From Blepharisma stoltei ATCC 30299 (Eukaryota; Protista; Ciliophora): a stretch of DNA of 64,000 nt. Location of the stretch: contig CBFDEM010000017.1 in NCBI GenBank assembly GCA_965603825.1, positions 310,001 through 374,000 of the forward strand. The letters run 5' to 3'. Of the stretch, positions 1 through 64,000 are shown one piece after another. Position numbers and translations under genes: made by a program. The notes beneath the pieces were generated by a model. That model saw only the letters and a list, made by a program, of their open reading frames with translations. It was not told the origin of the DNA and searched no databases. Within the stretch, counting starts at the first letter, position 1; each line of letters opens with the position of its first letter.

Positions 1-1255
1 CGGGATCTTGCGAGCTGTAAAAGTGATTCAAAAAAATCGTGTAAAAGATTATGGAACATTTTGTAATGAAATAAATATATTGAAAACATTGGATCATCCA
101 AATGTTGTCAATGTAATTGAAACCTTCGAAACAGGCAGACTATGCTTTCTAGTTCTTGAGCTCTGCCAAGGTGGAGAACTTTTCACAAGAATCACAGCAT
201 TACGAATTTTAAGTGAGCGCCAAGCAGCCTTAATAATGAAAAATTTGTTTTCTGCTATTATGTATTGTCATGATAACAGTATTTGCCATAGAGATATAAA
301 ACCTGAAAACTGTTTATTTGTTGACACAAACACCGAAAGTGAGCTAAAATTAATTGATTTTGGAATTTCCAAAATGCTCACTGAAGTGGAAGTTATGCAT
401 GCAATTGACGGGACGCCCTACTATATGGCTCCTGAAATATTGACTGGATCTTATACAAAGCAAGTAGATTGCTGATCACTTGGCGTGATTTTATATATTA
501 TGCTTGGAGGCTCACCACCTTTTAATGGGAAAGATAATCAAGAAATAATGATGAACGTATATAATGGATATTGATCTTTCAGACCAAAAGCGTTTGCGAC
601 TGTTTCTGATCATGCTAAAGATTTAATAGCAAGATTACTTGTAAAAGACCCAGATATAAGGTGGACAGCTAAGCAAGCTTATCACCATCCCTGAATACAA
701 GGTCTAGCGCCAACACCTCAATATCCATTAGTCCCAGAAGTATTTGATGGGATTCAGTCATTTTCCCATGCCCAAAAACTGAAAAGAGTTACTCTAACGT
801 TTATTGCCTCAAAACTTTCTGAAAAAGATATAGAAAACCTCAAAAAAATTTTTAAATCGCTTAATATCAGTGGCGATGGAACTATTACAAGAGCTGAGCT
901 ACATCAAGGTATGAGAATGAGTGGCGTTGATATTGATAGTAATACCTTAGAAACTACTTTTTCGATTTTGGATTCGAATCGAAATGGGAAAATTGACTAT
1001 ACAGAATTTCTAGCTGCTTGCTTGTATAATCAGTCAACTTTAGACCAAGGGCTGCTTAAAACAGCGTTTCAGCATTTTGATCATGATAGAAGTGGGTTTA
1101 TTACAAATGATGAGCTTAAAGAAGTGCTTACAGGAGGAGATGTGTCTGTACTAATTAGTGATAATGATATTCAAGAGATTATGAGAGAAACAGACAGGAA
1201 TGGAGATGGGAGGATTGATTATATGGAGTTTCTAGCAATGATGAACCGAGTTTAA
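1..1255 (+). CDS. Calcium-dependent protein kinase (CDPK), 5'-truncated by the window edge
   Basis: HRDIKPEN, DFG and APE motifs. ORFs 8..475 and 911..1255 share one frame, interrupted only by TGA (DC-W-SLG at 473-475, HP-W-I at 692-694). C-terminal EF-hand lobe, with EF1 degenerate (NISGDG). Stop TAA. Confidence 0.93.
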
Positions 1256-1795
1256 ATTAACCGATACAAAATATTGTTTTTCTTATTAATTGACTTTATT
1301 TTAGATATTTAAAATCATATCAATAATTAGCTAAGCAAATTATTATATTTATTTGTCCATTTTGCATTCCACTTTATACCTGAAATGCTTCAGAGATCAA
1401 AAACTAAGGGCTAGTAGACTAGGATGCAAAATCCTTAATGATTAAGATTTATACGCATATATAAAATGTAACCGAATTCGCGTGTTTTCTGACGAAATAA
1501 ATATATTAAAAATATAATGTAAATTGGCAAACCTCAATCAATTATAATTTTAAGACAATAATAAAAGACTCCACAGATTGATCTATAGATATTATCTAAT
1601 TATAAAAAATTCTTAATAATATCATCCATTGACCCAAAAAATTCTCTTAATATTCCCTCTAAAATCCTAACAGACTAAATTAGCCATTAATTGTGTTAAA
1701 TATTGCATTTAAAATTGAATTTTATTTTCTCGAACGAACATTTAACCAATCCCTATAAACTCCACTTAAAATTAAAATTATTTAAACTTAATTAC

Positions 1796-2182
1796 TTAAG
1801 AGGACACTTCTTGATATCCTTTCCATGCTTTCCACACTGGCTCATCTTCTTTAAATCCTTTATTAGCCATCACTTCTCTCCATTCACGGACCATCGAGCA
1901 GCAGCAGCAAAAAGTGGCCAAAATGCAGTCGTTAAGATATGATCCTTTTATGCTTAAGACTTCTCTTATTTTAGTGCGATTATACGCCACACCAAAACAG
2001 CATAAGCCACATGCCATCAAAAATGCTATAAGCGGAGCATTTTCTTCTTTATCATTGGTCAATTTTGTTGTTGTAGCCTGCAAGCACGGAGTTCCACAAG
2101 GTACAAGGCACGACCAAAGACAGGTTAACGGTGTATCAAAACAATCGAACAGCTTAAAAGCCCAATCAGGTCCTTCTGACAT
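1796..2182 (-). CDS. PLAC8/cornifelin family Cys-rich protein
   Basis: W..LFDC, CL..C..PC, R.KIR...I.GS...DC....CCCCS pattern. Confidence 0.88.
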   Translation of the reverse strand: MSEGPDWAFKLFDCFDTPLTCLWSCLVPCGTPCLQATTTKLTNDKEENAPLIAFLMACGLCCFGVAYNRTKIREVLSIKGSYLNDCILATFCCCCSMVREWREVMANKGFKEDEPVWKAWKGYQEVSS

Positions 2183-2222
2183 ATTTACTATACGTTTTAC
2201 GTTTAAAAGCGAACAAAATTTC

Positions 2223-3677
2223 TTAAAGCTTACTTAAAATAATTTGCTGAAATTCATTAAAGTCAATTTCTCCGTCTCCATTTTGATCTACTTCTTTGAC
2301 AATACTTTCCCACACCTTATTTTCAGAGATAGCTTCACCAGCTAAAATTTTTTTCAATTCCATTGCGGAAATGCTTTGGCTTCCATCCTTATCAAACAAG
2401 TCAAAAGCCCTTCTCATGTTTTCTGAGGACATCACAGTTCTAATATCAAGCGTCGCCTTTAAAAATTCTGTATAATCTATATACCCATTATTATCAGTAT
2501 CTACTTCAGCCATAATCCTATCAACTTCATCAGATGCTGCGTTGTATCCCATTGTCTTTGAGAACTGATTTAGCAACTCTTCTCTGCTCAATTTTCCATC
2601 CCCATTGGTATCCATTGCTCTGAAAACGTCTCTGAGTTCTTTTGTATCCTTTTGAGAAATGCATTGAGTCGTGATAAAAGTATTTACAGCGTCTCTGAGC
2701 TTACTTGTGTTATGGAAATTTTTTAGGTTTTTTAAGGCAGCGTCCATAATTGTAGTGTTTGGCATGGTTCGATGAGAATTTAAAGCGACCCAAGGATGGG
2801 TCAACGCTTCAGACGCTGTAAGTCTTGTAGGTTCAGGAGAAAGCAAAGATGAAACCAAGTCTTTTGCCTCAGAAGAAATATGCTTTCAGATTTCGCCTTT
2901 AAATTCATAATGTCCTCTATTAACTTTATCAATGATTTCTACATCATTTCTTCCATCAAATGGTGGGTATCCGCATAACAATATAAACAACAACACCCCG
3001 CAGCTCCATAAATCGCATTTTTCTGAGTAATTTCCTACCAAAACTTCTGGCGCTATATAATAGGCTGTTCCTATAGAGCCTCTTAACAACTTTCCTTTTT
3101 CGAAAAATGCAGCTGTGCCGAAATCAATCAATTTGCAGTTCATTATATCACCTTTTTCTTCTAATAAAATATTTTCAGGCTTAATGTCTCTATGAACAAT
3201 CTCATGGTCATGTAAGTATGCTAATGCTGATAAGATTTGATAGACTATTTGAGCAGTTTGGACTTCATTAAAAGATTTTCGTTTGATAATCTCTTCAAAA
3301 AGTTCTCCACCTTTACAATGCTCCATGACTATATAGAACCGTTTCGTGTCTTCGAAAAATTCATAGACCCGAACGATGTTTGGATGATCCAAACGTTTTA
3401 AAACTTCGATTTCATTCAGTAATTTTTGTTTCTTTTCTTCATTGGTGGCGAGATCTTTACGGAAAATTTTGACTGCTCTTTCTGAATGATTGCTCCTGTG
3501 AATAACTTTTCGGACCTCGCCAAAAGTCCCTGAGCCTAAACTTGTTCCTATACTATAGACATCTTGAAAACGCTCATGGTTTTCAACAACAAATGTTGAA
3601 GGTTGAACTTTTAGGTCTGAGACTTTGGAAATTCTTGTTGGAATTGGCATCTTCTTTTTTGATGTTACACAGCCCAT
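2223..3677 (-). CDS. Calcium-dependent protein kinase with 4 EF-hands and N-terminal MGC acylation motif
   Basis: ORFs 2886..3677 and 2223..2858 are joined by TGA=W (GEI-W-KHISSEAKDL). GSGTFG, HRDIKPEN, DFG and four canonical EF loops. Confidence 0.95.
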
Positions 3678-3890
3678 TTTGAAATGCTTTACAAGATGTT
3701 AATTTATATTTGTTTTCAGTATGGAAATTTAGCTGAATAAAAATTTTTTATATTTTGTATTATTATGGCTATTTTAATTATTTATTGATAATTTTATATT
3801 TTTCATGGGGAATGAGTATGGATTTATGGTTAGGAGATAATAAAATGAGAATTAAATTCCAGTATAATTTATTAAAAAATCCGAAAAACT

Positions 3891-5972
3891 TTAATTATAT
3901 TCATAAGCGTCATCTCCTACGCTCATTCTTTCATCTCTTAGCGTCTCTCTTGTCTGCATTAAATTTTCGTGGAAACTGCTGTTCAATAAGTTCTGAAAAT
4001 CAGTGGAAATTGAGCCTCTTGTTGTCGCTCTTTCATGGGAAACCATAGTAGAATGTACAGACCCTACGTCTTCTTTTCGTTCTTCAACTTCTTCTTCATA
4101 AGAATGGTTAGTGATATTATTGATAGAAGATACCACTAAGTCGTTTTTAAGTAAATCCATAAATGGAACATAGGGGATTAAAAGCAATGACTGCTCTAAT
4201 GAGTAACATTTTATTTTTAATTCATCATAAATGCCGTCAGAAAAACTGAGACCTAGCTCTGAAATTATTTTTCTGATTTCAAACCATGTTATATATCCTC
4301 TTTTCTGTTTATCATACTTTTCACATTTTTGACGAAATTGAAGCTCTAAGCTTAAAATTTGAGAAACTGCAATAGAAAATTCATCATTATTTGGGATTAA
4401 ATTTTCAACTGAAATCGGAAAAAATTCAGTTAATAGCTTTTCGATGACTTGTTCTTTAGAAGAATTTCCTATAAAATAAGAAATCATTTTTTTTCTTTCT
4501 AGAATTGATTCAACTTTTAAAATTTCATCAGAGAATAGCTTGTCTAATTGTTTTATTTCTACAGGATTGTCTGGCAGATATCGAATAAAAAAATCGTAAA
4601 ATTCTTTTTTTGATACATTCTTTTCACGAAAACGAGATTTTAAATCGGATACTGTTTCTCTGATTTCATCTCTATATACAACAGTATCTTTTATTTCTTT
4701 TATAAAGGTTTCACTTAACTCTTCGCAATTATTTTGCTTTTTTAGAGGCCTGCCTAATTTTTCTTCTAAACAGCTTTTAACTTTTTCTATAAACATATTG
4801 GCAGAAAATTCTTTATTTTCTTCCAATATGTCATATACTTCTTTAGTTTCTTTCAAAGTTACATTAAGCTCACATCTTTGCAGCCCATCTCAAAACTCTT
4901 GAAAAGTAAAATAATTTTGATTTTCTGGATTATATTTACAAACAAACTCATCAAAATTTTCTTCATGATTCAATATTTGGACCGAAATTTTATTAAAAAA
5001 ATCTTTTATGACGTTTTTTCTTATAGGGCTTGAAAAGGAATTTGAGCTTATTGCAATGGAAAAATTCTGAGAGACTTTTAAAGGAACTTTGGCAACTTTG
5101 GATAGCTTTGGAGATGGATAATTTGAGCCATCTTGTGGGTTTGAGGTTTTTAATAATTTTGATTTTAGATCTTCTATGATCTGATTAGATTTTAGCAGCT
5201 CTGCATCTTTTTCTTTAATAGTTTTAGTAAGCTGATTTTTTTCTGCTTCATAATTTTCGATTTTATTTTTGGCATTTAATAATTCTTCTTTGAGTGCTTT
5301 TTTCTTATATCTTGACGTGTCAATTTTAAGTTCTAGGTTTTTGAGTTTTTGATTATCAATTGTTTCAGTATCCAGTCTGTTTGAAGGTGTAACTGGTTTT
5401 GACTTGATTTCACGAGTTTTTTCTAAATTTTCTTTTGAAATAGTATCAATAATTGATCGAAGCCTTTTGCATTCTTTAAAATATTGATCTCTTTCTTCTT
5501 CAATCTCATTCAATTTTGTAAGCTTCATTGATTTTTTCAGCTCCTCATTGTCGGATTTATATCTTTGGTTTTCTTTTTTCAAGAAATTTAAAGAATCTCT
5601 TAGAGAATTGATACCACGAGGATTGGGAATATTTGAAAGAGTAAATGAATTTTGCTCAACGAATGAATTCCTTCTATGAATTTCTTTTTCTAGCTGTAGC
5701 AATTTAGTTTTTAATTTAGTCAGCTGCTCACCTAACACATGATTTGTTTTCTTCAGCTGAATGTTGTCTTCGTATAATCTCTCTTTTTCCATTGGAAATG
5801 AAGTTATTTTCGGCTTTAAAAATAATGATGGCTGAAGGTATTGTTTCAATCTGAGCTTCCCATGATTTGAGATAGGCCTTGCAATTGGAGATTTTATCAA
5901 ATTTCTATGATAGATGTCTGTAGAGATAGGCCGCCCTTTCTTGTTATCAGTACTTAAAGACTTAGATGACAT
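3891..5972 (-). CDS. Hypothetical coiled-coil protein with C-terminal EF-hand-like segment
   Basis: Two ORFs in one frame joined by TGA at 4890-4892. Heptad-rich N-half; DKQKRGYITWFE EF-like loop. Confidence 0.75.
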
Positions 5973-6017
5973 ATATTTATATTAAAAAAAGGATTAATCC
6001 ATATTACATATAGCATA

Positions 6018-6674
6018 TTATCTTACATTAGACAATGCTGGAAGCTTCTCATTTTGTGATCCTAATTGGTATTTTTGACAAACTGGCTTTAAGTAGTTGG
6101 GAAGCTGCAGCTTGTGAGCTATTAGATATTTGGCATAATTTTTGGCAGTTTCCAGTTTTTCTATTTGAGTCTGAGCTGTTCGGTATCTCTCGTGAAAATC
6201 ACTTCCTGAATTTTGATCAGTATCCCTGTCTTGAGTGTTTCAGTTTTCATTGGCAAATCTTCTTTCAGTTTTAGAGCCTTCTTCATTGCCATTTAGCGTC
6301 TGGCCTTTCCAATTTTTCGGAAGCAAATACCAAGCGCTGCTGTACTTTCTTAATATTTTTCTTTTCTCTTCACTTTTATTTCCATATAAATTCGCTAAAG
6401 TTCCTTTTCTTTTCATTGATCTTTCAAAGATTTTTTTCCTCATGTAGCTTTCATATAGCTTGCTTGTATCTGATTTCATCAATGGGATATCTTTTTTATC
6501 ATCAATTAAGTCATCATCTTTTATTTCTTCAAACTCTCTTTTTAATTTCTTTACTTTGTCTTCAGCTAAAGCTAACATACTTTTAGATCTGTTGTTTTTT
6601 GAGTTTTTTTCTTCCCCCACCCACGTTCAATTCATGGCAAACATTTTCAATTTTCCTCCGTTTACCCTTGACAT
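6018..6674 (-). CDS. Hypothetical protein (218 aa)
   Basis: ATG at 6674, open with two TGA=W codons to TAA at 6018-6020. Extends track ORF 6240..6620 at both ends. Confidence 0.65.
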
Positions 6675-7209
6675 TAAATTTTATTTTATCAGTGATTAAT
6701 TCCAAATTGAATTTTTGTAACTTTTCCTAAATCTTTTTAACAAATTTGTATTATAAATCAAATAATTCATTATTTAAGATTAACTTTAAATATTAAAGAA
6801 TTGGAATTCCTAGCAGAATCAAATTTAGAATATAATCAAACTTGAAAAGTCTGTTTAATGCTTGGATAATGGAAATTTTATTTAAATTGAAGAGAAACTA
6901 AAATTGAAATGGCAAAAAATACCCTCAAATTGCATTACTTGGCATTATCTTTGAAATAGCCATAAATCCTGCTTATTCATTAATTAAAGATAACGCCAAG
7001 CAAATTAAATATATTTCTTTCTTTTTAACTATATATAAATAAACTTTAAGGAGGGCTTGATTATTTCTTTAAATACATGCTAAATGAGGCTAATTAGTAT
7101 ATCCAATGTTTTTAAAAATAAAATGGAATCTGAAGCTGCAATTTGTCCAATGCTTTTATTATTAAAATGGCTAATATTAACTTGATGCGTCAATATTTTT
7201 ATAATTTAA

Positions 7210-7959
7210 ATGGCTGAGTGTGGAATTGTAATAGGAGCGAGCAGAGGAATTGGAAAAGCCTTAACTATAAGACTTGCAACCCAATATCCTGATCTTCCTA
7301 TAATAGCAATTTCAAGTTCTATAGTCTCTTCTCAAACTGCTGTAGAATATTCTCGAACTCACCCTAATATTTCATGCTTCGATGCTGATATGAGCACAAT
7401 GGAAGGAGTTTTATCCGTAGTCAGCCACATTCAGGGCAAAATTAGATTCCTTGTCTATGCTTCAGGTGTCCAAGGGCCATTATGGTCAGAAAATATAACT
7501 GCAGAAGATTTCGACAATGTTATGCATATTAATACTAGAGCAATATTTTTCTTAACGAGAGGACTTGCTGAAAAATTTGCTCAAGGGTCGAAGTTATTAA
7601 TAATAAGTACAGGTCTGGCACATGAATACTTGATCCCTTTCCCTATTTATTCGATTTCAAAAGCTGCGTTATATATGACATATCAAGTATTAAAGCAAGA
7701 AATCAAGACGACTTCAGTAGGTTCTGTTCAACCTGGAGCAGTTAAGACTCAGATGCTTGATAATACTGAAGTTAAACTGCAAACAGAGCTGAAGTTTCCA
7801 AAAATTGAAGCAGATTTATGTGCAAAATTTTTAGCCTATTTGATAAGTGATCGAGTAAACTGCGAAAGATTTTCTCAGGCTGAGTGGAGTATTTATACAC
7901 CAGATCATCATTCTGAATGACTTGAAGAAGGAGATGAGGCACCTTTATGGATTGTTTAA
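7210..7959 (+). CDS. Short-chain dehydrogenase/reductase, copy 1
   Basis: GASRGIG Rossmann motif and YSISK catalytic motif. TGA 7918-7920 aligns with TGG in copies 2 and 3. Stop TAA at 7957-7959. Confidence 0.92.
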
Positions 7960-8251
7960 TAATTAGTATACTCTAAAAAATTCTAGTCAATTGAATCATA
8001 ACTTAATTAGTTAATAGTCTGAAATGCTTTAACAAAAATGACCCTTTTTCTTTTCATCTTAATTCTAACGGAAAATCCTCCATGCGTTTATATCATCATG
8101 ATTTTACTGAATAAAAATTATATAGGGGATGCTTCAATAAGGTGTAATTTTATAATAAACTATAATCACTTCGATTCATAATTTTGTAATTAGATAAACT
8201 CGAAAACTATTAAAAATTTAATATCAATATCCAATACTTTTATAATTAAAA

Positions 8252-9010
8252 ATGGCTGATTGTGGAGTTATAATAGGAGCAAGCAGAGGAATCGGAAAAG
8301 ACTTAACTCTAAGACTAGCAACCCAATATCCTGATCTTCCTATAATAGCAATTTCAAGTTCGATAGCTTCTTCTCCTGCCGCTGCAGAATTTTCTCAAAC
8401 TCATAGAAATATTTCATGTTTTGATGCCGATATGAGTACAACGGAAGGAGTTTCATCAGTAGCCAGCCATATTCAAGGCAAAATTAGATTCCTTGTCTAC
8501 GCTTCAGCAATTCCAGGTCCAATGTGGTCAGAAAACCCAACACCTGAGGATTTTGATACTGTTATGAATATTAACACGAGATCTGTATTTTTCTTAGCAA
8601 GGGGACTTTCAGATAAATTCGCTGAAGGCTCTAAATTTTTAATAGTCAATGCAGGTTTAGCGCATGTATATCTCATTCCCTTCCCTCTTTATTCAATTTC
8701 AAAAGCAGCGTTGTATATGACTTACCAAGTTTTAAAACAAGAAATCAAAACAACTGCAGTAGGATCTGTCCTTCCTGGGGTAGTAAAAACTCATATTTCT
8801 GATACTGTTTTTGAGAAAATGCAAACTGATTTAAATATAAAAAGACTTCAGCCAGAAATAGTTGCAAAATTTTTAGCCTACTTGATAAGCGATAAGGTAA
8901 GTAGTGAAAGGTTTTCTCATGCTGAATGGGATATTTATAATCAAGATCATCAATTTGAATGGCTTGAAGAAGGGGATGAGCCAGCTGTTATGCCTTCATT
9001 TCATAAATAG
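8252..9010 (+). CDS. Short-chain dehydrogenase/reductase, copy 2
   Basis: Uninterrupted 252 aa ORF with GASRGIG and YSISK. Stop TAG. Confidence 0.93.
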   Translation: MADCGVIIGASRGIGKDLTLRLATQYPDLPIIAISSSIASSPAAAEFSQTHRNISCFDADMSTTEGVSSVASHIQGKIRFLVYASAIPGPMWSENPTPEDFDTVMNINTRSVFFLARGLSDKFAEGSKFLIVNAGLAHVYLIPFPLYSISKAALYMTYQVLKQEIKTTAVGSVLPGVVKTHISDTVFEKMQTDLNIKRLQPEIVAKFLAYLISDKVSSERFSHAEWDIYNQDHQFEWLEEGDEPAVMPSFHK

Positions 9011-9275
9011 TTTATATAAAAGCATTATATTGATGAATAAATATCAACTACTTAAAAAACTAACTTGAAGAATTTTTAATATTATAGTTATAATAAAAAA
9101 ATATTGAGGTCATGCTATAATACGGGGCAATTTTTAAGTAAATTTTGCTCACCCTAAATGCCAATTTTTTTCTACAATTACTATTAAATTATTTATTTGA
9201 ATATTATTATGTAGAATATGTAACTTAAAAGATAATAAAAATTTAGTTGCAGAATCCAGTCGTTTTATAATTAAA

Positions 9276-10337
9276 ATGGCTGAGTGCGGAATTGTAATAG
9301 GAGCGAGTAGAGGAATCGGAAAAGATTTAACTCTAACTGCCCTACAGTTATAAAAGCAAAACTACAATTGTTTCTTTAAATACCAATTATATCTTAGCAT
9401 AAAGAATAAAATTAGTTATGATTATTTTAAATTTTTCTTTCGTTAAATTTAGACTAAATTGTATTGTTCAAATGTTATCTTACTTGCTCAATGAAATGCT
9501 GTTTAAGTTCGAGAATTAAAAGTTTTATTATACGTTTAATTTTGTAAAAGATAAAATATCAATTTTAATTATCAATTCAGCCTTGTACACTTTTAAAATA
9601 AAATTTTGAAAAAAAGCATTATTTTTTTTAAGGGACTAAGACTAGCAACCCAATATCCGAATCTTCCTATAATAGCTGTTTCAAGCTCGATAACTTCTTC
9701 CCAAGCTGTTTCAGAATTCTCTCAATCTCATCCTAACATTTCATGCTTTGATGCCGATATGAGTACAATGTTAGGAGTCACATCATTAATCGACTACATT
9801 CAAGGTAAAATTAGATTCCTTGTCTACGCTTCAGCAATTCCAGGTCCAATGTGGTCAGAAAACCCAGCACCTGAGGATTTTGATACTGTTATGAATATTA
9901 ACACGAGATCTGTATTTTTCTTAGCAAGAGGACTTTCAGATAAATTCGCTGTAGGCTCTAAATTTTTAATAGTAAGTGCAGCTCTAGCTCATAAATACTT
10001 GATTCCTTTCCCACTTTATTCAATTTCAAAAGCAGCGTTATATATGACTTATCAAGTTTTAAAACAAGAAATCAAAACAACTGCAGTAGGTTCTGCTCTC
10101 CCTGGAATAGTAAAAACTCATATTTCTAATACAGTTGAGAGAAAAATGCAAACTGATTTGGGTATCAACAGAATTGAGCCAGAAATTTCTGCCAAATTTT
10201 TGGCTTATTTGATAAGTGATAGAGTGAGCTGTGAAAGATTTTCTCAAGCGGAGTGGAATATTTATACACAAGATCATCAATCTGAATGGCTTGAGGAAGG
10301 AGATGAGATGCCAATCCCACCTGCTTTTCGTCCTTAA
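9276..10337 (+). CDS. Short-chain dehydrogenase/reductase, copy 3, interrupted by a 303 bp insertion after codon 20
   Basis: MAECGIVIGASRGIGKDLTL at 9276-9335, then RLATQYP... from 9639. Removing 303 bp gives 759 nt, the same length as copy 2. Confidence 0.85.
9334..9638. mobile_element. TA-bounded 303 bp AT-rich insertion (candidate IES or MITE)
   Basis: Absent from paralogs 1 and 2. CTAA direct repeat at 9333-9336 and 9636-9639. No GT..AG ends. Weak C-rich/G-rich imperfect inverted termini. Confidence 0.7.
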
Positions 10338-10438
10338 ACTTTAAAAATAATCCTAATAATCTTAATCTAATCATTTATTAATTTTTGTTATGGAGACACT
10401 TTTAAAAATTTAATTCAATTAATATTGAATTCTAAATT

Positions 10439-11062
10439 TTACCCTGGAAGCTGAATTAATTCGATATCTCCTGTATCCTCATCCACCTTCCACATTAAAT
10501 TCAGCTTAATCATTTTAATATTTTTTTTCTGCAAGATTTCTTTCGTTTTTTCTACCCTAATTGCAAACAAATCATCATCAAACTCAGTCATTTCTCTGCT
10601 TCATTTGCATTTCCCATTTAACAAAATAATAGTCGCTTGTATAACTAAAGCAACTACCATAAAAGGAATTCCAATATAGCTAAGCACATTATCATCAGCC
10701 CAATAAGAGTCAATAATCAAAAATAAAAAGAAAATCCCCATTAAGCAAATTGAAAGAACCAAAAAATTCCTTGTTTTGGCGTCAGGCTTTAAGCTCTCAA
10801 TTTTCGCATTATTTGCGGATTCCAGCTCATGTCTTAGAGTAATCCCGATTTTATTTATTGATTTCAAAATTTTTAGAGATGGGACATTTGATGATTGAAC
10901 TAGAATTTCGAAGGATTCTTTGGAATCATGATGCAATTGGAAACTGTTGAATTTATCTAGCACGAAAATAATTTTTTCTTCAGGATCTATATGTGGAGAA
11001 GTGTATAAAGTTGCTGTTTCTCGGCCTTGAGTATCTAATCGATTGCCATCGCTACTTGACAT
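10439..11062 (-). CDS. Hypothetical two-TM membrane protein, copy 1 (207 aa)
   Basis: Two hydrophobic segments. TGA=W at 10601-10603, then open to TAA at 10439-10441. Confidence 0.75.
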
Positions 11063-11214
11063 ATTTTACAATTAAGTTATTTATTTAAGATTATAACAAT
11101 TACTTTTGAATTTGTAGATGGTAATGCAAAACATATCAAATGCTGAGAAGTCAAATTTAATTGAAGGAAACGCAGAACTGGTATATAAGTAAGCTAGATA
11201 TTATAATGCAGATG

Positions 11215-11340
11215 TTTTAGTAAAGTTTTAAGCATATTTGATAAGTGAGAGTGTGGGTTGAGAGAGATTTTTTCAAGATGAGTTGGTGTTTAAACACTAA
11301 ACCATCATTTTAAGTTGTGAAGAAGATGAGCCAACGTTAT
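11215..11340 (+). pseudogene. Eroded 3' fragment of an SDR gene
   Basis: gcatatttgataagtgagagtgtg...gaagaagatgagcca resembles the SDR AYLISD...EEGDEP coding region, with indels. Confidence 0.6.
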
Positions 11341-11805
11341 AAATTGTTTAATAACCTTCTGAAAATTCTTATCAATAAATAATAATTTATTTTATAATAA
11401 TCTTAAAGGCTCAAGCAAAGATAACTTTTTTTCTTTTAATTAAAAAATTTCTTTATATATTAATAATGCTTTATTTGATCTAATACAAATAATGCAGGTC
11501 ATGCATTAATTCGGTGCAATTTTCGAGTAAATTTTGATCACTTTAAATACCAATTTTTTTCTACAACTGCTATTAAATCATTTATTTGAATATTATTATG
11601 TGGAATAGCTATAGGAAGATATCAGTATTTGGAAAAATAATCCACGCGTGGAACAAAATTTCAAACGTCAAGCAATTCAAGTCAGGAGACTACAAAGTTG
11701 GGTTTTAAATTCAATATGTGGCTGCCCTTCCATGTTGATGCAATTATTATAAACTCAAAAGATAGTAAAAATTTAATTACGGAATCAAATAATTTTATAA
11801 TAAAA

Positions 11806-12126
11806 ATGGTGAGTGCGGAATTAATAGGAGCGAGTAGAGGAATTGGAAAAGATTTAACACTAGCTTGCCTATAGTTAATATAAACAAGCCTACAATTGTT
11901 TCTTTAAATATCATTCTGTCTTAACATAAAGAATAAAATTAGTTATGATTATGTCAAAAGAATTGAGCCAGAAATTTCTGCCAAATTTTTGGCTTACTTG
12001 ATAAGTGATAGAGTGAGCTGTGAAAGATTTTCTCAAGCGGAGTGGAATATTTATACACCAGATCATCAATCTGAATTGCTTGAGGAAGGAGATGAGGCAC
12101 CAATCCCACCTGCTTTTCGTTCTTAA
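11806..12126 (+). pseudogene. SDR pseudogene (copy of copy 3) with insertion remnant and ~740 bp internal deletion
   Basis: The 5' end has 1 nt and 2 nt deletions. It keeps ~90 bp of the 303 bp insertion, then jumps to the RIEPEISAKF C-terminus. Confidence 0.85.
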
Positions 12127-12239
12127 ACTTTAAAAATAATCCTAATAATCTTAATCTAATCATTTATTAATTTTAAAAGAACTTCTTTATTGGAGAGAAA
12201 CCTTTAAAAAATTAATTCGATTAATATTGAATTCAAATC

Positions 12240-12860
12240 TTACCCTAGAAGCTGAATTAATTCGATATTTCCTGTATCCTCTACCTTCCACATTAAATTC
12301 AGCTTCATCATTTTAATATTTTTTTTCTACAAGATTTCTTTCGTTTTTTCTACCCTTATTGCAAACAAATCATCATCAAACCAAGTCATTTCTCTGATTC
12401 ATTTGCATTTCCCATTTAACAAAATAATAGTCGCTTGTATAACTAAAGCAACTACCATAAAAGGAATTCCAATATTGCTAAGAACATTATCATCAGCCCA
12501 ATAAGAGTCAATAATCAAAAATAAAAAGAAAATCCCCATTAAGCAAATTGAAAGAACCAAAAAATTCCTTGCTTTGGCGTCAGGCTTTAAGCTTTCAATT
12601 TTCGCATTATTATTGAATTCCAGCTCATGTCTTAGAGTAATCCCTATTTTATTAATTGATTTTAAAATTTTCAGGGATGGGACATTTGATGATTGAGCTA
12701 GGAATTCGAAGGATCCTTTGGAATCATGATGCAAATTGAAACTGTTGAATTTATCTAGCACGAAAATAATTTTTCCTTCAGGGTCTATATGTGGAGAAGT
12801 GTATAAAGTTGCTGTTTCTCGGCCTTGAGTATCTAATCGATTACCGTCACTACTTGACAT
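12240..12860 (-). pseudogene. Two-TM membrane protein copy 2 with premature TAG (truncated gene or pseudogene)
   Basis: Near-identical to 10439..11062, but CAG>TAG at 12327-12329 and a 3 nt deletion downstream. The ancestral TAA is retained at 12240-12242. Confidence 0.7.
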
Positions 12861-13270
12861 ATTTTAAAATTGCGTTATTTATTTAAGACCTTTTTAAAAA
12901 TTTTAAGCTTTATTAGAAATGGTGCTTATAAGTATATAAAGCAATTCAAAATTTAGGTGACTTCCTTTGCTTATTAAATATGTCATTTTTTATCATATAA
13001 GCTAAATATTACCAGCTTTTGTTGAATATAGATATATGAATTTCATAAGAATAATTCAGCTCTTTTCTTACTAACTTAAAATATTAAAATTTTTAAATGT
13101 AAATAATAAGAGATTAATTCATTGCAAGAATTATAAAAATAATATATGTTAGCATTTATTAAGAAAAACCATTTATGAATTCATATTGCTCAATCCTTAT
13201 TCTGGGTATCCAAAAGAAATAGGAATAAGTGAAATCTTCCATTAAATAAGCTTATTAAATTATTCGGAAA

Positions 13271-14788
13271 ATGGAAGATGTATCATTGAGAGAACAATTG
13301 AGAATCGTCTTCAACCACATCGATAAAGACCAATCTGGCACTTTAAGCGTCTCAGAAATTGAGGATGGACTCAAAATGCTAAATTTAGGCTACAATATTG
13401 ACTCACACTCAGCGGCGCAAGAAATCTGAACTGAATGCAGCAAGGACCAAAATGTTACTTATGAAGCATTTCTTGAGTGAAATATCAAAAAAGTCTCTCA
13501 AAGGCTAGCCCATTCACAAGCTACCACTATGGCAAGCCTTTTTATAAGCCCTGCATTCCGTGTAGTCAATTTATTGAAATCCTTTGATAAGTACATCCCA
13601 GAAGCCCATAAGCGTGAACTTCAGTGGTGTATTGATCAAATATCAAGCGGGGAATTGTACTCAGTCAGCCAACTCCCACAGCTTACTCGTTCAGCTTCAC
13701 TTATAGAGCAAGACTCTTTCCAAATTATTAACTTTTTCTCTAAGTTTGAAAAGGAAAACCAGCTGGAAATAGATGAGGATTTTTGTATAAGAAAATCTAG
13801 AGATCGGTCTAATAGCAGTCCTGGAATAATTTACAAAAGAAGCTCAACTCTTCCAGAAATTGACTCTGATATAGAAGACCTTAAATTCAATATTTTTGAC
13901 CTGTGCACTAGGCTAGAAGAAAATAGAGCAACTACATGCAGGTTTATCGCAGATAAAATATTTGAAAAGTGGCATCTATTTAAACTGATGTCAATCAACA
14001 GAAAAACATTTATGAAATTTACCCATGAAATTGCTCATGGGTATAAGCCTTTGCCTTATCACAGTGCTTTGCATGCTGCAGATGTCATGCAATGCTGTAA
14101 CTTGTTTTTGACTAAGGGAGGCATCGTTGTATCAGCAAGACTAGAAGCAATCCACATTACAGGTCTTTTATTGTCAGCTTTAATTCATGATGTAAAGCAT
14201 CCAGGAGTCACTAATGGATTCTTGGAGTCAACATCTGATGCATTAGCAATACAATATAATGATAAATCAGTACTTGAAAATTTCCATTTAGCTGAAGCAT
14301 TCAAAACTGCCATGAAAGACGACTGCAATATTTTTGCTGGGCTTGCAAAAGAAGAGTATAGAATTTTGAGGCACATGGTCATACAATGTGTCTTAAAAAC
14401 TGACATGTCAACTCATGCTGACCAATTAGGTTCGATTCAAACAAGATTAACATTAGAAATGCTGCCTAGTAATAAGCAGTTACTGTTAGAAAGTCTGCTT
14501 CATGCTGCTGATATTTCTCATAGTTTGAGGGAGTGGGAAGTCCATGAAAAATGAAGCGCAATGATACAAGATGAGTTTTTCACTCAAGGAGATATTGAAA
14601 AGTCAATGGGAAGAGAAATCATTTCATTGTTTGATAGAAATAAAGCATCGGTACCAAGGCTGCAGCTAGGCTATATTAATGCAGTTATATTACCATATTT
14701 TACTCCGCTACTTAATTTGATGCCTGAGCTGAAAGAAATGCAAGATAATATTGAAAAAAATAGAGACAAGTGGGCATCAGAAATTTAG
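13271..14788 (+). CDS. Class I cyclic-nucleotide phosphodiesterase with N-terminal EF-hand
   Basis: ATG 13271 is in frame with ORF 13529 through two TGA. EF loop DKDQSGTLSVSE; YHSALHAADV, HDVKHPG, LENFH, TDM and HAADIS motifs. TGA=W at 14552-14554. Stop TAG. Confidence 0.9.
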
Positions 14789-15194
14789 ATTAACCTTCGC
14801 TTTAAGAGCTAAATTTTTCTTTAGTTTGTTAAATGACTTTAAAATCGAGTCGATTTTAAACTTATATAAATCCTATGAGAAGAGTTTTAAGGCGTCAGTA
14901 TGCATAAGCAATCAAATCTTTTATTTTGAAAGTATTGAAAATAGAATTTAAGTTATCTTAATAGCTATTTGATTCTTTTAATTAATTTTTTATAGCTTTA
15001 ATCCCACTTTTCTTCTGCCTCATCCTCTCTTTTAAGATTTTTTCAATTTTTTTTATATTTTAAGTAATTTAAATAATTACCATTAAAATTCATGTTTAAG
15101 TAATATTATTGAACGAATTATATTCTATTCTCAAGTTAAGAGCTTACCAATTGCTAACTAATTTAAATTTAATAATTATCACCCATAGCCATCA

Positions 15195-16049
15195 ATGCAA
15201 ATGCAATTTAAAATTAATTCACAAATGAATTTAAAGAATTCCCAGGATGAATGTGATAGTCCTAAATCCAAACGTGTTACTTTTAGTAAAAATCGAGGCT
15301 TCACTTACATCCCAAAAAAGCTCACCAAATCGCCAAAACATAAAAGTTTATCAACCCCAGTAGCATCAGAAGTGTTTAAAATAACAATTAGCCCTGAGCT
15401 TGACAACCTATTATATTGTGACGATATACAAACTCTTACAAGTGCGGAGACTTTTATCATTTCTCCCAGGAAGACCTTTAAAACTTCAGTTACATTAAAG
15501 CAACCTCTTGTAAAAAGAGAGAAAGACATAATTAGCCAAGTTATGGAAAAATTTTCATCTAGAACTCAAGATGACTATAGTAACAGTTATCAGAAATGCA
15601 CTTCTCCTCAGCTATCCAAGGCAAAATTACCATCTTTTATAAGAAAAAACTCAAGCGCCTCAACCTCCTCAAATGCTTCGCTTTCTAAAAAAGAGCTTAT
15701 AAATATAAATGTCCAAATCCCGGACTATCGAAGGCAAAAGTCATTGGTTTCGCCACGACAATATGACCAAATGAATGAGCTGCTGCAAAAAATTAATGAT
15801 GAAGATGCCAATAATGTAAAAAAACTAAGAAAAAGCTTGAAAGATTGCCAACTTGACTTGTCGAGCAGAATTGAAGACCTTCGGAAGACTGCAAAATTAG
15901 ATTTCGATATAATGAGGCAACAAAGAGCTAAGAGGTGAACAAAAAATAAATTTACAAATTTTGAGCAGGATTTAAGTGGGAAAGAAATAATGGAAATGCT
16001 AGGAAAGGTTAAAGCTGATATGAAAAGATTTAATTTTTTATACAGCTAA
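15195..16049 (+). CDS. Hypothetical Ser/Lys-rich protein
   Basis: Track ORF extended through TGA 15936-15938 to TAA 16047-16049. The true start may be a downstream ATG. Confidence 0.65.
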
Positions 16050-16207
16050 ATGAGTAATTCTAAATTTTTAATTAATTAGAAAGGATATCGTTAAAATTTT
16101 AAAAAGTCAGTTTATGAGATATAAGATATAATAATCATATCAGTTTATATATATGCCAGTTATGCTCAAATAATTACAAATCTTGGTATTTTTTAGGGAA
16201 ATTCATC

Positions 16208-16849
16208 TTAAGAAATCTGTCCATTTGTCTCATATTCATTATAAATTTTATCGATTTCAAAAACTGAACTCTTACCTTGATGGTGATTTTTGCTAGGGAT
16301 ATCATCATTATCAGCATCAACACTTTCATCAACGTAAACTTTTGCACTCTCTTTCCCTTCACGCCTTAATCTTCTAAAGTTTCTTTGGAATAAAGTTTTA
16401 GGGGTTCCTGAAATATACTTGAAATCAGGTGTTAAAGATCGTGATTGAGGAATTGGGCTTATGCTAATAGATTTTGGAGAACTTATTATGCTCAGCCTAT
16501 CTAATTTTTTCCAGGGCTTGCTTAAAATAGATTTATAACGTTTTTCATCATGTGCAAGATCATTGTCTCTCAATCTAGATAGCTTAGGACTAGAGCTATT
16601 CTTCTGTGTCTTTGGTGGCAGATTACTAAGGACTTTACAAGCTTTTTTAGAAATTTTTAGCCCATATCTTAAATTTTGGTGAACTATTGGCTTTATTTTG
16701 TTGTTATTAAGTGGAGATTTCTGTAAAACATAGCTAAGTAGATTTTTTTCGTCATTCTCATCGATAGCAATTTCTCTTAGTTTCCTTTTGTAATAGAAAT
16801 GTGTATTATCAGGCAGTCTGAAAGGAAACTTATTTTTAGAAATTTTCAT
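16208..16849 (-). CDS. Hypothetical basic low-complexity protein
   Basis: 213 aa ATG-to-TAA ORF between AT-rich spacers. Confidence 0.65.
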   Translation of the reverse strand: MKISKNKFPFRLPDNTHFYYKRKLREIAIDENDEKNLLSYVLQKSPLNNNKIKPIVHQNLRYGLKISKKACKVLSNLPPKTQKNSSSPKLSRLRDNDLAHDEKRYKSILSKPWKKLDRLSIISSPKSISISPIPQSRSLTPDFKYISGTPKTLFQRNFRRLRREGKESAKVYVDESVDADNDDIPSKNHHQGKSSVFEIDKIYNEYETNGQIS

Positions 16850-16905
16850 TATTTCCTTATCCTATCTTTTATAATTAAATATAAGACCATACATTAGAAA
16901 ATTCC

Positions 16906-18979
16906 TTAAAAAAGTTCACACGTATCTTTTATGCATAATCTTGAACACCCTGGCCTGGATTCTTTCGGAATCACAATTGGCTCTGGAAGCTCAATTTTTC
17001 TTTTATTGTGATTTTCTTTAAAAACATTAAATTCTGATTGCTTTTCGACTGCTAAGGACTCTGCTCTTACAATAGTCTCGTATTTTTCTTCGTCAAAATC
17101 TTCTTCCATTTTTTCAAAATTTGGCGTGTCTTCATTTATTTCTTCAACAGCATCATTTTTAATTTCCTCAAAATTTCCAATATTTTCATTGATTTCTATT
17201 GAAGGGATTTCAAATGTTTCTGGATTTTCCATTTCAAAATAGTCATTTTCTTGGTTTTGAGGATCATCTTCATAAGTAGATATTTCTGATGTATGCGAAG
17301 AGTCAGATCTTGAGGTAAGAGGGGAGTGAATATCACTGAAAGTGCCTTCTAGATGCATTTGGGCTATTTTCATTTCAGGGATTTGTATGTATTCATTAGC
17401 TTCTACAGCATTAATAAAATCATAAATTGGCATAGATGCTGGCTCAGTTTTCAGAATCCGCACAAAATCTGCAATTGAAACTTTGTTGCTATAGCCAGTT
17501 AAATCGAGACTATCATAGAACAAACTTGACTGTGTTTTAAAATATTCTGAACGATAGTCAAGTGTTTTTTCTATACAGCAAATTAAATTAAATATATCTA
17601 CTGGATATAAGTCCTCAGAAGAGCTTTTAGCATAAGCTTGATAGCAAAGGCTTAGCTTTTCATCAGTTGGACATTGAGAAAGCAATGCTAAACCAATTTT
17701 TATTTGTGCGAGTTCTATTGAATCATTTCCATATTGGTCAAATGCGCTAAAAATATTTATTGATAGGCTTGAGATCCAATTTTGCCTCAATTTAAGAATA
17801 CTTAAAAACTCTTCTCGTGACACAAATTCTTTATTAAGTTGATCAAAAGAATGAAAAATATCAAGGAGCTCAGTAAAAGAAAAGCCAAGGCCTCTGTTTC
17901 TAAGAAGTATTTTAGATTGCCGTAGTCGATATAGCCTTTCTAAATGTAATTTTTCTAAATTTTCAGCTTGAGTTATCAATTCATTTCTTTTATGAATCCT
18001 ATATGTCGATTTTGCTATTGCTTTTTTTATCATTTTTTCTATAGGCATTTTTTCCAATTTCTGCATCAGTTTAATCCTTGTTAAATTTCCAGCTACTGTT
18101 AACGTATCCACAGAAGCGTCCAAACCTATTGCTTTTGTCTCAGCCTTTACCGTAGTCCTCAGAAATTTTTCATATTTGCTTAAAATTGTAAGAGCAAATT
18201 TAATAGCAAATTCAAAGCCGTGAATTAAAATATTGTCTCAAACTCTAAGTAAATCAGATGGTAAAATACTTTTTACAAATAAAGCAGAAAACCATGAAAA
18301 TCCAATCCGCTTTATTGTGTTTACAAATGGAGTTAAATCATCTACTTTTGTGTTCGAATTTTTTGGGTGAAAAACTGCTTTTAATGTAGCTACTAGTTTT
18401 GGCCTTAATTTTTCAGCCATCATAGCAAAAATTCTTAGTTCTCGATGGAGCCCTAATTTTCGGTTATCTATTATGAAATAGTCCTATATTTGATTTACTT
18501 CCGGGTAAATTTTTTCTATGATGTGACATAGCATAAGAAAAATATCACTTTCAAGTTTAAATACTTCTAATAGAATTGCTACAAGAAAATTCATCCCAGA
18601 ATGGTATCCAATATCAGGTCTTTTATAGGCAAAAATGCTTAAAACTGTGGAAATTTTTTGAATTTTTTCTTCGGCCTTTCACACACTCAGTGCACTAATA
18701 TAAGATTCTGCAGACTCTTTTCTAATATTTTTTGCAGTATTCGTTGGAATGGTTACCTGCTTTTGGTTTTTTGCTGCATGAAAAAAATGTAAGCATTCAG
18801 ATGCAAATTGCGGATCTATTAAAGCTACCCAGACTCTAGGTTAATTATTACGCTGGCCGTTGAGTTCGAGGACTAACGTATGATAAAATTGAGCTTCTTA
18901 GTGTAGTCATTTTTGTTTCATATGATTCTTGCATTCTAAGGAATTCTGGCCAAGTTTTGATAGCTTGCTGTCTAGCCAT
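16906..18979 (-). CDS. TBC (Rab-GAP-like) domain plus EF-hand protein with two micro-introns; catalytic motifs degenerate
   Basis: ATG 18979, introns 18836-18851 and 18484-18498. RPAVWVAL, PDIGYHSGMNF, WFSALF and LRV-W(TGA)-D are TBC landmarks. FSAFDQYGNDSI EF-like region. Confidence 0.85.
18484..18498 (-). other. 15 nt intron GTAAATCAAATATAG
   Basis: Contains an in-frame TAG. Removal gives IYPE-DYF. Confidence 0.88.
18836..18851 (-). other. 16 nt spliceosomal intron GTAATAATTAACCTAG
   Basis: Removal eliminates a stop and restores the frame (QRPA-VWVAL). Confidence 0.85.
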
Positions 18980-19389
18980 TTAGATTATAATCATAGTTTA
19001 AATTTATTCAACTTTTTTAAGGAAATTTAAGGTTTATTATCATTTGTTTCTAAGTTTTATAATTTTATTATTTGTCCTATTTTTTGTTCAAATAGCTAGG
19101 GCTTATATATTGAGTGTATATAAGCTAGAACTATACTGCAATTTTATTAAGCCTAATCAGCTCATATTATAATTTGAGCACTGTTGAATTCACCATAAAT
19201 GGAGTTAACAATAATAATTATCTTCAGATTGGTCCCAGCAACTAAATTTCCCAATTCAATACCAAATGCTGCAGTTTCACTATTTTAACAAGCAGATCTA
19301 ATGATTATAATAGACTGAATAATGCATGCTAAGATTAGCTTAATAAATTTGAGCGTTTTAATTAGTGAATAACTCTATTCATTATTATC

Positions 19390-20136
19390 TTATGTAGTTT
19401 TTGCTTCTTCATTTTTATTTTCTTCAGCTTCCTCTTCAGTTTTTTGTTTTTTCCTAGGAGGCAAAGAGCATTCAATAGCTGTTGGCCAGTCTTGGAATTC
19501 CACATATTTCAGCACTAGTTGAAAAACGTGATTTACAGCCAAAACTCTGCTTCAGTCGATTTTTGTATCTTTAAATCTCCCTAATGGTAGTTTTGCACTC
19601 TTTATGCCTTGGCTGTTTGCTTTATCAATTGTAATTCTTTTCAGTCTGTTATGATCCACAAGCCCTCCTATGATATAAAATTTATCCTTTTCAAATTCAT
19701 CAACTTCTTCAGTCGCATCTGCAGTTAAATAAACCAGCTTTTCTTTCTCATATAAATCAATATAATTTTGCTTACAAATATCAATAGCCCAGTTCCCAGA
19801 TGATAAATTTTTGATTTCCTGTTCCATAGAATCATCCACACCAGTCAATTTCAAATCTACAGGATTTTCTGATTTTTTATTTTCAGCATAACTAAACATA
19901 ATTTGCTGCTTCAGGCTTGTTTTTTCTCTTTCAGTCAATAACTCATTGAACTCACAATCAATTATGACTTTTACATTTCCAGCTTTTCTTCTATCTCATT
20001 CTTCTCTATTCAGCCTAAAAAGGGTTTTGGGCTTCGGTTTTCTAATTTTTTTCTTCTTTTTCTCTTGTCTTTTCAATTGCCACAGCTCTCTCTTTTTAAG
20101 CTTTTTTTGCTGGTTTTTGGAAATTGTTGCTTCCAT
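19390..20136 (-). CDS. TRMT10: tRNA m1G9 methyltransferase (Trm10, SPOUT family)
   Basis: VIIDCEF, LVYLTAD, YIIGGLVDHN, AKLPL and VLAVNHVF motifs. Two TGA=W. Stop TAA. Confidence 0.92.
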
Positions 20137-20222
20137 ATAATTATTTATTTACTGCTAGAAATTAAGGCTGGTTTAGAAAAGGCTGGAGATTAGGCTCTAT
20201 AAGCCATATTATAATTGCAGTT

Positions 20223-20798
20223 ATGTTCAAAAACACATTCCAATCTGGATTCTTATCAATATTATACAGCATAGGAAGCAAACCTTTACAGATTTGGGAC
20301 AAGAGTGTAAGAAATGGACATATTAAGAGGATAACTGATCAAGATATACAAAGCTCGGTGTTAGAAATAATGGGTACAAATGTAAGCACAACCTATATCA
20401 CATGCCCAGCAGATCCAAACCAAACCTTAGGGATCAAGCTCCCATTTCTTGTAATGATCATCAAAAACTTGAAAAAATATTTCACATTTGAGGTTCAAGT
20501 CCTTGATGACAAAAACATACGTCGAAGATTTAGAGCTTCTAACTATCAAAGCACCACCAGAGTAAAACCCTTTATTTGCACTATGCCAATGAGGCTTGAC
20601 GAGGGCTGGAACCAAATTCAATTTAACTTATCTGACTTCACCAGGAGAGCGTATGGTACGAATTATATTGAAACTTTAAGGGTACAGATCCATGCCAACT
20701 GTAGGATGAGAAGAATTTACTTCTCAGATAGACTTTATTCAGAAGAAGAGCTGCCACCAGAGTTCAAACTATTTTTACCTCTACAAAAACAAACTTAA
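20223..20798 (+). CDS. CFAP20: Cilia- and flagella-associated protein 20 (BUG22)
   Basis: Highly conserved [25 protein letters not shown]...[13 protein letters not shown]. Confidence 0.98.
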
Positions 20799-20891
20799 TA
20801 ATTTAGATAGGCTTTTCTGATAATTTTATAAAACCAATGAATTTCATAAAATATGGATTTTATTTAGATAACTCATAATATTAGCTTAATT

Positions 20892-22211
20892 TTATTGCCA
20901 TCCTTGGTTATTGACAAACCTATAAACCAAATTAAGAGCATTCACCGGCTGGTCATGAGGAACCATATGACCAGATTTCAAAACTACAACGAAGCTTAGG
21001 TTATTATAAGTCTGCGCGTATCCAGCCACATTTCCGTTGACGTTCCAAATGATTTTGTTGGAGTTAATAAAATTGCTGATATATGGCCAGTTTAAGTTCG
21101 CCAGCATTTGTTCGGTGGATGGGGTGTTGACTATTAAATCGTCTTGACCATTATAAATAAGAACTTTGATGCTATCAAGGAGGTATGGTATGAGAGGTGC
21201 AGCTGATGTCATAATATCTTGGGTCATAGCATTGTAAATATCGTTATTACACTCTGTCCAAATTATATTAGAAGGCACATGGATCATTTGCTTGGTCGAT
21301 GCTAAATTCAGCCATGCTGGCATTTGTCCCATGTTATAGTTTGGATTATAGTCTCTGCTATTATACACATTGATCCCTCCTGCATAGTCTACAATAAGAG
21401 AATATGATTGTTCCCAGTCATTTAGCGCTTGGTTCCAACTTCCAGTATTGAGCTCGCTGGTAACTTGGTCTTCATAGGTCTGGATAATCCCAAGCTCTTC
21501 TTGGTCAATAATTCCAGTTGCATATGCATAGCTTCCATAAGTTTGGCTTTGGTTTGGAGGATCAGTCCATGGGTCGCCAATTCCAACACCTTTAAGATTG
21601 AATTTGAAAGGAGGGTTTGGACTTCTATTGTTTGATACAATTTGATAAGCAATGCCTGGAATCCAATGTCCTCCAAAGCTTTCTCCAAAGAAATAAAGAT
21701 CTCTTGAGAACCAAGTTGGGTATTTATTTGCAAGTTTTACTAAAAAGTTGTAAAGCTGTATTGATGAGCCAGTTGTGGTATTTTTCATATCATAAGGAGC
21801 TCCAGCTACAGAGTATCCGGTCCCCAGAGGGTGGTCAATTGTCATGATATGGAAATCATTAGTCCATGTATAGGGATTTTTTTGAGGATTTGTATTGTTA
21901 TCAATATAGAAAGGAGCTATATTTTCAAAAAACATCCCAGTTTCACCAGAGCAGCCTGGGCCACCTTGAATTCATATAATTAAAGGTAATTTATCAGTTG
22001 TGCTTGAGATGTTACCTTTAATTGCTTGGAAAAGCCAATAAAAATAAGAAGAGCCAGTAAGAGCGTTCATAGTTACTTCTCCTGCATAGCCTTGGAAACC
22101 AAAATAGCTTCATTGGCCATCTGTATCACCAAGAAGTTCTTGAGAATTGGTAGAAGAAACTAAGGATAAACTCAAAAAGAGCAATCCTAAATGAAGAAGT
22201 CGTAGGACCAT
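20892..22211 (-). CDS. Serine carboxypeptidase (family S10) with signal peptide
   Basis: ATG 22211 with hydrophobic leader. PLII-W(TGA 21972-21974)-IQGGPGCS, GESFGG and GHMVPHDQP motifs. Confidence 0.93.
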
Positions 22212-22456
22212 ATTTATAATTTGTTCACCTAATGAAGATGATTTCTTACTGTTGAAGGAGAAAAATAGGGAGATAATGCATTTTTTAGAGAAGAAGACAG
22301 AAATGGGGAAAAATTAGAATAAAAAATATAAAGGGAGTTTTGATAAAAAAGAAAAGAATTTAAGCACTTCTTCAGGAATCTTAGAACAAATCAGAAACGG
22401 AATTACTGTAATTCTTTATATTAAAATAATTCATATGAAATAATGAAAAATTAAAT

Positions 22457-23776
22457 ATGAGTCAAACAAACGACATTACCAAAACAGCTAGAAAGGTCCG
22501 AAGACTATTAAGAAATACCCTCAAGCCTTTTGATGCCACAAACAGCGGTAAAATTCTTTTTGATCTCTTTAAAGAGCAGCTGCTTAAATTAAACGTTATA
22601 CTAAAAATCGAAGATTTTGAAGCAATTAAAGACAAGTTTGTAGACCAAGACAATAAAATCGAATATACACCTGCTTTAAGAAGGCTTAAGCTTCATCATG
22701 ATAGAGGCAGATACGTGTGGTATATGGATAAAGGAGATAATGAAAGCATTTTTCTATCAGGAGTTGTGAGAAATCAGCAATTAAGTGAAGATAATCAGCT
22801 GGGGTTTATGTTGAACTCTCATAAATATTTACCAATTTATAGTAGTTTTCAAGATAATAAGAAAGGAAGAGTAGAAGGGTCTCTAATTGGAAAATTGCAG
22901 CAAAGTCATGTAGATATAAGGACTCTAGAAGCTATAAAGGCGCAAGCAATAATGCTTATTAAGGATCAAAAGCCGAAAAATACCTCAGCTACATTCAAAT
23001 ATATATTGAACTCATATGGCTCAAAAATCCCAGACCAACTGAAAAACGACTTAATTACACATTGCATAGATTCTGAAGGAAATTTTAAGCTTTCTCAGCT
23101 ATATGATCTTGTCGAAGCTTATAAATTTGCTCCACAAGGCACAAAATATTACAACTCACAGTTTCTTTCCTCTAACGTAAAAGAGGCTTTATGAACTTCT
23201 GAAAGTGCCAGCTTCAGGATTAACCCAGAAGACCAGCAAGCTCAGCTTAAAAGAAAGCTTTCACAACAAATAAATGAAAAGTTCCGTATGGTTTCTCAAG
23301 CATTCCGATTTTTTGACAATGATAAGGTAAAATATATTTAGGATGGCGTTGTAAATTTTAGTGATTTTTTAATTTCATTAGAAAATTTTACTATTTTTGC
23401 AACTAAAAAAGAGTTGAAAAGCCTTTTTAACCACCTTGATGAAGGAAATAAAGGCTACCTAAAGCTTGAAGATTTTTCTGCTTTATTCGCCAAAAGAAAT
23501 TCATCTACTCCAATTCCAGAAAAGACATCAAATTTAAAGAAAAGCAGGCAAATTGGGTTTATTTCTGAAAGACGAAACGTAAAATTAAAATCGTATGAAA
23601 ATTCTCCTAGGCAAAAAGACACTCAAAGAAGCTCCGAAAGCTTAGAAAAAGCTCAAGTAAGAAGCTTTGACTCACAAAATCTCCTTAAAAATGGGCCTAA
23701 ATACGTCCCTAAAAATAAGAGTTTTTTAAGTGAGATTAAAAGGCCATTGCAAAGGCAAAATATCAGTCAGCTGTAA
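22457..23776 (+). CDS. Multi-EF-hand protein with one micro-intron
   Basis: TGA=W at 23192-23194. Removing intron 23327-23341 creates EF loop DNDKDGVVNFSDF. Further loops DATNSGKI and DEGNKGYL. Confidence 0.85.
23327..23341 (+). other. 15 nt intron GTAAAATATATTTAG
   Basis: In-frame TAG; splits an EF-hand loop. Confidence 0.92.
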
Positions 23777-23808
23777 TTTTTAATAATTTTGATATTAAAT
23801 TACTTATC

Positions 23809-24459
23809 ATGTCTACTCATATACAGTCTATCCCTTTTATATCGGTGCTTAAATTCTCCACACCTCGCCCGGATTCAGAAGTACTATGTGAAGGCGAATA
23901 TATTCCAAAAACCTGCCGTACAAAAAAGAGCATAGAAACTACTGATCGTGATTTAACAACAAAAGCTTTTTTGCCGTTTGTAAATAAACCTTTAAATGTA
24001 AAGCTTTTGAAAAGTGTTTCAGTTAAAAATTTTTCATTTACAATGAAGCCCAGAGGCTCTGTTTATGACTCATCGCGAAATATAAAAAAATCGGGTGAAG
24101 CAATGCGGATTGATAAAAATAGTATTAATTTTAGCATAAAGAAAAAAATCCAAGAATTCAATAATTACAAGAAAGAAAAATCTAATGAAATAGAAGAGTA
24201 TAAAAGAAAAATTAAGGAAACTGAAAAGCAGAAGGAAAATATAAGAAATAGAATTAAAAACTATGAAAAAATTGGAAATTTTATTATAAAGATGGTAGAA
24301 GAGAAAAACAATAATTCTGAGGATTTTGATAATATAATAGCAATGATTGAAAAAATTAAGCCATCCAATAATAAAAAGCAGCCAGAATTCAATGAGGTAA
24401 CAGCTGAATTGTGGGAATTATTTCAAAAATTTGAAGGATTTTTTAAAGAAAGCAAATAG
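23809..24459 (+). CDS. Hypothetical coiled-coil protein
   Basis: 216 aa ATG-to-TAG ORF with a K/E-rich C-half. Confidence 0.65.
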   Translation: MSTHIQSIPFISVLKFSTPRPDSEVLCEGEYIPKTCRTKKSIETTDRDLTTKAFLPFVNKPLNVKLLKSVSVKNFSFTMKPRGSVYDSSRNIKKSGEAMRIDKNSINFSIKKKIQEFNNYKKEKSNEIEEYKRKIKETEKQKENIRNRIKNYEKIGNFIIKMVEEKNNNSEDFDNIIAMIEKIKPSNNKKQPEFNEVTAELWELFQKFEGFFKESK

Positions 24460-25336
24460 CTTAATTTTTTGTGTAAATCAATATATTTTTAGAAAATTTT
24501 ATTATGCATTTCTGAATATAATAATGTCTGATAAGCATAATATTGAGCTTAGTGAGTTTCTGCCTTTGATGTTATTTCATTTTGATTTGCCTAATTTTTT
24601 ACTAAATTTGGTTGATATTTAAATCATGCTTAGTGGCTAAAAAACACTTCGCCAGGAACAAAAGAAGTTATAGCAGCAGTTAAATTTACAGATAATTGTA
24701 CTTAAAATAATACAAATAAAAATATTATAAAAAGTTAAAATACGAAGGTGATTGTAATGCTGAACAATTGAAAACAGTGCCATTGCGATATAACTCAAAA
24801 AAAAATTTGATGTATTCTAAGCGTGGCATAGAAAACTTATATTTCATAAACGAAACGAAAAAAAATTAGTCTGAACCAGCATCATCTATGCTCATCTGAT
24901 TGCTATCCTTTATTTCTTCTAAATTGCTTGAATCATTGCCCCTTATCTGACTGTTTGAATTTTTATCTTCTAACATTTTGAATTCATCATATGCTGCTAA
25001 ATTTGCCAATGCTGCTTAGAATTTTTACATAAACAAATAAATGTTAAATTTATAGTTTTTCAATATAAAAAAGTTCTTGTTGCCATAAGAGGCTTTTGCT
25101 AAGAGTCATATTGTTTTTCTGGTGAATTTGCTTTCCATTATAAGTTGAGGAAATTATTACTAATCCATTTGATAATTGTTTGCATAATTTAACGAATTCT
25201 TTTATACACAGTGCGATGATATTATCATATCTAGCATTTAAATTCAAATTTATAATTATAAATCTTTTTATTTAAAATCCGGATAAATTTTTCTCTTAAG
25301 AATTATATTTTAGTTTGGCATAATCTTCTTCTTACA

Positions 25337-25762
25337 ATGAAAAAAGTAGTTCCATTTAATCTAAATTTAGAATCAAGAATCTACCCTCAATTCAAATCTC
25401 AAAGCAACCAAATTAAATCATATCGTAGAACCTCATCTACTATAATAGGCAACACAAATAAATCCTTACACAAAGTATCTCAATCCACCAATATCCCTAC
25501 CCCTTTAATAGAAGAAGATCCACGAGAAGAAATTGAAATAATAAAAGAAGAATTACAAGAGCGATTTGAACAACAAAAGAAACGTGAAGAAATGATGAAA
25601 GATTTGTATCCATCTGACAATGACTCTGTGCTAGTTACTGAAGAAATTTATATTGAATGTCCTGAACAGAAAAGTGAGGTAATCATAGAGCAAATAAAGG
25701 AGGATGATACTAGGTCTATTTTTATCTGCTGTAGGCAAATTATTAAGTGTTTATTTATGTAG
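25337..25762 (+). CDS. Hypothetical protein with Cys-containing hydrophobic C-terminus
   Basis: 141 aa ATG-to-TAG ORF ending ICCRQIIKCLFM (possible lipidation site). Confidence 0.6.
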   Translation: MKKVVPFNLNLESRIYPQFKSQSNQIKSYRRTSSTIIGNTNKSLHKVSQSTNIPTPLIEEDPREEIEIIKEELQERFEQQKKREEMMKDLYPSDNDSVLVTEEIYIECPEQKSEVIIEQIKEDDTRSIFICCRQIIKCLFM

Positions 25763-25890
25763 CATAAAGGATTATTAAAATTTTTCTCAATTTTTAAATT
25801 TAAATTCATAATTCTTAAAATCTAGATAAATTGCTAATCATTGAAAGTTCACTAATTTAGCAAGTTCTATTATATAAAATTTTATATTAA

Positions 25891-28800
25891 TTAAGAAATT
25901 CGTAATTTTTCCATCAAATATTTGGACTCTTGTGGGCCTGTGTGCAAAATTAAGTTTCTAAACAGCGAATTTTCAACTGAGGCAAGCTCCTTAGGACTGC
26001 CTCTTTCTTTGCAAGTCCCTTCCTCCATCATGATAATCATATCAACATCAATTATTGTCCTCAGCCTATGAGCGACAATAAGCATAGTGCTTTCAGCAAA
26101 CATGGTCTTTATTTTTTCATGGACGATTCTATCAGTTTTAGGGTCAACATTAGCAGTAGCTTCATCCATCATCACAATTTTACTATGTCTAATCAAAGCT
26201 CGAGCAAGGCAAACTAATTGTTTTTCTCCAGCAGATAAGCCGCACTCACTACCTGAGAGTACTGTGTTCAGCTTATCAGGCATTGCGTTAACTGCTTCAT
26301 AAATATCTGACTGCTTGCAAATATTTAAAATCTCTTCATCAGTGTGCTCATGGAATGGATCTATATTGTCTCTGAAACTGGCCATAAATATTATAGGGGA
26401 TTGAGGGATAACAGACATTTGTTTTCTTAACTGATGGAGGCCGACATTTCTGTAGTCTTGGTCATCTATTAGAATAGTTCCAGAAGCAGGATTGACAAGT
26501 CTGAATAGAACGTTCATTATTGAGGATTTTCCTGAGCCAGTTCTTCCTACGATTCCTACCTTTTGTCCAGCCTCTATTGTAATATTAAGATCACGAAGTG
26601 CATAAGGATAGCCTTCCCTATACCTCATACACAAATCCTGGAATTCAATTTTTCCATTTGTAATCTTAAATGGCTTTTCAGTATCAAACTCACCTTCAGG
26701 CTTCATATCAGCATACTCCATCAGTCTCTGTGGTGAAATCATTAAAATTTCTACTTCAATCATTGAATCACCCCATGAAGTGGTAGGCTGCATAGCTAGA
26801 ACTAAGAAGCAAATGCATAACCCTGCAAGATCTTCACTTATGAAATCTTTCCATGGAACAAGAATAAAGGCAGTCATCGCAGCTAGCAAAACAACAAAAA
26901 GCTCCATATAAAGTTGATAGAACCTGAAAGGAATGTCCCTGCTGAATTCACAGCGGAAATTCCACTCGAGGTTTTTCTTCATGTCTTTTAAGAATTTATT
27001 TTGCATTTGATGAGTTCTTATAGTAGCAATTCCATGCAAAGTAGCATTGGCAAGGCTTAAAATAGGGCTTTTTGACGCTAACGCATAAGCTCCAAGATCT
27101 TTGACTATTGGCAGTATTAGCTTAGAAAACCAGATCGCAACCAACAAGTAAATAAACACTAAACCTGCAGCAGGTGGCACAAGAATAGCAATAGAAATGA
27201 GAGTACCCCAAATATCGAAGGCTTGATTGACGAAATAATAAAACATTGTATGCAGCATTTCATCAATCATAAATGTATCTTTTGAAAACCTATTGATCAT
27301 TCTTCCAGTCTGATTTTTATCAAAGAAAACTGTTTCAGTTTTAACGATGCTTTCCAAAGCTTTATTATGCAGATTTTTCCCTGCTATAGTCATCGCATAA
27401 TTCAATGCCCAGCATCTCAAAAACGAGCACAAAAAGCAAACTCCTATGATCACAGCATAAAACCATACATAATAAGTATCCTCCTGCTCAGACTCTGACT
27501 GACTTGACCATATAGTAAGCCAATATAATACGAGTATACTAGAAACTTGTGTAACAACTAATAGCAGCATCATTGCTACAATAAGAATATTATATTTATA
27601 CCCATACATAAAAAACTGATGGTAAGTTTTCAATGTGATTGGAGGGAGGTCTTTTTCTTCTTCACTCAGTCCTGGTACTGCTTCTCCTTTGTCTGCTCCT
27701 TTTATATACACACTATAATCAATTTCTTTAGCATCTTCACTTTTGACTTTTTTCAGTTCTCCGATGAAGTCTCCTATGTCATCTCGCTCTTGGAATTCTT
27801 GATAAGTCCCGAAAAACAGCTGTTTTCCATGATTGAGGATTAAAAGTTTGTCAGCTTCTGATATAAGGTGAATTTGATGAGTGACTAATATGACTGTTTT
27901 ATTTTTCAAGTAATCTTTGATGCAGTTTTTGAAAATATATGAACTGACTTCGGAATCGACTGCACTTAAAGGATCATCAAGAAGGACGATATCTCTGCTA
28001 GAGTATAGTACTCGTGCCAGACTTATTCTAGCCTTTTGGCCTCCACTTAAAGTGATTCCATGGTCACCAATACTTGTTTCATCTTTATTTAAAAACTGGT
28101 CAAAATCTTTATCAAGCCTGCACAGCGTGACAATTTCTCTGTAGAGTTCTTCTTTATATTCGTTATCCATTATGATGTTTTCTCTTATAGTCCCTGACAG
28201 AATCCATGGCTCTTGTCCTGCATAAGAAATTTTTCCGTTAAGGTCCACCTTTCCGCTAACCAAAAATATCTCGTCGAGCAGCCCAAGCAATAGGCTGGTT
28301 TTGCCACTTCCTACTTGTCCTACAACAATCAATAGTTCTCCTTTTTTCAGCTTGAAATCTATCCCGCTGAGTACTTCTTTATCTTCTACATCTTTTTCTA
28401 TCAGCTCGTCTTCTTCTGTTAGTGCTTCTTTTTTTGATTTATAAGAAAAGCTAGCTTTTTCTACTGACACAGGATCTTCAGAGTCAGGATTTTGCTGGTT
28501 TTTCTCGTCAATTTTTTTCTCATCGGTCATTAGGATTTGTGTGAGCCTTTCGAATGATAATATAATTGTAGCTGCATTGTAGGCAGCAATGACACCTGTT
28601 TTGATTAACAGTGCATAAATAATGAACATGACGGCGACCACACAGAAGACTGAACTTACCTCAAGTTCATTACCTGAGTGGACATATAGCGCAAAGGTGA
28701 CTAACAAGACAATTCCGATCCCTGAAACTCCAAATGAGTTGTTGACTGCTGTTACGTCATACTCTTTATGAAGCTCAGAAATTTCCTTTTTTCTTTCCCC

Positions 28801-29658
28801 ATAAACTAGCCTTAAAAATGGTTCTTCCCATCCATAAAGCTTTACAACCCTGATTCCTTCTATTAGGTTTGTAATCATCATAATCCTTTTATCGCCATGT
28901 GCTGATGATTTCATTCTGTAGTAGCTGGATAAGCTAGACAATACGACTGCGATCGGGAACTGGAGAATTAAAATAGCTAAACCTATGATGCCAGGCCATC
29001 CCATAAGAATCCCAATAATCACAAAGGCACCTGCAAAAAGGAACGGGCACCCCATCACTATCGAAATCGTTGTAATTCCACTAAAGTACTCTAAATCTGA
29101 TGCAATTGTATTAGGCATTTTCCCTTTGAAGTCTTTTTGAGTAATCTCCTCATAAGAAGTATTGAGAACTTTTTTATAAATTATATATGGCACTATAGAT
29201 TTTACCTTGATTGTAAGCATTCTCAAATAAAAAGCCCCAAGTGCGAACAGTGAAACACCCAAAATGGCTGCCACAGCTAAGCATGCAGCAAGTCATAATC
29301 CTTCAGTGATCTCAGCGTCATCATCAGTGAAAAAGTTGATCAAGAAGATCATGATAACAGCCTGGACCAATCCTAAAGCTTGCCCAACATTTAAGATGAA
29401 GGTATGTTTGGTGAACTCCCACCATACTGTCCTTATTAAGGCTCTTAAAAGGCTTGGTTTTTCTTTTTTTGACTCTTTTTCCCATTCTTTTTCTAGTGCT
29501 AAAAGAGACTCTTCAAACTTAATCCGATCAGGAATTTTTAAGATGTTGTTTTGGCTCGGTTTGTTTTTGTTTCAGAAGCCAATAATGCTGTAGGCCCAGA
29601 ACATCCATAAATCGCTGATGAAGTTCCCTTGATCGTAGCCAAACTTTGGTTCTGCCAT
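25891..29658 (-). CDS. ABC transporter subfamily C (MRP-type, no TMD0)
   Basis: ATG 29658 is in frame via TGA=W. TMD-NBD-TMD-NBD layout with GQVGSGKT/LSGGQ/LLDDP and GRTGSGKS/LSAGE/MMDEAT. Confidence 0.95.
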
Positions 29659-30850
29659 TGTAAATAGTTATAAACGGATAGTTAATTACACTTAAACTTA
29701 TGATAGGAATAAAAATATATACCAAGGATAGTGAGGAAAATTTGAAAATACATAAGGATTGGTGAAGAAACTTTGTTTAGGGTATTAATTTAATGTTCCC
29801 AATAAAAAATAGTGAACAGATCATATTTTAAGAACATAATTAAAATTTTTAAGACTAATTTAACTTTCAATTACTTGGAAGTTACTCAAGCTGCTTTTAA
29901 CATAGTTTCATTGTGGCAGCATAATAGAAGGATAATCTTTTAATTTTTGAATCTTAGCTCGTTTGTGGCGTGATATAATGACTTTTTTTCGTTATTTTAT
30001 TACTCTCTCGTTCAATAAAATAATGAGATTCTGTAACAAACTTTTCTTAGGCAAATTATAGCAATTAATATTAAGCCAAAAAATCATCACTAATTATTTA
30101 TTAGGCCTAGACTAATACAACTCTTATAAGCTTTTTATTAACCAATCTAAGCCCAAAAAATCACTAAATGAGATTTAGTAGGATATTTGATTTTTCTGTC
30201 ATGCTCAAATAATGACTAATAGTTCTCTACTATTATTTTATATTTAAAGCCTCAGCATTCACTTTAAATTGGAATTTCATTTTGGAAGAATATGCTCATA
30301 AAACATAAAGACAAATCTAATTCGGTAGGCACAGTTAATTAAAAAAATAAAGGCAGGTTGTTAAGCCATCTGAATTTATAAGAATAAAAACCTTTATTAT
30401 CTATCAATATACATAAAATTCTGCACAGCATATTACGATAGAAATCGGTAAAGAGATTATTTAAGATAAACGACTATTGTAACATACCGCTTTTATAAAT
30501 TTTTGACACCAATGATTTTGAGGAATGATCCAAACCTTCTATATAGCATATTTTGCTTCGCTCTACCTTATATTAACTTATTTATGTTTTTTAGCAATTT
30601 TCTCATTTTCCATATAGAAAAAATGATAAATCTCTTAATCTTCCATACTACCCCTATTTTATTAGAGATATACAATATATTTTTAGAAGGAAGCTGTCTT
30701 AAAAGCATATTTAAGCCGACTTGGTAGTATCGGCGAGAGATTGATTTGATAAAAGGGGAAAAAAGGCACTCTCCTTTCTCTTCCAGCAATCAAGCTAAAT
30801 AACTTGACTATTAAAAGCCACAAATTTATAATTTGATAAATCTAATTATC

Positions 30851-31741
30851 TTAATATGTGTATGGATTTCCATCAGCAAATCCATCAACATCCACAATAT
30901 AATATTGCCCAACCATCCCTTTGAATTGCTCATCTATAAACGTCTTTATTCCAGTCTTCCAATTCCAAAATGCCGTTAGCCACCCTTTCATCTCAATAAT
31001 AGTTTCCATTCTAAACAACCTAAATACTTTTAATTCTTCATCAAATTCTCCATACACTGGCTTGCCTTTCTTATCAAGCACTACAAGTTTGCAGGAACTG
31101 ACTATCCCAGCATCAATTGCTTTGATTCTTAAAGGATACCATTGGAATAAAGTTGCTAACTCTTCTAGCTTGTCTTGGTATTGTGAAGGATCTGAGGCAT
31201 TTAATGCTTTTAGATCTAAGTCATTAAACTTTGAAAAATCTTTTGGAGGAGATTTGGGGTTTCTTGTTCTGAAAAAGACACCAACTGGGGCTTTTGAGAC
31301 AGGGTCAATTAAAGGCTGCTGATAATAGCTTTTTTCAGACAAATTTAAATTTCTGTATGGGGTTACACCTCCAGAAAAGTAGCTGACACCTATAATTTTT
31401 ACTGCTGCATCATCAGAATTTCCTATTTTTTGGAATGTGTAGCCTAGTTTCTTATATTTTTCACATATTTCTTTAAGTTTAATAAAAAAATTGTGCTCTG
31501 TCATATCTTCAAGTTCTGCATATTTTCCTTCCACTAATAGAGTCATAAAAGAGTCATGCGCCAATTTAATCCCTTCAACATCGCTTGGCCTGTAAAGGTA
31601 ATCCTTAACTTTAACATCTTCGAGATTTGGGATATTTTTATGATACTTTATAGGGAAATCAGAAAAATCATCAATTGCGTAATTCACATCAAAAACTTTG
31701 GATTTTGCTGTTGATGATAATCTGCTTAATATTTTTATCAT
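30851..31741 (-). CDS. Hypothetical protein, possibly mitochondrion-targeted
   Basis: 296 aa uninterrupted ORF with a basic, Ser-rich N-terminus (MIKILSRLSSTAKSK). Confidence 0.75.
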   Translation of the reverse strand: MIKILSRLSSTAKSKVFDVNYAIDDFSDFPIKYHKNIPNLEDVKVKDYLYRPSDVEGIKLAHDSFMTLLVEGKYAELEDMTEHNFFIKLKEICEKYKKLGYTFQKIGNSDDAAVKIIGVSYFSGGVTPYRNLNLSEKSYYQQPLIDPVSKAPVGVFFRTRNPKSPPKDFSKFNDLDLKALNASDPSQYQDKLEELATLFQWYPLRIKAIDAGIVSSCKLVVLDKKGKPVYGEFDEELKVFRLFRMETIIEMKGWLTAFWNWKTGIKTFIDEQFKGMVGQYYIVDVDGFADGNPYTY

Positions 31742-31926
31742 TAAAAGATTATGACATAATATTTATCTGACAATTTATATATTTTGAAATTAACCTATCT
31801 CTCCAATTTCAAAAATTTCCAAATCAGCCCCCATAGTCTCCTAAATTTTCTTTTTTAATGCTCTTCACCCACATAAACCGTTTTATCTGCCAAATTTTCC
31901 TATGTTTTTTATTATATTCCATTTAA

Positions 31927-33129
31927 ATGCAAAGAGACTCAGACATCAGTAAACTCAGGACAGTGTTCACCCTCAGCCAAGGAGGTTCCCGACCAGGTCA
32001 TCGTCGTGGATTGAAATCTCAAGGCTGCATCCAATCTGATCCACACAAAGAAAAAGAAACGACTCATGAAGTCCCATCCCCTACAATCAACAAGCATTAT
32101 TTTAATTTTCTTTATCCGATTGGAAAAGGAGGCTTCGGCCGTGTATGAAAAGTTGAATTAAAAAAAGTCAAACGGCTTTTTGCGATGAAAGCTATGAGCA
32201 AGCTCAGAATCGTTTCCAAAAGGAGTGTGCATTCAGTTATGAATGAAAGAAAAATTCTCTCAGTTCTGAGACACCCTCTTATTGTAAATATGCAGTTTGC
32301 CTTCCAGGACAGAGAAAACTTGTATTTAGTGATGGATTTGATGCCCGGCGGAGACCTGAGGTATCATCTTGGGAAAGTTAGAAGATTTAGCGAGGAACAG
32401 ACCAGGTTTTTTGTTGCTTGTATAGTCGCAGGGCTAGATTATATACATGCTAATGGCATTATACATAGAGATATTAAGCCGGAAAATTTGGTGCTGGATA
32501 GCAAAGGATATGTGAGGATAACAGACTTTGGGATCGCAAGGGTGTTTAACCCAGAAAACTCTCAAGATACTTCAGGAACACCTGGATATATGGCCCCTGA
32601 AGTCATGTGTAGAATGAACCACAGCTATGTTGCGGATTATTTTGCCTTAGGTGTTATAGTATATGAGTTCATGATGGGAAGAAGGCCTTACAATGGAAAA
32701 AACAGAAAAGAAATCAGAGACCAAATCCTAGCAAGACAAGTACAAATCAAAAGACAAGAAGTCCCTGAAGGCTGGTCTCTCGAAGCTGCTGATTTTGCTA
32801 ATAAGCTCCTTATGAGGAAAGCTGATAACAGGCTAGGAGCAAAAGGTGCAAAAGAAGTTAAATCCCACCCTTGGCTTCAAGAGTTCCCTTGGAAACAGCT
32901 TAAAGAAAAAACTCTAGAAGCTCCTTTTAGGCTAACAACTGAAGACAACTTTGACCCCAGAGTAGGCGGTGAATGAAAAGACGAAATTGACCCTATGATT
33001 GAACAAGATTCGATTCAAACTTTGTTTTCAGGCTATTTCTTTGATTTCAGAATGGCAGCGTCTAAAGTAGCTGATAGCACACAGGAATATCGAAAATTTT
33101 CCTTGTCGTCAACGCTTAGTTGTATTTAA
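31927..33129 (+). CDS. AGC-group Ser/Thr protein kinase
   Basis: GKGGFGRV-W(TGA)-KV, HRDIKPEN, TDFG, GTPGYMAPE. AGC tail NFD...FSGYFF follows TGA 32974-32976. Stop TAA 33127-33129. Confidence 0.92.
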
Positions 33130-33152
33130 GCAATAAAATTTTAAAATTAAAA

Positions 33153-33995
33153 ATGTCGGAGCATTGTATCCAACTTTCTCACAGATTTAGGCGACCATGG
33201 TATATGGTTGCCAGAGCATACCTTGCGAAGTATCCACACAGAAAATTGTCACATATAGAGTATATTGATACTTTGGAAAGGTATGTAGATGAGGAAGGGA
33301 GGTTAATAACTACGAGAGTCCTGGTGAGTTCTTTCATGAAGTTTTCATCAATTATTGGGCTTGAAAGATCAGCAGTAGATTTGGAAAGGCAGGAATTGAA
33401 TTTAGCCACAGATAATATCACACATAGGCAGCTTTCAAAGGTAAATGAGGTCTGCAAATATACAGTGGGAGAAGATAATACTACTCATTATGCCGTACAG
33501 TGGACACTCGTGCCGGACTGACGAGTCGAGTTTCTAGCTAAAAAGGTAATAAGAGAAGCAAAGTACAATTTTAATAAGGGAGTAAGGATCTTAGAAGACA
33601 TCATGCGCACGAAATTTAATATTCCATTATTTGATTCGCCACAGAGTTTTGTTGAAATATGGAACGAAGTGAACATGAGGAAAAAATTCAAACTTCTTAA
33701 AAAATCAGTATCTGAAGTAGATTATTTTAAAAATATTGATGGTAAGACTTTTGCTGAAGTTATCAAAGTGCTAGCGCATCATAAGGAAGAGGTGGATACG
33801 GCTTTTAAATACATGAAGGCATTTTCAGAAAGCCAGGAGGTGGATAAAATCATTGATTTCATGAGTTTAAAAGAGAAAAAAGATCTTGAAGAGCTCTTAA
33901 ATGTGATAAAGGAAAGACATGAAAAAGCCATAGGGCCAGAGCCTTTTGAAGAGCTCTATATTAAGTTTGGCTTATTAGAACTTAATAAGATCTAA
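33153..33995 (+). CDS. PRELI/MSF1 (Ups-like) lipid-transfer domain protein, copy 1
   Basis: H.F..PW..V..AY..KYP, DTLERYVDEEG.L.T.R. One TGA at 33519-33521. 843 nt, the same length as copy 2. Confidence 0.88.
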
Positions 33996-34172
33996 TTTCA
34001 ACTCATCTTTGAGGGAGCTTATTGATGAGCATTTATTCAAATATATTGCAAAGCTTAATAAAATATATAATATAGTCGATAGCCTTCTAATGTAAGCATA
34101 CTTGTATAGGTATTATTATTTTCCATTTATCACAATTCATTGATGTTTTTATCTTCATAATTTTTATAAAAT

Positions 34173-35015
34173 ATGTCTGAGAACACTATCCAGCTTTCTC
34201 ATACATTTAAGCAGCCATGGTGCATGGTCGCTAGAGCTTATCTCGCCAAATACCCTCACAGAAAACTCTCCCATGTTGAATCTGTGGATACTTTAGAAAG
34301 ATATGTCGACGAAGAAGGCAGGCTCATAACAACCAGGATTCTTGCAAGCTCTTTTATGAAATTTTCATCCGTCTTTGGCTTTGAAAGGTCAATCATCGAC
34401 CCTCACAAACAATCGATAACTTTACTGACAAATAATCTCACTCACAGACAATTTTCAACGTCACGAGAAGTCTGCACTTACTCAGTAGGGGAAAACAATA
34501 CAACAAATTACGTTTTGCAGTCCACAGTCATACCTGCAATCGGTCTAGGCTTTCTAGTAGGAAAACTTATGAATGTAGTGAGAGGAAACTTTACCAAAGG
34601 GACTAAAGTTTTAGAAGATATCATGCATACAAAGTTTAATACGCCTATTTTTGATTCAGCACAGTCTTTTACTGAGAAATGGAACCAAGTAAGCATGAAG
34701 AAGAAGTTTAAACTGCTGAAGAAGTCAGTGGCAGAAATCGAGTATTTCAAGAATATCGATGGAAGTACCTTTAATGAGATTGTCAAGGTCTTGTCGAGCC
34801 ATAGAGATGACATTGACGTCGCTTATAAGTACATTAAGGCTTTTTCAGAAAACCAGTGCATTGATAAAGTCATAGATTTTATGACGCTCAAAGATAAAAA
34901 AGTGCTGGAAGATTTGATTAACGCCATTAAGAGGGCTTATGAAAAAACTATGGGATCTGAGCTCTTTGACCAACTTTTGGTTAAGTTTCGATTAGCAGAA
35001 CTTAATAAACTTTAA
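34173..35015 (+). CDS. PRELI/MSF1 domain protein, copy 2
   Basis: Uninterrupted 280 aa paralog of 33153..33995. Confidence 0.9.
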   Translation: MSENTIQLSHTFKQPWCMVARAYLAKYPHRKLSHVESVDTLERYVDEEGRLITTRILASSFMKFSSVFGFERSIIDPHKQSITLLTNNLTHRQFSTSREVCTYSVGENNTTNYVLQSTVIPAIGLGFLVGKLMNVVRGNFTKGTKVLEDIMHTKFNTPIFDSAQSFTEKWNQVSMKKKFKLLKKSVAEIEYFKNIDGSTFNEIVKVLSSHRDDIDVAYKYIKAFSENQCIDKVIDFMTLKDKKVLEDLINAIKRAYEKTMGSELFDQLLVKFRLAELNKL

Positions 35016-35202
35016 TTATGGCACATCGTGCAAAGTATTAATTTCTGTAAGAGGATTTTGCATAAGTTTATTTTAATGAAATTTGGATAAATATTAATAA
35101 ATTATAGTTATTTTGCTATTTGAAAAATATTTTAAATTGAAAATGAGGCAATTACCTTAGCATTTCCTATCATAATCAGTAATTAATAATAGAAGCTAGC
35201 TC

Positions 35203-36417
35203 TTAATCTAGATTTTCAAGTTCCTCCCACCTTCTTTTATTGTCTTCAATAGTATCTATATGAATTTGCGCTTCAGGTATATAAGTTGCTACAACTTTCC
35301 AGAGTGGATAAATCAGTTTTTCTATAAAGCCCAGCTGATTTTTTTTAATTCCAGCAACATCATTTCCAACCCTCAAATACTCAGACACCGGAAGACCTTT
35401 CTGTTCTTCAGTAAGCACTTGTTTATTAAATTCCTGAATAATCCTCAGAGAATAAACAGTCGCAATATCAAATCTTAATGTAGGATTCCCTACATCTGCA
35501 GAATGTAATAGCCCATCCATTACAGCTTGCCTATGATCTGCGTTTTCCCTATCAAAATTCTTCATAACTCCTTCGAAGTTGGCGATTACTTGAAAATGTT
35601 TAGCCATATCTGTCGCCAAAATCGTCGGGATTATCTGTCTTCTCATATAATTCCTATCTTGAAGTGGGAGGCTTTCCAGAATATCGCAACCAGAAAGCTC
35701 GAGAAAATGAATTAGCGTTGATGCGTGGTAATTTTCCAGCACAGAAATATCGTTATAGCGAACAGCAAGCTGGTGTCTTGTATTTATCATATAAGCATTT
35801 GTTACTCCAGGGTGATTTAAGTCATGCCCTAACGCTGAAACTAGAAGAGCAAGCCTATCTTTATGTTCTAAAAACGCTTGTAGTTTGTTAGCTCTTTCAC
35901 TTATGCTGAATAGCATTTGGGTGACTGCAAAAGCATGTGTGAAATTATGGAATGGATTATCGTTGTAGTTTTCTGACAAAGCAAAAATAAATCTTTGGAG
36001 CTTTGAAATGTCAATATTGAACAGTGGGATAAAATCTGAATATATATGCAAAAGACAGTTTCTTAACTCGTCTTTTGACTTGTCAAAAGGTAAAAAGTCT
36101 TTGTTTCTCAAAGTTTCTAATTTATGCTGGTCTGGAATGAATGGATTTGCATCAGAATATGGGAAATTTTCTATCATAGAGAAATATAAGGGATTTATGA
36201 TATCATTGTGGATTGTTGCAAGCCATTCTTCACGCTTGGCTGATTCGACTGTGTGAAGATTGCTTAAAGTTTGCAAAAGGAATTGGAGTTCTGCAGGTGA
36301 TGGAGAGTTTTGGACTTGAGAAGCAAGCTCACCTATTTTGTTTATAATTCTGACGTCTTGCTCAGACAAAGAAGTCACTTCTTGAGCGTCCTTTGCACCA
36401 GAAAATTTACACCCCAT
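35203..36417 (-). CDS. Class I cyclic-nucleotide phosphodiesterase with MGC acylation motif
   Basis: NPFHNFTHA, HDLNHPG, LENYH, ATDM and HSADVGN motifs. Confidence 0.93.
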   Translation of the reverse strand: MGCKFSGAKDAQEVTSLSEQDVRIINKIGELASQVQNSPSPAELQFLLQTLSNLHTVESAKREEWLATIHNDIINPLYFSMIENFPYSDANPFIPDQHKLETLRNKDFLPFDKSKDELRNCLLHIYSDFIPLFNIDISKLQRFIFALSENYNDNPFHNFTHAFAVTQMLFSISERANKLQAFLEHKDRLALLVSALGHDLNHPGVTNAYMINTRHQLAVRYNDISVLENYHASTLIHFLELSGCDILESLPLQDRNYMRRQIIPTILATDMAKHFQVIANFEGVMKNFDRENADHRQAVMDGLLHSADVGNPTLRFDIATVYSLRIIQEFNKQVLTEEQKGLPVSEYLRVGNDVAGIKKNQLGFIEKLIYPLWKVVATYIPEAQIHIDTIEDNKRRWEELENLD

Positions 36418-37748
36418 TTATTATTACAGTTTTTGTCTTTTTATTTTTGCTTTAAAGAAATGGGTTTCAAAAAAATAAAATAAAGCTGATATTTTCAATT
36501 TATATTTAATTCATAATTGCAATATTTAAAGCATACTAATAAGCTTAATATACGAAAAGTATTGGAATAAGTAACGATTAAAGCTGGAAATTGGGAATAT
36601 TTTTAATGTGACTCAAAAGAAAAGGCCTTCTATCGATTTTGGATAAGTTCCTTTGAGTAGATTTTATCAGCCATTTATATGAAGCTAATTCATGGGATTT
36701 TTTTAAAAATTCTTTAGAATTAGTTATTTCTTCTGAAAATCTGATTATAAAAATTATTTAAGAATTTCGATAGAATGAATTGTAAAAATGTGCTTCGGAT
36801 ATGATGGTAAATTAAATTTCAAAAATATTACAGTATATGAATACTTATATACTTGAGCCCCATCTGCTGCGCTTTTAAATCAAGCTTAAGCTCAACTCAT
36901 GTGATGGCATTTTAATTTTTATGGCAGCTCATATTAAGCAAAGGCATAAAATGGCATCAAGAAGAGAACTCTGTCAGTCAATTTTGAAAAATTCAAAATT
37001 GAAAGGCCTAATCCAAGATATTTTTCTATAGTCTGATTATAAACTTTAAAAATTACTGCTATGAAAAAGTAGCGCAGTTTAAGAACAACTGATCTGGAAA
37101 ATTGCAATTTTCTAAAAAGATATTAAAGGATTAAAAGCAATTAAACACTGAAAATAATATCACCAGCATATTATAATACAATGATAATTTCGTTTGCATG
37201 ATTTTCGTAAAGTTTAAAACAAAGTTTTTCAGGGCCGGTAGTTCAGGCGTGACAAGAATTACTAATTTGGATCTTCATCTAATATTATTATTTTAAGAAT
37301 TGATGAACTTTTGATAGTGCCTTTTATCAGGACATTGCAAAGGAAATTTTTACATTGAAACTGCAAAAAAATTCACAATTCGACTCTGCTATCAATAATA
37401 TCATAGATAGAATTCAGAATATCAGAGGATTATTATTGAAAAGCTGTGATAAGCATCACTTATTATTTTACGGAAAATCTGAAAAGCTAATTTAATTTAA
37501 ATTTAATCAAATTAGATTAACAATCAAAAAAGATAAATGGATAAAAATACTCAAATATTGATTATATGTAAAGCAAATATTCATTAATATATAAAAGAAT
37601 ATGAATAAAAATCGTTTGCTAAAAAATTCAACTAGCTATAGTTCTAAAAAGCAAAATGTCAGCCAGAATTAAAAATTTGAAAATCTGGCTAAATTTTAGG
37701 GATTTAATTAAGATTTTTAATAAAAAGAATTAAAAAATACCAATTAGA

Positions 37749-39389
37749 ATGCAGTCACTGAAAAGAACACACACAATTACTCAAGGTTGTGTTTACAGCA
37801 AAATTGCTTCGTCATATGCTTTAATGCTTGCCTTTAACGATCCATTCGGAGATTCTTTAGGCATTCCTACAAGAGTAGCTACAATTTTTCCAGAACTTGA
37901 CATATCAAAACTGAAAATTCGATTTAAAATAAACTCAATCTTGACAGGCATATTAAGTGTCATCATTCTTGTTCTCTCTATTGTTGAAAATGAATCCTAT
38001 TATTATAATGATTTTAAGTCAACTACGAATATAAATCTTCTCAGGGCAATCATCATAGCGCTAAATGCCTGACTTATAAGCTTTGTTATCCAATATTACT
38101 CGATAAAACTGCATCTTTCAAAGGCTTACCGAGAATGTCATATTAATAGCCAGTTATGAGATATCCCAATAAGAAACTGAATGATATTTGAAATATTCAT
38201 TTGTTTTCCTGCCACACCTCCCTATTTGGATTGAAGTTTTGAAGTCCACGAATTGAATACCTATGCATTGCTTTCTATAGATGATATTATCCTTGGCATT
38301 TCATTTATCAAGCTTTATTTTGTGTTCAAAATGATTTATGAGACCTCTTATTACAGCTCGCAAAAAGCTGAAATTATATGGTAACAATTATATAGCAACT
38401 TGGAGAACGTGAGAGATTTTATGATTTTTTCGTTAAAAACTCAGTTAAAGACAAAGCCTTATCATTCGATTTGTTTTCTTTTTACTATTATTATGATATC
38501 AGCGGGATTTTTGTTGAGAATTTTTGAGAGGACGTTGGAAGACAGCGATTTTGGGTTTATATGGAATGGATTTTCTTTGGTAGGATTTACAGAGTTAACA
38601 GTAGGCTATGGTGATGTAGTTCCAGGTACCCATATTGGAAGATTTATTATAGTTTTGATAAATTTTCTTGGTGTATTCATAGTTTCGTCTACTGTGCTAT
38701 CTGTAGAACACGAGCTCATCTTCAGCAGAAAAGAAATGGATTTTTATGAAAAAAAAATTTACAATCATTGTGTGAAGAAAAAATTGACACCTTACGCTTT
38801 GGGATTAATTATAAAATGATGGGCATTAAAGAAAAAAAGAAGAGCTAAAGAGCCTAGATGACACGAATTTTTAGTTTTTCATATACAGCTTAAAAGATTT
38901 TCATTGGTGAGGAAGTGTGCACAAGGAGAGAGAAACCATTCGCTTAGAGAAAATATTGTAAATTTCGATAAAAAATATGCTACGAATCTACCAAAATTTT
39001 TAAAATATCTGCAGCCGTTAAAAAGAAACTTGAAGCCAATGAAAAAGATTATGAAGCAGGAAATTCAATTAACCGAAAAAATTCTAAAAATGAAATGAAA
39101 TATTTACAATTTTCAGAAGCATACTATGGGAAATGCTTTAGAAGTTAAAGTGAGGCGATCATCATTTGATTTATCACCAAGCTCTTCTAGAAATGAAATT
39201 GATAAAGAGAGTTTAAGGCATAACCAAACTTTGAAAGTTGAAAGCAGAAATGAATCAACAAAAAAGAGATTCACTATGATGGCAGGCTCTATAATACATC
39301 CTATTATAGCGACAAAATCCAATAGAAAACCATTGGATTTGAATGGGGACATATCTAAAAATGAATACTATGATACCAAAGGCACATAA
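37749..39389 (+). CDS. SK/IK-like 6-TM potassium channel with one micro-intron
   Basis: Four track ORFs in one frame, joined by TGA=W and intron 38381-38395. LLRIFER, TVGYGD filter, P.THIGR. Confidence 0.88.
38381..38395 (+). other. 15 nt intron GTAACAATTATATAG
   Basis: Retention gives TGG TAA. Removal gives AEIIC-NLENV. Confidence 0.9.
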
Positions 39390-39536
39390 ATTTTGTTCTT
39401 ATATTAATAAAGTTATTCAAAATTGCTTATATGCCAAATAGCTTCAAAACAAATAAGTTGGACATTAAAATTTTAAACTGTACAGGTAAAAAATCTAAAA
39501 TTTAATAGAATAAAATTATTTATTATAATTATTTGT

Positions 39537-40562
39537 CTAAAATTGAAGTTTCGGCTTTGAATAATACTCCTTCCCACCTTCTCCATAATCTCCTGATGCA
39601 TTTCTATTATGCCTTGACTCATATTCATAATCAGAATACTTTGGCTTATCTTCGTACTCTCCTTCATTACTTCCATAGTTTTCTCTTCCTCCTTCATAGT
39701 TGCCTACATCCCCTTCTCTATTTTCTTCATCTTTCCCTTTTCTTTGCAAATTTGCAATATTTCCTTTTAACTCTTTTATTTTCAAAATTTTTAATTGGCA
39801 CTCCTGGTCTTTTTCTCTCAATTTTTTTTTTAATCCCAAATCTTCATCTTGAAGTGCTTTCAGGCTATTTTCAGCTTCTATTATATATCGTTTTCCTTTA
39901 GCTTCTTCAGTCGCTATGGCTTTATTAAGGACGTCTTGTTTTCTTTTTAGTTCAGTTAACTCATCTTCTTCTTGAGTTTTCGATTTAACTTTTGGTGTTT
40001 TCCCTGAGGCTTCTCTTATTCTTGACTCAAGGGCAATCATTCTTTTGTGGTCTTCAAGCCACCTTGCCTCTTCTGATTTCATAGTTTCATTGACCTCTCG
40101 GTATTCATCTTTAGCTTCTTTTATTTCTTCTCGAAGTCTGCTGATCTTATCAGCAACAGTTTGTCCAGTGCTTATAGTTTCAATATGGTTTTCTTGGTCT
40201 TTTTGAAGTTTTAAAAGAGTTTGCTGCTCAGCTTCTGCTTGCTTTAGTTGGTTTTTGAGATATTTTAACTCATTTTCAATCTCTGCTGTGCTGGAATCAG
40301 AATTTGCAGTAATTTGGACTTTTAAGGATGAACGCTCATTTTTAAGTTTTTTAATTTTTGAGTGCAAAATTTGGAGTTCTCGGTCTTCAGAGTCTGAACT
40401 GAAGTTAGGACGTTGCGCTTGGATGCTTGCTTGCTTTTGATTATTCATAGCAGTTTGCAAAGCACCTCTTAGCTGTGAAAGCTCAGATTTAAGGTTTTCG
40501 TTTTGCTGCTTCAGCTTCTGAACTGCTATTTTTGGGTCTAAGTGTGTAGCGGTTTCTGCCAT
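39537..40562 (-). CDS. Hypothetical long coiled-coil protein with G/E/Y-rich tail
   Basis: 341 aa uninterrupted heptad-rich ORF. Confidence 0.8.
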   Translation of the reverse strand: MAETATHLDPKIAVQKLKQQNENLKSELSQLRGALQTAMNNQKQASIQAQRPNFSSDSEDRELQILHSKIKKLKNERSSLKVQITANSDSSTAEIENELKYLKNQLKQAEAEQQTLLKLQKDQENHIETISTGQTVADKISRLREEIKEAKDEYREVNETMKSEEARWLEDHKRMIALESRIREASGKTPKVKSKTQEEDELTELKRKQDVLNKAIATEEAKGKRYIIEAENSLKALQDEDLGLKKKLREKDQECQLKILKIKELKGNIANLQRKGKDEENREGDVGNYEGGRENYGSNEGEYEDKPKYSDYEYESRHNRNASGDYGEGGKEYYSKPKLQF

Positions 40563-41368
40563 TTTATCTATGCAATCGAATTATTTATCATTAAAATGCA
40601 GTAAATATTACAGAAGAGAAACCGTTTTCAGGCCATTTTAGTCAATATTTACTTCAAGCTTCTAAATAAAGCATAACAATAAATAGACTTATATTAAATA
40701 GAAATTGGTTAAAATTTCTAATATAATCTCTCAAGGATGTTTATTTTGAGTTATTGGTAAGAGGTAAATAAAGAAAATTTAATTAAATATTTATTTAAAG
40801 TCTGGCTATTTAAGTATAAATTTATTGAAAAAATCTATCATAATTTCATTCATTTAGTTTCTTATTTTTATTTTATACCTCCCCGAATAATTGAAAAATA
40901 CTCTTCGTGCGTCAAATCTCTTTTTGCAAAAATAAGCTAAAATAAAGAATCTTTTAAAAGAATGAGAGCCTCAATTTGTTCAAAGAATATTCAAAAATAA
41001 ATTTTTCTTAATGCTTTTTTAACCTTTTTAAATAATTTATTTCTTATGGTATAATGGTGCACATCAGTGATTATTCTTATTAAATTTTAAAGCCAATAAA
41101 TTCGTTAAGGCAGTTTCATCGCTTTACTTAGACATTTGATCCCATCAGAAAAAAGTCTTTCTAAACTACCTTTTGCATCATAAATCTTGTATCCTTATCA
41201 TAAACTGACGATTATTTAATTTATCTCTCCAACTCAGGCTTTACTTATTTTCCATCCAATCGCCTTAAATCCACCTTCCTTCATTCTTTTCTTCCAAAAT
41301 TCTTGTTAATAAACCTTGCTTTTGTTTATCTTAAAATTTCATTTCCATAAAGTGCATAAAGGGTTTAA

Positions 41369-42358
41369 ATGATATCAATACCGAGTAAGCAGTCTCAGCA
41401 ATCTACATACCTAACCATTCGCCTAATAGAGGCAAAGCTTAAAAACAATGTAGCTCGATTAGGGAAAATGAGCCCTTACGCTGAAGTTCAATGTGGCGAG
41501 CAGATCTGGAAATCTCAAGCAGCAGCAGGCCAACATCTTGATCCTCACTGAAACCAGTCACATACTTTTATAGCTAAGGGTCTCTTTCCTTTTGAAGTCC
41601 GATTTTTACACAAATCTAGAATCTTTTCGGACGTTGAAATTGGAAAAGTCACTATAACCATTGATGAGTCAAGCCGCAAAAAAGGTGCTAGTTGATGGAA
41701 TTTAGCAGATGCTTCTGGACGAGTCCTCTTGTGTTACATCTGAGAAGAAGCTACAGAACCTCCTAACTCTGAGATAGATTATCGTAAACTAATACACGAA
41801 GTTGAATTGGAAAAGGAAGAAGTCAAATATTACAAGAAAAAAACACAGCGAAAATTATGAAATTTAAAAATTGAGAGCAACTCATGCAAAAAGCACATAA
41901 AAAGAATTACAACGACAGAAGAGAGCACACATTCGTCCACAGAAGACCTAAATTTAAAAAGTCCAAGGACCAGCATAGGGAGAACTTCAACTAAAATTGA
42001 CAAAATCAGAGAAGAGCGAGAGAAAGTCAGGGGTGAGTACAAAATGATGATGGAAATAAAGAAAAAAGCCAGCAGAGAGTATGAAGAACTTATGAAAAAT
42101 AAAGTCATAATGCAAAGAGAAATGAAGCATAAAGGAGTGCCTAGAAACAGCTCAGAAGAAAGGAAAGGGGTAAAAGAAGAAATGCTAAATGAAGCCCATG
42201 AAATAAACCAGGTGAAAATGACACTAAAAGTGAAAGAAACTATAATAGAAGAAGATACACATACAATTATGGATATGCTTGGGCAAATACAAAAAGAAAG
42301 AGCAGAACTTGAGCTGAGAAAGAGTATAGTGAGTTTTGATGAGTTGGAAAACATATAA
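41369..42358 (+). CDS. C2-domain plus coiled-coil protein
   Basis: LTIRLIEAKL, MSPYAEV, DPH-W(TGA)-NQ and DVEIG are C2 landmarks. Open through four TGA into ORF 42044..42358. Confidence 0.8.
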
Positions 42359-42466
42359 GAGTAGTCAGTGTATAATCTTGATTGTGATAATTTAAAGTAA
42401 TAATATCATATATGAAAGAAAGTGGATGAGGTTCTGATGACTAATAGTTAAACGTTAAATTTTAAA

Positions 42467-42841
42467 ATGAAAATTTTAGTGATATTTATAGCAGGGGTAT
42501 TCTCAATTAGATTAAGCAATTTACCTCAAAATAGCATTGAAATTGAAAACACAAATGTTGAAGAATATTTAGAATTTACAGATGCAGGTGAAAACTTAGA
42601 AGACGGTTGGGAAGATGAAGATATCCTTTATTTTTTCATTGGTGCATTTGTATGCTGCGTCATTTGCTTGATTTGTGTGGCTTTTACATCATCATTAAGC
42701 AAGCAAGCTAAATATTATCTTATTGATGCAAGAATACGGTATCAAAACAGAAAAACATTAGAAAAATACAACAGACTTCCTCGAAAGCTCGAAATTCCCC
42801 AAGAAAACACAATTTTTGAAAACCCTTTTACTCCAATTTAA
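42467..42841 (+). CDS. Small single-pass membrane protein with signal peptide
   Basis: Hydrophobic leader, acidic ectodomain and Cys-rich TM segment. Confidence 0.7.
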   Translation: MKILVIFIAGVFSIRLSNLPQNSIEIENTNVEEYLEFTDAGENLEDGWEDEDILYFFIGAFVCCVICLICVAFTSSLSKQAKYYLIDARIRYQNRKTLEKYNRLPRKLEIPQENTIFENPFTPI

Positions 42842-42849
42842 CTATAATT

Positions 42850-45800
42850 TTAATCATTAAGTTGGCATACAAAAGCAGCTCCTTTTAATATCCAATAGCT
42901 TGGCTTTTGTGAGTTTGGGCAATCAATAAAAATAACAAAATTTGTTGAGTGCCCTGTTGTGGATAACACTCCAGCTCTAGCTGATGTTTTATAAACAGGC
43001 ACCGGGCAGTCGTCAGTTTCTACAGATTTATTATTCACAGGCACAAATAGAATTATAGGCACTTTTGTAAACATTTCTCCAGGTCTGGAATCTTGCAGCT
43101 CCATATACTCCATATCCCACCTGCATCCTTCAGCAAAGAGCCCATAAATGTAAACTCCTTCTTCAGGCTTTTCTTCTATGTAATCTGGATCAGTGTACTG
43201 CTGAAATTCATATGCAAACATTAAGGTGTCTATAGGAACATGATATTTTCTAGCATAAGATTGCAAAGCTGCAGTCAAAAACCCTTGGGGGAAGAAAAAG
43301 CAACTTATCCAAAAGGCGTTAGGAGGCCCAAGCTTAAGCCAAGTTCTGATAAAATTGGTTCTCGCTACTAAATCATCAACTCATATCCCTAGAGGCTTTA
43401 AGGAAGGATAAGCGACTTTTTGCCATAGATGAGGAACTTGGTTATTTAAAATGCTAACATACGTCAAATCCAACTCATCACTCATCAGTGCAAGTCCACG
43501 AATTGCTTTTCTTAAATCTTCTAATGATGCGCGAATAGACGATAACAGCTTATTGAATCTGGAAATTTCTTGCATCAGGAATGTAGCTAAAGCGTCCATC
43601 AGCCCATTTTTTTCTTTTGCAAACGTAATTGGCCCAGCTTCCGAAATTAGCAGCGGCCGTGGCAAAATTTCTAGGATTTGTTTAGCAATTTCATCAACAA
43701 TAGTATCCGATGGCTTCCCAAGTCTTCCTTTTTCTTTAGGCTGTATTGATAAAACTGTTAGCACTATAAGCTCTGATTCTTTTATTTGATAAGTAATGTT
43801 AGCATTTGGATGCATCCCAAAGATTTCTGGGTCATCTTCACTCGGAAGGGTTTTTACATATTGCTTAAAACCGTCTAGATTGTGAACTGTTGGGATTTTA
43901 TAAAGTTTTGATGGAGAAAAGGCATAATCATGCTCAAGGACTTCTACTGACACAAATGAGCTCAAAATGCTATTAAGGGTTCTCCTGTCAATAGAATCAG
44001 TTACTCGGCCTCCATAAATAATTTCTCCAGTAATATATTTAATTGCATCTACAGGAATTGATTCTTCTTCAAGGAAAAGTGTGATCATTTCTATGGAAGT
44101 ATCAAAATCGCTTTCATTGAACTCATAGCTGACATTCCATCCTAAAGACCCAAACTTCAGTCTTTCTTTTACAACCCCATGGAAGAAGCACAAACTCATC
44201 AAAAACTTCCTCAATTCTTCTGGTTTTGCAGATTTCTCAATTTTTTCTTCTTGGATCATGCTGATCGACCGAAGCATATTTGATTTTAGCCCTTTTGGCT
44301 GCTCACTAGTCACTTTTGTGCCGTTCTGCAAAACAGCAACTGGGAAATAATCACATGGCATCGATGTTAAAAAGAGTCTGAAATCTTCGTGTGGCTGACT
44401 ATTAGTTTCGCCAATAATATAAACCAGCCTTTCTAGTTCTGGCATTCATGACTTAGCTAGATGACAATTTTGCAAGACAATTCATTTCCCTTCTCTTATT
44501 CCGTGCTCAATAAACCGTTTAGCTCTTTCTCCTTGGCCTTTTCCAAGCGAAATCACATCTAGTTTTTCATTCATCGATCTGATTTTCGCATATTTTTGAA
44601 TCATATTCATAGGGTCTCCGCCTGAACTCAATATAAAAATCAATGGGATTTTAGGTCGACTGTCTTGGAATAGCTCTTCAATAGAAATTTGGCTGGCTTG
44701 CAAAAATTCAGGCCCAAGATTTTCGTCAACAAATCGATTTACAAGTGTGAAAATTTTTTCTTCACGGAATGCTTTCATGAGGAGGAGTAAATGAAAAATG
44801 GATAAGTCGCTGTATGGAGCAGGAGGAGGAGCTGTGGTAGGATCGCCACAGTTTATCCATTCAAGCCATTGCAAAATGTCTTGATCGACGTATTTTCCGA
44901 GGACTTTGAATTTTTCACTGATATTTTGTAAACAGATCACAAAATTCCATGCTTTTTCAGAAATTCCTTCTGGTCGTCTGGGGCGGCCGTACTCTGGAGG
45001 TATTATGCTGGCTCCTCTCAAAAACAAGCTTCATTCAGCGTCTTCAATGTTTTTAGATAGTCTAGCAATTTTTGAAGCAATTAGGAAACTAAATATCAGC
45101 TTATGCCTATTGAATAGTCCTTTACAAATGCTTTGATATATAATAAAAGTGGTATTTTTTATGATAATTCTCAATCTCTCTTCTAAAATTTCTGTTTTCT
45201 CTGACTTTTCTATAATGTCATTAAAAAGCTTTGAAAAATATCTCAATGAATATTGATACATAGGATCAATAATAGCTAAATCAGCAATCACAAAATAAAG
45301 CACAGATCCTCTAATAGCAACAGGCTTATATTTTACTCTTGCATCTTCTATTAATTTTTTAGTAACCTCTGACTGTTTCACTCTATCATTAATTTCTTGT
45401 GCCAGCTGTTTAGAGCTCTTTAAAGTGTTTATCAGCTTTGCGTCGTCTAAAATATTTCCCTTTGTTTCTGATAAAGTGTTTAATATGCTGTCTTCTAACT
45501 GTTTAAGCTTTTTTTGGTCTTTTGCTATATCAATGATCAAGCTGACTTTTTGTTTTTCGATTTCTGGCTCTTCAATTCTTACAATTTCTGCCAATAACTG
45601 TTCTTCCAACCCTTCACTTGTGACAGTGAAATTAATGATGTTAACTTTGATAAAAGTTTCTGGCAAATAATGAGGGTTCGAAATTTTTGTTGTGATATAA
45701 AGTCTGAATTTCATGTCATAATCAATGTAATTGTCCCCAAATTTAATTTCAAACATGTTCTTCGTCCTCTCAACAATATTCATATGGAAAATAGAGTCCA

Positions 45801-48800
45801 GTGACGGATTCAGTGACTCTCCTACATCTTCTATTAGCATAGGCAGCCCATTCCTTAGACAAGCTTCTAGAGTTCTATTAAAATCTGATTCATAGTCTTT
45901 GGCTATTTTTATATTGTTTTGCTGCTCCATTTGTCTGATCCATCGATTAGCTTGCTCTTGAGGGTCAATCATAAGAGGCCACCTTTCTGACCTAGTTGCT
46001 AAAATTGCGTTATTTATTGATACTGAATCAGATGGCAAGGATGCTATATTTCATTCTCTTATTAAAAGAGGATATGCTAGAACATTAGCTAAATCAAACT
46101 CTTCTGAGAGCGGAATTTGTAAGCTTTGGCATTTTTTGATCCACATGCTAACGAGCTGGTTTCTAAATGAACCGGTAAATGGCCCGTAATAGCTGACACA
46201 GATAGCGGCCATTAAGGTATCGCCAATTAAATGGCTGAGTCTGTTATTTAATGTTTCGTATAGGCTTCCCCATCTGATTTGCTCTTCTTTTAAGCCATCG
46301 GTTAGTACAGAAGCTCTTGTAAGCCTGATCATGTCTGTCATAATCTGCTCCCCTAGCTTGTCTCTTTCGTTAATTACTTCTCGTAATGTATTTTCTAAGT
46401 CCTCGACTTTTTGCAGTTCAACTCGCAGCTTATCTCTTGCCACTCTGAGTCCTGACAGTGCATCTTCGAGAGCCTTATTCATTTTTTCTAACTTCAGTCG
46501 TTTTGGTGTGACTTCTTTTATAACCTTCGCATAATGTTCTATTGCAAATACCCATTGGCATAACGATTTTGATGACTGATTTTGTGATCCTACTCTATCT
46601 GGTGTGAAATTTGGGTTTGAGCTTATTTTATAGCGAAGCTTGTTGATAACCTGTGGCTTGATATCGTCTCTATTGAAATTTTTCAAAGTATCTATAAAAT
46701 TGCTATTCAGAAGCCTCTTTATTGAATCCCAGTCAGTTTTATGCTCTAAAATAATTGCAATTGCTTCTAAAGTATACACAACTAATGGTGGCGGGCTTGG
46801 AAAAGTTCGGATTTCTGTGATATCTTTAGGATTAATCGATTCAACTGCTTTTATTGCAGAGTCAAGCATCGGCATAACTCGTTGGAAATCAAACTCAGCT
46901 TCTTCTTGCAGCCTTTGAATTTCTTGTGTTTTTTGATTAACTTCTCGTTCTTCGTCCTCCACAACTCTTCTTACATTATTTGCCTCAATAGTATCTAGCT
47001 CAATTTTCTGAGCCAAAAGTTCGCTTTCTTTTTTCTTTGCTTCTAGAACTGGCTGAAGCTCTCTAAGCGTCTCTTGCATTTCTAGCACGTCTTTATGAGT
47101 TTTTTCTAGCTGTGACAACCCTTTAAGATATTTTGATTTGTCTAAACTGAGCTCTTCTTTTTTTGAGTAAAAAAGATTTTTAAAACATTTTATCATATCA
47201 AAATAAGATTTTGGGGTTACGTAGACATGGCGTGAGAGGGTTTGGTAAAATTCGTCAGCCACAGACTCTACTGAGGAATGGACAAAAACACAAGCTCTTG
47301 CAAGGGCGTTTTTCAGCCTGACCGCTTCATTGTGGTCTGACTCTGATATTTGTAAATCATACATCCTGCTTAATGACACATTTAATAATGCGTCTTCTCC
47401 CCATGGTGGGAATCATGAGATCGTGCAGCAGTTAACCAATGATGGGAACATTCTCATTCTAAGCCTAAAAGTTTGTCCTACAGGTGACATACACAAAACC
47501 ACATGCAGGTTTTCTCTTACCCTTTGAATAAAGAAATTATAAATGTTCTCTACGTGCATTTTATTTTTTTCCACAATATACCTGATGTCTTGTTCTACAA
47601 CGTCTAGTTCTTCTTTTGTGAAAAGATTTGGGATTTCTCCTGAGTTTAATAAGTTATTGATATCTTCTAAGAAAGATTCAGACACAATTTGATTGTCGTT
47701 TAGGATAAACACTGTAGGTGTAGGCTTAGCCCCTCCTGCTTGGATAAACAGCTTTTTTAAGTCTTCTCTAAATAAGGACAGCTTATACACTTTTGTGATG
47801 TGGATTTGGAAGACTGTGCAGTGGCATATATAAGCTGCTAGCTTAGTAAGACTTTGTTTGCCAGACCCGCTGAGTCCAACAAGCATCATGTTTCCTCTTG
47901 ACATCCTCAGAACTCTGCAGATTCTTAGCAGCTGCTCTAAAGCTTCTTGGAACATAACAATGTCAAGGCTATTAGATTTGTTCAAGTTATAGTTGACTAG
48001 AAACTCATGGACCTTTTTATTCAGAATTTGAGTGTTTGGGAATTCTTCGTACTCTCTTTCATTCATATCTAGATCTCCTCTATAAAAATCTCCAAAAAGC
48101 TTAGGAGAAACTTCATCCAATTCATCTAAGGAAATATTTTTTCTGAAGCATTGAATAAGCATTTTTACAATCGATTCTTTAAGCCAGTTTTTATCCTCAA
48201 TAGTCACAAGCCTGTCAGAAAAAACTCTTGAAGTCTCATGCACCCACAAGTTAATCATAGTGTCTTGATTTTTTATAGTTTTTGGCTTTATTTGCATAAG
48301 GCCTTGAAAAACTTTAGCAGCATCTCGCATATTGAAAATGTAATGAGATTTCGAAGGAGTTGGTAGTAGCTCTTTACTTATTGACTGATAAATCGTAGTT
48401 GTGCTTACAACTATTGCATTCGTAAGAGCAATAATTTCTGTTTTAAAACCATGGGCGAAAAATCCTTCTAAAATACTTTTGAAAATATATTGCAAATTAT
48501 CTTCACTTGTCTGAGGGATTGAAATTAAATGGAAATGCCGAGTAAACCGAGGGGATAATGGATGTCTGCCGCCTTCAGGTGGAGCTGCACAGCATATGAC
48601 AGTGGTATCAATAACTCTTAACTGATAATATTTAGATCTCTCATAGAAATACCCACCATCTATAAGTTGCCGTATTAATTCAATAGGTGGCTGTGCTCCG
48701 AATTCCTCAATGTTTGGCATATTGACATCATCAATCATGATAACTACTTTATTAATCCCTGGACCACCTAATAAGTCTTTCCTTTTCTGGTCAAGCTTGC

Positions 48801-51800
48801 TTACAATCGAATTTTGAGTAATCTGCACATTAGTCTGTGCAGAAAAAGTAAGGAAAATTGGATGCAGACTCATTTTTTCCTGCAAAATATTTATAGTATT
48901 TTTCACTAAAACTGATTTTCCAACTCCTGTTGGCCCAAGTAAAAACATAGGTTTTTGTGATATAATGTTAAGCTTCAATAGATACTCATATTTTACAGTA
49001 TCCACAGTCGGCACAAAAATTTCATTAAACGGCACATTAGGATTATACACAAATTGAGGACGAATTGAGTCCCAAGTTTTATACTCCCCACCTCTTTTAG
49101 AAGGATCTACAAAAGAATCATATAAAGACCCTTTTGGCAAGTCACTCCCTATTTCTGAGCTCATAACTTGGTCAAATCTTGAAGCGCTGCGTCCATCAAG
49201 CGCCCCTCCTAAGCTCCACGTTACACAGAACACAAACACTTTTTCAATGAATTTCTTAAAGCTTGGAAACTCATCATTCAGTCTTGGGCAATTTGCAGGG
49301 ACAAGCGCTTTAACTAATGAGCACAAATTCACGACCAAGCTGCTATCCATAGTATTAATATACTCATTAAGGTTTCTTCTTATATATTTCAATGATTTGT
49401 CCACATATAAAGATATAAGATAATCAATGTGGTCAATCTGCTCTGTATTCCAATTTTCCAAAGTCTTTAGCCACGATTTTACATATGGTTTCCAGCCTAC
49501 AGCTTCAATGTTCATATAAACCATCCCACATCTTGATACAGTTGCAGGTGATGCAGAAGCTAAATCTAGAACTTCAAATAAAACCCTCATTTCTTTGCGG
49601 AGCTTCATTCTTTCTCCGTTTCCTAAACAAAGCATCATATTGTCATCGAGGACAGTGTTCATATTTTCAATCCATAAAGAGTCGACAGGTCCATCAAAAA
49701 TGATTCATTGGTAGTTTGTGTCCTCTCGCTTGGAGTATTCACGCATTATATGGCTTCCTACACCGTCTTTTCAGTCCTGAGTGGCATCATTGTACTCTCC
49801 AAAAAGCTCACCCATAGACAAAGCTTTAGGGTTTATGACAGTATATGAAACTTTTTGATACTCTTCTTGATCTGAGTTATGCTTGATCCGTAAATTGGTT
49901 ATTGCGTTGGCTAGTGTTTTATAGCATTCTGTTTTACCAGAAATTGCTGGGCCTACCAACATAGCTCCAAATCTGACTGAAATAGTTTCATAGAGCTGAA
50001 TGACTTTTTCTATAAAAGTAGGGACAGGTTGCAGGCCTTGCTCTTGGATGCATTCATGGATAGACTGCTCTAGAAGACCATATTGCAGCTTAGGTATTGC
50101 AATTCCTGGAAATAAATCTTGAACAATAGCATCAAACAGATCTAAATCGTCTTTCAAAAACTTCGGGACATTGGAATCTCTCATGGCGCGGATTAGTACA
50201 ACTGATTCGTCTAGTTTGGGTTCTTTTCTTTTGAGCTGTCCAGCCATGTTTAATACACTTTTTACTGCTCTCATTCCAAAATCATAGTGGTCTTGCTGTG
50301 AGAGCTGCTCTGAGCTTAGTTTGTAGAGCTTTGTCATTTTTCCAGAGAGTTCTTTCGCATTGCTAAATCCTTCAGCAAATAGCATGATTTCTGCTATTAA
50401 AGTATAATCAGGAAGCATCATTGAGACAGGTCTGAAAAGGACTTTTAAGTTATCAGGAAGTTCAGTTCTTCCTACATAGTCTGGATTCATTGTAATAAAA
50501 ACTCCCATAGACTGAACTAAAGGAATGTTATATTCCTCGAACAAAAAATCGCTTTTATTCTCTAGCTTAGCATGCTTTATAGATCTCAACTGAGACGCTA
50601 TCACTGATAAAACTTCTATATCAATACGATTAAATTCATCCAAGCAAGTCCATGATCCTGTATAGCAAAGCCCCATGAACAGCTTCTGTGTCATAAGAAA
50701 AGTCACTTGTTCTGAGCAATTAAACACAACACAATACCTGCCCAAAGCTTTAGCTAGATCTTTAGTAGACTCAGTTTTCCCCGTCCCTGCAGGTCCAGCA
50801 GGAGCAGCTCCCATCTTGATATGTAAAGCGCTTGTGATTGTGATCCAACATCTATCAGTGAGAGGGGTAATTACTAATCGTGAATAGGCTCCTAAATACT
50901 CATATCCATATAAAAAGCTTGCATTTACCTGCTTAATTGTGGTGTCTTCTGAGTCTATATCCCAGTTATATCTTAGCTGTTGTAGCCATTTGAAGTCGTG
51001 AATGCTTATTAGCTCGTCTTCTTCTTTTATAGATTCTACAATGTCACGATTATGAACTGTTTGGGTAATTAATGCCACTGTTGTTCGGCGCTGAAGAAGA
51101 GTCAGATCAGTGCTGACAATTCTTATGAGTTCCATCAGTTGAGCCATCATTGCGTCATAATGCTCGCGAACTGCATGGTGTGAATGAGAAATTGCGTCTT
51201 GGGTGTTAGAGCATCATATGATCATATCGACCACACAAACAATTTGTGTGGGAGTTCGCAAGATTCAGTCTTTTCTTCGGACAGGGGAGTATGATCGTAA
51301 AGCTTCTCTGATTTCTGACTTTATTGAAATTTTCATAGCTTTTTCAAGGTTTTCAAGCCAGTCTTCAACTCTGGATTTAATTTTGGTGTTTCTTGGCAAA
51401 AATATGACCTCTCCTTCCCCAGATTTCATAGCTTCAATATCGTCTGGATTAGATTGAGAAAATTGCAATGAATAAATCCCATCAAACATATTCCTCAAGC
51501 TTAGCTGGATTATCCCAGGATTCTGAGAGTTCGATAGAATAGTGATCAGTTCTTCATTCGAAATAAAGAAAAATCGTGAGAAAATCCTTCTTTTCTTATC
51601 CAAATATTCTTCAAGATCTCTCTGCAGTACTTCTAAGGTCTTATTCCAAGCCTGCAATTTTTGTAAAGTCCCTTCAATAGTAGCTGCTTGTAGTGCCAAA
51701 GGATATTGATAAGTAGACTTCATGAGTTCTTTAAACTGGACATTTACCTGATTGAATTTTTTTGTTTTATCGTGCATTTGTCTTGCAATGTCTTGTGATG

Positions 51801-54800
51801 AAAATATTTTTTCAAGCTCTCCCCAGTGCTTTTGGCAAGTTAACCACTCGTCTAAAGTGGCTGCAAATAAGGAAAATTTTTTATTTCACTTGTCGACTTC
51901 ATCGAATAGAGATCCAATATAACGGTTAGTAAGAATTGTGGTAATGACGACTTGGGTGTCTTCTAGTAATGAAGAGATGTCTTCTATTGCAGTAAAAATA
52001 TAAAAATCTTTATCTCGGAGGTATTTAAACTGAAATTCAATGGTTTCCCATGGCCTTAAAATTTCCCGCAATTGTTTTTCTAGCTCTTCTTCTTTTCTAG
52101 CTTTAAGTGCGATTTCGCAGATTTCTTCTTTTTTGTCGTTGACTCTCATACTTAGAAGCGTGCTTAATGTGAAATTTGTGTCTTCAATGTTTATATCTTG
52201 CTTTAAAATCTCTCGAAGAGCTTTCCAATGTCTCTCTTTTAATGCTGGGCACCTTAAGTCGATAACTACTGGCATTGTATCCCTGAGCTCTTCTACAAGC
52301 TGTTTTAGTCACTGTCCAACAAAATTTCCTTGCTCTTCTAGCTGCCGGGATCTTAGAGAAACTTTATAAAACCCTTCAACTTCTTCGCCGATTGTTTCTA
52401 CATCGATGCTTTTGAATGGGGTTTCTTTCCACATGCCTAATTTGCCTGTCCAGTCATTTAGAGCACTCCACATGTCATTTTTTAATATATAATCCTGGCG
52501 AAGGTTTATTACGTGATTGAAATTTTTCCTTTCGAGCTCTAAAACATCTAAATACATCGAATAGTTGTTTGCGTCTGTATAAAGCTCTTCAACGTCTTTT
52601 CCTACACGCTTGAGAAGATCTGAGACTAATATTGGTGATGAGTTTTTATCACTTATAGCAGGGTCTTTGAGCTGAGCTTGTAGTACTTGTGCTCTTTTGT
52701 CAACAGTAGCTATATGAGTTTTCAGCTCCTTGGTGAACTTTATTTTGTTTCCTTCAGACTTCATATAAGCTAAATTAGTCCTTTGCCGCATAATTTCTAT
52801 AGCCTTCATGGCATCATTGTATTTGTCTTTAGTATTATCTCCTGCAGGTATATTATAAGTTTCCATCAGTCCCATCATTTCTTTCAATTCATTGATTTTC
52901 AAGCCTAAAGACTGCGATTTTTCTTCAATATCTCTTAAAATTAAGACTTGCTGGATATATTGATGAATGTCATGAGGATTATTCCCAAGCTTTTTATTAA
53001 CCCCTGATACTTCTTGGTACAGGTTTTGTGATCTTTCATATGCTAAATCTGGTAGTAGTCTTTCTAGCTTAGAAATGCATTCAATTGGTGATGGGATTAT
53101 TATTTTCTTTATTTTTGAGGCATCTAGTCGGAAAATCCCGACATCTTTTAGATCAACCAAATTTTTGAAAACTTCTGCTTGTTTTTTATATCTTTTAATA
53201 GTGTTGCTTAGTACTTCAATTTCAACAGTTTTGAATTTATTTATTTTCAGATGCTGATTATCTATATATTCTTTAATATTGCCCTTTAAGTAGTCAGAAG
53301 CTCTTACAACGTTTTCAAATCTGGAATCCAAGCCTTCTCTTATCTTAGTTTCTAGCATAAGAATATTGTTGTTATCCAATATCATTTGCATTAAGTCGAC
53401 ATTATCATCATAGAAATCATCAGCAAACTCATTCATGGCTCTCCTTAAATTATCAAATTCTTTGGAGTGCGATAAATTCTTATTGTTTGATACCAATTCA
53501 ATTGATTTTATAATGACATCAGAAATTGCGTTTCTCAGCTCTTCTATATTTGGACTAAAAGTAATTTCATTTTTATATAGCTCAGCTTCTATAATGATAA
53601 TAGGTTGATATTGCTTATTCAGACCTCTTTCTCTATTTGTATAGTCAAAAGTAATTGTCCCCACCATTTTTGTGGAAGTGGCTATACACAGCTTGATTTT
53701 TGAGTCAATAATATTATAATCACAGAGCTTCACAAACTTTGCTAGTCTTCTCAAATGAGTTCGAATAATGGCTTCATGAGTATATGGCATAGGCTTATTA
53801 TACATATTTCCTATTAAAAATGCTTCTTCTTCCTCCAAATCGTCATGCAGCACATTGGTATTATTGGCTTTTCTAAAGCTCTCCATAGAGTTTTTGCATG
53901 ATTCTCTTACATTTTCTTTAATGTTTTTTTCAATATCTTCCAGTTCCATTCTTCTTCTTTCCCTTCTAATTTCTTGATCTTCTACAAATTCCTTGATGCT
54001 TCTGACCAAATCAAACCTTAAATCAATCATATCAAATTTCGATATCCTGTAGCATTGGTATCTGACTTCAAAAAATGACTCTCTTAGCTTATTATCTAAT
54101 ATAAATAATTCCTGCTCTAAAAATTGTGCTCTCTCCCTCATCATAATTCTTCTCCTCATATTTTTCCACAGAGAAAAATCTTTCCACAATTTATATTGCT
54201 TAAAAAATGCAATTTTTTTGAGCTTTTGGTACATTAAGTATTCCCTTTCTCACTCTTCTAGTGTTAAAAATGAGATATCGCCATGGCTGAAATGGGTAAT
54301 TCCACGAGAGCTTATAGTGAAATATTCATTTTGATTTCTTTCATTAAAGCTTACAAATTCCAAATCATAAGCATCTTGTCCACGGTTGCAGTACCAAAAA
54401 TCGTCCCTGAGCTCCTGTGAATGTTTAATCAGCTGAAGAAATTCTAAAGGTGTAGGCATATTGCTTAAGTTTTTCATTTCAGTTTTGAGAAAATGCAAAT
54501 CGCCATGCAAATGTTTCTTGATGGAACGAGGGTTTCTTGAGGTTGATCTCATTCGTGAATGGCCAATTTCTTCTTGGGCTTTGATAGTGTCAAGAAATGG
54601 GGTTTGTGAACGTTCCATGCCTGTGCGATCTGTTTTAAGAGGTGAAGAAAGGTTATTACGGAGAATTGAAGGGATTGGCTCGAGCTTTTCACGCTTTTTC
54701 ATTTGAGAAACTGAACGTGTTTCTTGTAAGTTAAGTTTTGGGACAAGAGTAGGGAGAGGACGTAGACGCTCTGTACTTGGGTTTCGTGGGATTTTCTGAT

Positions 54801-54867
54801 GGAATTTTAAGCCAATTTCTGTGGCAATAAGACGCTTGGCGAGTCTTTTCTTAAGGTCTTCAGACAT
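42850..54867 (-). CDS. DNAH6: Axonemal inner-arm dynein heavy chain, DNAH6-like (~4005 aa)
   Basis: Eleven track ORFs in a single frame, each junction ending in TGA. P-loops GPAGTGKT, GPAISGKT, GPTGVGKS and GLSGSGKQ. The C-terminus LSTTGHSTNFV...WILKGAAFVCQL resembles DNAH6 (subfamily call from recall). Confidence 0.93.
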
Positions 54868-55047
54868 GTATTAATATGAAGAATGGATTAATGCAAACAG
54901 AGGAAAATGATTTTTAAGAGTCTTGGGTAAAAAATTAGAAGAAAATAGACGTAAAGCTTAAAGAATAGGCAATAATTGTATAAATTACGTTAAAATAGAG
55001 TATCTATTATTATTATTTAAATTTATTTGAAATTGATAATTTAAGCG

Positions 55048-58000
55048 CTATATTTGTTCTGTATTCATATCCAAAATTGTCGGCAATATTGAGAACCTTC
55101 TAAGATTGGTAATTTGATTATTTAAATATGGCAAATAGTAGCAAAAATATAAGAGGCATAAAGCAGCAGAATAAATAATTGTGGTATCTATAATAATATT
55201 CAAATGACTATCTATGATATTTTTTGAATCCTCATCAGCAATCTGAAACTCTATCCCAAGTTCTGTTTGAACTTCACTAATTTTAGCCAAAAAATAAGCC
55301 ATCAAATCGCTAGGCCATAAACTGGTCTGCTCAGATACATCTTCAATGTCAAATATTACAGTATTAATCGAGGCTTCTGTTCCGTATTTTAATAAATCTA
55401 GGGTTGAGTTGTAGCTTTCATAGAGCTTCTTAATCAAACTTTGTGACATTAAATCTTTAAAACCTTGCTGCCTAACTTCTATGTTATGCCTTAATAAAGA
55501 GCTAGAAGTTAATGCAAGCATCACGTGCGAATTAGAAAAGTCATAATATTCAGGGAAATTCAAAATAAAATAAGGCTGATATAAATCTCGTGCAAAGATG
55601 TTCATTCTTGATATTAATGATCTCCGGGAGTTAAAGTTGCTTAAAAGTTTCGGCCTGTTTATCATTAAGCGTTCACATTGGGGATAAAGATACAAAGAAA
55701 TCAAAAAATAATAAGATGTGGCAATTGCAAAAAAAATCATAAGTCTTCAAGTGTAATTTAGATATAAAGATGCTTTAACATGCCTTGCTTCATCGAGACG
55801 ATTCTGCCTCGTCCTTATTGAAGTATCGATATTATAGTCAATGCTATGAATAATCATTAATCTTTCAATGCAAGAAAGTTTGAGCCTTGACAATGAATAC
55901 TGAGCATTATTTAACACAAAATTTCAAAATTGGTCATGCTTTTTTGAAACAAGAATTATAAATCCAATAATAATAACTACCAAAACTGCAAGTGCAACAA
56001 ATCCTACAATCAACAATGCATTTATTATGCTTCCATTTCTCTTTACTCTATCTATTTCACAATCTTCTATTCCTTGCATAGTAAAATTTGTATAGTCGTA
56101 AGCAAACCCTAGGCCATTAATAACTAAGAATTTGCAGTGGTCTTTATAATTTTTTCCTAATTTTACATCTGAAATCATATTTTTTCCCTATCTTAAGATT
56201 ACATGGAATATAAATTCCCCAATCACATCATAAAGATTTCGAAACGACCGTTTGGTGCTTTCTCCGTCAAATACCCATAACGGAACTAAAGGCTTATAAA
56301 GAATATCAGCAGCAGAGCAGTAGCTTCACTGCTCAAAGTCTCGCAAAATGTCATTTTCTATCCTATCTAGATCATAAATAAGATTTTCAAAAGCATTTAT
56401 TTGGTTTATTTGTATTTCTTTAGAAATATTCATTAAAATCATTCTATCAAGAGTCCTTGCTATGTCAGCTGAAATATCTAGGTCATATAAAAGGTCACCT
56501 ACAAGCTTAAATGAGCTCAAGGAAGTAGAATAAGAAACATCGCTTATCATATAGCCTAAGATGGCAGAAACTGTAGTAATCACAGACAAAATCACTGCAA
56601 AAAGAACTCATTGCAGTACCCTGATTCTTTTTTTGGTATTTAGCAGTATTTTTTTGGCATGGACTAATTAGAAATTACTAGATTTTATTGAAAATCCACT
56701 AAAATGTTCAAAGGATATTGATTTATCAGAGCGAGTTTTTTCCTCATCGTTGCTTTTTATAAAAGTATTATCAATTGAGCGTGTGAAGTCAGTCTCGGTT
56801 TTTTCATATGATTTCATAGTAAGGGATATATCCTGTGATTGTTGGAATTTTACTTCAAAATTCTTCGGCTTTGCTTTTACTTCTTCTTGAAAGGTGCATT
56901 CGGTAGCTTGCATGGTTTGCATTGAGTCGCCTTGTTCTTGATCTTGGTTTTCTAGCCACTTTTTTAATTCTTTATCGTTGTGTATGATTACTAGCTGATC
57001 AATTTCTTTTGACATTACTGCTGTTTTCAATTTAATTAAGGCTACTTCTGAGTTATTCAGAGGCAGCATAAAAGGCTCATTCACTTCGAGACTTTCATAG
57101 TGCAGCTGTGGCAATAAATCGGATATTTTTTTATTAATAAGAAATTTTTCTTGCAGTCCTAAATAATAAGGAAACAATTCTGAGTGACTAGTTATGATCC
57201 CTTCTTCTGAAATAAGTGCAATCTGCCTGCTAGTAGCTTTTGGCTTAAACGATACCAAAAAATAAAGAAAATTATGAAAAGCCGTTAGCTTAACCAATAC
57301 ACTGCACTCTATCATAAAGCCTTTTTGGTCTAAAAGGCAGAGGTTTTTATGGTCCATAACATCAATTGCATCACAATTTTCAACAAAGTTTCTCATCTGT
57401 GTATCGTGATTAAGATCATAAGGCTGAGGAATGAAGGAATTAAAAGGTGTTTCAAGGGCATTTGTTAAAGAAATTTTTAAAATATGCGTTGCTTTTTCGT
57501 TTAAATACACAATTTTTCCAAACGAGTCGTCCAAACATGAGACTAATATCGTAGCTACATCTTTTCCATATTTTTCTAAACTTTGCTCTTGGGATCTTTT
57601 ATTATATAAGCTCATGCCATTTTTTTTCCTTTTAATTATTTCAGCTTGTTCTTGATTATTATAAATATTTTCAAGGTAGCTGGCATATATTTCAAATGCT
57701 TCTAAATTTTTATATCTGTCGACCAGATTTTTGTAGCCTTTTTTAATTCCTCTTGCAGAGTCTGATACACGATCTACTAAATTAATTATTTTTTTGATAC
57801 GAGGATGCGTTGAATAAAACTCAGACTGTAGCTCAATTATCATATAGCATAATACTTCATCTTGATTTTTTAACTTATTGTAATCCTTTAAATAATCCAA
57901 ATAGCCTGTATCAGGAAATTCTTTACATTTCCTCATAGTAAGCCATCAAAAAAGCCTCCATTCTTGGGCTTCTGCTTCAAACGAAGATTCATATTTTTTT

Positions 58001-59277
58001 ATTTTCGCAAGCTTAACTCTTGCTAGTCTTTCATCTTTTACCACAAAAACACAGAAATTAAACTCCCATATCACAAAAAGTTTATCCTTTTGAAAATGAT
58101 GCAGTTTTGAAAAAATTTTGAAAAGTTCCAAAGTTTCCAATTTTTCAGCTAAATTTTCATTTGTTAATAAATGCCTATATTTTCTTTCGAACTCGAACTG
58201 ATTATGGGGAAACGATGTTATTTTTTGAAGATTTTTGGTTTTTTTATTGACAAATCAAAGAACTGCAAATAAGACCATAGGCTGTAAAAAGATATTAAAA
58301 ATGACTATGATAAGTGCACTGTCCATTATTCTCCCAAATATGAAAATCAAAGATAATACGGATAATGTCATCATTTTTCAAGCTTGAATAGAATTCGCAA
58401 TCTGATTAAAATAATCCAAACATAAAATTCCTTGAAGCCCAAGATAGAAGGAATATAAAAAGACCATAATTTGATGAAAATCTACATTATAATCTCCAAA
58501 AATCACATAAGAAACACAGATTAAAATATAAAACAGCCGTCTTTGTACATCTAATTTTACAGTTGATCTTGCCTTTATATTTACTCTATGATGTGAATGA
58601 TTAATATCAGATGTAAAATTTTCTGAAGAGAAATTTATAAAAACTATTGATAATAAGCAGCTAGCTCCAAGTACAAATCCTAGCGCCCCATAATCTAGCT
58701 CACTTGCTTTAATTGATCCCTCATATTCAATTATTGTGCTCCGATTAATCGTTGAGTATTTTATTACTAATAGAAACATCATCACACTTGGAACAAGGCA
58801 AATTGTAGTCAAAGATAAAGCAATTTTTCGGGTCAAAATCACAAATAGCGATGGTATTTCTTTTTTTAAGTAAAAAGATATTCCGAATACCATAAAAGTT
58901 AGAAAACAGATCCCTACGAGTGACAGTGTACCATAAAAGCAAAAAGTCATGCTATAAGTTCTTGCGCAAATTTGATCATAGCTGATATATCCGATATATT
59001 GCCAAATCGGCATATATGATGATCAGCCTGATATTGTAAGTTTAGGATGTCATGCAATTGAAGCCAGCTGCAAAACTAGGATCAAATTTATAAAAATTTC
59101 ATTGAAAATCTGAACTCTAACTTTCGTTTTTCTGCTGTATTTAGGTTTAAAGACCTTTCCAAAGAACCCAAAAAAATAGTTTTTAAATTTGTTTGAAAAG
59201 AGATTTTGAGAAAAAAACTCATCGTTTCCTTTTATTTCCTTTGAAATTGAGTCTTCATTGTCTAAAATTGTGATCAT
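55048..59277 (-). CDS. Multi-pass membrane PAS-domain protein (TmcB/TmcC-like), paralog A, two micro-introns
   Basis: Seven ORFs joined by TGA=W and introns 56664-56678 and 56188-56202. PAS-like GKIVYLNEKA...FIPQPYDLNHD. Stop TAG. Confidence 0.82.
56188..56202 (-). other. 15 nt intron GTAATCTTAAGATAG
   Basis: In-frame TAG. Same position as 60587-60601 in paralog B. Confidence 0.9.
56664..56678 (-). other. 15 nt intron GTAATTTCTAATTAG
   Basis: Removes the in-frame TAA at 56668-56670. Confidence 0.8.
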
Positions 59278-59461
59278 TTTATAAAATTGATTTTCGATAT
59301 AATCTAAAAAGGTAAAAATGAGTTGTGAATTATTTATGAAGTTTTATATGATGCTAATTAACGTAATAAATTCTTGCTATACATTTAATGTATTTTTTGA
59401 ATATCTATAATTATAAGAAAAATATATTCTATGAACAATTAAAATATATTTATTACAAATC

Positions 59462-62400
59462 TTATTCGGGTTCCATTGGCAAAATTGTTGAAAGTATTGA
59501 GAAGCGGTTAAGCTGCTTTACTTGTTTATTCAAATATGGTAAATAATAGCAAAAGAATAATGCACACATTGTTACTGAATAAGCTGCGGTTGTATATACA
59601 ATTGAATTTAGTCTCTCTTTTATAAGATCCTTGGAATCACGATCTGCCAATTCAAACTCATAGCTTATTTCATTTTGAATTATTACTACATCTGCAAGCA
59701 ATGCAAAAGCAGAGGCAGTAGGTAAAAATTTGTAATATCCTTGATTCTCACAATCGTCAATAATTGAATTAATAGCAGCTTCTGATCCATATTTAAGAAT
59801 TTCGCTACTGGATTCCACACTTTCGTAAATTTTTTCTTCTAATTCTGATGACATTAATTCTCTCAATTCGCTTTCTCTAAGCTCTTTATGTTTTAATTTG
59901 ATAATATTTTCAGCGTCTCTAACCATTGTTCAAGCATTTGCAAATTCAAAATAGTGAGGCATCCGGAATTCTATATAATGAGCAAGTATTTCTCTAGAAA
60001 ACATTGATAATCTTCTTAGATTTGACCGTCTTATGTTAAAGTTGCTGAGAAGCTTTGGGCGGTTTATCATTAAAGTTTCGCAATTTGGATATAAGTAGCA
60101 GTATATTAAAAGATAATAAGAAGCAGCAATTGCAAAAAAAATCATAACTCTTCAAATATAATGCAAGTAAATAGAAGTTCTTACTTTTCGTTTTGTGCGG
60201 CTTCCCAATATATCAATGCTCAACTCGGAGTTATAATCTATTCCATGAATGAGTATAAGCCTATCAGCAGCTGAACTTTTGAGTTTAGCTAGTGCCCACT
60301 GTGCATTATTTAAAATAAAATTCCAAAACTCATCATGCTTTTGGGAAACCAAAATAATGTATCCAATAATTACTAAAACTAGTATGCCAAGTGTAATAAA
60401 TCCACATATTAGCAGAATGTTTATATTTTTTCCAGTATTTTTCACTCGTTCCATTTCACAATTAACTATTCCATCCATTGTCGAATTTGCATGATTAAAA
60501 AGATTTCCTATGCCATTAAGAAAAATAAATCTGACATAATTAAGATAGTATTCTTTTTCTGAAACTGCCTTAATCATACTTTTGCACTGTATAGAAATTA
60601 CATTTAAAATTATTTCTGATACTGCGTCATATAAATTTGAGTATTTTACTCTAGGCTCAATTTCATCATAATATATTAAAGGGATAATAGAATTTGTCAC
60701 GATATCTGCGCTTGAGCAATAGCTCCACTGGTCAAAATCTTCAAAAATGGTTCCTTGAACAGTTTCTAAGTCTGTGATTAAATTTATTAAATCGTCAATT
60801 GATTTCTTGAATTGCTCAGGAGTAGAATCTGGCAAGATGACTACTCTGTCGATAATTCTTGCTAAGTCTGCGGAAAGTCCAAGATTATACAAAAGCTGGC
60901 CTAGGTCTTTAAAGGAACTCAGAGACGTCGTATATGACACATCAGTTATCATATACCCTAAAATTGCTCCAACAGTTACAATAACTGACGACATCTAATT
61001 TTTTCTTACCACAAGGAATAGCACAACTTGCAGAACTCTTATTTTTCTTTTAGACTCTACTAGCAGCATTTTAGCCTGATTAGGAAGTTTATATCCTACT
61101 GATGATTTCGAATGGTCTTCCGTAAGTGATTTTTTGTCTTGGCTCCTGCAAGAGTTTAATAATTCTTTTGTTTGGACCATATCATTATTAGTTAAATATT
61201 CTGTTTCAACTTTATCAAAAGATTTGCCTGAAAGAGAGAAATTACTGACTGAGTGGTATCTCACTTGCATGCCTCTTCTTTTAATATCCATATCAGATTG
61301 AGTTTGGTCATAATCACAAGTAACATCTTGGTCTGCAAAATAGGCTAATTGGTCCTGGTCAATCCCTTCTTTTCAGTTTTTTATTTCTTGTTGATCGTGA
61401 ATGATAATTAACTCATGTATTGCTGTTGACTTAATTTCTCTAATTTTATGAATAAAAGCAAGTTCCCCATCATTAAAAGGGAGGATCCAAGGCTCATAGT
61501 CTTGCATTTTATTTATTTCTAAAACAGGGACTACAGTTGACAAGTTTTGGCCTTTTAAGCTTTTTGATTCTGAGCCGATATAAAAAGGAAACAGCTCAGA
61601 ATGCCCAGTGATGAGTCCTTCATCCGAAATTATTGCAATTTCGCGTGAAGTTTTCCTTTGTTCAAAAGAAATCAGAAAATATGCACAGTTATGGAAAGCT
61701 GTCAACTTTATTAAAAAGTTACATTCAACTAAATGTCCTTCAACATTTTGGAAAAATAAATATTTGTGTGAAACAAGATCAATCGTGCTGCTATTGAATA
61801 CAAAATCTTTAATTGATTTCAAGTGGCAAACATCAAAAGGTTGTGGAATGAAATTTAATAGAGAAGTGCCAATTATATTTCCAATTGATGTTTTTAAGAG
61901 CCGAGATGCTTTTTCGTTGAGATGCATGATATTGCAAAATGAGTCGTCGGAGCATGACACTAGGATTGTTGGCACGTCTTTTCCATAATTTTCTAATTTT
62001 TTTATATCGTTGTGCTGATTATAGAAATTTATTCCATTTTTTTTTCCGAGTTATTATGTTTGCTTCTTCATGGTCATTTTTAATACTTTCTAGAAAACCG
62101 CCATATAGTTCATATCCTTCTAAATTTTTATATTTTTCGCAAAGGCTTTTGAAGTCTTCGCTAAGACTAATAATATAGTTTGCAGTCCTATTAGCTAAAT
62201 TGACAATTTTATGAATCCTTGGAGCCTTCAGAGAAATTTCTATTTGAAGTTCTATAAGAGTATAACAAAGTTCTTCATCTTGATTTCTAATCCTACTGTA
62301 TTCTTTTAAAAATTCTAAATAATTTGTTTCAGGAAAAGACTTGCATTTTCTTTTAATTAACCATGTAAAAAGTCTTCATTCCTGTATTTCTCCTTCAAAT

Positions 62401-63683
62401 GAAGATTTTGCATTAGCGATTTTTGACAGCTTTACCCTTGCCAATCTCTCATTTTTAACTATTGTAATGCAATAGCTAAATTCCCATATCACAAAAAGCT
62501 TATCCTTTTGAAATTGATTTGCTTTTCAATAAACTTTGAATAAATCAAGTACTCAAAGCTTATCCTCGTAGTCTTTATCAATTAATAAGTGTCTGAATTT
62601 TCTTTCAAATTCATACTGATTACTTGGATAGTCTGTGCTGTCTTTCAGTCTTGTGTAATTTCTCCTAACTAACCGAGCCATCAATAGAAATACTATGGGC
62701 TGAAGACACAGGGTAAATACTACAATAATTAAAGCATCATCTAGAATCTCTCCAAATATAAAAACCAAAATCATAGTAGAAATCGACCCCATTTTGCAAG
62801 CCTCGATTATGTTTTCGAAAATATTAAAATATTGTAAAACTGTTACTGATTTATAGCTCAAAAAAAGTGCGTAAGACAGCAAAATTGCTTGATGAACAAT
62901 AACATTTGAATCGCCAAAAGAAACAAATAGAACGCAAGTAAAAGTATAAAAAATTCGCTTTTGTAGGTCCAAAAGAGAAAAAGACCTTGATTTTAGATTT
63001 TTTTCTGAGTGGGAATGCTGAATATCGCAAGAAAAATATTCAGAGCATACATTAATTGGAACCAAAATTAATAAGCATAAAATCGAAAGAATAATTCCTA
63101 TTGTTCCAAAGTCAAGGATACTTGAAGACAAGCCATCATATTCTTCTATTTCTTGTGTATCAAGCATTGAATACTTCGTTATCATCAGTAAAATCATAGT
63201 GCTAGGAATTAAGCATACTGTCGTAAGCAGCATTGCAATTTTTTTAGGAAAAATTGATATATAAATAGGTGGATCCTTTTTGATGTAGATATAAAACCCA
63301 AAAACAGTAAATGATACCAAGCACATCCCAATCAGTGAAATCGTCCCAAAAAAACAGAAATTCATAATTCCTAAATTCGCACAAATACTGTCGTAGCTTG
63401 TTCATCCTATTATTTTTCAGAAAGTTTTATATGAGCTCCAGCCGTGCACTTTCATTTTTGGGTACCATGCTAGAGAAATTATCTGAAGAGTAAACGTAGC
63501 ATTGATTAATACTTCATATGTGAGCTGAATATTTGGCCTTGTTTTTCTATTGTATTTTACTTTAAAGAGTTGACAGAAAACACCATAAAAGTAATTCTTA
63601 AATTTGCTTGAAAATAAGGATTGAGAGAGAAAGACGTGCAGATCTTTGCATTCTTTCTGGAAGGACTTTAAATCATTTGCCAT
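59462..63683 (-). CDS. Multi-pass membrane PAS-domain protein, paralog B; two micro-introns and one +1 frameshift in an A9 run
   Basis: ATG 63683, colinear with paralog A. Introns 60995-61009 and 60587-60601. Frameshift at 62037-62045. Confidence 0.78.
60587..60601 (-). other. 15 nt stop-free intron GTAATTTCTATACAG (hidden in the ORF as VISIQ)
   Basis: Matches the consensus and sits at the position homologous to intron 56188-56202. Confidence 0.8.
60995..61009 (-). other. 15 nt intron GTAAGAAAAAATTAG
   Basis: In-frame TAG. Removal gives VLFLV-MSSV, matching VLFAVILSV in paralog A. Confidence 0.9.
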
Positions 63684-64000
63684 GGTGTTAATCAATATTA
63701 ATATTTTTTATATTTAAGGGTGTCAAAATTATGGCCTAGCCATATGATTCAAGTTAAATGCTGATAAAACAAATAATTTTATTAGCTTAAACTATCCTTT
63801 ATAATTAAATATTGCATCAATCATTTTACTTATGCATTTTTTGAAATACTGTTGTATTATAAGGTGTTGCAGTATGGAAAGCTATTAAATTAAAAGCAAT
63901 AATATGCCTTTTTGGTTTTGGGAAAAGGAGTTTTTTTAATGACACGAGAGTTTTTTTTGGAATATTTATAAATTATTTCTTCCAATATTTTTTAAAAGTT

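Follow-up and report, generated by a model that had tools for sequence, protein, structure and literature searches.

A TA-bounded insert in an SDR gene of Blepharisma stoltei that is probably an IES removed in a second strain and no longer excised in ATCC 30299

How does a gene that is otherwise intact come to carry, in the somatic genome of Blepharisma stoltei ATCC 30299, a stretch of 303 bp whose removal restores its reading frame exactly? The gene is the third copy in a small array of SDR genes within the window analysed here, a stretch of 64,000 nucleotides (contig CBFDEM010000017.1, positions 310,001 to 374,000). An earlier inspection of the letters alone, referred to below as the sequence-only reading, had proposed that the interrupting DNA (insert B) is an IES or MITE that must be excised. 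The features concerned are these:

7210-7959, forward strand: SDR copy 1, 249 aa, intact when TGA is read as Trp
8252-9010, forward strand: SDR copy 2, 252 aa, intact; somatic DNA without the insert
9276-9335, forward strand: SDR copy 3, codons 1-20, including the GxxxGxG dinucleotide-binding motif
9334-9638, no strand (both TAs included, 305 bp): insert B, a 303-bp TA-bounded AT-rich insert
9639-10337, forward strand: SDR copy 3, codons 21-252, adh_short, with the catalytic YxxxK
10439-11062, reverse strand: unnamed gene whose product is 207 aa when TGA is read as Trp; duplicated along with copies 3 and 4
11806-12126, forward strand: SDR copy 4, dead; decayed and carrying an insert remnant
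11861-11955, no strand: what is left of insert B in copy 4, located at the same codon; 86% identical and without the right end
12327-12860, reverse strand: second copy of the unnamed gene, with a premature stop

Copies 1-3 are arranged in tandem, the third occupying 9276-10337 in all. They were classed as classical SDRs on the presence of the GxxxGxG and YxxxK motifs together with a score above the cut-off of 26.6 bits for the Pfam family adh_short (PF00106), copy 2 scoring 75.4 bits and copy 3 48.6 bits; for copy 3 this search used the 3' piece, and the joined copy was used for translation and dN/dS. A structure search with the SDR matched distant classical SDR structures only. In a related ciliate the syntenic place (L014 6774-7529) holds an SDR that is 65% identical and is followed by the same EF-hand/phosphodiesterase region as in the window. 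As that SDR is single and uninterrupted, both the array and the insert are taken to be younger than the split from this ciliate. Copies 2 and 3 are 98% identical over CDS 241-360, which marks a conversion tract. Other SDR-related sequence was seen at 11200-11340, a strongly decayed relic of a fifth SDR 3' end (about 70% identical), and at L009 (G000:C33:594585-595322), where a distant SDR paralogue shows in-frame stops and match gaps and may contain a tiny intron or be a pseudogene. The unnamed gene duplicated with the array (10439-11062 and 12327-12860) has no Pfam family and shows two hydrophobic stretches.

Insert B has a GC content of 21% and is flanked by a 4-bp direct repeat, CTAA, which contains the TA (9333-9336 and 9636-9639). 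Because the repeat stands at both junctions the ends are ambiguous in register, and any 303-bp removal from 9333-9635 to 9337-9639 gives the identical 759-nt ORF of 252 aa. One copy of the TA-containing terminal repeat then remains and the paralogue sequence is restored, as for a TA-bound IES of the PiggyMac type. The sequence-only reading had thus described the insert correctly in its length, TA boundary, CTAA junctions and restored ORF of copy 2 length, and in its AT-richness, internal stop and want of GT-AG ends. Its 'loosely inverted ends' are within chance: the end inversion scored 9 against a mean of 7.6 for random TA..TA segments of 250-350 bp from the window (P = 0.23), and no end-to-end inverted arm pair was found for the insert. 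An intron was rejected, there being no GT..AG in any ORF-restoring register; introns of the genus are 15-16 nt long in the passages used of PMC9942806. If insert B is kept, an in-frame stop follows six codons into it, and the first in-frame ATG, at 9759, opens a frame of 192 aa without the N-terminal GxxxGxG motif. The protein collection entry for copy 3 is this 192-aa form; a copy 3 protein of the second strain, introduced below, was not found in the collection searched. A start codon within the insert was rejected because no in-frame ATG precedes 9759, and so was rescue by a TTG-started ORF at 9606, from which the N-terminal motif is missing.

Contrary to what had been supposed, copy 3 does not alone carry the insert, since copy 4 has its left ~95 bp. 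One duplication gave rise to copies 3 and 4 and also doubled the adjacent gene. Copy 4 has since suffered two frameshifting deletions within its first 60 nt and an internal deletion that runs from within the insert remnant to about codon 197. In the 5' non-coding DNA, insert included, copies 3 and 4 are 14.6% different (d = 0.16), compared with a strain divergence of about 5% (56/1049). The two inserts differ at 14/94 positions and their flanks at 25/174, and this like divergence argues against a recent transfer of the insert from copy 4. By sequence comparison, therefore, the entry of insert B into the SDR gene is placed before the tandem duplication that produced copies 3 and 4.

It is then of importance whether copy 3 functioned while it carried the insert. 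Between copies 2 and 3 dN/dS is 0.27. When copy 1 and the L014 gene serve as outgroups, the copy 3 branch receives 15 synonymous and 16 non-synonymous changes (pN/pS 0.32; P = 0.002 against neutrality), a further 13 synonymous and 18 non-synonymous changes being unplaced. A copy 3 that had been dead since the duplication would be predicted to have gathered about 45 non-synonymous changes, 2.1 stops and 3.8 frameshifts, and the probability of its being intact is 0.003; if only the period preceding the strain split is counted this becomes 0.022, and for a copy dead only since that split it is about 0.13. These estimates are rough, as they draw on 268 aligned non-coding sites, and the conversion tract shared with copy 2 may erase damage, which weakens the argument from selection. 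Judged from these substitution patterns, copy 3 was under purifying selection after the duplication, with the insert already present, and because it was selected while carrying the insert, insert B would have been excised through much of its history. The proposal that the insert must be excised accordingly stands for the past (0.003 and 0.022) and not for ATCC 30299 today (about 0.13), where no joined contig was seen.

The state of insert B in DNA was followed in Logan contigs, which show presence rather than absence and from which rare forms are dropped; run identities are those suggested by coded labels. In X5, a run of the same strain without differences, a single contig of 804 nt (9033-9836) spans insert B at a depth of 148, against 145 +/- 12 for single-copy contigs; excision in half of the molecules would give about 114. 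Since these same-strain reads carry the insert at full depth, insert B is not an assembly error, and capture of germline DNA by the assembly, which the sequence-only reading had allowed, is contradicted by an independent short-read data set. Insert B is the majority somatic form in ATCC 30299, with room for a minority of excised molecules, and a joined copy 3 was not seen among the DNA or RNA contigs of this strain. A heterozygous indel is unlikely because the strain is nearly homozygous and the depth is full. The insert is found alike in somatic DNA (X5) and in a germline-type run (X6) of ATCC 30299. A loose contig end at 9614 in X5 and X6 was considered as a sign of a nested element and rejected, being a chance A/T-run match to contig C18.

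A different state was found in a second strain. In run X12 a contig at depth 150 joins 9332 to 9636, skipping 303, and no X12 contigs lie on insert B; the joint contig by itself accounts for the bin depths, and its length has room for about 0 letters at the joint. X12 is taken for strain HT-IV (PMC9942806) because it is about 5% different, its alleles recur in the mixed RNA run and it was produced in the same study. It presents a precise empty site at full depth, although as total DNA of the presumed HT-IV a clean site could equal germline loss. To judge by its depth at 11804-11999, X12 appears to carry the copy 4 remnant as well. The empty site in the second strain, together with purifying selection on copy 3 after the insertion, lends support to the earlier suggestion of an IES retained in the somatic genome.

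Coverage in run X8 falls on genes rather than on spacers, and the run is for this reason treated as RNA. Over copy 3 its coverage extends from 9635 onward and is mostly of the same-strain allele (126 against 16 of the other at 10111-10237). There are no X8 contigs on insert B and no joint across it was reported; RNA joining 9335 to 9639, which the sequence-only reading had put forward as a check, was not seen among these contigs. The first X8 record of copy 3 begins one base inside insert B, with no mismatch, and this one base hints faintly that the copy 3 transcripts are of the unexcised form, possibly initiated near the insert end. Copies 1 and 2 likewise lack their 5' ends in the X8 contigs.

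The germline-type run X6 revealed further variable DNA beside and within insert B. This run is of the same strain, holds 82 million letters against 44-55 in the others and has many loose ends; going by the passages used of PMC9942856, it probably represents one of that study's four micronucleus-enrichment fractions. The additional features are:

9221-9222, no strand: TA site of element A, an element of about 142 bp missing in the assembly and found in X6 and X12
11610-11751, no strand: copy 4 paralogue of element A, lying upstream of that gene and retained in the ATCC 30299 soma; TAT-AG lost at its right end
9370-9382, no strand: site C, a 13-bp stretch ending in TA that stands on either side of extra DNA, in X6 only

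Element A lies 110 bp upstream of insert B and is 87% like 11621-11732. Read inward, its right end is TATAGAAAATT, which matches the published TAT-AG signature, and the left end of the copy 4 paralogue, TATAGGAAG, fits the same signature; the ends of insert B, unlike those of element A, do not fit the published weak IES end signatures. One X6 contig holds element A and the left part of insert B together. In X12, element A is present in the main DNA form at copy 3. Within insert B two X6 contigs depart from the reference on either side of 9370-9382, and the extra DNA at site C is a probable nested IES that is absent from the soma; the X6 contig that covers copy 4 has no such nested DNA. ATCC 30299 therefore removes A and apparently C and keeps B, and the second strain keeps A and is without B. 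In X6, one contig skips 60 TA-bounded bases at 8989-9048, possibly by cryptic excision, and this skip would alter the final codons and stop of SDR copy 2. At 9031-9034, inside these 60 bases, same-strain contigs break in the manner of a variant site, and in X12 2 letters are replaced by 35 others.

The pattern is probably best explained if insert B is a true IES, removed in the second strain but no longer in ATCC 30299. An old IES would have inserted at a TA of the SDR gene before copies 3 and 4 were duplicated and would have been precisely cut out whenever a somatic nucleus formed, keeping copy 3 functional. The second strain, in whose germline insert B is presumed still to reside, would retain a clean somatic gene. 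ATCC 30299 would have stopped excising B while still excising its neighbour A and apparently the nested DNA, and its copy 3 would be broken, with at best the 192-aa product that lacks the cofactor-binding motif, a loss that copies 1 and 2 would cover.

An alternative holds that insert B was formerly an IES and is now a presence/absence difference of the germline, precisely lost in the second strain, non-excisable in ATCC 30299 and excised nowhere. It would explain all of the observations equally well, the second strain being known from total DNA, and the lack of published signatures at the ends of insert B would agree with it. It calls for two events, a precise germline loss and a loss of excision, within a strain divergence of about 5%, and element A shows that somatic presence at this locus does vary by strain for an element that lies in the germline-type DNA of ATCC 30299; we consider this alternative unlikely. 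Somewhat less likely still is that insert B was never an IES but came into copy 3 as an inactivating insertion from a dead paralogue, by recent gene conversion or unequal crossover. Conversion and decay are both evident in the array and copy 4 is itself a dead copy bearing the insert, but the first 60 nt of copy 3 are free of the two frameshifts of copy 4, and another donor, now missing, would be needed.

In Paramecium, control of mating type at mtA and mtB uses co-opted excision. The sequence-only reading had likewise raised the possibility of a heritable on/off switch, by which strains or mating types would keep A (in the promoter region) or B (in the coding region). As with mtA and mtB, whether the element is excised could decide, heritably, if a gene is on or off, and A and B are opposite in two strains of complementary mating type. 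Insert B differs from those cases in having no phenotype or sign of regulation and in having redundant paralogues adjacent. Moreover, the comparison comprises two strains only, from Germany and Japan, one of them cultured for over fifty years; the broken allele dominates copy 3 RNA (126 against 16, in one mixed sample); and a literature search found no paper tying the SDR to mating. A connection with gamone 2 synthesis or with mating type was rejected on the last two of these grounds, and a switch of this kind is very improbable; as an adaptation it finds no support here. Least credible of all is that insert B belongs to an active or recent MITE family or is germline DNA captured by the assembly: TAA at both junctions recalls the Bogo target duplication, its size is in the MITE range and germline-limited copies would be invisible in a somatic assembly, but there is a single duplicated copy, no significant TIR, no Bogo end and full depth in the same strain.

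The 'undescribed MITE family' of the sequence-only reading thus comes down to one further copy made by tandem duplication: a search of the somatic assembly (41.46 Mb, 64 contigs), in which germline-limited DNA is invisible, gave one match to insert B, the copy 4 remnant, and a BogoMITE identity was likewise rejected. The Bogo TIR core, as given in the passages used of PMC9942856, had no match anywhere in the window with 3 mismatches allowed. BogoMITE is described there as 389 bp long with a C-rich 30-bp TIR and a TAA target duplication. Insert B resembles it in its TAA junctions and its size of a few hundred bp, and is unlike it in having no C-rich 30-bp TIR, a length of 303 bp and no dispersed copies in the somatic assembly. 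Elsewhere in the somatic assembly there are nine degenerate matches to the Bogo end motif (1-2 mismatches; none for the reversed control), on contigs C5, C11, C14, C18, C30, C35, C53 and C60, which are possible somatic Bogo relics.

Insert B as a retained IES may be set against systems already described. The IESs of B. stoltei have a mean length of 331 bp, a GC content of 33% and a somatic retention of <=0.02, and nesting occurs (PMC9942856, passages used). Insert B is like the non-periodic TA-bound IESs of this organism in its TA within a direct repeat, intragenic position, near-mean length, precise empty site and nesting, but is unlike them in being the majority somatic form, in its GC content of 21% and in its off-signature ends. 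The cryptic IESs of Blepharisma, of which the portion used of the PMC9942856 SI gives 10,048 sites with a median retention of 95%, are likewise TA-bounded somatic DNA missing from some molecules. Cryptic excision, however, removes functional sequence by error, whereas removal of B restores an ORF and the paralogues identify it as an insertion. In Paramecium the unexcised state arises either by end mutation, as in AIM-2, AIM-5 and sm19-1, or by maternal inheritance with wild-type sequence, as for the maternally controlled IES 51G4404 (PMC2425466). Insert B is like these IES+ variants and end mutants in that one intragenic IES persists although those around it are removed, and differs in being a natural strain difference, in a heterotrich, with both TAs intact. 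In the passages searched, the two Blepharisma genome papers describe true IESs as being removed efficiently and contain no discussion of IESs kept in one strain and removed in another (PMC9942856; PMC9942806).

If insert B is an IES whose excision has ceased in ATCC 30299, the cause may be a change in B itself, either an end mutation or the nested insertion, or a maternal inheritance of the unexcised state based on small RNAs and aided by the somatic remnant in copy 4. The two are close to evenly balanced, with a slight leaning towards a change in cis. Both TAs are preserved in insert B, but at its left end the third base is not the same in copies 3 and 4; because copy 4 differs in both respects, either this base change or the nested DNA could be the cis cause. 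On the maternal side, Blepharisma possesses 24-nt scanRNA-like RNAs. Whether relics of A and B at copy 4 could shield their paralogues is uncertain, given an identity of 86% and the removal of A despite its relic. A more far-reaching form of this explanation, that A and B are both wild-type IESs and that the parental macronucleus passes on their opposite somatic states, is possible but doubtful.

The enzyme biology itself is minor, two intact copies adjoining copy 3. What is new here is an element A with a strain pattern opposite to that of B, and germline-type DNA nested in B, so that the locus combines two elements separated by 110 bp, each with the reverse of the other's strain pattern, and a probable nested third. 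The case illustrates that failed excision can kill a redundant paralogue. Were the opposite states of A and B inherited maternally, this would be the first maternally controlled IES retention in a heterotrich, would place scanRNA-type inheritance near the ciliate root and would make maternal retention readable in crosses between two standard laboratory strains. The locus could in this way help to separate cis from maternal control of excision in an early-branching ciliate.
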